Shown here: one piece after another, positions 1 to 64,000 of the stretch
Numbering within the stretch: position 1 is the stretch's first letter
How the letters are laid out: every line of letters begins with the position of its first letter
Assembly: GCA_013416795.1 (NCBI GenBank)
Contig: RQSC01000003.1
Location: 204,163-268,162 of the forward strand
Length of the DNA: 64,000 bases
Direction of reading: 5' to 3'
Source of the DNA: Prasinococcaceae sp. CCMP 1430
Taxonomy: Eukaryota; Plantae; Prasinodermophyta
Made by a program: the position numbers and the translations under genes
The notes under the pieces: model-generated
Databases searched by the model: none
What the model saw: the letters and a program-made list of their open reading frames with translations, nothing else
Told to the model about the DNA's origin: nothing

Positions 1-1910
1 GTTCTCCCTCTGCTTGCCCGCGCCGCTCGACACGTCGGCGCACGCGAGGTACGCGTGCTGCTCGAGCGGGTCGTCGGGGTCTGCGAGCGCCGCGACCTCG
101 CCGCTCGCGAGCATGTACGCCGTCCGCGTGGGCTTGACGACCGCCTTGCCGCGCGCACCCGCGCGCGCGCCGAGCACCTTGGGCGGGGCGCGGCGCTGCG
201 CGACGCGGTCGGGGAACGCCAGCGCGATGAGCGCGCCAACGCACGCCTCGTCGTCGAGCGCGCGCAGCGCCGCGAGCGCCTCATCCGGCGAGGCCGGGTC
301 TCTCGCCGCCGCCAGCGCTGGCAGCGAGCCCTCCAGCTGCTTCATCGAGCGCAGCGCTCGATGCGTCGCGTCGCGATGGAAGCTGCGGGCGTCGACCGCC
401 GCGCCACCCGCGCCACCCGCGCCATCGGCGCCATCGACAGCGCACGCCAGTGCGGCGAGGCGCGCGCGCATGTCCGCGCCAACGCCCGCGCCCGCCATCG
501 CGATGTCCCTCTCGCCGAGCAGCGCCGCCAGCGCCAGCGCCGAGCGACCGGCGCTCGGCGTGTCGGCGCGCGCGCGAGCGCCTCGCCGAGCGGGGTCGCG
601 CCCCCCCGCGCCGTGATTGCGCCCAGGCGCTGGAGCAGCGCGGTGCCCTCGGCGAGCGCGCCCTCGGGCGGCGGGTCGAGCCACAGCATCGATCGCGCGT
701 CGCGCTCGCCCCACGCCGCCAGCGACAGCGCGAGCGGCGCCAGATCCTCCCGCAGGATCGCGGGCTTCGGCCGCTCCGGCCTGCGACCGTGACTCGCCGC
801 GGTCCACAGGCGGTAGCACACCCCGGGCCCCTCCCGGCCCGCGCGGCCCGCGCGCTGGTCCGCGTTCTGCACGGCAATGGGCTCCGTCAGCAGCACGTCC
901 ATCCCCCGCGCCGTGTCGTAGCGCGGCACGCGCGCGAGGCCCGCGTCGACGACGATGCGCACGCCCTTCACGGTCAGGGAGGACTCGGCGACGGGGGTGG
1001 CGAGGACGACGCGCCTGCCCTCGCCCTCGCCGTTGATGGCCTCGTCCTGCTCGCGCTTGCTGCTCATCGTCCCGTGCAGCGCGAGCACGCGCGCCTTTGC
1101 GGCCGCGCGCTCGAGGCGCTCGCGCGTGCCGCGGATCTCCTTCGCGCCCGGCAAGAAGCACAGCACGTCGCCCTCGTGCGCGTCCAGGGCTTCGAGCACG
1201 CAGCGCGCTGCGGCGTCCTCGACCGACCCGCGCTGGTTCAGGTTGATCCCTGACGCCGCGTAGCGCACGTCGACCGGATAGCTCCTGCCCTCGCTGGTGA
1301 TGACAGCCGCGTCGTCGCCGAGCAGGTCGCCGACGCGGCGCGCCTCCGAGCCGAGGGTGGCGCTCATCACGACGAGCCTCAGGTCCGGCCGCAGCAGCTG
1401 GCGCGACTGCGCGCACAGCGCGAGCGCCGAGTCCGCCTCGAGCGAGCGCTCGTGGAATTCGTCGAACACGACCGCGCACACGCCCTCGAGGGACGGGTCC
1501 GAGAGGAGCCGTCGACCGAGGACGCCCTCCGTGACGACCTCGACGCGCGTGCGCGCGCTCACCCTCGACTCGAAGCGCACGCGGTACCCGACGGTCTCAC
1601 CGACGCCCTCCCCCAGCATTGTCGCCATGCGCGTCGCGGCGGCGCGCGCAGCGAGCCTCCGCGGCTCGAGCACGACGATGGTGCCCCCGTCGGACGCGTA
1701 CTGGGCGCCGCTGAGCAGCATCGCGAGCGGCAGCGCCGTCGTCTTTCCGGCGCCCGGCGGAGCCTGGAGGACGGCGGGCCGCCCGTCACGCAGCGCGTCC
1801 GTGACGTCATTGAGGACCTCACGCACGGGCAGGCCCGCGCTCGCGGCGTCGAAGCGCTCGCGCAGCCGCGGCGCCGGCGAGGCCGCCTCGGCACCCGCGG
1901 AGGGGACCAA
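1..1910 (-). CDS. hrpB: HrpB-like DEAH-box ATP-dependent RNA helicase (no ATG found; frameshift near 570; runs off window edge)
   Basis: Motifs APPGAGKTT, DEFHER, MSAT, ATPVAESSLT, QRAGRAGR. After a shift in the (CG)n run at ~567-576, a second minus frame reads LALAALLGERD...GALIALAFPDRVAQRR, typical of the HrpB C-terminal region. Confidence 0.9.
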
Positions 1911-1960
1911 GGGCCCGGTCGTCGGCAGAGGCTGCGGCGGCGGCGCCGGCGGCGCGGGGC

Positions 1961-2974
1961 GAACGCGTGCTGGTGACCGGCGCCGCGGGCTTCATCGGCA
2001 GCCACGTGTGCCAGCAGCTGGCGGAGGCGGGCTACGCCGTGCGGGGCACCGTGCGCGACGCGTCCGATGCCGCCAAGGTCGGCCACCTCCGCGCCTGCTG
2101 CCCTGGCATCGAGCTGGTCGAGGCCGACCTCGTGGCGTCCGACGGCGACGCCTGGCGCTCGGCGTGCCGCGGCTGCGCGTACGTGTGCCACGTCGCCTCG
2201 CCGTTCGTGACCGGCGCCACCGACGCCGAGCTGCTGCCTCCGGCTGTGGACGGGTCCAAAGCGGTGGTCTCCGCGGCGGCCGCCGAGGGGGTGCGGCGCG
2301 TGGTGCTCACGTCGTCGGTGGCGGCCATCTCAGCGGGGCGCGGGCCGGAAGCGCACGGGCGCACCTTCACGCCCGAGGACTGGACGGTCGCAGAAAAGGC
2401 GGACGCGTATCCCAAGTCGAAGACGCTCGCAGAGAGGGCCGCGCGCGCCACGGCACAGGAGCGCGGCATCGAGATCGTCACGATCCATCCGTCGTACGTG
2501 CTCGGCGCGTCGCTCTCGACGCGCGTCGACCACACATCGGCCGCGCTGCACCTTCGGATGATGTCGGGCAGCGTGCCGGCGTCGCCCCACATGTCGCTGG
2601 GCATCGTGTCAGTGCGCGATGTGGCGGCGACGCACGTGGCCGCGATCGAGAGAGGCGAGCCAGGCGCCCGCTACATCGCGCACGCGGGCAACATGTGGAT
2701 GAGCGAGGTGGCGAAGGCGCTGCGGCGGGACGAGTTCAAGCGCCGCGGCGCGCGCGCGCCGCGATGGACCGCGCCGAACTTCCTCGTCCGGCTGATGGCG
2801 CGTTTCGGCGACTCGGGCGCGGGCGCCATCGCGGGCATGCTCGGGCGCGAGGTCTACTACGACACGTCGGCGACGACCGAGCGGCTCGGCGTGCGCTTCG
2901 CCTCGGCCGAGGATGCCGTCGTCGAGACCGCGCGGGACCTGCTCGACAAGGGATTGGTGAAGGGCTGCAACTGA
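1961..2974 (+). CDS. NAD(P)-dependent epimerase/dehydratase (extended SDR, cinnamoyl-CoA reductase/aldehyde reductase-like); ATG missing
   Basis: VLVTGAAGFIGSHV Rossmann motif, HVASP, LTSSVAAI, catalytic YPKSK (YxxxK), VSVRDVA. Confidence 0.88.
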   Translation, partial: ERVLVTGAAGFIGSHVCQQLAEAGYAVRGTVRDASDAAKVGHLRACCPGIELVEADLVASDGDAWRSACRGCAYVCHVASPFVTGATDAELLPPAVDGSKAVVSAAAAEGVRRVVLTSSVAAISAGRGPEAHGRTFTPEDWTVAEKADAYPKSKTLAERAARATAQERGIEIVTIHPSYVLGASLSTRVDHTSAALHLRMMSGSVPASPHMSLGIVSVRDVAATHVAAIERGEPGARYIAHAGNMWMSEVAKALRRDEFKRRGARAPRWTAPNFLVRLMARFGDSGAGAIAGMLGREVYYDTSATTERLGVRFASAEDAVVETARDLLDKGLVKGCN

Positions 2975-3202
2975 GCGAGCGCAGGCCCGCGAGCCGCGCC
3001 GCAGCACCGACGACTTGTTGTGTGCGCGCGCGGCTCTCGAGCGCGCGCTGGTCCCGATGGTACGGCGCGGCATGAATATACTGTACACTCTTCGAAGTCT
3101 GAAACACCGCGCGCGCCTTCTTCCGTCTGGGAGTCGCTTTGGGCGGTTTTCTGCGTGCGCTCGCTGGCCGCCTCAACCGCCCGCCTCGTCCGGCTCCCGT
3201 CC

Positions 3203-4669
3203 CTAGGCCTCGGCTGGCGCGTCCGGCTTGAGGAAGCTCACCGTCTTGGAGCTCGAGCACTGCTCCTTCTGCCAGGGCACGAGCCCGACCTCGCGGCCGA
3301 GCTCGCCCAGGTCGGTCATAATGTACGACTCGTAGTACGGCTCCGCGAAGTCGCCGAAGCGCCCCATGGTAGCGTCCACGCTGGGCCGGTCGCCCTTCTG
3401 GATCGAGTCGGTGACCACGAAGAGGCCGCCCGGCTTGAGCACGCGCGCGGCCTCGGCGAACACGTTGCGGCGCGCCTCGAGCGGCAGCTCGTGGAAGAGA
3501 TACACGCTGGTGACGACGTCGAAGCTGGCGTCGGGCTCGGGCACGTCCTCGGCGTTGGCGTGGAGGAGCACGCACGAGCCCACGGAGCGCTGCGCGGAGC
3601 CGCCGTCGGCGTTGAGCTCCTTCGTGATGTCCTCTGCGCGCAGCTGCTCCCAGTAGCTGTTGTTCTCGCGCGCCTTCTCGAGGTAGAACGGCGACAGGTC
3701 GAGCAGCGTGAAGTCCGCCTCCGGAAACGTGTCGCGGGCGAAGGTCGCAAAGCGGCCGGTGCCGCACGCGAGCTCGAGCACGCGCACGCCGGCGGTCGAG
3801 GGCCCCCGCCGCTGCAAGTAGCGCGACACGGGCACGAGCGTGTGTCGCTGCATGCTGTCCTGCCGGCCGACGAAGAGCGTCTCCGTGGAGGTCTCGTACA
3901 CCTCCGCGCTGTCCGCGGAGAACCAGCCGTCGCTCTGGTAGTGGAAGGTGTGCTGGTAGTAGCTCGGGTACATGGTCGGGCTCGACTTGAGCCACACCGA
4001 GGTGTCCGCCCGCTGGCTCCTCCGCGCGAGCGTGCCGTTGGCCTCGGTGACGAAGCGCGCCGCCTGCCCCGCGATGAAGAGCGGGTTCCACTGTCTGTGA
4101 AGCCCGCCGGAGTGCACGGGCTGGGCGTCGTACGGAGCGCGGTACAGGCCCGCGCGCACGTTCTCGAGGTCCTGGCGGAAGGACACGAGTGCCTCCGCGT
4201 ACAGCCGCGCCATGGAATCGATGCTCAGCCCCTTGCCGATCGGGCTGGAGTCCTGGGTGCCCGAGGTGGCCGCGTTGTACGCGAGCGATCCCGCGGCCTG
4301 CGTGGCGAAGAACGTCGCGCGCGCCACGGCGTACGCGAAGAAGGCGGCGGACTCGGGCGATTTGGACGCCACGTCGCCGAAGCGGGCGACCTCGTCGAGG
4401 AGCGACTCGGCGGCGCTCTTGCCAGGGTACGGGAACGACCAGTCGCGCCACTCGGCGCAGCTCGGCGAGCACACGAAGGTTTGGGCGTCGAGCGTGCCCG
4501 GCCGCGAGTCGACGGGCGCGGCCGAGTCTGTCGCAGCCGTTGGGGGAGTCGGGGCCTTCTCGGCGTCGAAGCCGTCGAAGACGACCGCCTCCAGGGCGCG
4601 CGGGGGCGCGGGGGCCGAGCGGCGCGCCCTAGAGGCGCCGTTGGCGCGGCCGCGCCGTCCGGGCGCGCG
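3203..4669 (-). CDS. Class I SAM-dependent methyltransferase (cyanobacterial/plastid type); 5' end in gap
   Basis: Motif I RVLELACGTGRFA, LLDLSPFYL, HANAEDVP, YLFHELP, RVLKPGG; N-terminal YPSYYQHTFHYQSDGW block seen in algal/cyanobacterial homologues. Confidence 0.85.
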   Translation of the reverse strand, partial: RAPGRRGRANGASRARRSAPAPPRALEAVVFDGFDAEKAPTPPTAATDSAAPVDSRPGTLDAQTFVCSPSCAEWRDWSFPYPGKSAAESLLDEVARFGDVASKSPESAAFFAYAVARATFFATQAAGSLAYNAATSGTQDSSPIGKGLSIDSMARLYAEALVSFRQDLENVRAGLYRAPYDAQPVHSGGLHRQWNPLFIAGQAARFVTEANGTLARRSQRADTSVWLKSSPTMYPSYYQHTFHYQSDGWFSADSAEVYETSTETLFVGRQDSMQRHTLVPVSRYLQRRGPSTAGVRVLELACGTGRFATFARDTFPEADFTLLDLSPFYLEKARENNSYWEQLRAEDITKELNADGGSAQRSVGSCVLLHANAEDVPEPDASFDVVTSVYLFHELPLEARRNVFAEAARVLKPGGLFVVTDSIQKGDRPSVDATMGRFGDFAEPYYESYIMTDLGELGREVGLVPWQKEQCSSSKTVSFLKPDAPAEA

Positions 4670-5471
4670 NNNNNNNNNNNNNNNNNNNNNNNNNNNNNNN
4701 NNNNNNNNNNNNNNNNNNNNNNNNNNNNNNNNNNNNNNNNNNNNNNNNNNNNNNNNNNNNNNNNNNNNNNNNNNNNNNNNNNNNNNNNNNNNNNNNNNNN
4801 NNNNNNNNNNNNNNNNNNNNNNNNNNNNNNNNNNNNNNNNNNNNNNNNNNNNNNNNNNNNNNNNNNNNNNNNNNNNNNNNNNNNNNNNNNNNNNNNNNNN
4901 NNNNNNNNNNNNNNNNNNNNNNNNNNNNNNNNNNNNNNNNNNNNNNNNNNNNNNNNNNNNNNNNNNNNNNNNNNNNNNNNNNNNNNNNNNNNNNNNNNNN
5001 NNNNNNNNNNNNNNNNNNNNNNNNNNNNNNNNNNNNNNNNNNNNNNNNNNNNNNNNNNNNNNNNNNNNNNNNNNNNNNNNNNNNNNNNNNNNNNNNNNNN
5101 NNNNNNNNNNNNNNNNNNNNNNNNNNNNNNNNNNNNNNNNNNNNNNNNNNNNNNNNNNNNNNNNNNNNNNNNNNNNNNNNNNNNNNNNNNNNNNNNNNNN
5201 NNNNNNNNNNNNNNNNNNNNNNNNNNNNNNNNNNNNNNNNNNNNNNNNNNNNNNNNNNNNNNNNNNNNNNNNNNNNNNNNNNNNNNNNNNNNNNNNNNNN
5301 NNNNNNNNNNNNNNNNNNNNNNNNNNNNNNNNNNNNNNNNNNNNNNNNNNNNNNNNNNNNNNNNNNNNNNNNNNNNNNNNNNNNNNNNNNNNNNNNNNNN
5401 NNNNNNNNNNNNNNNNNNNNNNNNNNNNNNNNNNNNNNNNNNNNNNNNNNNNNNNNNNNNNNNNNNNNNNN
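4670..5471. other. Assembly gap (N run); other gaps at 21303-21528, 50245-51184, 52214-53029; single N at 19337, 22490, 35920, 48052, 57144
   Basis: N characters in the sequence. Confidence 1.
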
Positions 5472-5860
5472 CCAGCAGCGGCGGCAACGCGGACGACGCG
5501 CGAGGCGGCGCGGCCGGCGGCGGCGGCGACGCCCGGCAAGGCCCCCCACTTCGCGTCGATGCTTCCACGGCGGGCGTCAGCCCGCTGCTCCAACCCGGCC
5601 ATCATCGCACATCGCAGCAGAAGGTGCAGCGTGGGCAGACGCCGCCACCGGGAGCTCCCGGGGGCGATCCGGAGGCCGCGGACGCGGCCTACCGCAGCGG
5701 TGGCGCTGCGCTGCGCTGCGGTGACGTCCGAGCCGCGCTGTCGCTCTTCCGCACAGCGGCGGCGGCGTGCCCGCCTGGCGCGCCCTTCCGCTCTGCGCGC
5801 GTGAAGATCGACCGCGCCATCAGCGCGTGCGAGAACAAGCTCGCCGAGGCGCCCGTGTAA
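5472..5860 (+). CDS. 3' part of a protein ending in a TPR-like helical pair; 5' end in gap
   Basis: ADAAYRSGGAALRCGDVRAALSLFRTAAAACP resembles a TPR; stop TAA at 5858-5860, convergent with NAA30. Confidence 0.4.
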
Positions 5861-5934
5861 TTCCCTCGCTCGCCAGGGACGGCGCCGTGTGCGCGCTCGC
5901 GCGCCGGCAGCCGAGGGCAGCGTCGTGGCGTCTT

Positions 5935-7108
5935 TTACTTTTTGGCCTTGCGCGAGGGCAAGAGCGGCGTGGCCTCACCGCCCAAGCCCATCCCGCCGAG
6001 CCCCGCGGGCGACGCGAGCGGCGGCAGCTTGGCACCTGCCTGTCCCCCTGCACCGAACAGCTTGGCGTTGAGGCGCTTGAGCTCCGCCACCGTGTCATCC
6101 GCCACCTCTTGCGCCTCCGCCTCCTGCGCCTGCGTGGCGGCCGCCTCGTCCTTCTGCAGCCGTGCCTCATACTCGGCCGCCGCGTTCTCTGTGGGGGCGC
6201 GAGGAGCATCACGCGCTCTGTCAGCTCGCGCACGCGAGAGTGCGAGCTGCTGCCGCCCAATCAAGGCGCTCTCCTGTCGCTGCGCCCCCATGAGCTTTAA
6301 TCTTCCCCCGCTCCCCCCCCTCCCCCCCCCACACACATTCGGCAGAGCTGGCACGCGCGAGCGTCACGCGCGGGCGCCTGCGCTGGCGAGGGCCTCCGGC
6401 ACCTGCGTGCCTGCCCTGTTTGCATCGGCTGCACGCACCTATCCTCTTCCGCTGCTCCTCCGGCAGCTCCGCGCGCTTGGCGTCCACCGTGTCCTGCGGC
6501 AGCAGCAGCTTCAGCCGGAAGGCGTCCACTCCGTTGAGGTAGTACCTGATGAGGAACTTGTCGCGGATGAAACCCAGCTGCTGATAGAGGGCGAGCGCAC
6601 CCCGGTTGGTCACCTCGGCCTCGAGCACGCACTCATCGGCACCGGCCTCGCGCATCACGTTCAGGGAGCGCTTCACGAGCTCCGTGCCGATGCCGTACTT
6701 GCGGAACGCCTGCGCGCGCGCGGCGCGACGCCCGCGATGGCGCGACCGAGTCAGAGATGAGGGCAGGCCCCCGCATGGGCGCGCACGCGATGCGCTGCAT
6801 CGCGCGAGCCACCACTGCGGGTGACAGCCCCGCGGGCGTACCTTGGTGACCACGAGCATGGCGATGTACCCTCTGAACACCCCCCGGTGGTCGTCGAGCT
6901 TGCACACGATGGCGCCCACGCACTTGCCGCCGCTGTACGCCATCCAACACAGCCCCGGCCAGCTCGCGATGAAGTACCTGTACGTGAAGATGGAGTAGGG
7001 CTCGCTGAGCTCCGACGCAACGAGGTCCATGATGATGGGCAGGTCGTTCTCGTCCGCATAGGCCTTGTACTCGAGGTCCGGCGGCGGCGCCGGCCGGCCG
7101 TTCGTCAT
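5935..7108 (-). CDS. NAA30: N-alpha-acetyltransferase 30 (NatC catalytic subunit); 3 exons 7108-6842, 6709-6439, 6188-5935
   Basis: ELSEPYSIFTYRYF, RGYIAMLVV, FRKYGIG, LEAEVTNRGALALYQQLGFIRDKFLIRYYLNGVDAFRLKL. GT-AG introns 6841-6710 and 6438-6189 restore the frame; the third exon is inferred. Confidence 0.93.
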
Positions 7109-8150
7109 GCTGCCGCGCGCGCGCAGCGCGCAGGCCTCGCTCCCCTTCCCGGCCCCTCGCCCGCGCACGTCCCTTTCCCCGCCCGTGCGCCTCTCGCCCG
7201 CTGTGGCACCCACCCTGCCCCTCTCGCCCCCTAATGTGCTCACAGTTACGACAGCCCGATAAACCTGTCGCACCTTCGCCCGTCGTTCTCCCACATTTTC
7301 TCGTGGGCGCGGGCGAGGGAGTGCCCACCCGCTCCTACTAAGGGGTGAGCCGGCGACGGCGGGCGGCCAGCGCAGCATTGCGGCCGCGCGCCTTGTAACT
7401 TTCTGGATTGACAGCCCCAGGCCGAGGGCCGCGGCGCCAGCACAGCGCGCGAGGCGAGCGCGTGCGCTGGCGCGCGCGCGCCCAGCCGAGCCTGGAGGTT
7501 GCTCAATAGTTTACATGACGGGCACCCCTCCTACCCGGCCGCTGTGGGGCGACCGACCGGGCATGCACACGCGCAGCACAGCACGGGCGTTCCGGCAGGT
7601 CGAGGGCGCCGCCCGCCTTCGGGCTGACCTTCCCCCTGCTCCTCAAGGCCGACGGCACTCCCGCCCCCGTCGCACGCCGCGCCGCGCCCTCGCGCGCGCG
7701 CCCTCGCGCGCCCCCGGCGCGCACAATCATCGGATTCATTCTGACATACGTATCACTCGCCCGTGGGTGCAATTGCCATCGTACCATCCACCGGATGGTA
7801 TGCATGACGCGCGGGTGGCCCAAAACCCCTCTCCCGAAGGCGATCCCGGAAATGCTCGGTCGGCCGATCTCGTTGATGAGAGCTCTTGGGGGATACACGC
7901 GGCAACTCGCTTGAGAATGCATCGAATTGCCGGCAAGAAAGGTCGTTGCTATTACAGCCGCGCACGCCAGCCTGAGCGTGCGCGAGGGCGGAGGGGGAAG
8001 GGAGGGTGAATGGGGGGATTGGAGCGCAAGAGTACGCGGCGGGCTGCGCACGTGTGCACGTGCGTGGCGTGCCCGCGGGCGCGGGCGTCCGGCGTAACAA
8101 GGACGTAGGAGGAGAGCGGCGCGTGCTCGGGCGAAGCGCGCCGAGCGGGC

Positions 8151-9685
8151 TCATATCCGGTCGTCTCTGCGGCCGCAGCGAGCGTGCCACGCGTCTGCAG
8201 CCGCCCTCACGGCCTCTGGCTCGTTGGTGACCACCGCATCCGCACCCGCTGCCAGCACGCGCCGTTGCATGTAGGGCTCGTTGGCCGTCCAGCCAAAGAT
8301 TCGCATGCCCCTGCTGCGTGCCTGCTCCACCAAGTCAGCATCGAGCATCGAGTGGTGCACGCTGAGCACCTCCGTCGAAGGCATGCGGAAGGGCTGATCC
8401 ATTTTCCTCTTGATGGCCGCTTTGGTGTCGTTCATCATGACCTCCCCTTTGTGCGTTCGGGCAGGTGGGCGGGCATTTGGGGTCGCGCGCGCCTAGGCGT
8501 CAGCTGCGCGCGTGGTTCGGAAGCGCCCACGTGCGCAAGCGAGAGAGAGACAGAGAGAGGGCAAACGCGCACGGACGGGGACGGGGCATTCCTACCTGCG
8601 GCAATGTCTCTGTAATTGTCCTTGATCGAATTGGTGACGTAGTCAGACTTGGACCACACCACGCAGTTGTTGCACTTTGCTGCCTTGAGCACAATGGAGA
8701 CTGCGTGCACGGCCGCGAGCGTGCAGCGGCACAGTGTCAGCATGCCCGCGAGAGGCGGCGCGCCCGCCTTCCCGCGTGTAGGTGCGCGTCACGCACCTCC
8801 CATCGCGACCTTGGCCGCGCGGTGCCTGTTGCCCTCTTTGACGTCGATGATCAGGGTGTCCAGCAGGTGCGCCGTCTCAGCCACGACGTCCTTGAGCTGC
8901 GGCACCGTAGCACCCTGGCGGCTCACCGAAGCGGGCAAACCCTTCGCCGCGTCGTATTTCCTGCGGGAGGCAATGATGGGTCGGGTGGTCAGCCATCGCA
9001 CGCGCACCGCCAGCTCGCATGCGCACGTTGCGAGGGAGAGCTGGGCGCGCGCGCGACGCCAGCGCTCGCGCGCGGCCTCACATGATCCTATCCGATTTGA
9101 TGAACCCCACGTTTGTGTTTTCGTCCCCCGACATGCGAATCACTTCGCGATCATGCACAGCGAGGACCACCGCGTCGAGCGAGAGGCTCGCATCGATCTC
9201 GACGCACCGCGCGCCCTTGGCGATTGCGCTCTTCACGGCCGCGATGGTGTTCGGTGCGTGGCTGTGCGTGTCACCGCCGTGCCAGCACACCATCGGGCCG
9301 CCCTTGCGTGTGGCCTTGCTGAGCTCGCAGAACGCGGCCGTCGGGCGAGTCCGGTGCAAGTCGCGCACACTCATCTTCTTCTCCTCCTCGGACATATCCA
9401 TGCCCGCGCCCGCGTCTGGTAGCATCACCTGTCGCGCGGACAGGGCCAGGCCGTGCGAGCGGGAGCGCGCGTCAGCACCCGAGGAATCTGCCAGGCGGGC
9501 GCGAGGCGGAGGCGCGCGCGCGCAGGAGAGCGCACCTGAAATACGAAGAAGGTGAGCGTCATCAGTGCGAGCATCACGACGGCGATCACAGGCAGCGGCG
9601 GGCCCCTCCTACTGCGCATGCTGCCCGTGCCACGCGTCGCCGACGGCAGCAGCGGCGCCGAGCGCCAGTCGCCGCCACGCATCAT
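8151..9685 (-). CDS. Glycerophosphodiester phosphodiesterase family protein with N-terminal membrane anchor; 5 exons
   Basis: WHGG...APNTIAAVKSAIAKGARCVEID...VHD, IIDVK, FGWTANE, GADAVVTNEP. Phase-compatible GT-AG introns near 9535-9429, 9080-8965, 8786-8703, 8595-8448. Confidence 0.85.
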
Positions 9686-10166
9686 CGCGCCGCCGCCGCC
9701 GCGGGCGCGCGCGCGATCGGCGGCGGAATCGCCGGGCCGCGCCCGCGCCCTAACGGCGCGGGCGCGGGCACATTTCAGGTTAGAAAATGAGGGTTTGTAA
9801 ATTCGGTGCTTGTAGGGCGTTTTGACGGAGCCTTGCCGATTTCGGGGTTCGGGTTTCGGAGCGCGTCCCGAACCGGCGCGCGCGGGCGCGGGGCGCCGGA
9901 TTTTTTTTCGCCCGGCGGCCGTTTCCCGGTTTCGTCCGCAAAACGGCGTTCTCACCCCCCGATTCATCCAACGAAATCGCACGATGGTTTGACGGAAGCG
10001 GGCATCGAAATGCGCTACGGCCGGCCGCTGCGCGTTCGTTACGCGTCGTGTCATGCGGCCGCATCGAACGAGCGAATCGCGGAGTGATGAAAGAAATGCG
10101 CGCGATTCGCACATACGTGCGAGTATGTGCGCACCGGGCGGCGTTGTTAGTTCGGCAGCGCCGCGC

Positions 10167-10270
10167 GATAACCCTAACCATATTTTAGGGGTAATTGCGT
10201 TTTAGGGTTTGAGATTCCGATGATAACCCTAACATGATATTAGGGTATGGTTGTTGATAGGGTTTAGGGG
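10167..10270. promoter_or_regulatory. Cluster of telomere-like/telo-box motifs in the divergent GDPD/PES promoter
   Basis: GATAACCCTAAC at 10167 and 10222, each followed by TTAGGG; TTTAGGGTTT at 10201; TAGGGTTTAGGGG at 10258. Confidence 0.55.
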
Positions 10271-10385
10271 GCATGGGAGCGCGCGCGCGCGCGATCCGTT
10301 CGGCGGCGCTGCTGCGCCGCTCGCTGAGCGCGGCGGTGTGGCGCGCCGTGGCGACGTAGGTCAGGTTGAGTTCGCCGTCGATTAG

Positions 10386-12476
10386 GCGGCGCCCGCCGGC
10401 GGCGTGCCCACCGACCTGCAGGACATCGCGCGGACGGGTACCGCACCGCCGCCGATGTCGGCCGCCGGACTGCACGACGGCGGCGTGCGGTTCTGGTCGC
10501 CAGTGGAGTCGGCCCCGTCGCGCGCGTCCGCCGGCGTGGCCGACGCGCGCCCCCTCCTCGTGCTCGTGCCTGGCATCGACGGCACCGGCTTCGCCGCCTC
10601 CCGTCAGTTCGAGACACTGGGCGAGCTCTTCTCGCTGCAGTGCATGACCATTCCGGCGGCGGACCGCAGCTCGGCGCTCGAGCTTGCGGACGCGCTGGAG
10701 CGCCACTGCCGCGGGCTGCGCGCGTCGTTCCCCGGCCGCCGGATCTACCTCGCGGGCGAGTCCATGGGGGGGCTGCTCGCGCTCCTCGCGGCGAGCAGGC
10801 TGGGCGACGTGGTGTCCCACCTCATTCTGGTCAACCCGGCCTCGAGCTACGCGCGCACGCCGTGGGCCACCGCCGGGCCGCTGCTGCCGCTGCTTCCCGG
10901 CGGGGCGTACGAGGCGCTTCCCCTCGTGCTCTCGCCCATCCTGCTCGACCCCGCGGTGATTGCAGGCTCGGCGTTCGAGGCCGCGTCGGAGGCGGCGGGG
11001 GATGGCGATGGCGTGGACGCCCCGGCGTCCGCGCTTGCGTTCGACGCGGCGGCCGGGGCTCAGAGGATCGGCGCGACGATGTCGGCGTTCCAGGCGACGC
11101 TGCTGGATGCGCTCCCGCGCGACACGCTCGCGCACCGGCTGAAGGTGCTGCAGGCTGGCGCGGATGCGCTGGCCGCCCACCCGGGCGGCCTCGAGAGCAC
11201 GCTCTCGCAGAAGGTGCTGGTGGTAGTCGGTGGGAGAGATGCTCTACTCCCGAGCGTTGAGGAGGGGCAGCGGCTGAAAGCCGCGCTACCGAAGGGCAAC
11301 TGCAAGCTCGTGGAGCTGCCCGAAGTTGCGCACGCGCTGCTGCAAGACCCCAGCGTCAACCTGTCGCGCATTGTGCTCGAGAATGCCTTCTACGCACCCT
11401 CGTCCTCTGGTACGGGTGGGTTCTTCGGCTCCGCCGCCCTCGCGGCGTTCGTACCGCCCTCGGACGAGGACCTTGCCTCGCTCCGCGACGGCCTGCTGGC
11501 GGTGCAGAGGGCGGTGCACGCGCCCGTGTACCTCTCGACACAGTCGGCGGATGGACGCGTGGTGCGCGGTCTGAGCGGCCTGCCCGCAGCGGCCGAGGGC
11601 AGACCCGTCTTGCTCGTTGGAAACCACCAGCTCATGGCAGCAGACCTCGGGCTGCTCATCGACGAGTACGTGCAGCAGAAAGAGGAGTGGCTACGCGGCC
11701 TCGCACACCCCGCGGTGTTCGCGGCGGCGGATCAGCTCGGGGGGGGCGGTAGCGACGCCAGTGATGGCAGTGGCGAGGAGCAGCGCCGCGGAGCTGGCGG
11801 CGGCGCGTTCTTCCGGAGGTTCGGCGCGATGCCTGTGTCAGGCAAGGCCTTGCACGCAGTGCTGGCGTCCGGGCAGCCAGCACTCTTGTTTCCCGGTGGC
11901 GTGCGCGAGGCGTACAAGCGCAAGGGCGAGGCGTACGAGCTCTTCTGGCCTGAGCGAGCCGAGTTTGTGCGCATGGCGGCCAAGTTCGACGCGCTGGTGG
12001 TACCGTTTGCCGCTGTGGGCGTCGAGGACTCGATGGAGATTGTGCTCGACTCGGAGGATCAGCTGTCTCTGCCGCTTGGACTTGGCGAGCGCAACGCGGC
12101 GCGTGCGGAGGCGATGCCAATGGCGCGCGCAGGCGGCAAAGAGGCACAGACCGAGGGCGAGACCTTCTTGGCTCCCGTCGTCAGGCCGACCGAGCCGGAC
12201 AGGTGGTACTTCCGCTTCATGGCGCCGATTGACACGGCAGGGATTGATCACCGTGACGCTGAAGCTGCCAAGGGCGTCTATGAGCAAGTGCGCTCCGAAG
12301 TCGCCGAGGGCATTCGCTACCTGCGCGCCGCGCGCGAGTCGGACGAGCTGCGCTCGGTCGGCGCTCGGGCGGCGTGGAGCGCGCAGCGGGCTGCGGCCGA
12401 TGTGGTGGCGCTCAGGCCGCCGGCGCCTATCGACGCAGCCGACGTCCCCACCTTCGACCTCGAACGACGCTACTGA
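10386..12476 (+). CDS. PES1: Phytyl ester synthase-like esterase/lipase/thioesterase (alpha/beta-hydrolase plus DAGAT acyltransferase); possible first exon from ATG 10273
   Basis: LLVLVPGIDGTG, GESMGG nucleophile elbow, VAHALLQD, VLLVGNHQLMA, LFPGGVREAYKRKGEAY, VPFAAVGVEDS. Confidence 0.88.
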   Translation, partial: AAPAGGVPTDLQDIARTGTAPPPMSAAGLHDGGVRFWSPVESAPSRASAGVADARPLLVLVPGIDGTGFAASRQFETLGELFSLQCMTIPAADRSSALELADALERHCRGLRASFPGRRIYLAGESMGGLLALLAASRLGDVVSHLILVNPASSYARTPWATAGPLLPLLPGGAYEALPLVLSPILLDPAVIAGSAFEAASEAAGDGDGVDAPASALAFDAAAGAQRIGATMSAFQATLLDALPRDTLAHRLKVLQAGADALAAHPGGLESTLSQKVLVVVGGRDALLPSVEEGQRLKAALPKGNCKLVELPEVAHALLQDPSVNLSRIVLENAFYAPSSSGTGGFFGSAALAAFVPPSDEDLASLRDGLLAVQRAVHAPVYLSTQSADGRVVRGLSGLPAAAEGRPVLLVGNHQLMAADLGLLIDEYVQQKEEWLRGLAHPAVFAAADQLGGGGSDASDGSGEEQRRGAGGGAFFRRFGAMPVSGKALHAVLASGQPALLFPGGVREAYKRKGEAYELFWPERAEFVRMAAKFDALVVPFAAVGVEDSMEIVLDSEDQLSLPLGLGERNAARAEAMPMARAGGKEAQTEGETFLAPVVRPTEPDRWYFRFMAPIDTAGIDHRDAEAAKGVYEQVRSEVAEGIRYLRAARESDELRSVGARAAWSAQRAAADVVALRPPAPIDAADVPTFDLERRY

Positions 12477-12644
12477 GCGCTCCGCGACCCCGCCGTCCGA
12501 GCGCCCGCGGTGTCGCCTGCCAGCCCTGCAGCCGCCGCGCACGAGGAGGTGGCATGGCCGTGTTGTACAGTAGGAATTTCATGCTCTGGAAAGAGGCGTA
12601 GCGTGCGCTCGCGCACCCAGGGAACGCACGGTCACTTCGCGCAC

Positions 12645-13688
12645 TCATATTGTGTCCCATCCCGGCCACTCGCCGAGGTCAGCCCCGTCCGCCACGCCTT
12701 CGTCTTCTTCCTCGTCGTACCTCTCGAAGTAGCGCACGTCGCCGTTGTCCTCGAGTGACGGCACCCAGGGGGCCGGCACCTCCTTGCGCTCGAGTTTGGC
12801 CCAGTCGATCTGCGCGAACCACCTGTGTCGCTTGACGTCGCGCCACCCGTCACACCCGTACCCGAGCCGCCGCGAGGGGGTCGTTTGCAGCAGATTCCAA
12901 ATCAGATCACTCGCGTTCTTCGACACGTGCGTGGGTATCTTGTACTTGCAGTCGAGCACTCGCCGGAAGATGGCGCGCAAGCTGTCGCTGTCCGAGCGAC
13001 GAAAAGGGTTCTTACCCACCAGCATCTCGTACACCACCACTCCCAACGCCCAGTAGTCCACCGCGTTGTCGTGCCCCTTGCGCGTAATAATCTCTGGCGC
13101 CTGGTAATCGGGCGTACCGCAGAGCGTGAACGTGCGCGTTGCCACGCGCTTGGAGAAGCCGAAATCCGCAACTTTTAGGTAGCCGTCCTTGTCTATGAGA
13201 AGGTTCTCAGGCTTCAGGTCTCTGTATACGATCCCCTTGGAGTGCATATGTTCGAGCGCGAGCACCACGTTGGCCGCGTAGAAGCAAGCGACGCTGTCCC
13301 GCAGAGTGCCCTTTGCCTCAAGGTACGAGAAGAGCTCGCCCCCGGGGACAAGCTCGAGCGCGAATACGAGCTTCGCGTGGCTCTGGAACGCGCGGTAGAG
13401 ATTCACCGTGAAGGCCGAGTGGTGCACCTCCTCCATTGCGGCTTTCTCGTTGCGTACGTGCTCCGCCTGTCCCATCTGCATGATAGTCGTTTTGTCCATG
13501 ATCTTCAGCGCATATGTCTTCTCCGAGTAGCGATGCCTGGCAAGCTTGACGCGCCCAAACTGACCGCACCCAATTGTGCGGCACACGAGCAGATCCGAGT
13601 ACTCCGGCGGCAGCTCGTCCATGCAGTCCTCGAGCGACTCGACATCTTCGTCTGTTGCTCCGCAAGATGTTGACGGGTGACGAATCAT
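12645..13688 (-). CDS. cAMP-dependent protein kinase catalytic subunit-like (AGC, PKA/PRKX type), intronless
   Basis: GCGQFGRV, YALK, GGELF, YRDLKPEN, DFG, TLCGTPDYQAPE, DYWALGV, HRWF...PAPWVP AGC tail. Confidence 0.92.
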   Translation of the reverse strand: MIRHPSTSCGATDEDVESLEDCMDELPPEYSDLLVCRTIGCGQFGRVKLARHRYSEKTYALKIMDKTTIMQMGQAEHVRNEKAAMEEVHHSAFTVNLYRAFQSHAKLVFALELVPGGELFSYLEAKGTLRDSVACFYAANVVLALEHMHSKGIVYRDLKPENLLIDKDGYLKVADFGFSKRVATRTFTLCGTPDYQAPEIITRKGHDNAVDYWALGVVVYEMLVGKNPFRRSDSDSLRAIFRRVLDCKYKIPTHVSKNASDLIWNLLQTTPSRRLGYGCDGWRDVKRHRWFAQIDWAKLERKEVPAPWVPSLEDNGDVRYFERYDEEEDEGVADGADLGEWPGWDTI

Positions 13689-14542
13689 GCAGGCCTGCCG
13701 ACGTGCCAGCCCGGCGCCTTGAGCGCGGTCCTTCACGAGTGACGTCGGGCACGCAGGGCGGGGGAGGAGGCGGACGCGGAGGAGATGGAGGTGGAAGTGT
13801 GACCCTTGGATCAGCATCGCTCCTCCCCCCCCCCCCCTTCATCTCCCACCCCGACTTTAGGCCACTTCCGCCCCGTCACCCCCCCTCCCCCGAGGCTCTC
13901 GAACACCGAGCACCTGCCGTCCCGCGCCGCTCGGAGTTCCCCCTTGTTGCTTGCTGGGGCGTGAGTGCCGCGCGATCCGTTTCATCAGGCTCGGACGCGT
14001 GTTGCCCGCTGCACCCGCCCCGCGGCCCCGCACCGAAGGGCGCGTTCCCCGGCGCGCGCGCGCGCGCGCGTTCGAGCCTGAAACGGATCACAGGCTCGAA
14101 CGTTTCTTGATTGCATCGACAGTACATGTACCTGGGTACCAACCCCAAACCAAGAGAGGGTGTGACCTGCCAAACATTCCCATCAACCCGCTTTCGAATT
14201 CCGATAAAATAAACCCTATTTATCAAACCCTTATTTCGTTTCCAGGGGGGGGGGGGGAACTCGCTCTGAGCGCGTGCGTCCGGCCGAGGCGGCGCCGTCA
14301 CGGCGCGCCGGCGCGCGCGGGCGCTACCAGCCGGCCCCCGCAGGGCAGCCGACACGCGCGCGGGCCACGGCGGCGGCAGGGGGCCGGCTGGCCCGCTCGC
14401 GCGCCGTGGTATCCCCTCCCTTGCACCCATCTCGGGCCGGCTGGGCGAGGCAGGGGATGGCGCGCGCGGCACATTCGCGCGCGGGCGCGCAGGCGGCGGA
14501 CCGAGAGGGGTGCGGCAGGGTGCGGCGCGCCAGCGAATTGGA

Positions 14543-16530
14543 ATGGGGCCACCCAGCAAAGGCTTCGCTAAGGAGCTGACGCCTGCCCTCACGAAGAGGG
14601 ACGTGTCAAAGAGGGCCGGGACACGGACGCGAAACAGCACGAAGGGCGGCGACCCGTACGCCTACAGTCGCGTGTGGTCGAAAGAGGCGTACGGCGGCGA
14701 GTACCACGTCGCGCGCTCAATGGATGGCGCCGATGCGATGGTGGAGAACGCCAAAGAGGTGGAGCTTGGCTACGAAAAGCCAGTGGGTGGCCTCACGACC
14801 AACTTCGTAGGAAATCACATGACGCAAGGCGCGATCGATCTCGTGCAAGCCGAGCTTAACAGGCCCGACCCGTACTACGAAGCGCGCGCGCTCGGCGCGG
14901 CTGCATCGCAGCAGCAGCAGTACGCGCTGCCTCAGCGCGTCGACGGCGACGGCGCAGGGGCAGGCGCGCCGCTTCCCGAGGCCGTGATAGCGCCAGAGGC
15001 TTTCACCTGGGTGGACATGTGCTCGCGAGTGGTTGTGATCGTTCCTGAGCCGCGCGCGGCAGGTGCTGGGTTCGAGCTGCTGTGTGCCGACTTCAGCATG
15101 CGGGCGTGCAAGGTGGAGTGGCGCACCGCCGGCAACAAGCTCGTGCGCTTCCAAGTGCGGGACGCGTATGGCGCGCTCGACGCAGCGAGCTGCAGCGCCG
15201 CACCAAAGGCAGCCGCGGCCGAGGATGGCGGGGAGGTGATAATCACGCTTGCCAAACTCGGGGGTGGTATGAGGAGTGCTGGCGGCGTGTGCGGTGCGGA
15301 TTGCGCTGATGGCAGTGAGGGGGTCATCGGCAGCGCTTCGCCGCGTGGCGCTGATACATCGACGAGTCGAGTTTGGAAGGCTCTCGAACGACCATCCGCC
15401 ATAGTAGCGGTGCCTGCAAGTCGACGAGGAGGAGTCAGCAAGCCCACGGTCGACGCGCGAGCCCTGCGCCGCAGCCTAAAAGCGGCGCGCGCGGCGCGCA
15501 AGAGCACAGGCGTGCGGCCCGCGGCCGATGGCAGTGACGCTGCGGTCGCTGAGGCGATGGCCGAGGCTGCAAAGATAGCCGCGGGGAGCACTACGCCGCT
15601 CCTCCCGTGTTCGGGCGGTGACAAGACTGGGGAGGCGCCTGGTGCGGACGAGGGCGAAGTGCCCAAAGGGTATTCCGTTGAAAGCGCCAAGGCGGAGGGA
15701 AACAAGCTGTTCTCGTTGGTGCGTCAGCGCGCGCGAGTGGGCACGTTCCTCATGCCCACATTAATGCTCACATGCGCCGCCTGCGACGCTGACAATGGCA
15801 CGTGCGCTTGTCAATCCGCCCGGCTGCTTCCGCCGCTACAAATGCGGCATTCAAGGGAGATTACGACGGTGCCGTGCGCCGCTACACATGGGCTCTGCGG
15901 CTCAGTGACGTCGACCAAAAGCCACTCGGCGCTGTGGGCGCCGACGATGCCCCCGGCACGGCCGATGCGTGCGACGGGACTGCAGCATTGCGCTGCACGC
16001 TTCTCATCAACCGCGCCACTGCGATGGCACAACTCGGCGCATTCGATGCCGTGGAGGCGGACTGCACGCGTGCACTCGCAATCGTTCCCCGCTCAGCAAA
16101 GGTAGGCACTTGCGAGCGTCATCGCCGCACCACATCTGCCCTATGTTTTAGCTCCGTCTGACGCCCGAGGCTTTGACGAATCTCTCTGACGAATGCGCAG
16201 GCTCTGTTGCGCCGTGCACTTGCCCGCGAGCAGACTGAACGCTTTGAGGATGCCATTGCAGACGCCCGGGCGGTGCTTGAGACCCTCCCTTCAGAGCGCC
16301 GCGCTAGCGAGCTGCTGCACCGCTGTGCCAAGGTTATGGACTCGGAGCGCCGACGACTAGAGCGTATCGCCAGCCGCCGCGCCGAACTCAGCGAGGAACA
16401 CCTCAAGCAGGTGCGCCACGCGGTGAGACGCATCCAGCTGTCGGGGGAGACGGAAGAGGTCATCTCAAAAGACGAAGAGGGCAGCTTTTTCAACACAAAG
16501 CCTGGGAAGCGACCAGGAGCTATCATCTGA
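14543..16530 (+). CDS. CS(p23-like)-domain plus TPR co-chaperone-like protein; exons 14543-15718, 15856-16101, 16201-16530
   Basis: FTWVDMCSRVVVIVP...L.KL CS-like segment. Splicing gives AKAEGNKLFSL|GDYDGAVRRYTWAL and NRATAMAQLGAFDAVEADCTRALAIVPRSAK|ALLRRA, classic TPRs. Confidence 0.75.
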
Positions 16531-16603
16531 GCGCTAGTACTTGCAGTACATCAAAGTAAATCACAGTGTACACGTTACATACAGCATGCTCTTCGAGCTA
16601 TGA

Positions 16604-19248
16604 TCATTGCCCTCCAGAGCTGTCAGTCTCCGCGTCAGATCCGTCATCGGTGCTCTCGCCCGCTGCACTGTCCCAGACCGCACTGAGCAGCGCCCAGCGC
16701 TCGAGGCCTACCTCGATTGCGCCCAGCGACGCTTCAAGACGTTGTACGACTCGGTTGAGTCGGAGCGGCATCATGCCCCCATGCTTCGCCAGGGCCACCA
16801 GCACAGCCGCGGAGTCGCCAGCGGGGAATCTGTGCACCTCCGAGACGAACTCGGTAGGCGACATTTCCGGCCCGAGAGTCGCGGCGTCGGCTGCCTCCAC
16901 GCTGAACACAGCTTTCTGCTCTCGAAACGAGGCGGTGTTCATGGCGCCGCAAGTGCACATGGGGAAGACTGGACCCGCTGCTGCTCCATTCCGCTCATTG
17001 CCCTCCGGGCTGCCCTTGGTATTCCCCTCGGCCAATCCCGACGCCCTTGCGCTCTGGTCGTCGCCGCTCTGGATACCACCATCTTGGCCGTCCTCAGGAC
17101 CACTGTCGTTGCTCTCCGAGCCGCTGCCACTGCTCCCCGAGCCATCCGCATCGCTGCTCTGCGCGCTGGCACCATCGCTGCTCTCCGAGCCACTGCCGCC
17201 ACTGTTCTCAGAGCCTGCTCGATCGCCTCGCTCTGAGGTCACAATCGCGCGTTGCCTCCTAGAGAGAGTGGCGGCATGTGCCTTGAAACTCCGGTACAGC
17301 ACCTTTGAGAGCTGAGTCATCCTCTTGCTGCTGCCTGGCTTGCGGTGCATGTACATTTTCAAGCGCCTGTTGAAATGCACCCGTTTGCACGCTTGCACGT
17401 ACGTCTTGAGCTCGTCGGCGCCCAGCGCTGCAGTGGGCGCATTTGCGAGGCGTTCTGCTTGATGGAAGGCGCGCATTTGCACCTCACGCGACCACAGTGC
17501 CCAGCTCCACCGCTCAGGATATACACCCACTCGCGAAAGAGGACAGCTGTCACTGTGCGCCCACCCGTCGTTCTCTCCTCGAGGACAGTCAATCTGACAC
17601 ATCAGCTTGAGGCAGATGCAGATGCAGGCAAGCGCGCACTCGTGTGGCATGGGCATGAGCGCATCCTTGATGTTCTCGCGCGTACCCGGCGGTGGCGCCT
17701 TCGCTCTGTGCGGGTCGTCGTCGTCGTCATCGCTATCGGCGAGCGGCAATCCGCGCGTATTGGCGTCATCGTGGTAGGTTCCAAGAGTAATGTCGGGCAA
17801 AGCGATCAAAGTGAGCAGGTTTTTCGATGCGTTCGCAAAGCTCTCGGGCAGGCCGAGCTCCTCAACGAACCTCCCGTTGAGAGCCACCATGTTCGCCGGT
17901 GGCATGGCGATTCGAGCGACAGCAGCCATGTGCGACGCCAGCTCGTAGAGGCGTCGGGGTGTCGGTAGGTGGTCGAATGTCGCCCGGAGGTGATTACGGG
18001 CAATCTCGCAGTCCTCCTTGAGCTCCTCCGCGTTGCCCTCTGGTTCACCAGGTACGCGGCCTTCGAAGTCTCTGTACGGCATGTGTCCGAGGACGCACAT
18101 GTCTAGCAAGTCACCAGGGGTGATGGGCTCGCGGAGCCATACGCATGCCGCATATATCGCAGCCAGCGTCAATGCCGAAGGCAGCGAGTCGCTGAGGTCG
18201 TACCTCTGGTACTGAAAAGGTCCCCTGTGCGCGCCACGTGCGCACATAAGGCCGCGTGAGCACGTGCGTACGAACTCGGCCAGCGCGGCAGCGGTCGAGC
18301 GACCTATACGCGGGCGCGCTGGGCATACCTTCCCTCCCGTATAACCTTCCCATTAGCATCGACCACCTTCACTGCCTGTTTCTTCGATGTCTGGCCCTGA
18401 TCGAACTCGGACAGATACTCGAACATGGGAGGCTCGGGCTCGTCATCTCTGCTCTCATGGACGTCGAAGCTCACACGGCGTTCTCCACGCCCTGTGACTC
18501 CTACATCCTCCTCTCCACTGCCCACTCCTCCGCTCTCATTGCCTTTGTCTCTTAATTTCCCGCCGCTGGCGCCGCCGGTGCCGCCGCTGGTCCCGCTTGT
18601 GCCGCCACTGGTCCCGCTGGTGTCGCTGCTGGTGTCGCTACTGCCGCCGCTGATGTCGCTTTCTTTGGCCTCGCCATCCACGTCGTCGCTTTCCTTGGCC
18701 TCGCCATCCGCGTCGCCAGCACTGCCTCCCGCGGCGCTGCGGCTCCGCACGCGATCATAGCGAGCAAGCTCCTCTGACCGCAGAGCATGGAAGGCCTTTG
18801 CCGCTGTTGCGCCCGCCTGCAGCTCAGAGATGAAGACCCGCTTGTGTAGCTTACCTCGGTTGAGATAGCGCTTGAAGAACGCCATCGCATTCTCGCGCAG
18901 GTCGGGCCTCGCGAGCTCCGCCCCAACAACGGCGTCCACCTGCACGCACAGCAGCCGCGCGAGCGTGCGGCAGCGCGACGCCACGACGACACTCGCAGGG
19001 CGGTCCTCTCGCCTACGCCGTTTCGCGCCCTTCCTCGGCGCCTGCTGGCCGGTGAGCGCTGCGAGCCCGGCCTGTGAGCCCTCAATGACAGTCCCGCGGC
19101 GCTGGCTGGGGCCGCCCTCGCCAGCGGGCACATCATCGGCGGCCTCCTGCACGAAACCCGCCAGCTGCGTACCGCAGTCCAGACACGAGAGCGTCCCAGC
19201 GCTCGTCTGCACGAGGCGCGTTGAGAGGCACGCATGGCACACGGGCAT
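16604..19248 (-). CDS. TAF1B: RNA polymerase I initiation factor TAF1B/Rrn7-like; intron 18328-18225
   Basis: N-terminal Zn ribbon CHAC...CLDCG; LTLAAIYAACVWLREPITPGDLLDMCVLGHMPY cyclin-fold block; phase-2 GT-AG intron joins the two ORFs. Confidence 0.8.
18655..18714. repeat. 30-bp tandem duplication (2 copies, 2 mismatches) within TAF1B low-complexity insert
   Basis: gtcgctttc(t/c)ttggcctcgccatcc(a/g)cgtc twice, encoding DGEAKESD repeats. Confidence 0.8.
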
Positions 19249-19413
19249 GATGCCGCAAGCCCGCCCGCCCACCCGCCCGCCGGCGCACCTTTCACTCGTG
19301 CGCGAGCGTGCGCGCGCGCGCCGTGAGGCCACACAGNGCGAGCGCGACCCGCGCGGCGGGCTCTGCCGCGCCGGCGCGCGCGGCGCTGTTGGCTGTGCGC
19401 CGACATCTTTAGA

Positions 19414-21302
19414 TTACACCAGTGCCTCGCCATCGTCTTCGTCCTGGAAGGCCTCATCGTCGAGGTCCTCATCGTCAGCATTCGATTCGCCCTCGACGTC
19501 CTCCTCCTCCTCCTCGTCCTCGGCCTCGTCGTCGTCGCTGTCTTCGTCGTCCTCGTCGGTGTCGGCGGCGACCACGAGGCTGTCGTCCGCCTCGTCGAGG
19601 CCCAGCTCCCTGGCGACCAGCGCATCATCGCCAACGACGGCGGCCGCATCTTCCTCATCCTCTTCGTCGTCTTCGTCCTCAATGACGGGGTCTTCGTCCT
19701 CCTCGGTGACCGCGCCGCTGTCCGTGCCCACGTCAGGGAGAAGCGCGTCGCTCCACGCCACGATGAGCTCGCGCACGTCCGGCACGAGCTCGCGCAGCTT
19801 GACGTCCGCGGATGACTCCGCCACGGACACGCGATAGCGAAGCGCCAGCGTGTCCGCGTCTGCGCCCTCATCGTGTGCCACGCCGCACACGCCCAGCAGG
19901 TGCGACAGCAGGCGCCGCCGCACGTCGGGGAGCACAGAGTTGTTGACCTCGGGGAAGGCGGCGAAGATGTGCGCCGCCACCACCGCGTCCGTTTCGGGGT
20001 CGTACGCAAATTCGACGCGCGAGCCGTCCTCGCGATAATCCTGCGCGAACGGGTTGTCGTCGAGCTCCCACGGCTCGATGCGGCTTGTGTCGTCCGCCGG
20101 GTCGAGCGGTCCCTCGTCCTCCTCTGCGTCCTCGTCGATGTACTCGCCGGTGGTGGGATCCACCAGCGGGTAGAGGTCGCCCTCGGCGATGTCTCCAACC
20201 TGGTTGACCCACGCGAGCATTTCCCCGCGCGTGAGCATGCGCTCCGGATTGTTCCACACGGTGGGGATGAGAAGGTTGCGCGGGCCGCCCTCGTCGCGGT
20301 CGTAGTGGTCGCGCCAGAAGGCGCCAAACCAGTCGGGCGGAAGGCACTGCTTCGCCGCGCGCAGGTGCGCCGCCGGCACTGCGCTCGGCGCGTCCTCCAC
20401 CACGCAGCTCACGTCCTCCTCGAGGACGCGCACGCGCGGCGTGGGATCGCCGATCTCCACGCTGTGGTACTCGCGCGGGCCCCGCCCGGGGAAGCTGAAG
20501 GTGGGCGTGAGCGGGTCTGTGCACCAGAAGGCCTCGCGGCCCATGTCGAGCGTCTCCGCGAAGCCGCCCACGAGCGGCTGGCTGTGCTCGCCCACGAAGC
20601 CGTACTTCCACCGCCCCGGCGCCATCTGCACCTCGCCCGCGAACAGCCTCTCGCGCACGGGCGCCAGCGGCACCGCCACCCCCCAGTTGTTGAAGTCGCC
20701 CAGGCAGTACACTCGCTCTATCGACGGGTCCTCAACGCGCACCCACACAGGCACCCACACCCACTTGGTGCCGCCGTGGTACGTCTCCGTGTAGTCGCGC
20801 TCGCAGCCCTCCAGGTGTCCGTACACGCTCAGGAAGCCGTCGGCGTCGTAGTCCACGAAGCACTGCAGCATGGCGTCGCGCGCCTCCACGCTCAGGAAGG
20901 CCACCTCCACGTGGCGCGCCTGCTGCGGCGTGAGGTGCGCGGCCTGCGCCGGCGTGAGGTGCGCCAACTGCTCGTGTGACAGCGAGCGCAGCTCGGGCGG
21001 CGTGAGGGCGCGGATGTGTTCCAGGCTCAGCTGCGACACCTGCTCGTTGGTCCAGCGGCGCACCTCGCGCACCTCCGGCGTGTAGAAGTGTTTCATGATG
21101 GTGGCGTCTTCGTCATGGTTGAACCACTCCATGGGCAGGAAGAGCTCGTGCTCGGGGCGGTGAAAGCCGGTGCGCTCCTGGTAGCGGCTCAGCTCCTGCC
21201 ACGTCAGGCGCCGCTCGCGCGGGAGAATCACCCTGTCGCGCGCCACGGGCGCGGCGCGGAGCGAGCGCAGCCGCGCGGCGGTGGCCGCGCCCGCCCGTCG
21301 CC
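19414..21302 (-). CDS. Uncharacterised protein with short helical repeats, CBM48/AMPK-beta-like glycogen-binding domain and long acidic tail; 5' end in gap
   Basis: VYCLGDFNNWGVAVPL...MAPGRWKYGFV matches the CBM48/E-set signature; LTPPEL/LTPAQA/LTPQQA repeats; D/E-rich C-terminus. Confidence 0.75.
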
Positions 21303-22095
21303 NNNNNNNNNNNNNNNNNNNNNNNNNNNNNNNNNNNNNNNNNNNNNNNNNNNNNNNNNNNNNNNNNNNNNNNNNNNNNNNNNNNNNNNNNNNNNNNNNN
21401 NNNNNNNNNNNNNNNNNNNNNNNNNNNNNNNNNNNNNNNNNNNNNNNNNNNNNNNNNNNNNNNNNNNNNNNNNNNNNNNNNNNNNNNNNNNNNNNNNNNN
21501 NNNNNNNNNNNNNNNNNNNNNNNNNNNNGGCGAGCCGCGGGCGCCCGCGCGCGCGCGCGCCGCCGCCGCCGGCCCGAAACCCTCTTCGCCGTCCATCAAT
21601 CTCAATCTGAAAAAGAGGGCGCCCATCGGAACGAAGGCGAAAGAAAAAACAAAAACATCAAAAAGTAAAAAGAAAAAATACTGCGTATGTACGTACGTAT
21701 GTACTGTACAAAAACAAAGGCGAGCGTTCATAAAAATCGTCGCCCTCGCCATGCGGATTCACGCCCGCCTAACAATTCGTTCCGAGCGCGCGCCGCTCGG
21801 CCGGGGCGCGCGGGTTTGAGGGCGCCGCGGATGGAGGCTCGAGCGAGGGACGGGGCGCGGCGGGGGCGCGCGTCGTCGAAACGGGGGTGGGCGCCGCGCG
21901 CGCGTTACTTACTGTAGGGTTCGCGCGGCGTCCCCTGGCCCGGTGACCCTGTTCCGCGCCGCCCGACCCCAAACGCGCCCCGAAATTGCCAACCTGAACC
22001 TGCCGACGGCGCGAGGAATGCGGGCCGGCGCTCCTGTGCCTGCGTGCGTGCGCGCGTGTGCGCGTCTGCGCGTCTGCGCGTCTGCGTGCCTGTGT

Positions 22096-22150
22096 CTGTG
22101 TGCGTGTGCGTGTGCGTGTGCGTGTGCGTGTGCGTGTGCGTGTGCGTGTG
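22096..22150. repeat. (TGTGCG)n hexamer microsatellite
   Basis: About 8-9 tandem units read directly. Confidence 0.9.
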
Positions 22151-22492
22151 CCTGAGTGTGCGTGTGCCTGTGCGTGCGTGGCTGGCCCGCATGGAGGCCT
22201 GGGGGGCCGGCCAGGGGCCCCTGCCTGCGTGGTCGCCCGCCGCGCGTGTGGATACGCGAAGTCCCAGACCGGGCTAGAGATTCGGTCGTGACGTGGCACG
22301 CGCCCCTCGCGACGGTGCGCGGGCGCCGCGACCGGATCAGCCCCCCCCATCGTGCCGGATTCGAGGCGTTTGGTGGCGTTTCGGCACGCGCGCATTTGAG
22401 GTTTTTATGTATAGGGTTTGTGGCGTACGTCAGTCCGCACCGCGCGCGCCGCGCGCGCGCTGAGTCGCCGCCGGCGCGCGCCAGCCGCGNCG

Positions 22493-22905
22493 ATGCCCGT
22501 TTTTGCCAAGCAGATGCCGATCACAAGCGCAGCTGAGGATTGCGCGAAGAAGTCGTGCCCGACGTACGACTGTTGCTGCATCGTGTTCTCCCACATGGCG
22601 TACCAAAGCATCGCCAGCCCGCCACCATCGCACACCTCCACCAGCGGGGCCAGCGCGGGGTGAGAGTACTTCTTCCAGCTTTGGATGGTGGCGGACCAGC
22701 CCACAGGAAACAAGACCATCGTTATGGTGAACACCCAGCCCATAAACCGAGGCGTCAACTCAGACGAAAAGGTCCGCGACACCACCAATTGGCCAGCCGT
22801 CCAAGAACACAGCAACGTCGGGGCAGTGATGTTCTTCAGCAACAAGACTGCGCGCCCCGGAGGCGGCGCGCTCGGCGCCAGCAAGCAGATTTTCAAGGGG
22901 GGGAG
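22493..22905 (+). CDS. Coding-like frame with an internal in-frame TGA (22661-22663); function and strand uncertain
   Basis: High GC3 on both sides of the TGA, ATGs at 22493 and 22685, GTGCGT donor at 22906. A stop-free minus frame shares the third codon position. Confidence 0.4.
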
Positions 22906-23090
22906 GTGCGTGGCAGCGCCGCGCGAGCGGCTGCGCTGGCGGCCGCGTGCGCGAGGCGCGAGCCCTGTTCCCGTCGCTCCCCCGCTCTCCCCCAAACGCA
23001 CGCACCGCGCACACGATCTTCACCCACAGCACATGCGCATGCACACACGCCCGCGCGCGCGAGTGCAATGACTGGCGTCGGTCCTGACAG

Positions 23091-23809
23091 GCTGGCCTCG
23101 GCGCACGGCGCCCCCTGCCCTCACCGGTGGGTCGAGAAGCAACGGAGGGGGAGGGCACACCGGGGGGCTCGCAGGTCGAGGCGGCCTGAGCAGGTTTTAC
23201 CGCGGGAAGGCGCGCTCGTTTGCGTGCCTGGCGGCCGCGTCCACGCTCGGCGCGAGCTCGAAGCTCAGCAAGAAGGTGACCTTGACGGAACTGGAGGTCG
23301 CGGCCACCTCGGGCGACCTCGGGGGCTTCGCCGGCCACCAGGCAGCCTCGGCCGATAGCGAGGAGGAGGAGGGCTTCGCCGTGTTCTGTGGCGGGCCAAG
23401 GCGGCTTGTGACCAGTGAGAGCATGCCGCTGCTCTTCAGGGAGGAGACATCGAGTCCGTGGCCGAGCCCGTCCAGCTTGGGCGAGGGCGGATGCGGGGAG
23501 CACTTGGCGGGCGTCCCCGAGGAGAGCGGCGGCGCGCCCACGTGTGACGCGGGGGGTGCGTGCGGCAGCGACGAAATATCGTTCGGACGCTCGATGTCCG
23601 GCTCCGGCGCCAGCCGCTCGTCGCTGTCTGTGGACACTCGCGAGGACTCAGCGGCACAGGTGCCCGACATTGACTATCTTGACGTGGACGCACATGCCGA
23701 CTCCTCGCCCTTTCCGGGGATAGTGCCCGCCGCCCAGAGGCCCACTCTCCCCGTCGCCGTCGCCGCCGGAGGCCACAACCGCCACCTGTGGGTGCACCAG
23801 CACGAATGA
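23091..23809 (+). CDS. OXS3-like (oxidative stress 3 motif) Ser-rich protein, last exon
   Basis: RGGLSRFYRGKARSFACLAAA matches the plant OXS3-family motif (GLSxFYxGKS/AxSFxxL); CTGACAG acceptor at 23090. Confidence 0.7.
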
Positions 23810-24250
23810 TGATCATGTACACTAGAGGAGACACTGAAGATCTGTTTAAGGCGATCTGGGCAAAACGGAGCGACCGCTCGCGCCCGAAAGGAGGACACCG
23901 CGAGCATGTAGCTGCACGTGATGGACCTGCCATGTATCATTCACCAACGAGAAAGCCGCGGGGACGCGCGCTGTGCCGACAGCAGCGGCGCCGTCGCCTC
24001 CAAAGCACACCCGTCGGCTTAATTTTCCGCCGACCGGAGGCATTGCAGCGCCGCAGCACTCGGCCTGCAGTGCTCGACACAAAACACACAAATAAGCGCA
24101 CGACCGGGGTGCCTATCGCCTGAGGCGCGAGGGCGAGAGCAAGAGCGGCAGATGCGTGCACAGAGCCACATCCGCAGCATGGCATCGCCCCCACCCCTGT
24201 CTCTTTGTAAGACTAGAATAAGGGTATTTGTACATACACGCGGCAGTGTG

Positions 24251-26156
24251 TCAGCGGCCGAAGAGGCTCCCAAGCATGCGCTGCAGCCTCGTGGCGCGCC
24301 CCATCATGTTCGCAAGCATGCGCTGCCATGCAATCTTCCGCTCGGCCACTTGCCGGACGGCCGGGATGCACTCCTCTAGACACGCGCTGATGACACGCAG
24401 GCGGGCGAGAGGGCCATCGCTGGCCATGCACTCTGGGCGAATCTCCTGCGAGGGCGCGCGTTGGAAGAGTGGGCGTCACCAAACATGTGCGAACGGGCGC
24501 GCCCACACAGGCGGAAGGTGCGCGCGTCGACCAGCCCGCGTGCGCGCGCGCGCGAGCGCGCAAGTCTCTCACCTCGGCTGCGCCCAGTACCGGCAGCGGA
24601 TTGAGCACCTGGCACAAGTGCCACGACAGCTTCTCCGCGCGCTCATGCGCCTCTCTCCTGTCGACACGCCCACGCACAGGCGGCGGCGGACGCGGGCCAG
24701 CGGCGTCCAGCAGCGCGCGCGTGCTGCCGCCGTAGTGCTGCTTCAGGTACCCGACATTCCCGCGCCCCACCTGCGCTCGACATGCGCGTTCGTGCGCGCA
24801 TGCGTCAGCGGAGGCACCGGCAGGTAGCGCGCGCCGCCGCGCGCGCGCGGCGGAGCGCACGCATGCGGCGATTGCAGAATGCTCTGGTGCGCCCCACGGA
24901 CCTCTCCGAGCCACTCTTCGAGGAGAGAGACAGCGCGCTCGCTCTCTTCGGCGAGCGCCGCGCAGTATTTCGCATCGTCCTGCTCATCATCGCCCTCTCC
25001 GACTGCGTCCTCGCCGTCGTGCGGGGATGCAACCGACGCCACGTAGAAGCCCGCAGGGGCGAGCGCGGTCGTGACCACCCGGAAGCGCGATCGCGCGACG
25101 CACGCGATAACAAATCGGCCGTCGGGCAGTGCGCTGACCTCGGTGATTTCGCACACGCAACCGTGCCGCGCACATGGCATTCGCGCCTCATCGTCTGCAC
25201 GCGCGCTCGCGCGCCATCTGTCAGCCAATCCCAAACAGCGCACGCGCGCGAATGAGGCGCGCGGGCGAGCCTGCCCGTCGCACGCGGGCGAGGGCATGCG
25301 CGTCTTGCGCGGCGCGCACCTCCGCTTTCACCACCGCGCGGCGGCCCGATCATCCCGAAAGTCCTGTCGTTCGCGAGCACGAGCTTCATGAGCGCCCGGT
25401 AGCGGGGCTCGAACACGTGCAGGCGCGCGGTCTGCCCAGGCACGATGGGATCACACACGAAGAGCGGCATCGAGCAATCCTCAGGCACGCCGGCCGCGGC
25501 GCTGCGTGCGCGGCGCGCCGCGCTGCTTTGAGCCTCTTCCTCGAGGTCGCGTGCGCTCGACTCCTCCGGGAACGCCGCGCGAACGGCCTGAGAAGCGCAT
25601 GGCGCGGGCGTCAGCACGCGATCGCGCGCGCTGGGCGGCGTGCGCGTGGCGGTATGCCCTGCGCCGGTGGTAGATGTCGCACCTTGTCGAGCGCGACGCA
25701 CACGGGCGCTGCGGCGGGGTCTGCGTAGTACGCCGGCGCTCGGCACACGGGGCAGCGCCGCGCCGCGCGCAGCGCCAACGCCGTGCACTCGCGGCAGTGC
25801 GCGTGGCCGCATGGCAGCGCAACGGGCCGGTGCAGGAGCCGCAGGAGGCCGACGCCTTGGTATGTGCCCTGACATCGTCGAGCGAGGTCAGGCCTTTGGA
25901 CGTGATCTTCGAGGTGATCTTGCCCTTGCAGACGCCGTTGCAGCCGCAGATTTCCGCATCATCCGGCAAGGCTGCAACGGCCGCCATAGGGTCCAGGGGG
26001 GCACCCCCCTGGTAGGCCTGGCCGAAGATCAAGGTATCGCGCATCTCGGAGATGTCGGTCGCCTTTTTCTTGAGGTCGTTGAAAACCCCCCTCGGCGAGC
26101 GCTCCCGCGGCGCTCCCCTCGCGCGCGCGCTTCGGCGACCCCCCGCCGCCGCTCAT
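24251..26156 (-). CDS. LON peptidase N-terminal domain and RING finger protein (LONRF-like), multi-exon; RING disrupted in this assembly
   Basis: PVALPCGHAHCREC...RCPVCR RING half; MPLFVCDPIVPG...LHVFEPRYRALMK...FGMI, GCVCEITEV..LPDGRF...RFRV LON substrate-binding domain. Confidence 0.82.
25827..26083 (-). other. nirB: Fragment of bacterial NADH-nitrite reductase large subunit (BFD-like [2Fe-2S] region) embedded in the LON-RING gene
   Basis: FNDLKKKATDISEMRDTLIFGQAYQGGAPLDPMAAVAALPDDAEICGCNGVCKGKI...DDVRAHTKASASCGSCTG, recognised as alphaproteobacterial-type NirB; lower GC than flanks. Confidence 0.9.
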
Positions 26157-26384
26157 CGCCGCCGGCGCAGCCGCACACCCTCGCCCCACGCGCGCGCTGT
26201 GGCGCACTCACGGGACGAGGGGCCGCAAGCAGCTATCCAAAACACGCATACGAGTTCGCACTGTGAAACGCAGAACCACGCGTGCGCTGCGTGGACTAAT
26301 TTCGGTTTTGTGAGTTTGAACATCAACACGCATGTTACCATTGCAAAAAGGGTTTGCTCTGTCATCCGCGGCCGCGCGCGGCCG

Positions 26385-28060
26385 TCAGAGCGCGTCCGTG
26401 GGGCCGGCGGCGGCTCCTGCGACTGCGCGCACGTGCGCGCCGAATTGCCTCGACACGAGCGAGCGCTGAATGTTGGCCTGGTGCCTGTCGATGTCAACTC
26501 CCTGAAGGACGCATGCGCCCACACCCATGAGAATTGACATAGCCACGAGCCCCCATCGCAGCGAGCCTGTGGCTTCGTTCATAATGAGCATCACAAGCGG
26601 CGGCACCCACACGAATGCGGTACTCGACATTGTGCTCAGGCCTGCGCACTCCGCCTCGAGGCCGCCAGGCGCGCTCTGAGCAAACAGCAGCATCTGCTGC
26701 GACCACGCACCGCCGAGCAACACACCCCACAAGACGCCGAATATGGCGGGCAGGATCAAGTCACCCACTTCGGCGTCGCAGCCCTCAACCACCTCGTTGT
26801 CACCGCAGAGGGCGTCGCCCAGTGGCGGCGGCGGCGGCGAGACCTCAAGCCCACCGCCCTCGCTGGTCGATTCCGACGCCACAGTCGTGCACTTGGGTAG
26901 CACCGCCCCCCCGAGTGACGTCAGGATGAACGTCGTAAATAACAGCGCCTGAATGGCGCGCTTGATGCCCACCCGCTTGCGCAAGAAGTTGCCCACGTGG
27001 CTGCCCGCGGCGGCACTCACGATGGCGAGGCCGAAGACGATGCTCACGACGCTCGCCTTATAATTGAGCTCGGACGTCAGGAAGATGGACCCGAGGGACA
27101 CGACGGCGGCTTGCGCGGGGTCGCTTACCATGACGTGCATGAGAAACACAAAAAAGTCGGGGTAGTCCTTGCGCACCTGCTTCCACAGCGACACCATGCG
27201 CCGAAACGAGAAAGCGACCAAGCTCTTGGTGCCTTCTGGCAACTCGTGACTGGGCTTGCGGGCCTCAAGCTTTTGCCACGCCAGCGCCACACAAAGCAAG
27301 CCAGATGCCCCGCAGAATAGGGCGGCGAAGCGCCCCTGCCAGAGGTAGTTCAGGCCCGCAATTTGCACCACGCCCACGTTCACGATCACGAACACGACCT
27401 GCGCGCGCGCAGCGGCCGGTGCGTGTGCGCGAGCGAGCGGGGGGGAGGAGGCGGGGAGCGAGCGAGCGCAAGCGTCAGCCACCTGCTCGTGGGCGCGGCA
27501 AAGGACGAAAGAGCGCCCAGCGCGCGCACCTCTGCGATGTAGAGCGTGGTGTAGCCGTTCCTGTTGATCCTCGCCAGCTCATCGTGGCTGGTGGTGAGCT
27601 CCGGCAGCCAGGTTGACTGGCCCGTGAGCAGCATGGCGTAGCACACGTTGAAGATGAAGAGAGCGAGCAAGGAGATGGCCACACCGGTATCATTAGGCGC
27701 TAGCACGACGCCAAGCACCGTCGCGCCGAACTGCACGAAGCTGGCACCGAGAAGCAGCGGCTTGCGCAGGGTGGTGTAGTCGCACGCCGCGCCGATTGCC
27801 GGCGTGAGCAGCGCGCTCGTGATGCCGGCAATCATCAGGATGCCCGGAATCAAGCTGTCGAAGTTGAGCCAGTTCCACAGCTGTCCGTCCTCGTCCGAGA
27901 TGCACTCGGCGGCTGTCAAGAGCGCAGGCTGGAACTGCACCGAGATGAAAACCACGCCCGCCGCTTGGGCGATGCGCAGCAGCATGTAGCCCCAGACCTC
28001 CGGGTTGCGCCCGGCGGCCGCGGCGGCGACGCTCGCCGTTTTGCCATCCTCAGCTTCCAT
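26385..28060 (-). CDS. MFS transporter, UMF1/Atg22-like; exons 28060-27530 and 27398-26385
   Basis: About 12 hydrophobic segments, LLTPAIGAACDYTTLRK loop motif, LPELTT, APGGLEAECAGL; phase-0 GT-AG intron. Confidence 0.8.
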
Positions 28061-29159
28061 CGCCCCTTCCCCCCTCCCTCGTCCCCCACCCCCACCCCCT
28101 TCGCCTCGCCGCCCGGCTCCCCCCGCCGCGCGCGGCTGCGGCGCCAACTGTGGCGCCGCGCCGCCTCCCCGCGTTCCCCCGCTGCGCGAGCGCGCGAGCT
28201 GTCAAGTCGGCACGGAATCTCCGACGGAAAAAAAAAAAAGTCCTCGCCGCGCCCTGACAAAAAAAGCTTTTTTTCCCCCCGCAGCGCCTGACGTGGAATC
28301 TCGACTGACGTCAGAATCCGCGTTTGCACAGCATTTCCGTTTTCGCCGTCAATTTTGATTATGTTTTGATTGAGATCGACGGTACGGCGTTCACATTCAC
28401 GCCCCGTAAAAACTTTTGAGAGTGGCCCCACCCCCCCGCCCCCACGCGCCGCGGCGAGCGCCTGCAGCGACGTCTTTTCAATGCATAATGATGTGTAAAT
28501 TAAACCCTACATGTCACCAATACCTAAATGGGCTGCCTGGCTTGCAGGCATGCGAAGCTTCCGCTGGAGGGACAAAGGGCGACGCCAATCCCGAGGATTC
28601 CATATTTTGGGGTGACAGTATGGAACGGTGGGCAGACTGTGAATGAAAAACAGTAAGGATTCCATATGGATTCGTTTGGGTTCCTAGATATGGGAAAAGG
28701 GCGGCAAAGCGGCGCGAGTCTTCGCGCGGGCCGGCCTCGGCCGGAACGGCGGGTCCGTGGTACAACCAACGCGGGAAATCGCATTACGACGGCGGCGGCG
28801 CAGCGGGGACCTCGGCGAAGGGCTCGGCGCTGCTCCTGCCGCCCACGAAGCGGTACGCCACCCGCGTGTGCGGGTTCAGGATGGGTCCGTTGTAGTAGTA
28901 CACAAACCCCTCCCTGGCCCCTCTCCCCGGGGACAGCTCCACGCCGAGCGCCGCCGCAGCCGCCGCGCGCACCTCCGACGCCGGGCGCTCGAACGCGCGC
29001 AGCCCTGTCGACGGCTCTGAGTGTTATACTGATTTCAACGCAAAACGTGCGGGGGAGGGGGAGCGCGCACGCCTCGCCCCCGTGCTGACACCCGCGCCCC
29101 ACCTGCTGCGCGATGCGCGCGCCCGCTCTCCCCGCCTGCGCGCGCCCGGCGCCATAGCG

Positions 29160-29977
29160 ATGCGTGGCCTGTCGACCGAAGGCCTCAAGGCGGAGCTGCT
29201 CGAGCGCCTCGAGGAAGCGATCGCCGAGGATGCCGAGGACGACCTTGCCGCCGGGCTGGCTACGGACGAGCCCGCTGCGGAGGAGGCGCCCGCCGCGCCA
29301 GCCGCCGAGCCAGCCGCCGAGCCTGCCGCCGAAACTGCTGCCGAGGCAGCGCCCGCCACCGAGAAAGCGCCTGCCGAGGAGGCAGAACCCAAGGACTCGT
29401 CCGAGCCAGCTGCGGCAGAGCCCAACGCCGCTGCTAGCGCGGCCTCCGCCGCTGCGGCTGAGGCCGCCAAGCGCGCCGCCGAGGAGGAGGAAAAGAAGAA
29501 GCGCCGTGCAGAGCGCTTCGGCATCCCTTACGTGCCTCCCAAGGTCACCAAGGCGGAGCAGCGCAAGGCGTTCAAGGTGCGCGTGGTCGCCCCTTCGCTG
29601 CTCTCGCGACCACTTCCGCCGTGTAGCAGGGTAGGCACCAGCTATTGCCTCGTACTTCTCTCGCGTCGTCTCGAGTAGGCTCGCTGACGGTCCTGACCCC
29701 GCGCCGCCCACACCCGATCGTTCGCTCGCGCGCGCAGGAAAAGAAGAAGGCCCGTGCGGACCGCTTCGGCATTCAGGTCGCCAAGGGTGGCAACGGCGGC
29801 CAGGGCAAGGGCAAGGGCGAGAAGCGCGCGGCCAACGCTGCCGCTGCCGCGGCGGAGGCCGCGAAAAAGAAGGCGCGCGCTGATCGTTTCGGCTCGGGCG
29901 GTGCGGCGGCGATGGCTGCTGTGGACCCCGAGTTCGAGGCGAAGAAGAAGGCTAGAGCGGAGCGCTTCGCAACCTGA
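29160..29977 (+). CDS. MOS11: SAP-domain mRNA export factor MOS11/Tho1/SARNP; intron 29577-29737; first part of SAP domain not located
   Basis: RGLSTEGLKAELLERL SAP half; repeated KKxRAERF/KKARADRFG motifs. Confidence 0.85.
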
Positions 29978-30320
29978 GCGGGGAGCCTGGGAGAATGAGT
30001 CGCTCGGGCATAGACGCGTTGCCGAGAGGCACGGGCCACTCCCACACCCCCCTCCCCCTCCCCCCCACCCCTCGGCCCACGAGTGGCGTATAGAGGTGAG
30101 CGTAGGAGCGTGTGACACCCATAAGATTTGCCGTACTCTGACGAGCCTTGCAAGCAAATCGCAGCGCCCCAGCGGGCGTTGTCGCAACGTGTGCGCGGCG
30201 GCGCGCACGCGCGAGCCGCGGGGACACTCAGACGACACAGTCTTCGATGCAAAAAGAAAGAATGCCTGCCGTGTGGCTATTATGGTCTGGGCGATGGTCG
30301 CCTCCAGGTAGCTTCTGTAG

Positions 30321-31040
30321 CTACACCGTCTTCTCCACCTTACGCGGCTTGGCGATGGGCGGCGGCGGGCCCTCACGCACGCCCCTTAGGTATGGCGAGA
30401 AATAGTGCAGGCCGTCGGCATTGACGTCGTCGAGACCCTTGCCAGCCAGTTCGCCCTCGATTGCGGGGATGTGGCCGGTCGCGCGGCTCGCATTGAACAT
30501 GCCCGGGTCGTCGCGCAAGGCCTGCAGTAGCTGCCAGCTCGGCTGGCCCATCGAGTGCCACTTGGGCAAGGGCCGTTTGTCCTTGGCACACGCGGCTTTC
30601 AGTGCGTCCAGCTGCTGCGTGTCCGCGAGGGCCTACGAGCACGGTTCGAAAAGGGCCGAGCATGGCGCGCGCGGGAGCAGGGAGGCATCAGCGCGCGCGC
30701 CAATCGTCAGTACAGGATGGACGATCCCTAGCCAGCACCGCGCGGCGTCGCTCACAGAGAGCGACCCATGCGAACTCACCCTCATGACCTTGGCGACAAC
30801 GTTGGGCTGCGCCCCATCAAATGTATTCACGCGCCCGTCCTCGTACACCACCTCGAAGGCGGGCTTGGCGCCCCGCCGGACACTCGCTTCAATCGTCGTC
30901 TTGGCAGCGCCGTCTTTCGCGCGCGCGGCCTGCACTCGCACGAGCAGCTCGTTTAGGCCGCGAGTGCGCGGATCGAATGGCGAGAACGACGCGCGCATCG
31001 CCTTGATGCCATCGAACACGACGCGCCCCTTCGCCGACAT
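30321..31040 (-). CDS. MRPL53: Mitochondrial ribosomal protein mL53-like; exons 31040-30780 and 30632-30321
   Basis: FSPFDPRTRGLNELLVRV...PAFEVVYEDG L51/S25/CI-B8-type fold; GTGAGT donor and TAG acceptor in phase 0. Confidence 0.65.
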
Positions 31041-31818
31041 GGTCACGGCAGAGCGCAGCAGCGCGGAGGGAGGGTGCGGGAGAGGGCGAGAGACAGGCCC
31101 CGCGGCGCCCCGGTGGCCAGCGCTTGGCCGGCGCCCCGCGGCCCCCGCGCCCCAGCCCACACTTCCAAAGTGCCGTCGCCGCCCCGCGCGGCCCAGCCGG
31201 TGCTGGTCTCAGCACCCTCCCAGCCTCCCCCTCCCCTCAGGGCCACGCCCGTCCCCCGCCGGAGGCCCTCTACCCCTCGCGCCTTGCGCGCGCTGTGGGC
31301 CCCTGCCCCCGCCTCCCGCCGTCCTGCCTCCGCCGCCCTAAAACGACCCACAGCTCTCCGAGCGACGAGGAGGCGAATGCGAATGCGAATGCGAAGCGCA
31401 AAATCAACGCTGGAAAAGAGTTTGAAAAGGTTTGAAAAGAAACATCTGCGTGATTAGAATGCGATGTGATATTATTCGAACTTTGCGATTTCGCTTTCGG
31501 TTCGAAATTGGCGCGCGGGCTGCGGCGGTGGGGCGGGCCGCATGTGCCCCTCCCCCGGCCCTTCCCCTCCCTCCCCCTCCAGGGCCGCCACACGCGCCGG
31601 GCGCCGCGCGCGGTGCCCCGTGCCAGAGTCCAGGCGCGGCGACGAGGGTGCGGGATCCCCGAGCGTGTGCAGTGAGGGGCTGCCGCGCCGCGCAGCTCTG
31701 CGCCGGGCTGGGGCGGGGCCGCGTGCGAAAGCGCGCTCACACTCCAACAGCCGCGGAAGCGCCGGGCGGCGGCGCGAGGCCAAGGGTGTGCGTGTGGGCT
31801 CTCCGGGGCGGGGCGTCG

Positions 31819-34626
31819 ATGCGCCGCCTCGCTCTGCCGCGCAGCTCACGAGGCGAAGTGCGCGAGGCCCTCGACTCGGACCACCCTGCGCTGCGCTCCA
31901 AGTTCCACACGCTCGCCGACCACGTCTTCGCTGGCCCGCTCACAGGCGTGCCGCCCGACCTCTATGTGCCCGCGCCAGATGCACCCCCTGGCTCGGACGT
32001 GGGCGCCAAGTCGGCAGCCAACATGGACGTGGAGGCCGGCAACCGCGCCATGTGGGACGCCCTGCTCGAGCTCGAGCTGCCCCCGGGCTATGTGGCCGCT
32101 GTGATCACTGCGAACAACGAGGAGCAGCTGCTGGGCGGAAAGGAGCGCATCACGCGCGTCTTCCGTGCGTGCATTGGGCGTCTCAACTGCGGCGAAAGCG
32201 AGCTGCGCGTACGGCACGCGCTGGAGTGGCTACAGGCGCTGCTGCTCGCGCTCGCGGCAAAGTTTGCGGACAGACAATTCGAGATGCTGCAGTGCGTCGC
32301 GGGCGAGCGCGACGATGCCGAGAGCCTTCTGCAGGCGCTCGCGGCCGGGCTAAGTGCTCAGCTCCGACGCGGGAGGGCAGAGGCGCTCACGCGGCGAGCA
32401 GCGCTGCAGTGCGCGCTCGCAGCGCTGTGCGCTGGCGGGGCGAACCTCAATGCGAGCGCTGCGGCCGCATACCTCGTCTCGCAAGGAGCACCGCTGCTCG
32501 ACGCTCTCGCGGAGCCGCTCGACGCCGCCTGCCCCCCGCATGGCGGTGCTTCGAATGCCGGCGGAGCGAATGGCGGCAGTGACGCTCTGGGGCAGCACTC
32601 TGTCAAGGCGGCTGCCGTGCTAGCCGCGCGCCCAAACGAGGAGACGTACTACGTCGCGGGAAGCGACAGCACAAAGCGGAAAGAGTGGCGCTCGGGCGGC
32701 GTCGGGTGGGACTTGACGCAGCTCTTCGCTGGGTGTGCGCCGTCGCTCTACATGCCGCTCCCGCGGAGGGACGTGGGCTTGGGCAACACTACCGTGCTCT
32801 CAGCCGCAGAGGCGGCGCATAGGGCAGAGATGGATGCCGCGCCTGGCTCGGCGACGCACGGCGCGGCCATGGCCACAGCGCTTCTACTGTGCTGGCGGGA
32901 GGGCGGCAACCCCGTCCAGGAACGTGCGTCTTCCATTGACAGGGACGACCAGATAGAAGCGCTGGTGTCCGCAATCGATGCCATGCTGCGCCCGCCAGAG
33001 GAAGCTGCCGCTGCGGCCGCTGCAGCGGCGGCTGCTGCAACAGCTCCAGTGAGCGCGGCCGTGGGTGGTGCCGCCGCCGCGCTTGTTGGCGTGGCGGCGG
33101 CTTCGCCTGGGGCGCCGCCGCCCGCACCGGTCGGCGCCGTCGCCAATTCTGCCATGGCTGACTACGTCAATGCGGGCCTCCAGAGCGCTAGTGAGTGGTT
33201 GGGCTACTCTGCAGGCGGCACTGAGGTCGCTGCTGCTGTCGCCGCTGAGAATGCGCTTGCAGCTGCGCACCCGCGAGCCGCGCGCTGCGCTGCGGGCCTC
33301 GTGTTGCTCCACGCCCTTTCATCCTCGAACGGGGCCCTCCGAGTGCGCACAAGCGAGCTGTGGGTGCCGGCGCAAGCGCAGGCGCGCGCGGGCATTGCAC
33401 AAGCGTGGATGGATCTCCATGGGCGTCTGCTGGCGACACTGGCGTATGCGCTCATGGCTGCGGCGAAGAGCGCCACCGCTGCCGAGGCCCGTGCGGCTAC
33501 GGCCATGCCTGGGAGCGCGAACAGAGGCAACCAGAATGGATCGGCGGCCAATGCGCTCGCTCGGCTGGCGGTGCTTTGCTACAGGCCGCTCGCGTCTGAC
33601 GCCGCTCTGTGCCGGGCTCTGTGTAGCGTCAAGGTGGGTGACTTAACCGGCTTATCGGTGGCGCCGACGGCGCTCGGCTTGCCACTGGCGTCGGCACTGG
33701 TGGACACGCTGATGGCATTCGTACACGAGGTAGCGACGGGGGGCGCGCGCGCAGGCCCCTCGGCGGAAATGATCGACCTCTCGAGCCAGGCAGTTTTTGT
33801 CGCTCACAGGATGGTGTCTGCGATGGCGACGCGTGGTGCGGGTGCCTTTGCCGAGGTGGCTGGGCGTTCAGTGCAGTGGGCAACGGTCGCCGAGGCAGCA
33901 TGTGCGGCAGCGTGCGCATGTGCAGCGACGCAGTCGGCATTCGCACGGTCCAGAGCCCCAACACTCGCCGCGCAATGCGTGAACTTGCTCAACCTGCTCC
34001 TTCTGCGAGGGCCCGAGTACCTCTTCGGCTCGTCTGCGGACTACCACAACGTGCTCGCTACCATCGCCGCCCACGAAGGCCGCTGGCAGCGCCTGGAGGC
34101 CGCCGCCGCTGCTGCGGGTTGGCTGGCGCCAACGCCCGTGTACGTGCCGCCCTCGAAGGGCCGGGGGGAGGGGAGAGCCACGGCGGTGCGGACGCACGCG
34201 CCGCGCACGGCGGTACTGCGCCTCACCAACGTGCTCAAGGTATCGAGCATTGTGTGCGAGGCCCAACGCGGGGCGGCAGGCGGCGCTGCGTCCGCTGGTG
34301 GGCTCGGCGGGTCAGCGGCGGCCGAGCATGCAGCAGCCACAACGAACACGGCGGCCATGCTCTTGGCTGTCAAGCGTGCACCTCTTGGTATGTTGGAGCT
34401 CTTCCCCTTCGATCGCCTGGACGCAGCGTACGCCCTGGAGGCTGCGGGCGAGGGTGAAGGTGCCGCCGAGGCGCGCGCATTGGCTGCGGCCGCACGCGTG
34501 ATCCTTGCGGACGTGAGGCAGACGGACGCGACCGTGGGCACCGACGCTCTGTACAGTCTCTCAGCTGGCCTAGACGCGACCGCCGGGCTGCCCCAGAGCA
34601 TGCCCGCGGCCGTCGCTGTGGGTTAA
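31819..34626 (+). CDS. ARMH3: Armadillo-like helical domain protein 3 (C10orf76/UPF0668, DUF1741) homologue
   Basis: MWDALLELE...EQLLGGKERITRVFRACI...RVRHALEWL, NPVQERASSIDRDD, and LNLLNLLLLRGPEYLFGSSADY align by eye with conserved ARMH3 blocks. Confidence 0.7.
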   Translation: MRRLALPRSSRGEVREALDSDHPALRSKFHTLADHVFAGPLTGVPPDLYVPAPDAPPGSDVGAKSAANMDVEAGNRAMWDALLELELPPGYVAAVITANNEEQLLGGKERITRVFRACIGRLNCGESELRVRHALEWLQALLLALAAKFADRQFEMLQCVAGERDDAESLLQALAAGLSAQLRRGRAEALTRRAALQCALAALCAGGANLNASAAAAYLVSQGAPLLDALAEPLDAACPPHGGASNAGGANGGSDALGQHSVKAAAVLAARPNEETYYVAGSDSTKRKEWRSGGVGWDLTQLFAGCAPSLYMPLPRRDVGLGNTTVLSAAEAAHRAEMDAAPGSATHGAAMATALLLCWREGGNPVQERASSIDRDDQIEALVSAIDAMLRPPEEAAAAAAAAAAAATAPVSAAVGGAAAALVGVAAASPGAPPPAPVGAVANSAMADYVNAGLQSASEWLGYSAGGTEVAAAVAAENALAAAHPRAARCAAGLVLLHALSSSNGALRVRTSELWVPAQAQARAGIAQAWMDLHGRLLATLAYALMAAAKSATAAEARAATAMPGSANRGNQNGSAANALARLAVLCYRPLASDAALCRALCSVKVGDLTGLSVAPTALGLPLASALVDTLMAFVHEVATGGARAGPSAEMIDLSSQAVFVAHRMVSAMATRGAGAFAEVAGRSVQWATVAEAACAAACACAATQSAFARSRAPTLAAQCVNLLNLLLLRGPEYLFGSSADYHNVLATIAAHEGRWQRLEAAAAAAGWLAPTPVYVPPSKGRGEGRATAVRTHAPRTAVLRLTNVLKVSSIVCEAQRGAAGGAASAGGLGGSAAAEHAAATTNTAAMLLAVKRAPLGMLELFPFDRLDAAYALEAAGEGEGAAEARALAAAARVILADVRQTDATVGTDALYSLSAGLDATAGLPQSMPAAVAVG

Positions 34627-34699
34627 CGCCGTGTGTTGCGCTCGCTCGCCACAGTGCTTGTAATTGTTATTTACACCGAGCGCCGCACGTCATGGCGCG

Positions 34700-35916
34700 T
34701 CATTGCGCGTCAGCGAGCTGGCTTCTGAGCCGGTCGCGCCAACTCTGTGTGAAGCCGATGGTGTCCAAGTACGCCTCGTGACCGCCATAGCGATCGCGCA
34801 AATGTGCCACGGTGCTCACCATCGCCTCGGCAGGCGCACGCGAAAAGATGGACATGTCCTGGATGTGGCGCGAAGGGCAGTGGTGCGTCAGCACATGTCG
34901 GCGACGCTCACCCAAGTGTGCGCCAAGCGCGGCATGCATGCGCCTGTGCTCGCGCCGCGTACCAAGCCCGGGGCCTTCTTCTCTACGCCGCCGAGGCCGG
35001 CGACCGTCTCGTCGCTGTCAGAGCGAGCGTAGTCTTCGATGACCTCGCCCTCACTGGCACCCAAGACAAGAAGCATAAGCATAGCCATGAGACCTGTCCG
35101 ATCCTTTCCTGCTTTGCAAAAGAACACCACACTCCTCCCCGCCTCGAGATTGCAGACGACCGTCTTGAGCGCCACAGCGAAGTCGGCACTGCCTGTCTCC
35201 AGCAGGAGCTCGTACAGCTGTGGCAGGCCGCCCTCATTAATGCGTGCTGATTGCGGCGCCAACGGTGTTGGTGTGTCAGCATGCGTTGACGATGCAAAGC
35301 CAAGAGAGTGCTCGCAAGACGCGGAATGCACGCGCCTGGGGTCGCGCCGCGTACCAATGAACCAGTCGCGGAGCTCGTTGCGTCCGCCGAACACCTTGAG
35401 CCACAGCACGTACAGCTTCTCGCGCAGTGGCAGCGCGTTGAAGAGGCCACGCTCGTACCGCTCGCGCTCGAGAAGGCTAATATTGACGCGGTGGAGCGTG
35501 CCAGCTTCGGCTGGCGGCGCATGCGCATCTGCTGCGGCCGACACACTGTCCGCGTCCACCGGCTGAGGAGGGAGCATCTCCGGCAGCGCGCCTGCGTCAT
35601 CCCCGTACTCCTCAGCCGAACGCAAGTCGAGCAATGTGACGGGCGCGTGGGGTGTAGCACCATCCGCGCCCTCCCCGACAAGGGCCTTGACCTGCGCCTC
35701 GAGCACCTCACGCGTCGGCAGCTCGCCCCACGTCGCCGTGCGCACCAGCCTCTGCGCGGCGAGCCGCGCGCCGGGCGCCGCGAGCGCGCAGTCGCGCGCG
35801 TTGCGGAACGACGACTGCCCCCGCGCGCCGGCCACCTCGACCACCCGCCCCGGGATCCCCGAGGAGCAGCGCGTGGCTTTCTTGCTCATAGCCCTGCGAT
35901 CCCCCGACCTCGGCAT
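34700..35916 (-). CDS. Tyrosine phosphatase family protein (IphP/Y_phosphatase3 type); two introns
   Basis: FRNARD, LLDLRSAEE, P-loop VFFCKAGKDRTG, IEDYARSD, RDRYGGHEAYLDTIG. Confidence 0.85.
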
Positions 35917-35920
35917 CGTN

Positions 35921-37094
35921 GCGTGCGGGCCGTGGCGGGCGCGGCGGGCGGGGCGGCGGGCTACCTGCTGCATCCGCTCGTTCTGTGCAACGTGTCGGAC
36001 CACGCGACGCGCGTCGCCGTCGGCGCGTGCCCGCACGCAGGTGGGCGGGCTATTGGGTGAGTGCTTGGGGGTTAGTGCGAGGCGTGCGCCACGCGGCGTT
36101 CGCATCGCCGCGCCCGCGCGGCGCGCGCGCACGCTCGCTCGCTCGCTCACTCGTGCGAAGCGTGGGAGCGAGGGCGCACCGCCGCAGACCTTTGCGCCGC
36201 TGCCCACCACCATGTGCTGACCCCGCGCCCCTCACCGATGGCGCCACGTGGACCCGCAGACTCCTCCTGGGAACCCAGAAGGGTCGCACAGTGGAGATCT
36301 GCAACTCGTTCGAGCTCAAGTACACGTGCGCACCGGGCGGCGCCGACGTGTCCATAGACTGGGCGTTCCTCGAGGAGCGTGCCCGGCAGTACAAGGCTAC
36401 ATTTTCGGCGTATGAGGTCGTCGGCTGGTACTCGACTGCCTCCGGGCCAGCCCCGCGGGGCGGTGACACAGAGCTGCACACGCTCCTAGCGAAACTCAAT
36501 GAGAGCCCTGTGCTCATGCTGCTCGACCCGGCGGTCGACCCCACGAAGCGCTCGCTCCCAGTGAAGCTCTACGAGGGTGAGATGCGCGTCGGGGGCACCG
36601 GCGGAGAGCCGACAGCGGCGCTCGCCGAGGTGAGCTACAGCATCCAAACCGTCGAGGCGGAGAGGATCGCGGTGGATCAGGCCACAAAGATCAGCCCGAC
36701 GGGCGAGACAGCCGCCACGCAGCTCACGCAGCATCTCGACGGGATGCACCGCGCGGTCAAGATGCTTCACGCGCGCGTCGGAGCGCTGCGGCAGCTCCTC
36801 GTGCGCATGGACGCCGGTGAGATACCCATGGACCACGCTCTAGCGCGGCGCGTTGCAGCACTCGCTCGGCGCCTGCCGGCACTCGACACAGCGGGCTTCC
36901 GCACCGACTTCCTCAAGGAGTACAACGACGGCATGCTCGCCATTTATCTCGCCACCATCACTCGCGGCGTTGCAGACACCGCCGAGCTCGTCGACAAGCT
37001 GAACCTCGTCTCCGGCGACAAGGCCGGGCCGCTCTCGTTTACGCCGGCGCATGTGCGCGCGGGCCACGGCGGGCGATTCGGCGGCGGCATGTGA
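35921..37094 (+). CDS. CSN6: COP9 signalosome subunit 6; intron 36057-36259; ATG lost at N join
   Basis: LHPLVLCNVSDHATR, GLLLGTQKGRTVEICNSFEL, VVGWYST, EAERIAVD MPN- domain. Confidence 0.93.
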
Positions 37095-37202
37095 ACACAA
37101 GGAACTAGCTGCTCCGTACGGCGCGCATGGCATTGTAAAGTACACTCGTCATATTATTGTTATACATGCGGCGGCGCCCGGGCAACGTGTGCATGGCGTC
37201 GG

Positions 37203-38606
37203 TCACCGCCCGTGCGCAAACACGTCCTCCTCGAGATCGGCGAAACCAAAGAGCTCGTAGCCGATGCTGGTCAAGTCCCTGTCCAGATCAAAGCCGCTCT
37301 CCACGAGCGAGGCGAGCACGGCGCGCGCGCGCGCCGCGCGCGCTGGCGGCGGCACACACTCGCGGCGCACGCAGCGAAGAAATTGCGCCAGCCGGGGCGA
37401 GCTGCTCGCGTTGGGGCCGGAACCGTGCACGCAGCGCTGGTCCCATACCAGCAGGTCGCCCTCGCGCACGGGCACGCGTCGCGCGAGCCCATACAGCGGG
37501 TCGCGCGCGTCGAACTTGAAGGAGCCACCCCCGCCCTTCCTCCGCACCGCCCAACCCGCCGCCGAGCTCACCTCGGCGTGCTCCTCAGGCGGCCCGAGCG
37601 CACGCGCCCACTCCTCGAAGGTGCGATTGAATCCCGGGACCACCACCGTGCCACCGTCCTCCTCGAGGTTGTCCGCGAGCGACACGACGGCCTGCACCTT
37701 GGGGCCGCCGGCGTCGCGCGACACGCACGTCACCTCGGCGCGGAACTCGCTGGGCGTGCTGTAGTCCATGTCAGGCACAGCGGAGCCATCAATGAAGCTC
37801 CACGGATCGACATCAAGGTGCACGTTGGGCCGCGTCGCCCATTCGTCGGGAGCGCCCGCTGTGGGACGGTAGAAGCACCAGCGGTCCTGGCTGATGTACA
37901 TGCGCTCGTGCGCTCGCGGGCGTGCCCGAGCCAATGCCCGCGCAGCGCACGCGGCCGGCTGCGCACCACCCGAACCGTGCTCCTCTGAGGTCTCCAGGGT
38001 GGCAACAGCGGCCTCGGCATTCTCGTCGTCGGCAATCTCGTCCTCTGAGAGCAGCAATGCAGCGAAGCACGCGCGCACGCCGGGCGCCTGCCTATTGCGC
38101 GCGATGGCCGGGGTGGACACGACCTGTTCCCGCGGCAGGCCATAGCGTTTGGAGCACAGCGCGCCATATGTTGAGGGCTCACCGCGCCTGAAGCCCTCGT
38201 GCGAGGCCTCAAGCTGCGCGTAGATCTCATCGCGCGCCGCAGCGCATCCGTCAGGACCCACGGCGCCACGGAAGACGACGTAGCCGTGGCGCGCGAGGAA
38301 CGTGCGCGCGGCCGCCCTCTCGGTCGGCGTCCGCGGCACGTCCAGCGCGAGCGCGAAGCGCGGGTCTTCCGGGCAGCGCGGCACCTTCGCCGGTGGCGGG
38401 TAAGTTGCGTGCAGCCGCGCGCACCGCGAGGCGACCGCAGGCTCGAGCGACCGCATGTACTCGGCGTGGCCAGCGGCCTCTGTCACCTCGCCGACGCGGT
38501 GCTCGTGTCCCGGTCGCCATACAGGCGCGGCGCGGCGCGCCTTGGCGGCTCGCTTGGCCTCCTTATCTCGCCTCCTCGCAGCCGCCTTCACCTGCCGGAG
38601 CGCCAT
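37203..38606 (-). CDS. Phytanoyl-CoA dioxygenase (PhyH)-like Fe(II)/2OG oxygenase
   Basis: FLARHGYVVFRG, HLD (HxD), QAVVSL.D...DGGTVVVPG, VWDQRCVHGSGPN...R. Confidence 0.8.
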   Translation of the reverse strand: MALRQVKAAARRRDKEAKRAAKARRAAPVWRPGHEHRVGEVTEAAGHAEYMRSLEPAVASRCARLHATYPPPAKVPRCPEDPRFALALDVPRTPTERAAARTFLARHGYVVFRGAVGPDGCAAARDEIYAQLEASHEGFRRGEPSTYGALCSKRYGLPREQVVSTPAIARNRQAPGVRACFAALLLSEDEIADDENAEAAVATLETSEEHGSGGAQPAACAARALARARPRAHERMYISQDRWCFYRPTAGAPDEWATRPNVHLDVDPWSFIDGSAVPDMDYSTPSEFRAEVTCVSRDAGGPKVQAVVSLADNLEEDGGTVVVPGFNRTFEEWARALGPPEEHAEVSSAAGWAVRRKGGGGSFKFDARDPLYGLARRVPVREGDLLVWDQRCVHGSGPNASSSPRLAQFLRCVRRECVPPPARAARARAVLASLVESGFDLDRDLTSIGYELFGFADLEEDVFAHGR

Positions 38607-39368
38607 GCCTGCCGCCTCGCGTTCCTCGCGCGACGCCGACGCGTCCGCCGCGACGCGCCGCGCCTCGGCGAGCGCGTCCTCCCAACGCGGCGCGGCCGCG
38701 GCCGCGCGGCCGCGCCGCCACAGCGCGGCAGAGTGCCACGATGCACACGCCCGCGCCCACCACCTCTCGCCCCCGCGCCCTCACCCCTCGCTCCTCATGC
38801 ATCCCACGCCTCCGCTGCTCGCGGGCGAACGAGCGCCACGTCGCGTGCGTTACGCTCGCGCAACACAACAAAAAATCGCGTTTGATTTCCCGCCCTGCAA
38901 TTTCGCGTCCGTGCGGTCCGCGCGTTTTCCCCCGCGGCGCACTCGCCCGCGACCATTTCGCCCGCGCGTCTCCGCGCTTTCCCCGCGATTTCCCCGCGCC
39001 GCGCTTTTCGCCCTTTCCTGCCTGCCCCGCGCCGCAGCGAGCGAGCGGGCCCGCCCCGCCGCGTCCGCGAGGCGCCGGCGGGCCCGGCCGGAGACGGCCA
39101 GGATCCGACCCGGAACCGCGCGCGCTCGCGCCGAGAGCCGAGCGCGCGCCGCGCGCCGCTTGACTCAGACGCGGATCCAAGCCCCTGCCGGACGCGCTCG
39201 CGCCGCCTCGCTCGCTCGCTCGCTCGCAAACCTCAGAAGTGATTCGGGGGCTGTTGCGTGCTTGCGTTCCTACTGAACGTACCGCGGGTCGCAGGGCAGG
39301 GCGGCGGGGCGTGCCACACCCCGCGCGCCGTGGGGGTAGGGGGTGGGGGGTAGGAGAGGCACCGCGCG

Positions 39369-40399
39369 ATGGCGGCGTTCGTCGATAACCCGCTCTCGCT
39401 CGCGCTCGGCGATGGCGACGCCAGGGCTGTGCTTGCGGACGGGGGCGGCAGCGGCGATGGCGGCGGTGACGGCGAGGGGGGCGAGGCGGGCAGCGGCGGC
39501 TGGGCGGCGCGAGCGCTTGCGCGTGTCGTGCCGAGCGCGGTTGCGAACGCCCTCGATGCTGTGCGCGAGGCGGTCGCCAGTGCGCCAGTGCTCACTGCCG
39601 CCGACGCGGTGCGTACGCCACGGCCGTGGCGAGAGTTCGCGCACGGCGACAGTGGCGATAGCCGAGCAGCACAGGAGAGGGAAAGGCGCACTCGCGCAGA
39701 GAGAGAGCGTGGCCGAGGGCGGGGCCGGCGGCGCGGCGTGCAGCATGGCGACGAGCATGCGTGGTGGGCGCTGGATTGGGGGAATGGCGCTTACGCAGTT
39801 CCCGTCGGTGGATTTGCGGCGCTCACACAACGAGTGGAGTGCAACATGCTCTGGTACATGGGGAACTACGGTAAGCACGCGCACATTCACTCACGCGCGA
39901 TCGCGCATGCGTGCATTGCGGAAAGCACATGCAGGCGTGACTTGCACTACTCTAGCGCTTGGCCGCGCACCGGGCGGTGCGCAACTGCATGCCCACTCGC
40001 CTCGCGTTCATTCGCTTGCTCGTGCGCCAGACTTTTCGCGTCTGACGAATGATCGTGCACGCACGCGCAGCCCGCCTGCTGCTCGCAGGCGCAGCATTCG
40101 TCGTGTGTGGCTCGCCGCTCGCAATGGCCGGTGCGGCACTCTGCGGTGCGCTGTACCTGCTCATCGAGCGACGCACAGCAGCGGCGACCGACGGTGGCGA
40201 GGCCGATGGCGAGATGCTTGCGGTTGAAAGAAACGCAGCGATGGCGCTGGCATGGCTGACGTCAGTGCTGAGCGGCGCCTGGTTGCGCGCCGCGGCTGGA
40301 GTGCTGCTGGGCTTAGTCGCCTGTGCGCTCCACGCCACCACGCGCGTCGAATGCGCACAGGCGCGCAAGATGCTACGGCAGCGCCTGCGCTCAAATTGA
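39369..40399 (+). CDS. PRA1 (prenylated Rab acceptor) family protein; intron positions approximate
   Basis: RPWREF, RVECNMLWYMGNY followed by a GTAAGC donor, then hydrophobic hairpins ending in LHAT. Confidence 0.72.
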
Positions 40400-40581
40400 G
40401 CGGCACACGCCTGCGAATCTAATATGAGCACATAGTCATTCTCGTTCAATCAGGGCGGTGGCGACGGGAGCGAGCACGCACATGAGCGGGCGCGCGCGCG
40501 CCTGCACTCAGCCAGTGCGTGTACATGTGTAATGTGTATGATACATTCGTGTGCGCGCACCTTTGATGCGCTGCGCGCAAG

Positions 40582-41865
40582 TCAGGCGCGCGGTGCCCTT
40601 CTGAACGCCCGCGCGTGCGCCTCGCACGCCCGGGAGTGCCGTTGATACTGCAGCAAAGCCCACAAGAGGTGGCGGAAGGAGAAGTCCGGCCACAGCACGT
40701 CGAGGAAGACCAGCACCGCGAATCCGCCCTGGAGTGGAAACGTGCGCGCATGGACGCAGGCGCACGTGCGCGTGGTCAGGCTTGTGAGCTTCGAGCACGA
40801 TGCGCGCGGTCGTGCGTTTAGCGCGAGCGCGGCGCGAGCGCCCGCTCGTACCTGCCACAGCATGAAGTCAGACAGCCGAGTCTCGCCGCTCGTGCGCAAC
40901 AAAAGGTCGGGTGGCTCACTCGCATCTGTCATCAGAGCGCGCTCAATGAGGTCTTCGACGTACTTGTCGGATGACGCGCACGACCGCACATCTGCGCACT
41001 TGCAATTGCGTGTGCGTGCGTGCTCGCATGCGCTCGACGGTGCGTGGACGCGCGAGTCCTGCCCGTGCACGGGCGGTCGACCTTCGGTCTCTGGGCGCGC
41101 CTTTTCAGCTCGCAGCTGGCGCGCAACCGTGTGTACCGCCGCGGCTATCTCGTGCCGAGCCGTATAGCTCAGGCATATATTCAGGGTGGCACCCTCGTTG
41201 TGTGCAGTAGCTGCCATCGCCGCCTCGGCGGCCTCGCGAACACCCTTCGGTAGCAGCTCCAGGTCACCGATCACGCGCACGCGCACGCCGCGAGCGGCCG
41301 CGCGCCGTGAGTTGAGTGCGCTTGCGAGCTCGCGGAGCTTGTCTCGCGCAAGCGACATGAGAGTCTCCACCTCGTCTGCGGGGCGCTTGAAGTTTTCGAT
41401 TGAGAAGGCGTACACCGTCACCGTGCTCACTCCGAGGTCATACAGCCAGTCGAGCACTGACACCATGGTGGTGTACCCAAGCGCGTGCCCCTCAGCTACG
41501 CGGCCGAGGCCGCGTGCGACGCTGAATCGTCGGTTCCCGTCCATGATGATGGCAACATGGCGCGGCACGGCTCCGCGCTGAAGCACAGCAGACGCCAGCG
41601 AGCGCAGCGACGCGTGCACTGCGGATGCTGCTGAGGCGCAGCACGCCGCGAGAGCGGCTATGGCGGGGCGCAACCCGGCCACGCCTGCATCGGCGGCGCT
41701 CTTCGCACGGCCCCGTGCGCGCGCAGAGCTACTGTCCTCTTCAGGGCCCCCTTCTCTTCTGCAGCCGCGCGCACCATCGTCCCCGCCATGCACCCACGGG
41801 CCTCGTTCGCCTCCGGCGCCCCCGCCCCCGCCTCCCGCTGCCGCCGTCCCATCGCCTGCTGCCAT
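40582..41865 (-). CDS. DHDDS: cis-prenyltransferase (dehydrodolichyl diphosphate synthase/RER2-like); intron ~40849-40733; start uncertain
   Basis: VPRHVAIIMDGNRR, GHALG, TVYAFSIENFKRP, PDLLLRTSGETRLSDFMLWQ, LWPDFSF. Confidence 0.92.
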   Translation of the reverse strand: MAAGDGTAAAGGGGGGAGGERGPWVHGGDDGARGCRREGGPEEDSSSARARGRAKSAADAGVAGLRPAIAALAACCASAASAVHASLRSLASAVLQRGAVPRHVAIIMDGNRRFSVARGLGRVAEGHALGYTTMVSVLDWLYDLGVSTVTVYAFSIENFKRPADEVETLMSLARDKLRELASALNSRRAAARGVRVRVIGDLELLPKGVREAAEAAMAATAHNEGATLNICLSYTARHEIAAAVHTVARQLRAEKARPETEGRPPVHGQDSRVHAPSSACEHARTRNCKCADVRSCASSDKYVEDLIERALMTDASEPPDLLLRTSGETRLSDFMLWQVRAGARAALALNARPRASCSKLTSLTTRTCACVHARTFPLQGGFAVLVFLDVLWPDFSFRHLLWALLQYQRHSRACEAHARAFRRAPRA

Positions 41866-42331
41866 CCGATCGCCCGCGGGCGCGCAGCCGTCGGCGCCAG
41901 CGTCACGCACATGGCGCCCCCCCCCTCCGCACGCCGCGGGCGGGCCGGCGTGTGGCGTGCAGCAGCGCCGCTGCCGCTGCCCGCGCGCGACTGGATCGCG
42001 CGCGCGCAGGACAAAACGCATGCGATAAAATATACCCACGGGAGAGCTTTAATCAAAGTCAAAATGCATGTCACGACGGAGGCATGCCGGCGGGCGGGTG
42101 TCGGACGGCGCAGAGCGCGCCACAGCGCGCGCGTGCGTTGCCGTTGCCGGTTGGGGAGGGGGGGGTGTTGCAGGGATGCGGTGCGCGACGGGAGGGAGGC
42201 GCACAGGGGTGACCTCGGCCGGGAGCGGCCCGCCATGGCGGCGCGCGCGCGCGCGTGCGCCGGCGGTCGCGACTGCGGCTGCAGCAGCGGACCGCGCGCC
42301 GCCACCGCCGCCGCCGCCGCCGCCGCCGTAC

Positions 42332-42869
42332 ATGGACGTGCTCGCGGGAATGCGGGGCACGTGGGAGGCCGAGAGCCGCGTAGTGGATGCGCGGGGGGAG
42401 GAGGTGTCGACCGGGCAAACGGTGACGACGTGCACGTGCGTGCGCATGTGTGCTGCCCGCGCATCCCCCGCGTCCCGCTGCTGCGCGCCGTGCCGGGCCA
42501 CACTCTGACAAACCATCGCTTGCCACATGTAGCGTCGACGAGACTGGTGGCCGCGCGACGCTGACGAGCGTTGCGAGCGGCCGTGAGTGGGTCTTCGAGG
42601 GCGCGCTGTGCGAAGGCGGCGGCGCGATGCGGTTCGTCATGGCAGGTGGCAAGGATGACGTTTACAGCGAATCGCCGTCGAGCTACATGCTCTCTCGCGC
42701 GGTAGACGCTGCGACGCTGTTGAACGAGGTCTTTGTGAGGGGCTCGCTGGTCAGCGTAGAGCTTATCCGGCTGGCACCCGGCGGCGGCGCACGAGTGCAG
42801 CAGTCGATGCGGCTCGGCGACGGCGGAGAATACGCTGGTGTGGGCGTTTACCTAGGCAAAAAGAGATAA
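42332..42869 (+). CDS. Small uncharacterised beta-rich (calycin-like) protein; intron 42436-42532
   Basis: Spliced ~147-aa ORF with N-terminal GTWE motif and alternating beta-strand pattern; GTGCGT donor, CTGAC branch, TAG acceptor in matching phase. Confidence 0.65.
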
Positions 42870-43086
42870 TACTGACGGCTCGCGCATAACGTGGCGCGCC
42901 CGCGGGCGTCGAGTAATGCACGAAGGCAACGCGGCTGCATCGCATTAAGGGCGTCCAGCGTGCGCTTCCGACGCATGGCCTTTTCAAAGAGAGTTGTGTA
43001 TACAAGGTATCTGGAAGTGGTCGCATGCAAGAGCTGCGCCGCGAGACTCGCTGTTCTGCCCCGCGCGTGCCGACGCCTCGGCGGCC

Positions 43087-45415
43087 TCAGCCCAGCAGCT
43101 CGAGTTCCTCCGGCGTGAGCCCGGGCGCGTACGGCGTTTTCCAGTAGTTATTAGTGGTGAAGTCTTTGCCGCCTTCGTTGACGTCGTCGGTTTCTGCACC
43201 AGGGGCCTCATCGACCGACAGGTTCAGCAGCTCCTGTCTCACTGCGGCCATGTCTGCTTCGGCGCCGCCCTGCACGCCCACCGCCGTGCTTCCGCCGGCC
43301 GCGTCAGCGTCCTCGCCATCCTCCAGCTGCTCGAAGCCCGCATTCTGCGCATCCACATCCGTCGTGAGGCCCAGCGACGCGGGGGTGATGACGACACTGT
43401 CGCCCTCCTCCTCGTCGCTACTGTCCCCGCCATCGCTCGAGTTGGAGCTGTCGTCGTCATCTTCCCCGCCCGCCGCACCGTGCCCTGATGCTCGAGGCCC
43501 AGCGAGCAGCGGGTTGTCTTCGAACATAGTGTCCGAGTCCTGCCCCGCGGCTCGGTGCGCAAGAGCGTCCCCACCCTCGCTCTGTCCATCCTCGTCCTCG
43601 TCTTCATCGTCGTCGTCGCCCTCGAACACCCCGTAGCGCTGGTACATCTCGCAGCTCAGGTTGGACTGCATAGAAGACACCTCGAAACCCGAAGATCGGA
43701 AGTCGTCGCCGTCGCTGTCCATCGAAGGCTCCTCCATCATCGCGGGGCGGCCGCACTCCCATTTCGTGACGTTTTCGAGCTCGTTGCGCGTCGCCAGCAC
43801 GTCTGCGGCCCACGCAGCCCAGCGTTCATCCGCGTCCAGCGCCGCGGCCACGCACTCGCGCTGCTCCTTGAGCTCGGTGAGTTTGTTGCCCAGCATGGTG
43901 ACATGACCAAGGTTGCCCGCACGGAAAGTCTTGCCGCCGCTGGCCTCGCCGCCGATCATGGGCTCAGAGGTGGCACGCGTGAGCATGCCCACGATGTCCG
44001 CGGGGCGCTCGCCATCGCCACTGCCCACCAGCACGCGCGATACGACCTCCTCGGCACCGTGCTCAAGCGTGGTCGAGACAATCGCCTCAACGGGGTGGTG
44101 CAGGAAGTTGTTGAAGGGGAACTCCGTGAAGAGCTCGAGACAGCGCGCCAACGCGCCACATTCAACCACGGCGGCCACTGCGGCCTCGCCACCGCATTGA
44201 ACGACATTGGCGATGAGCTCAACGACGCGCAGACGGTGCGTGCCGAGCGGTGTCTTCAGCGGCATAAATGTCGTCAACAGCTCCTCCGCGTCAGGCTCCC
44301 CGTCCAGGCGCGGCACCAGCCTTGGCAGCCCCTCAAGGCACTCCGCAATCACCTCGGGTGTCGCCAACTCGCTCTCCACATCGGCCATGACGCTCTCCAC
44401 GCCGGGCATGCCCGCGAGCGCCATCTGCGCGTTAATGTCCATTGCCGCAGGCGGCGGGCGCGGCTCCAGGATGGCGATGATGACCTGCGCGGCGTGTGCG
44501 AGCAGCTGCTTGCGCGTGGCGTACACCACCTCGTTCTCTTTGTTCGCCTCCGCCTTGGCCCGATCGGCGCCCCCCTCACCCTCGCCCGCGCCCTCGCTGC
44601 TGCCCTCGCCCTCGGCGGCCTTCTTCTCCTCCGTGCGCTTCGACTTGGGCTGAATGACGACCTCGTCGTCCTCGTCATCGGCTTCCGCGGATGTCGCGGC
44701 CGCCGTAGTCGCCGAGGCCGCCGGCGGTGCGTGCGGCTCCGCGAGCCCCGCGTCTACGAGAGCGCGGATGAGCGTAGGCTTGGCGAGCTGCAATGAGAGT
44801 TCACCCGTCGTCGCGCGCGCGATCGCCTGCAGCATGAGACCGGCGTTCTGGTGAACCTCAAGCGGCTTGTCCGGTTTCATCTGTTCGAGCACTAGCTCCA
44901 CAAGGTTGGTCTCCGCTACCCACGCAACGCTCTCTGGGTGAAACGTCGCGAGCTGCTCGTCCGCGCCCACCAATCGCAGCATGACCTCGACAAGCACCGA
45001 GGTCGTGCCGATGTGCCGAACGAGCTTCGGCAGCAACTCGGCCTGATTATCTTCAAGGTACTTCATCGTGTCCGCGGTGCGGCGACTCAGCAGAACGCCG
45101 ATCACCTTGGAAAAGTAACCGGCCTGCAGCGGATTCAGCGGCGCCGGGCGGTCGAGGTAACCGAAGAGCTTCGCAACCAGCGCACTGTCATCGAGCAGCG
45201 TCGCGAACACGGCGTCAATCTCGCACGTGAAGACCTCGCAAGCGACGAAAGGGTACTTGAACTTGCGTGCGTCGTCGGCGTCCGGGGGGGGGTCGCTCAC
45301 CACATAGTCCACCAGCGCCTCGACCTGCGGGCCCCCGCGCAGGCTGCGCGAGCGGTGAGGCGCAGAGGCGCGAGGGTGGCGGTGGCAAAGCATCACGCGG
45401 AGAGGGAGGGTTCTC

Positions 45416-45467
<52 letters not shown>

Positions 45468-46359
45468 GGGGGACATAGAAAGACAGAGAGACAGACAGGG
45501 GCTCCTCTCTTCTCTTCCGCAGCGCACAGCGGGGCGAGTTCGAAACGCAGAAACAAAAAAAATGGCGCAAGCGCTACGCTACGCGCGCGAGGGGAGGCGG
45601 GCCCGTCCCGCGCGACGGCCTGAATCGCAGGCGGGCGGGCGTGGCATGCCCTGCCCGAGTGCCTCTGGCCCACCTGCGATCATCGCAGTAGCGCGGGCTG
45701 CCCGGCTGGCGCTGGGGTGCCCGCACTCTCCCGCCCGGATGCGCGCGCGCGCGCGCGTTTTTCTCACTATTTTTCTTTTTCTTGCGGCGCTTTGATTTTT
45801 TGATCGCGCAAGGCGAACTCGGGCGCGTCCTCGTTCGCTGCCGTCGCCACCGCGTGGCGCGCGTGCCGCGCGCCACGCGGGTGGGCGGGCGGGCGCCGGC
45901 CTGCGCGCTCACACGCATGCGTTTCCGCGCCACTCGCCCGCCTCACGCCCCCGTCCCCTCTGCACGCGCGAACCCAGCCGCCGGAGCACTCGCTTGCAGC
46001 CACGCCTCGCAGCGCCCTATTTCTAACCGGCTGGCAGCGCCGCGGTGCTCCGCGGCCATTGCAATGAGCACGCGCGAGCGCTGGCGATGGCCGCGCACAG
46101 CAACACGAACAGACCCACCGCGGGCCGGTCGCTCACTCCTCCGGCGCCAGCGCGCGGCCGCTGCGGCGCCGGCATCGGGCGGTGTCCGCTCGCGGCGCGG
46201 GCGCGCGCCAACGTACAATGCGGCGAGCCTGCTGTTGAGGCTCTTGCACTCCTGGATGAGGTCGTCCTCGTCCATGAGGTCCTCCAGCGTGAAGTCGCCA
46301 CCGTCGAGGATGCCCTCGATCGGCGACGCCTGTGCGAGGCCCGCCATGCGCCAAAACAT
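43087..46359 (-). CDS. SIT4/PP6 phosphatase-associated regulatory subunit (SAPS family); exons 46359-46217 and 45343-43087
   Basis: MFWRM, FTLEDLMDEDDLIQECK, KFKYPFVACEVFTCE, PLGTHRLRVVELI, FPFNNFLH, GNLGHVTMLGN. Confidence 0.92.
45419..45464. repeat. (AG)23 microsatellite in SAPS intron 1
   Basis: Perfect dinucleotide run read directly. Confidence 0.95.
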
Positions 46360-46912
46360 GGCTGCCTGCGGGGTGGGGACTCGCTGGGGCAGCTGGAGGG
46401 GGGGGGGGGAGGCGGCGGCGAACGCCGCGCGCGCTGTGGCTGCGACGGCGCTGCCGTGAAAAAAAAAAGAAAAAAAAGGCGCGAGGTGATCAGCAGGTCA
46501 AAGCCATCAAACAGCATTCCAATCATCAAGACGCACGCGGCCAGGCGCCTCTGCCGATCAACCTTCATGTACACAGTACGTCTTTCGTATCCACGGGCGA
46601 TCTATCGCTGGCCCGCGCGCGGCCGCGCGGCGGTGCCCCCCCCCCGTCCCAGACCGCCTGACAACGCAGCGCGGCGCGCGCGCGCGCTGTGGCGCTGCTC
46701 CTCCAGGCGATCGCGCGCCGATCGCGGCTTGCGGGCGCCCACCTGTGCGCGTGTGTCCTAGTCCAAAATATTATAAGTGGCGCGCGCCCTTGCCCCCTGA
46801 CGCGGTGCGCTACCTCAACCGGTTAGCCCCGACGAAGACGGGAGGCCCGCTGGGGCGCAGCAGCGCCTCCTACCGACGCGCACCTGGCGCGCGTCAGACC
46901 CACCCGCGGCGC

Positions 46913-47872
46913 TCAGACTCGCAAGATCTGCAGCTTGTTGCCAAAGCAGATGGCCACCCAGTCGGGCTGGGTGGACGACCACTGCAGCTGGTTGATCTCG
47001 GCGCCCGCCGAGTACGCAAGGATGGGGTCGAGGCCGCCGTCAACCGGCTGGCTCATCGAGCTCAGGTCCCAGATGAGGGCCTGAGAGTCGTCGCCAGCAG
47101 TGCATATGTGGCAGCTCGAGTGCGGCGCCCAGCTGAGCGAGTTGACGCATGCCTGGTGGCGCTGCAGCTCAGCCACCGGCAGTGTGGGGAAGCGGATGTC
47201 CAGCACGATCACCTTGAAGCTGTCCATCATGACCGTCGCCATGTAGCGCGGGTCCTGCTTGTTCCATCCGAGGCGGAGGAGAGGCGTCTCGGGCTGCGGG
47301 CTCTCGTAGATGATGGTGCTGTGCTCCTTGTCGCGCAGGTCAAAAACGCGCACCGACCCGTCGGCGGACACGCTTGCGAAGACCCCCGCGCCGCCCCACG
47401 CGATGTCGTACACTTCCTTGTCGTGCGCGATGAGCTGCGTGTCCACGCACTCGCGCTCGACGTCCCAGATTGTGCACGTCGTGTCGATGGACGACGTCCC
47501 CAGCCGGCGGCAGTCCGACTCGTTCCAGTCGAACGACGTCAGCGGCGCGCAGAACTCGCTGTTCTTGTTGTTGTTCAGCAGGCTCTTCAGCTCGACGCCG
47601 TCCTCCTTCACCTCCCAGATGCGCAGGTAGTCGCCCGTCGTCGCCAGCAAGTCCGGGCGGTTGCACTCCTTGTCGGGAACGAACATGAGCTTCGTCGTCG
47701 GGTACGGGTGCGAGAAGGACAGCTTGGGATCGGCCACGAAGTTGCCGCTCTCCTCGTCGAGCGTCACGATGTCCACGCGGTTGTTGTACTCCTCGACGAA
47801 GCTGCCGATGGCCAGGCGGAACTGCTTATCCCGCCGCACGCTCCAGTTCATGCCGTAGATCAGCCATGGCGC
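46913..47872 (-). CDS. LWD1: WD40 protein of the DCAF7/AN11/TTG1/LWD family; first exon lost at N join 48052
   Basis: [72 protein letters not shown]. Confidence 0.93.
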
Positions 47873-48052
47873 CTGCACAAAGCGGGGATCGCGCGGGGCG
47901 CGGCGCACGCGGAGGCGGCGGTCGCGGCGGCGACCGCAGTCACCACGGCGGCGGCGGCGGCGGCGGCGGCGTGGCTCGCGTCAGCACACTGCCCAGCAGG
48001 CCTGCGCGTTCCGCGCGCGCCTCTCTGCGCCCCCACCCTTCTCCCCCCCCGN

Positions 48053-48432
48053 GCAACCGCCGCTGAGGCGGCAGCAGCGGCGGCAGGGGCGCGCTCAGGC
48101 CGCCCCACGGGCCGCCAGATCTTCGAATCGCGCGGCGCGGCGGGTGCTGCTGCGAAGAAGGGCGCCGACAGCGGTGGCGGCAATGACGAGGACATCGAGG
48201 TGAGCCCACATTTGCGCCCCTCCGCCCACGCGCGGCACTCGGGCGCCGCGCGCGCGCGCGCGCTGGTCATCCTTGATCTGACGCCGGTGCGCCGTCCTCC
48301 ACGTGCCCTGCAAAGGTTGACCTGGAGGGCGATGGCGAGGCCATCGATCTCAGCGCGCTGGAAGAGCTCGACGACGACGAGCTCGCCGCCCTTGAGGCCG
48401 AGGAGCTCGACATTGAAGATGATGAGGGCTGA
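48053..48432 (+). CDS. 3' end of RWDD1/Gir2 (DFRP2)-like protein; intron 48200-48315; 5' part lost at N join
   Basis: RPTGRQIFE motif followed by acidic DLSALEELDDDEL tail resembles the DFRP_C region. Confidence 0.55.
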
Positions 48433-49186
48433 GATGCTCGTGGCGCGCGACCGCGCGCTCGAACTGTACTCTAGTGACGCAACCTAGTGGCTCGCGAGGT
48501 CGCAAGCGCGCGCTTGCGGGGCCCTTGCCATAATAACCTACAGTGGTGTGTCACATTACAAGGCGCCCTCACGCGGGTGGCGCGGGCAGAGCGCGCGTTC
48601 GGGCTATCCGCCAGCGCACCGTCGCCCAGGAGCACTGCGGCAGCCGTCGTCGTCGCCTCCGCCGCCATCGACCACCTCCACGAATCCACACTCGGCGAGC
48701 ACGACCAGCAGGGCATCCTCGACGGCGGACGCGTCGAAAGAGTCGGAGCTATCTCGCACGAGCTCCGCCGCGGCGATGCGTATCAACGCGGTGGGGTCGT
48801 GCATCGTTTCCGAGTCGTGGCACTCGTGCGCCCGCGCGGATGCCCGCAGCGCGGCTACGGCTACACTAAGCGCCACGTCGGCTCCGCCCGCGAGCGCGCG
48901 CCCCTGCGGCGCGCCCGCTCTGTGTGCGCGGCTGTTCCTTACAGGTGGTGTGCACGTCTGGTGCGCCGCCCCTACTATCATGCCTTGTGTAAACGAATCG
49001 CGAGGTCTACCGTGAGCCAGTGCTATGATACAGATGGCGACGCCAGCGCTGCCCGTGCCAGCGCGCCTCTCACATGGCGCGGACAACGCGACGTGCGCGC
49101 TCGCGCGGCAGCGTCCCCGCCGCGACCGGCGCCCACGCCCGAGCTCGGGCCGTCCGCCGAGCCACAGCCGCGACACGCGCCGCGCC

Positions 49187-49833
49187 TCACTCCGTCTTCT
49201 TCGAGGCGCTGTCCTTGGCGTCTCCGCCGTTCGACGCCGCCGTCCCCTCCGAGCTCGCCGCCGCGCCCTTGGGCGCTGCCGCCTGCGGCGCGAATTTGGA
49301 CAACACCTTGGCGTCCACCCACTGCTCGGCGGTCGCGTGCAGCTCCTTGGCGTAGGCGACCACGATGGCGAGGACCTCGTCGGCCTCTCTCTGGAAGGTC
49401 ACGTAGAGCCTCGGGAGCGTGAAGGAGACGATCAGCGCGGCGTACATAAAGGTCAGGAAGTGAAACCACGCCCCCACCTTGCTCATCGCGTAAAGCCCGG
49501 CCACCCACTTGAGGCTAAGCATCGTGTGCTTGCCCGACATGAGCTTGGCCATCAGGAACAGACAATTGTTGAGCGGCTTCACGGCCGCCTTGGCGAACGC
49601 GGCGGCGGTGTCCTCCTCGATCTGCATCATCAGCACCGGCGGCGCGGGGATCTTCACGAAGATGCTCGAGGCCGCCGCCCACATGAGCGCCGCCAGCATG
49701 AGCACGGCCGCAATGGAGGCCAGCAGGGTGACATAGGTCAGGCCGGAGAGCTCCATGAGGTAATACACCACCGTGGCGCCGAGCACGATGCCGGCGCTCG
49801 TCGACGGGCTCTTGTAGAGCACGAGGTCGGCAC
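49187..49833 (-). CDS. Reticulon family protein (main exon; possible upstream exon 50157-50082)
   Basis: ADLVLYKS...two long hydrophobic hairpins...SFTLPRLYVTFQREAD reticulon pattern. Confidence 0.85.
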
Positions 49834-52029
49834 CTGCATTGGGTTCAGAGCCGGAGCGAGACGCGTCAGCGCCAACGTCAGCGTGCGTCTGCGCGCGCGC
49901 AGGGAGAGAAAGAAAGAGAGAGAGAGGCGCTGCGGCAGCGGCAACAGCCGCGCGGCTGGTGTTCGCCACCCCGTCGTCTCGCGCGCGCCTATGCGCGCGC
50001 CTCGCGCAGCGCGGGTAGGAGCGCCGACCAAACGTCCTCTCGGGAGCCACTGCCGAAGCACAGCACCTCACCCACGCCTACCGTCCCGCAGCGCGCTGAC
50101 ATTTCCCCCCTCGCGCGACGGCGGTGGCAGCGCCGCCCCCCTTCCTGCCGCCCCCATTCCCGCCGCCGCCCCCGCCCGCGCGCGCGCGCGCTGCGCAAAA
50201 AAGAGCGCGCGCGCGCCGGTGCAAAAAAGCGCGCGCGCGCGCGCNNNNNNNNNNNNNNNNNNNNNNNNNNNNNNNNNNNNNNNNNNNNNNNNNNNNNNNN
50301 NNNNNNNNNNNNNNNNNNNNNNNNNNNNNNNNNNNNNNNNNNNNNNNNNNNNNNNNNNNNNNNNNNNNNNNNNNNNNNNNNNNNNNNNNNNNNNNNNNNN
50401 NNNNNNNNNNNNNNNNNNNNNNNNNNNNNNNNNNNNNNNNNNNNNNNNNNNNNNNNNNNNNNNNNNNNNNNNNNNNNNNNNNNNNNNNNNNNNNNNNNNN
50501 NNNNNNNNNNNNNNNNNNNNNNNNNNNNNNNNNNNNNNNNNNNNNNNNNNNNNNNNNNNNNNNNNNNNNNNNNNNNNNNNNNNNNNNNNNNNNNNNNNNN
50601 NNNNNNNNNNNNNNNNNNNNNNNNNNNNNNNNNNNNNNNNNNNNNNNNNNNNNNNNNNNNNNNNNNNNNNNNNNNNNNNNNNNNNNNNNNNNNNNNNNNN
50701 NNNNNNNNNNNNNNNNNNNNNNNNNNNNNNNNNNNNNNNNNNNNNNNNNNNNNNNNNNNNNNNNNNNNNNNNNNNNNNNNNNNNNNNNNNNNNNNNNNNN
50801 NNNNNNNNNNNNNNNNNNNNNNNNNNNNNNNNNNNNNNNNNNNNNNNNNNNNNNNNNNNNNNNNNNNNNNNNNNNNNNNNNNNNNNNNNNNNNNNNNNNN
50901 NNNNNNNNNNNNNNNNNNNNNNNNNNNNNNNNNNNNNNNNNNNNNNNNNNNNNNNNNNNNNNNNNNNNNNNNNNNNNNNNNNNNNNNNNNNNNNNNNNNN
51001 NNNNNNNNNNNNNNNNNNNNNNNNNNNNNNNNNNNNNNNNNNNNNNNNNNNNNNNNNNNNNNNNNNNNNNNNNNNNNNNNNNNNNNNNNNNNNNNNNNNN
51101 NNNNNNNNNNNNNNNNNNNNNNNNNNNNNNNNNNNNNNNNNNNNNNNNNNNNNNNNNNNNNNNNNNNNNNNNNNNNNNNNNNNNCAGAGGGGGGCGGGCG
51201 CGCGCGCGCCACAGCGCGCGCGCCGAGGCGCCCGCGCGGCCCCCCCTCGTCCTTCCCCCTCCCCCCGAACCCCCCGGAAGGGGGGTGTTGGAGGCGCCAG
51301 GGCGCGCGCATGTCGCACACGTCGGGCTCGAGCACGGGCATCGGCTGCCTCGGGTGCGGGGCGTCTGTGGTGCGTCGCGCTCGCGCGCGCTCGCGCGCAC
51401 TCGCGCGCGCACGCGCCGGTCTTTGCCGCGTCAGCGCCGGAGCGAGGAGCGGGGGGAAGGGGGGTTCCATGCGGGCCTCGGCGCGCGGCGTCGCGGGGGC
51501 GGCCAAGGGTAGGCGCGGGTGGGAGGCGCCCTCGTCAGCCCTCGCTTCGCTGCACTCCGCCCCCCGTCCCCGTGCGGGGCGCCTCCACGCGCGCGAGAGG
51601 GCGCCGCGGACGCTGCGAGCGCGGCGCGCACGAGCGCAAAAAAAAAAAAAAGCAACGCGTTTCGACGGTCGATTTTGTTGGCTGGTTCGTCGGACGGCAC
51701 AAAAAAAAGGCGTCGCGCGCGCGCCGCGCATTCGCACATTCATTCATTCATTCGCGCGTTTCGATCGACCGCGGTCCGTTTTTCCCGCGCTGTTTTTTTT
51801 TGTTTTTTTTGTTTTTGTTTTTTTTTGTTTTTGCTGGTGTCGCGCCCCCCCGCGCGCGCGCGCTTGCGAGCGGCGCCGCGTGCGTCGTCACAGGGTCCAC
51901 GTCGACGATTCACAGCACGCGCGCAAATACTTCAAGCGGTGCGAACAGGTTTGGGTTTTGTTCGATAGACCTTAAATATTCGAGGCATGGGGGGAGCGGG
52001 CGGGCGGGCAGCGCGCACAGCACGCGCAC

Positions 52030-52125
52030 ACACACGCACAGAAGAGTACACACACGCACACGCACACACGCACGCACACACACACGCACACGCACACGCA
52101 CACGCACACGCACACACACACGCTC
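52030..52125. repeat. (CA)n/(CACACG)n compound microsatellite
   Basis: Direct reading; reverse-complement type of the 22.1-kb hexamer. Confidence 0.85.
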
Positions 52126-53137
52126 ACGCTGTGGTGCACTGAGCGCGCGCGCGCGCGCGCGCCGCGCTGGCGCGCGCTCGTCGCACCGCGCTTGCGCTGG
52201 CGCTGGCGCTGGCNNNNNNNNNNNNNNNNNNNNNNNNNNNNNNNNNNNNNNNNNNNNNNNNNNNNNNNNNNNNNNNNNNNNNNNNNNNNNNNNNNNNNNN
52301 NNNNNNNNNNNNNNNNNNNNNNNNNNNNNNNNNNNNNNNNNNNNNNNNNNNNNNNNNNNNNNNNNNNNNNNNNNNNNNNNNNNNNNNNNNNNNNNNNNNN
52401 NNNNNNNNNNNNNNNNNNNNNNNNNNNNNNNNNNNNNNNNNNNNNNNNNNNNNNNNNNNNNNNNNNNNNNNNNNNNNNNNNNNNNNNNNNNNNNNNNNNN
52501 NNNNNNNNNNNNNNNNNNNNNNNNNNNNNNNNNNNNNNNNNNNNNNNNNNNNNNNNNNNNNNNNNNNNNNNNNNNNNNNNNNNNNNNNNNNNNNNNNNNN
52601 NNNNNNNNNNNNNNNNNNNNNNNNNNNNNNNNNNNNNNNNNNNNNNNNNNNNNNNNNNNNNNNNNNNNNNNNNNNNNNNNNNNNNNNNNNNNNNNNNNNN
52701 NNNNNNNNNNNNNNNNNNNNNNNNNNNNNNNNNNNNNNNNNNNNNNNNNNNNNNNNNNNNNNNNNNNNNNNNNNNNNNNNNNNNNNNNNNNNNNNNNNNN
52801 NNNNNNNNNNNNNNNNNNNNNNNNNNNNNNNNNNNNNNNNNNNNNNNNNNNNNNNNNNNNNNNNNNNNNNNNNNNNNNNNNNNNNNNNNNNNNNNNNNNN
52901 NNNNNNNNNNNNNNNNNNNNNNNNNNNNNNNNNNNNNNNNNNNNNNNNNNNNNNNNNNNNNNNNNNNNNNNNNNNNNNNNNNNNNNNNNNNNNNNNNNNN
53001 NNNNNNNNNNNNNNNNNNNNNNNNNNNNNCGCCTCGGCTGCGCCGCGGCCGCTCGCCGCGCGGCCGCCTCCCACGCAACCCGCGCCCGACAGCGCAGCCC
53101 GGGTTGCTGACGGGCAAGCGCCCGCGCCCTCCCGCAG

Positions 53138-53461
53138 GTCCGTATGCAGTGCACCGCGTGCCTGCAGGACGACCCGTACTGCAGCATGGACGACAACTAC
53201 ATGTACTGTGGCCCGGAGTGCTTCAAGATGCACTTCTGGATGCACCGACGCGGGGCGTCCTCGACGAGCTCGCCGTTTGGCACGTCGCCCACCGCGACGC
53301 CAGTGGGCAACGGCGGCGTGGCGGGTGAGGCGCATGGCGTGCACGGCGTGAGGCTGCCGTCGCAGCAGCCGCGGCCGGCGCAGCTCACGTCGCCGACGCA
53401 GGGCGGCATGCTCGGGGGGCTAAACGCGAAGGCGGCCGTGTTTCGGAAGGGACGGGTGTAG
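53138..53461 (+). CDS. Terminal exon encoding a C6H2/MYND-like zinc finger half and a PAM2-like C-terminus; upstream exons in gap
   Basis: CTGAC branch and CAG acceptor at 53137; MQCTAC...YCGPECFKMHFWMH; tail LNAKAAVF. Confidence 0.65.
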   Translation, partial: VRMQCTACLQDDPYCSMDDNYMYCGPECFKMHFWMHRRGASSTSSPFGTSPTATPVGNGGVAGEAHGVHGVRLPSQQPRPAQLTSPTQGGMLGGLNAKAAVFRKGRV

Positions 53462-54059
53462 GGCGGGGCGGCCCCACGGCCGCCGCCGCGTGAGCACGCC
53501 GCCCCGCCCCACCGTACCATGACCGCCACGCTAGCTTTTCGTCCCATTCCATGTCCGCTGTCGCTACACTTTGTATTCTACCACCGAGCCGCAGAGCGCC
53601 CGCGCAGGATCCCAGCGCACCCGTGTACACATTCTTCCAGCAACGAAAGGGGCACCGCCGAGAGGACCCAACCAGGAGGCAGCACGGGGGCGACGGCGCG
53701 CCCACCGGGGCCGCCGAGCACGCCCCCATCAGCCTCCGCACGCACCACGCGTCGTCCTCGCCCACACCCGACCCCTTCTTCCCCTCGCTAACGAGCAGGG
53801 GCGTGTACATGTACCAACTACCGCCACTCGCCTGTCGAGCACTCGCCGGCCATGGGTAGGTCATTTTTCTCCCACCGTAACATAATGCTGTGACATGGAA
53901 CCCACCCGGGCACGCTCGGCGGGGGCACAGCCTCCTCCCTCGGCGCGGCGCTGCGTGCGAGCGCGCGTGGGCGCTGCGTCGCGTGCCACCCGCCTGCCTG
54001 ACTAATATTTACACGCCCGCTCTCGCCCGCGCGCCGCCATGGAGTTCGCGCGCTCTCCC

Positions 54060-55674
54060 TCACGCGGAGGATGCCTGCGCCCATTCCTTGAGCTTGCTCG
54101 CAACCACCTCGCGGGCACGTTTCTTGGTGGCTTCGGTGGGAAGGCAGTCCACAACCTCCGCACCGAATGAGTACACGAGCGCCTTGCGCGCCTCCTCCTC
54201 GCGGATGCCGCGGCTCAGGAAGTAGAAAACCTCCTCGTCCTCCAGGTCGGAGATCGTTGCGCCGTGCGTGCACTTCACGTCATCCGCCACGATCTGTAGG
54301 TTGGGCTTGACGTTCGTGGTCGCGCGCGGCACGAGCAGCAGCGAGCGGCTCAGCTGCTGCGCGTTCGTCTCCTGCGCGGCCTTCTGGACGCGCACGTTGC
54401 CGTCGAAGACGCCGCGCCCGCTCGCGGCGTACACAATCACCTTGTGGAGCTGCTCCGCCGTGCCCTTGGGATGGTCCAGCACCAGCTTGGAGTGCAGGTC
54501 CTGCGTCTGCCCGTCGCCCGCCAGTGCGAACGTCTTCATCTCGGTCTCGGTCGCCTCGCCCAGCTGCTGCACGCCCAGGGAGTGGCGCCCCACCACGGCT
54601 CCGGCGCACACCTCGCTGGCCGCGTACTTGCTCGTGCTCGCCTGCTGGACGCGCGTCGAGTGCATGTGGAAGCTGCGGCGCGCGAGGCAGCGGGCGGCGC
54701 AGGCGAACGCGTCAGCACCCCGCGCGCCCAGCCAGAGGGGCGCGGGCAGAGCGCGCGCGGGGCGCGCAGGCGTACCATCCATCCGTCTGCCTCTGCAGCA
54801 CTCCGTGGGTGACGCTCGCGCCACGCGCGAGCACGACCTCGCTGACCGCGTTGACGGCATAGGCGGCACCCGGCGCGGCGGCGGCGCCCGCGGCGACGAA
54901 CTCCTCCTCGACCGTCACCTGTGCACCCTCACCCGCGACCACAAGCAGGCGCGGCGAAGCTATCGGCACCTCGGGGGGCGCCTCGCCGCCGCCACCGCCG
55001 GCGGCGGCGCCGCTGCTGACGTACAGCACGCGCACGGGTGCGTCGATCCTCGCGCCAGCGGGCAGCGCGACGACGGCCGCGTCGGTGAAGCACGCCCCGT
55101 TCGCCGCCGGGAACAGGTCTGGCACGCGCTCGTCGTCCGCGCGGATGGCGCCAGCGGGCATGCCCAGCGCCGAGAGGGCCCCTGCCCCCGCGTCGTCGCC
55201 CTCCAGCGCGCTCAGCGCCCCCACCAGCGCGCTGTCCGGCACGGCCGCAGTCGACGCGCGCGAGAGCTCGGCGGCATACACGCCGTCGACGAAGACGAGC
55301 CTGACGTCTTCCGCACCTTCCCCCTGGCAGCACTCGTCCACGACGGCCTGGACGGACGCCATGTCCGCCGCAGGGGGCGGCGTGGGCGTCGCCTTCATAA
55401 GCCCGGAGTAGTCGGTGAAGCGGTACGACTCGGCCCTGCGGGTCGGCTGCGCGAGCGAGCCCGAGCGGAGCGCCTCGCGCGATGCATCGCGCAGCGCGGC
55501 GGCCGCCGCGCCATCGGCGACGACGGGGAAATCCTCCGAGCACGCAGCCAGCGCGTCGATCCACGGCGTCGGGGCCGCCGCGGCCGCCTGCACCGCCGTC
55601 TCCTCCCCCTCAGCGCTCGTGGCGCTCGCGGCGGGCGCTGCTGCGGCCGCGCAATTGGGGGCGACTGCCTCCAC
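54060..55674 (-). CDS. sufD: Plastid Fe-S cluster assembly protein SufD; intron 54775-54673; first exon not identified
   Basis: PTRRAESYRFTD, LVFVDG, QDLHSKLVLDHP...QLHKVIV, GVFDGNVRV, VKPNLQIVADDVKCTHGATISDL, FYFLSRGI. Confidence 0.93.
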
Positions 55675-55690
55675 AGCGAGAAGGTGTCGG

Positions 55691-55819
55691 TGTCGATGGG
55701 GATATGGCGCCTAACCCTTAATGAGCTCTGCCGCCCGCCCGCCAGCCCCCGCGCGCTCGGCACCCTAGCGAGCGAGCAGCAGAGCTCATTAAGGGTTAGG
55801 CGCCATATCCGCATCGACA
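55691..55819. repeat. 41-bp inverted repeat (40/41 identity, 47-nt spacer) at the sufD 5' end
   Basis: Left arm 55691-55731 tgtcgatggggatatggcgcctaacccttaatgagctctgc; right arm 55779-55819 is its reverse complement with one mismatch. Confidence 0.92.
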
Positions 55820-57144
55820 TCCACATCGACCCACCCGGCCGGTGACCAGAGTCATCGGACCCACCACGGCCCAGAGCTGCTGGGGTAGCCAGCCAGGCCA
55901 GGGCTGGGCGGCGAGACCCGGGCAAGGGCGCCCTGACTACTCACTGGGCCCAGCCCCAGCCCCAGCCCCAGCGCGCGCGCGGCGCCGCACCCGGGCCAGC
56001 CAGCCAGCCAGCCGGCATGCAGCAGAGCATCTCGATCTGGCTGGGCCCCGGCCCGCCCGGCGGCAGCTCACACGCGGAGAGTCCCACGCGCAGACAGCTG
56101 CAGCCTCGGTCTGTCGGCGCCTCGCACCCTCCGCCTGTGGGGCTCGGTCGGTGCGGACTGTGAGTGGGGTCCCCGCGCCCGCATGTGCCGCGTGATGCCG
56201 GTGATGGGCCTCGCGCGCTGTGCGGTGTGGAAGTATCCCGTGGGTTAAATTAATGTATTTTTGTTTTAATGTGGTCGCCAATGCGCGCGCGCCCGGGCCC
56301 GCGCCCGGCAGCGCGATCCGGCCCGGCGGCCGGCCGGCCCTGAAAACCCTCGCGCGCCCGGAGATAAGGACCCGGCGGCGCCGGCTGCGCGCAACGGATA
56401 TCGGCCCGACCGAGCGCGAGTCACTCTCTGTCTGGCTGACGGACGGACGCACGGACAGGCGAGTGTGTGCGGGTGACGGGCCCCTCGCAGGCGAGCTAGA
56501 GCGACCTAGCTGGTGGTGGAGCCCGCCGGATCTTCTGCGCTTACTCATTGAGTCAGGCACCAGCCTGCCCGCCAGCCAGCCTGCCACCGGCCGACCGACG
56601 GGCGTCCGCGTCCCACTCCGCGCGGTGACGTGCGCACGTGGGTCTCGGCCGGGTCACCCCCGCGCAGGCGCACGCGGCGCCGCTCCTCGATCGATCGATG
56701 CGCCCAGGCGTCGCGCTCGGGCTCGTGAGCACATGGTGTCGCAGCGACATGGCACACTGTTCCCACAAAACCATGCGAACCCTAACCCGAACCCCCCCAG
56801 CCAAAAAGGCATGTGACGGTGCACGTGCGCGCTGGGGGATGCCCTCGCCGGCGCCGGGGCGCCCAACAGATACGAGCGCCAAATGCATCGTACGATGTAC
56901 CCACGGGAGATCTCACGACCCCCACTGCGCGCTTTGCGTTGATGGAGGGTCCCCCGGCCCGACTCGACCGAAGTCACACCCAGAAACGGATGGCGATCCC
57001 GATCCCGGGCGGGGCGAACGCGTTCCCGTTCGCCCGGGGACGAATCGGGATCAAGCCCAGCCCGCGCGCGGCGCGCGCGCCCCGGGGCGCGCGGCGCGGC
57101 GCGGCGGATCTGGGTCGTTTTCGGGGTTCACGGGGTTGGTTGGN

Positions 57145-57622
57145 GCGGCGCGCGCGCCCGCGCGCGCCGACGCCGGCGGCGAGGTCGTGCTCGAGGTGAA
57201 GGGGCTGTGCGCCGAGGTGGAGGCGACGGGCAAGAAGATCCTCAAGGGGGTGGACCTCACCGTGCGGGAGGGCGAGGTGCACGCCATCATGGGAAAGAAC
57301 GGCTGCGGGAAGTCCACGCTCAGCAAGGTGCTGGTCGGCCACCCCGCGTACAAGGTCACGGCGGGCACAGCGACGTACCGCGGCGACGACCTGTTCGAGA
57401 TGGAGCCCGAGGAGCGCTCGCACGCGGGCCTCTTCCTGAGCTTCCAGGCGCCTATCGAGATCCCCGGCGTTTCCAACACCGACTTCCTGCGCATGATGTA
57501 CAACGCGCGCAGGAAGGCGCTCGGCATGCCCGAGCTCGAGCCGCTCGAGTTCTACGGGTACCTCACGCCCAAGCTCGAGCAGCTCAACATGGACCCCTCC
57601 TTCCTGAGCCGCAACGTGAACG

Positions 57623-57666
<44 letters not shown>

Positions 57667-57933
57667 CTGGCGGTGCTCGAGAGCGAGCTGTCCATCCTGG
57701 ACGAGATCGACTCGGGCCTCGACGTCGACGCGCTGCGCGACGTCGCCGAGGCTGTGAACGGCCTCAAGAGCGATGAAAACGCCGTCGTCATGATCACGCA
57801 CTATCGCAGGCTGCTCGACTACATTGAGCCGGACTTCGTGCACATCATGGAGCGCGGCAAGATCAAGCAGACGGGGGGCATCGAGCTCGCCGAGGTACTC
57901 GAGGAGAAGGGCTACGCGGGGCTGTCCTCGTAG
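57145..57933 (+). CDS. sufC: Plastid Fe-S cluster assembly ATPase SufC; 5' end lost at N join 57144
   Basis: GKNGCGKST Walker A, [49 protein letters not shown]. Confidence 0.96.
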
Positions 57934-58048
57934 CTAGCGCCCGCGGGCTATCGCTCAGGCGGCGCCGCGGGCGCGGCGACGTATACAAGTGACATTAAGT
58001 GGTAGTCTACATACAGTCGTACTGTACACGCAGTGTCGCGGGTGCGAT

Positions 58049-58954
58049 TCAGCTCACCAAACAGCTGCCCTTGTCGCTCGCCTGGCCGTGCTTGGCCTCG
58101 GCGTGGGCGATGAGCCGGTCCAGCGTCGCAAAGCTCAGGCCGCACTCCGGGCACACCTCTCGGCGCGTGGACGCACGCACCACGGGCCGGCCCTGTGTCG
58201 CCCTGCTGCCGCTGGCGCCCTCCGCGTGCGCTGCCTCCACGTGCGCGATGAGGTCTGTCACCGTGCGAAAGGTTGCTGCGCACTGCGGGCACCGCTCGGC
58301 GCCCCCCGGGGAGGGCCTCGGGCCTGCGCGCAGCCGATTGGTCGACGCCCCCTGCGTCGGTCCTTGCTGCGCGCGTGGTCGCTGCTGGCCGCGCTGATCC
58401 TTGGGACTAGACGAGAAGAAGGCCTTGACGGTGCCCGCGCTCGAGGCACTGCCGTGCCTCGAGGCAGCGGCCCCAGCGGCCGCAGCTGAGGGCTCCCTGC
58501 GTGCGGCAGGCACGCCGTCCCGGCGAATCGCCGAGTGCTTCACACCGCAGGCGTGCTGGTCTGCGAATCGGTGTCGCATGCAGGTGAGGGCACCGCAACT
58601 CTTGCACGAGATCCTGTTGGTCAGGTCGAGCCGCTCCTTGCAGCCCTTGACGCAGCATTTTGGCTTTCTGTGCACCCGCTTGTAGTCCGCCTCGACGCAC
58701 CCGCCAGAGGCACGGTGCGCCTCCCACGTGGCATTCGGGTCCTGCCCGGGCACGAACCGCACCGCGTGAGCGCAGAGCGGGCACACCATCACCTCACTCG
58801 AGCGTCCTGCGGCGTTGGGGCAGTCGTGCGCCTCGTACGCGCGGTGCGTGAGGCAGAACGCCCTGGAGCATGCGTCGCACTTGAACGGCAGGAAGTCCTC
58901 TCGCCCGCACCCCGCCCACGCGCAGTGGCGGGCGCCCTCAACGAGGGGGTCCAT
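58049..58954 (-). CDS. AN1 plus C2H2 zinc-finger stress-associated protein (ZFAND2/AIRAP/SAP11-13 type)
   Basis: HCAWAGCGREDFLPFKCDACSRAFCLTH, CPLC, second AN1 CCVKGC...CKSC...CMRHRFADQHAC, two C2H2 fingers CPQC..H/CPEC..H. Confidence 0.9.
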   Translation of the reverse strand: MDPLVEGARHCAWAGCGREDFLPFKCDACSRAFCLTHRAYEAHDCPNAAGRSSEVMVCPLCAHAVRFVPGQDPNATWEAHRASGGCVEADYKRVHRKPKCCVKGCKERLDLTNRISCKSCGALTCMRHRFADQHACGVKHSAIRRDGVPAARREPSAAAAGAAASRHGSASSAGTVKAFFSSSPKDQRGQQRPRAQQGPTQGASTNRLRAGPRPSPGGAERCPQCAATFRTVTDLIAHVEAAHAEGASGSRATQGRPVVRASTRREVCPECGLSFATLDRLIAHAEAKHGQASDKGSCLVS

Positions 58955-59417
58955 CCTTCAGTAGCAGGTGCACGCGTCACGGCCTGCGAGCAGGCGACGC
59001 GTCACGGCCTGCGAGCGGGCGACGCCGTGGCTCGCCGAGCGGCGTTCCCGCGCCCCGCGGGCGCGCCTCACGCGCGCGCGCCGCGCGGGGCGCGCCATGT
59101 GGCCGCAGGCGCAGTTGCGCTGGCAGCGGCAGCGCACGCGCAGCGCTGCTGCGCGCAACATCCGGCGCGGGCGAACCGGGTCCGACGGACCTCATCCCCT
59201 GGTACTTGCGCCAGATTGGCAAGTTCTATCCCGGTGGAATCCTATTACGCGTTTTAGACCGGTTCTAAATGGTTCGAACATCATGAGCGCGCAGGGGGGA
59301 TGTTTGCGCAGAGGCGAGCGCGAAAACGGCGGAGGCGCTGCTGATGCTGCTGCGCGCCACAGCGCGTGCGGCGCCGCCCGCGCGCGCGCGCGTGCTCGGC
59401 GGTGCGAGGCGGCAGGT

Positions 59418-61370
59418 ATGGCGGAGCCAGTGGCCTTCCGCGACATCACCGACGGCAGCGCTCCCGCCGCCTTTGACGCCGAGGCGCTGCGCCAGCGCGT
59501 GGTCTACCTGGTGGACTGCGGCGCGAGCATGCGCGCGGAGTGGGAGGGGGACACGGCGGCGGAGGCAGGCGGCGGGGGCCGGGAGCGGGCCGGATCGTTC
59601 CTGGAGGCCGCCCTCGGATGCGTTCGGAGCGACGCGATGCGGCGGATCGTGTCGCGGCCTGGGGACCAGATTGGCGTGCTGCTGTACAACACGCGCGAGT
59701 CGAAGAACGACATCTACTCAGAGAATGTGTGCGTGGCCGAGTCGCTCAAGCAACCGGACGCAGCATTCATGCGCATGATCGACTCCCTCACGGCCGCCGC
59801 CGAATTCGAGCGGAAGTACGGCACGCGGGACGCCATGGGCGGAGGCACCCCGGCCAGTCAGGCGCTCGTGGGAGCGCTGCGGGTGGCGCAGAAACACTTC
59901 TCCGACTGCAGCACCTCGAGCTGCGACAAGATAGTGATCGTCTTCACGAATGACGCCGACCCTACGGGCGGCAGCGAGGACGCGATGGAGTTCCTGAGCA
60001 CTCGCTTCCACGACGTTGTCAAGCAGCGCCTCGCCGTCAAGGTCATGCCGCTGCCGAGCGCGGAGGCAGGGGACGCAGCAGACAGCGTGGAGGCGTTTTA
60101 TGCCAGAGCCCTCGAGAGCGCCGTCGCAGAGGAAAGAAAGGGCGTCGACCTGGAAGACTCGCCGTTCGCGCTCCGCACTGAGGTGCTGGACACACCTGAG
60201 GACGCCAATGACATGGACGCGCTCATTGAGAGTGGTGCATCGAACAACATGCGCACCGCCGGGCAGCTGCACTGGAAGCTGGAGCCACCAGGGACCTCGC
60301 GCGGTGGGAAGGGCGCGTGGCTTCGCGTGATGCTCTTTGCTTGCCTCGCCCCTCCGTGGACGAGCTCCGGGAAGAAGGTCAAGCTGGACCGCAAGACGAA
60401 TGCTGAGCTCGTGTCCGACCGCATCGTCATCAGCAATGACACCGCTGATATGATTGCCAAGGAAAACATGGGCGAGGACATGAAGAAGTGCTGGTCGTCG
60501 GCGCGCTCCCAGGAGAAGGTGGTCTTCACGACGGAGGAGCTCGCCGCCATTAAGAGCCCAATGCGCCCAGGCATGCACCTCCTGGGCTTCCGCCCGATCG
60601 ACTGGTTCGACAGGTTGCAGCTGGGCCACATCGCCAATCCACTGGTGATGTGCGCGGACGAGCATCGCGCACCGGGGTCGGGTGACGCGTTCTCCGCGCT
60701 GCATAGCTCCATGATATCGAAAGCAGCCGGCGCCGTCTGCCTGCTGCAGCAGCGCACCAACACCCAACCGATGATGGTGTGGGTGCAGCCAGTCGATGAG
60801 ACGGCGGCCGATGATGCTGCGGGCTCAGAGGGCAACGAGCAGTCGCCGACGATGCTTCTATTCACCTTGCCGTACAAGGATGACCTGCGGCCAGTGCGCA
60901 ACAATTGGCGCGAGCTCCACTCGGCTGCGCTCACCAAGGCTGTCAAGTCCAAGGTTCCGCTGGAGGTCACGTGCCCCGTGGCCAGCGATGCTGCGGTCGC
61001 GGCCGCACGCGAGCTTGTGGATGCTCACAAAATGCGCACGTTCGACGTGAGCCAGTTCACCGACCCAGCACTGGATCGCCACTTCGCTGTGCTGCAAGCG
61101 CTCGCACTACGCGAGGACAGCCTGCCGGAGCAAAAGGAGGATCCCACCAATCCGGACTACGAGTCAAAGCCGTGGGCGGCGCACGCGCGCCGTGTCGCCG
61201 CGGCAGAGGGCTTCAACGCTGCGGTCCGCGTCGACACCGAGAAGTTTGAGGAGGTTATCCCGAAGGTTGAGGTGAAGCCGAAGGTCGAGAGGAAGCCGGC
61301 GACGAAGAAGAAGACTGAGACACCGCCAGACGGGGAAGGCAACCGCGGCAAGAAGGCACGCATGGAGTGA
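59418..61370 (+). CDS. KU70: Ku70 NHEJ DNA end-binding subunit
   Basis: vWA VVYLVDCGASM, DQIGVLLYNT, IVIVFTND; core PGMHLLGFRP, LPYKDDLR, FTDPALDRHFAVLQALAL. Confidence 0.88.
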   Translation: MAEPVAFRDITDGSAPAAFDAEALRQRVVYLVDCGASMRAEWEGDTAAEAGGGGRERAGSFLEAALGCVRSDAMRRIVSRPGDQIGVLLYNTRESKNDIYSENVCVAESLKQPDAAFMRMIDSLTAAAEFERKYGTRDAMGGGTPASQALVGALRVAQKHFSDCSTSSCDKIVIVFTNDADPTGGSEDAMEFLSTRFHDVVKQRLAVKVMPLPSAEAGDAADSVEAFYARALESAVAEERKGVDLEDSPFALRTEVLDTPEDANDMDALIESGASNNMRTAGQLHWKLEPPGTSRGGKGAWLRVMLFACLAPPWTSSGKKVKLDRKTNAELVSDRIVISNDTADMIAKENMGEDMKKCWSSARSQEKVVFTTEELAAIKSPMRPGMHLLGFRPIDWFDRLQLGHIANPLVMCADEHRAPGSGDAFSALHSSMISKAAGAVCLLQQRTNTQPMMVWVQPVDETAADDAAGSEGNEQSPTMLLFTLPYKDDLRPVRNNWRELHSAALTKAVKSKVPLEVTCPVASDAAVAAARELVDAHKMRTFDVSQFTDPALDRHFAVLQALALREDSLPEQKEDPTNPDYESKPWAAHARRVAAAEGFNAAVRVDTEKFEEVIPKVEVKPKVERKPATKKKTETPPDGEGNRGKKARME

Positions 61371-61419
61371 GCGGGCCAAAGAGCGCCACGCGCTGTTTGT
61401 TGTACAAAAGAATATTTTA

Positions 61420-63650
61420 TCACCCTGTTGCGACGCCGCTGCTGCTGCTGGAAACTCCCTTGCGTGAGAGATCCGCCCTGAGTTCCATGAGCAGGCGGCC
61501 GAGGTGGTTGCTGCCCTTGCCGTCGCGTCCGCCGCCCCAGTACGCGTCGTGGGGCGACGCCTCCACGATCGCGGCTGGCCGCGGGCGCGCGGTAGACATG
61601 AGTAGCTCGCGCGGCCCCTCGTGCTGCGTGAATTTGGCCAGCAGCGCCGCGCGCATCACGCCCACCTTTGAGGTGGACCAGTCGCCGCGGCGCAGGTGCG
61701 GGCGCTCACGCTCCGCCCGCCGCGCTAGGCCGGCCGCCTGCTCCGGCGCATCCGCCGCGAGGATGCGCGCGCGAAGATCTCGTGCCTCGTCGCTGTCCAC
61801 GCCGGCAAACTTCTGCGCCTGGTAAAAGTGCTCAACGCTTGGCCAGGCTGTGCGCACACAATCCGGGTCGCGCACGTCGCACGGGCAGCTCGCCTCGCTG
61901 CCGAACACGCCGTCAGGCATGGTGATAGGATGTGGCGAAAAGTTTGAGAAAGCTCCGTACTCATTCCAGCCCTTTGTGTGAGAAGGCGAGGCGGCGGCGA
62001 CGTGACTGTCAGCGCAGTGTGCGAGCGAGCGCCCAAGCAGCGCCAAGCAGCGCCCAAGAGCGCCAGGCAGAGCCATGCGCAACCTACCTTGTAGAACTCC
62101 ACCACGGGCGCGTTGTCGTCCAGTGCGAGCAGCGCCACTTCCGCGCCCGCGGCAGTGGGCGGCAGCATGCCCCATGCCTCGACCATCGACGTCGGTAGGT
62201 CCATCGGGTTGGCGGCGCTGCTGAATCCGTTCGAAACCGAGGCGGCTTGCGCGCCGTCTGTGCGGACCGTGGGCTCGGCATTCACGCTCGCCGACCTGGC
62301 AGCGGGCGGGAGCGCCTCGTGCACATACCCGCTGACCGCGATGTCGGGGCCGACGACCTCGTAGGTTGGCTTGAGTAGCTCGAGCGCCTGCGTCATCATG
62401 ACGTTTCCCAGCTCACCCACGGGCGTGGGCGCCGCGCGTTGGCCGAGGGCGGTGGGCCCACCGATAATCTTTGGCGCCACGAAGGCCAGCACGCTGTCGA
62501 TCGCGCGGTCGCTGAGCGCGGGCGCCGCGAGGGTGCCTCCGCACTCCCACAAGCACTGCAGCATGCCGCGATGAGCGCAGTACTCTGTGACCACCGCCGG
62601 TGTGAGTATGTCAAACTCAACCACCTCGACGCCGCGGGCGCACAGCCGCGCCTGAAAGTCGGGCCGCGCGCCGCGCTGCGTCATGACGATGGTCGGCGCG
62701 GCCGAGACGTCCCACAGGTTGGCCTCCTCTGGCAGATCCATGGTGCGGCTCAGCACGATGCGGTAGGGATGATGGCCGTAGTCTCGGCGCGTGGTGAGGC
62801 GCGGGTTGTCCTCTCGCAGCGTATTACCGCCCACGATGATCGCGTCTGACGCGCGGCGCACCTCGAGCACGCGCGCGCGCGCCTGCTCAGATGACACCCA
62901 GCTGGCGTGGCCGGCGGCGGTGGCGATCTTGCCGTCGAGCGTCATGGCATACTTCAGCACCGCGAAGGGCCGTCCGGTGGAGGCGCGGTAGCGCAGCGCG
63001 TCGTTCGCGCGCTCGCACGCCGCAACGACCTCGCGCACCTCCTCCTCGGCACCGCGGCCTGGCTGACTCTCGCCTGCGACGTCGACGCGCACGCCCGCGG
63101 CGCGCAGTGCAGCGATGGCACGGCCTGAGCAGTGTTCCATCGGGTGGCGCATCCCCACCACCACACGGCCAATGCGCGCCGCGAGCAGGGCACGCACGCC
63201 ATCTCCCGCCCCCGCCGTGAGCTCGGGCTCAAGGTTGACGTATGCCACGCATCCGTTCGTGGTTTCGGCCTTGCGCACCGCCTGCAGCTCGGGGGCGTCG
63301 GTGCCGTTGCCGAACAGCGCCGCCTCGGCGACGGCGACGTTGGTGGCGGGGTTGACGAGCACGCAGCCGCAGTTGGGGTGGGGCTGCGTCAAGCCCAAGG
63401 GACCGAGCGCCACCTCGATGGTGCGGCGCAGCCACCCGGCGTCCGTGCTCGACACCATCGACATCTGCCCGCCGCCCGTCGCGGCGCCGCGCGCGGCCGC
63501 CCGCGCCGGACACACCCACCCTCGCACCCGCTGTGGCTGTGGCGCGCCCGCGCGCGCGCGCCACACGCCCGCAGCCCAAAACCCCCAACCCTGTCCATTC
63601 AGAAACCGCGGATAATTGACGACCAAAACCGAACCCCTCACGCCATGCAT
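61420..63650 (-). CDS. PYRR: Riboflavin biosynthesis PyrR (inactive deaminase plus RibD reductase plus NADAR/COG3236 domain); intron 62087-61972; start uncertain (63650 or 63464)
   Basis: HPNCGCV deaminase fold lacking the Zn ligands (HAE->APE, no PC..C); LKYAMTLDGKIA, DAIIVGGNT, ECGGTLA reductase; GAFSNFSPHP, WPSVEHFYQAQKF, KFTQH, ASPHDAYWG...NHLGRLLMELR NADAR. Confidence 0.93.
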
Positions 63651-64000
63651 AATGTACTTTGATGAATCTAATCGGCGGAAGCGCCGCCCAAACACCCCCG
63701 AAACCGAACCGCGCCTCCACACTAGTAAACCCTACACGCGCTCGTACCCGAAACTGAAACGCGCGCGCGCGGGGCGCCCCGGCCGCGGGCGCGCGCGGCG
63801 GTGGGTTGGGGTTGGGGTTGGTGGTTTTGAGGTTAGATTTGGTTTAGGGTCCTTTTCGCGCGCGTTGCGCACATGTGCGTGCATGCGCGGCCGCTGCGCG
63901 CTGCGAACGCGATCCTGGCGGGCGGTGTGTGGATAGGCGTCGCTGGCGGCCTTCCCGGGAGCCGCCGGGGGGGCGGCGGAGCCCCCCCGCCCCCCTTCCC

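Follow-up and report, generated by a model that had tools for sequence, protein, structure and literature searches.

The locus described here lies on the minus strand of the window, the term that we use for the whole 64,000-nucleotide stretch of DNA that was analysed. By its domain content the host gene is predicted to encode a RING finger followed by a LON substrate-binding domain (LONRF type), and a piece of bacterial nirB sits in its exon 1. The reading frame opens at the ATG at 26156 (minus strand) with MSGGGGSPKRAREGSAAGALAEGG, and this first frame returns from 25826 downward with PVALPCGHAHCRECT...CPVC. The true start of exon 1 is found at 26085–26156 (minus) and comprises the ATG together with one copy (26085–26138) of a 54-nt unit that encodes SPKRAREGSAAGALAEGG. 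This is the first copy of a tandem repeat whose second copy is absent from the window. The remainder of exon 1 (25683–25824, minus) carries the second half of a C3HC4 RING finger (PVALPCGHAHCRECT...CPVC) and runs up to a GT donor at 25682–25681, where the exon is likely to end. An AG acceptor is present at 25589–25588, and an intron of 95 nt is likely at 25588–25682. The downstream exons with the LON substrate-binding domain follow at 24746–25587 (minus), the borders given here being predicted ones.

The host exons were put to the profile search singly. The part that follows the insert matches zf-C3HC4_2 with an E value of 2e-07 over profile positions 15–40 of 40, which corresponds to the second half of the RING only. 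This is in agreement with the initial annotation, which had placed the ATG at 26156 and the second RING half on the two sides of the bacterial piece. A complete C3HC4 RING is not matched in any frame of the window version of the gene. The LON domain lies downstream of the RING: the segment 24746–25297 matches PF02190 (LON_substr_bdg) with an E value of 3.9e-07 and 30.6 bits (cut-off 28.7), and the preceding exon, taken as the piece from 25590 downward, matches the same profile with 2.9e-04 and 21.3 bits. Directly upstream of the RING–LON gene and on the same strand there is an open frame of 365 codons (26385–27482, minus) that by eye appears hydrophobic and membrane-protein-like.

The stretch that is homologous to nirB spans 25826–26083 (minus strand), as delimited by nucleotide homology and translation. 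Read on the minus strand from 26083 to 25826 it gives 86 codons (FNDLKKK...ICGCNGVCK...CGSCTG) without a stop or frameshift, which cover the BFD-like [2Fe-2S] domain region. Residues 45–85 of the insert match Pfam Fer2_BFD with an E value of 1.8e-10 and 41.5 bits (cut-off 26). A comparison with solved structures returned weak matches only, to bacterioferritin-associated ferredoxin (E = 0.26), and nothing beyond what is obtained from Pfam. At the DNA level the homology to annotated nirB genes is gapless from 26083 to 25825 or 25827, these being the limits set by local blastn. Among the plasmid and chromid records of PLSDB, 169 cover at least 80% of the insert, and the best of these reach 90.3–90.8% nucleotide identity on annotated nirB; gapless matches with 100% query cover at 88–90% nucleotide identity likewise fall on features annotated as nirB (nitrite reductase large subunit). 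The GTDB species representatives contain 568 stretches that encode a relative. The best amino-acid identity among them is 97%, found for Rhizobium croatiense, Agrobacterium rosae and R. aethiopicum. The nearest relatives of the insert, of the Rhizobium/Mesorhizobium nirB type, thus stand at 97% amino-acid and 88–91% nucleotide identity, and judged on the sequence the strength of this match is far beyond chance. A nirB piece of about 86 codons with a BFD-like [2Fe-2S] domain at 25827–26083 had been recognized from the letters alone, and the searches bear this out.

The protein that the insert resembles is NirB, the large subunit of the NAD(P)H-dependent assimilatory nitrite reductase of Hyphomicrobiales (Rhizobium, Agrobacterium, Mesorhizobium). 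The two align without gaps at 97% amino-acid identity and at most 90.8% nucleotide identity, and the aligned part covers the BFD-like [2Fe-2S] domain including its cysteines. A complete nirB gene, with FAD/NAD-binding, BFD and sirohaem domains, is not found: the homology ends at 26083 and 25825, and both flanks are algal. Unlike the full gene, the insert consists of 86 codons only, has no start, stop or promoter and is shifted by one base against the frame of the host, and for these reasons it cannot make NirB protein.

Compared with the nearest nirB genes, 16–33 of 26–38 differences (60–87%) fall on third codon positions, and 3–6 amino-acid changes are seen. The G+C content of the insert is 0.62, against 0.79–0.83 in the flanking exon. 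Signs of residence in the host, such as a shift in composition towards that of the host, decay or introns, were looked for in the insert and not found; the differences are mostly synonymous and the nirB frame is free of stops. Since the differences are concentrated at third positions and only 3–6 amino acids are changed, the insert reads as undecayed bacterial coding sequence and not as one that has been resident in the alga.

The initial annotation had described the insert as out of frame with both flanks. The nirB frame is indeed one base off each of them, but the statement needs refinement: the flanks themselves share one frame (net +171 nt, or 57 codons), and it is within the insert that the host frame hits a stop. 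The absence of GT–AG borders at the insert, which had also been pointed out, was found again. An intron-like reading of the insert was rejected on this ground and because the true sequence of the site is known from contigs.

The junctions were analysed by placing the window, the locus derived from sequencing reads and 15 nirB loci side by side. On the RING side, the 21-nt string CCTGCGGCTCCTGCACCGGCC (25825–25845, minus) is identical in the algal RING exon, where it supplies the LRLLHRP codons, and in rhizobial nirB, where it supplies the SCGSCTG codons. It is found once in the window. The last 21 nirB letters (25845–25825) are also true algal sequence, as algal contigs match the window up to 25845. 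The letters foreign to the alga, and with them the nirB fragment proper, are those at 25846–26084 (239 nt, minus), where the read-derived contigs have 68 other letters. The opposite, 5' junction (26083–26086, minus) is blunt. Algal ...GGGGGGTT abuts nirB TTCAACGAC, and the nirB part begins with TTCAAC. There is no overlap at this end because the nirB relatives have TGG before TTC.

A shared string of this length is in itself not exceptional. By a rough calculation of our own, about 400 common 21-mers are expected between a 25-Mb genome of 70% G+C and a 6-Mb genome of 61% G+C, so that finding an anchor of this kind beside a weak spot is no surprise, and across the genome it is not rare. What is distinctive of CCTGCGGCTCCTGCACCGGCC is its position, 21 letters from the repeat that breaks short-read contigs, as seen from the contig ends in run X1. 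The same string accounts for a resemblance on which the initial annotation had remarked, namely that the terminal CGSC of the insert stands where the RING CxxC should be. This does not hold: the CGSC codons overlap the algal LRLLH codons in another frame, and the true RING CxxC (CALC) lies elsewhere, within the 21 letters that are missing from the window. The resemblance is a coincidence of the common 21-nt string and not a positional replacement.

The sequence that belongs at this site can be read from independent sequencing runs. Fourteen DNA runs from nine studies contain the locus at identity, four of organism A (one 2020 study) and ten of organism B (eight 2024 studies), and in every one of them the same share of sampled 31-letter words of the locus is present, 0.76. 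If only 25846–26084 and the words crossing its borders were missing, a share of about 0.80 would be expected. In runs X1, X5 and X8 no algal contig lies on 25846–26084, and the only contig to touch this segment, at 25934–25994, is a separate bacterial one (X5 record 10). In two studies a single contig each crosses the site, X5 record 7 (13,186 nt) and X8 record 12 (13,187 nt). Both follow the order 25300–25845, 21 letters absent from the window, a copy of 26092–26138 and then 26085–26700, and in both 68 letters (21 + 47) replace the 239 foreign ones. In run X1 (2020) the RING-side contig goes on beyond 25845 for 41 letters, which comprise these 21 letters and the first part of the repeat copy, and stops there; the next contig begins at 26088. 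The word depth of the true sequence is about 70–150-fold. No contig spans both host–insert junctions, and the sole records that cross the site carry the 68 algal letters. The runs were examined as Logan contigs, in which the intact form is seen at full depth and rare variants are dropped, so that a minority form could go unseen. The insert words are missing from 14 of 14 DNA runs, and contigs of two studies show an intact RING.

Using the window pieces and the 21 contig letters, we assembled a read-derived locus that served for translation, RING pattern matching and TRF. Its exon 1 is open over 101 amino acids and reads MSGGGG, SPKRAREGSAAGALAEGG, SPKRAREGSAAGALAD and SLECALCLRLLHRPVALPCGHAHCREC...CPVC. 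It contains a complete C3HC4 RING (CALC...CGHAHCREC...CPVC), directly N-terminal of which there is an 18-residue tandem duplication (SPKRAREGSAAGALAEGG twice). At the DNA level TRF reports a period of 54 with 2.0 copies and 98% matches; the tandem unit of 47–54 nt has a G+C content of roughly 80%. The second repeat copy is identical to the first over 47 letters in X5 and has 5 differing letters in X8. The correction to the assembly consists of 68 letters in place of 239.

Because independent runs show the intact gene without the bacterial piece, an error of assembly is almost certain. Very probably the insert is a contaminant read that was filled into a repeat-induced gap, and not algal DNA. 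The two tandem copies of the 47–54-nt unit before the RING would form an exact repeat longer than the word size of the assembler, which would break a short-read assembly and leave a gap in the scaffold. Gap closing or local reassembly would then have extended from the RING side, where the last 21 letters happen to equal 21 nirB letters of a Rhizobium/Mesorhizobium-like bacterium. Traces of this bacterium would have been among the reads, as a contaminant of the culture, of a reagent or from another sample. The extension would have continued for about 240 letters along one of its reads or read pairs, and its far end would have been butt-joined to the opposite flank. The outcome would be the one seen in the window, with 239 foreign letters for 68 true ones, a destroyed RING CxxC and a stop in the frame. 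The joining program and the origin of the contaminant are the presumed parts of this scheme. Runs X1–X4 may not be the reads behind the assembly, in which case the sequenced clone could differ from them.

The marks expected of such a chimera are present: a contig break at the repeat, N gaps with traces of closing, and a join over an exact overlap of 21 nt. Nine runs of N occur in the 64-kb window, four of them of 802 (4670–5471), 226 (21303–21528), 940 (50245–51184) and 816 letters (52214–53029) and five of a single N (19337, 22490, 35920, 48052 and 57144), mostly with GC-rich simple sequence alongside. These N runs, and the five single N among them, indicate that the window is a scaffold with partly closed gaps. 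Gap filling with bacterial reads had already been the preferred reading of the initial annotation, and it is strengthened by the absence of the insert words from all 14 runs, by the intact RING contigs of two studies and by the N-gapped scaffold.

There are precedents for errors of this kind. In the draft genome of the tardigrade Hypsibius dujardini, contaminant-derived sequence was reportedly taken for horizontal gene transfer (HGT). As in that type of case, a bacterial sequence stands in a eukaryotic assembly without support from independent reads, and contaminating reads and joins would be the cause. Unlike in that case, it is one read-sized piece (239–259 nt) within an exon and not a whole bacterial contig or gene. 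A second precedent is the misfilling of gaps at tandem repeats by extension through word overlap, as carried out by short-read gap closers of the GapCloser type. The present locus is like these in the break at a repeat, the extension over a 21-nt overlap, the forced join at the far end and the leftover single-N gaps. It differs in that the programs given in PMC7455551 are NextDenovo, Arrow and NextPolish, with no gap closer among them.

The same junctions would also result if a real insertion had occurred very recently and only in the clone that was sequenced. In this case a break in the exon-1 repeat would have been repaired with bacterial DNA from the culture, using 21 nt of homology at one end and blunt joining at the other, with the loss of one repeat copy and of the RING CxxC and with the gene knocked out. 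One homology junction combined with one blunt junction is also typical of filler-DNA capture in break repair, an undecayed fragment fits a very recent event, and re-cloning of the culture from single cells (PMC7455551) makes a clone-private change conceivable. We nevertheless consider this explanation very unlikely. The insert words occur in no DNA run, and in X1 (2020) the sole contig beside 25845 has an intact first half of the RING at high word depth. The culture is described as axenic (PMC7455551), which leaves no donor. Moreover, the site is a short-read contig break in a gapped scaffold, and there is no reason why a biological event should coincide with one.

For the bacterial piece to be part of the algal genome after all, the single-cell clone would truly have to carry about 240 nt of rhizobium-like DNA, acquired via the 21-nt homology, and the runs without the insert would have to come from other sublines. 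This combination is less likely still; if it were true, bacterial DNA would have been caught in the act of entering a nuclear gene of a green alga. A similar short foreign segment with one shared-string and one blunt junction is seen in insertions of the NUMT/NUPT type and in filler DNA at repaired breaks. NUMT/NUPT-type insertions, however, occur in the organism's own reads, and the present insert is found in none of the runs that contain the locus. A genuine transfer from bacterium to alga is likewise seen in none of the independent read sets (14 runs, 9 studies). The initial annotation had offered a recent real insertion captured during repair as its alternative, and this loses its footing now that each of the 14 DNA runs with the flanks lacks the insert.

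Template switching at a common 21-mer is a known route to chimeric molecules. The insert could in principle have arisen at the bench in this way, by PCR template switching or by ligation of algal and contaminating bacterial DNA during library preparation, the product then being used as a bridging read; the error would then lie in the library and not in the software. Its length of about 260 nt corresponds to the fragment size of a short-insert library, and the assembled sequence would look no different. However, the blunt second junction needs a second independent event in the same molecule, and a single molecule would be outvoted by the true sequence at its depth of about 70–150-fold unless a gap was present, which leads back to gap filling. 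Among the explanations weighed here we regard a bench chimera as the least likely.

A donor was searched for among the GTDB representatives, the PLSDB plasmids and the metagenome contigs of JGI and other sources, with local blastn of 160 loci, and nothing above 90.8% nucleotide identity was found. On this basis the donor is placed among the Rhizobium/Mesorhizobium-like Hyphomicrobiales and not with a species. Of the public fragments, a 151-nt contig from a root metatranscriptome (run X16) comes closest, with 5 differences over 149 aligned letters. The insert stands further from marine Hyphomicrobiales such as Roseibium (84–87% amino-acid identity). The donor therefore looks like a rhizobium of soil or roots, and its residence with the alga finds no support. 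None of the 14 DNA runs in which the algal locus is found contains words of the donor. Among the RNA runs none holds the algal locus; the six with small shares of its words (0.05–0.06) are soil or root metatranscriptomes and organism runs, and X16 matches the nirB part only. It had been suggested that the piece reports on a bacterial associate of the alga whichever way it entered the assembly. With no donor words in any algal run and with soil and root Rhizobium, Agrobacterium and Mesorhizobium as its nearest relatives, the insert is no evidence on the natural partners of the alga.

The bacterial contig in run X5 (record 10) is a separate matter. It is 4,263 nt long, has a word depth of 13 compared with 37 for the alga, and resembles the window at 25934–25994 (61 letters with 4 differences). 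At least one of the 2024 cultures (X5) thus holds a nirB-bearing bacterium other than the donor, and because of this nirB-like contig the X5 culture was not free of bacteria.

Prasinoderma coloniale, which is probably the species concerned here, stands for a green-plant phylum of its own that branched off early, and its genome is searched for ancient gene transfers. If a bacterial piece the size of a read lies in an exon, it can be taken for HGT or for a novel domain fusion (BFD + RING + LON), and in the present case the insert corrupts the model of a RING–LON ubiquitin-ligase-like gene that is otherwise intact. The value of the observation is practical, as an erratum and as a warning for HGT screens. 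It also provides a pattern by which similar errors may be found, namely bacterial segments of about 250–300 nt beside repeats or gaps that are not supported by independent reads.

The genome paper on P. coloniale reports cultures that go back to single cells and whose axenicity was monitored (PMC7455551). The assembly was made from PacBio data with NextDenovo, Arrow and NextPolish and comprises 22 chromosomes without gaps, and its contigs were screened against nr with removal of putative bacterial contamination (PMC7455551). This method does not fit the N-gapped window. A contamination screen at the level of contigs would probably let through a piece of 258 nt that is enclosed in algal sequence. 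Further Illumina and Nanopore data for P. coloniale are described in a mutation-accumulation paper, in which CCMP1413 is named only for a public transcriptome (PMC11884799); these data may be the 2024 runs.

The remainder of the 64-kb window was searched for further bacterial pieces by megablast against plasmids. Apart from the nirB piece, which was the positive control, this returned only a match to sufC. The match lies at about 57220–57916 and shows 72–78% DNA identity to bacterial sufC, which encodes an Fe–S cluster assembly ATPase (Paracoccus, Azospirillum, Tsukamurella), with one of the single N positions (57144) just before it. This is probably a conserved SufC gene of the alga itself and not contamination.
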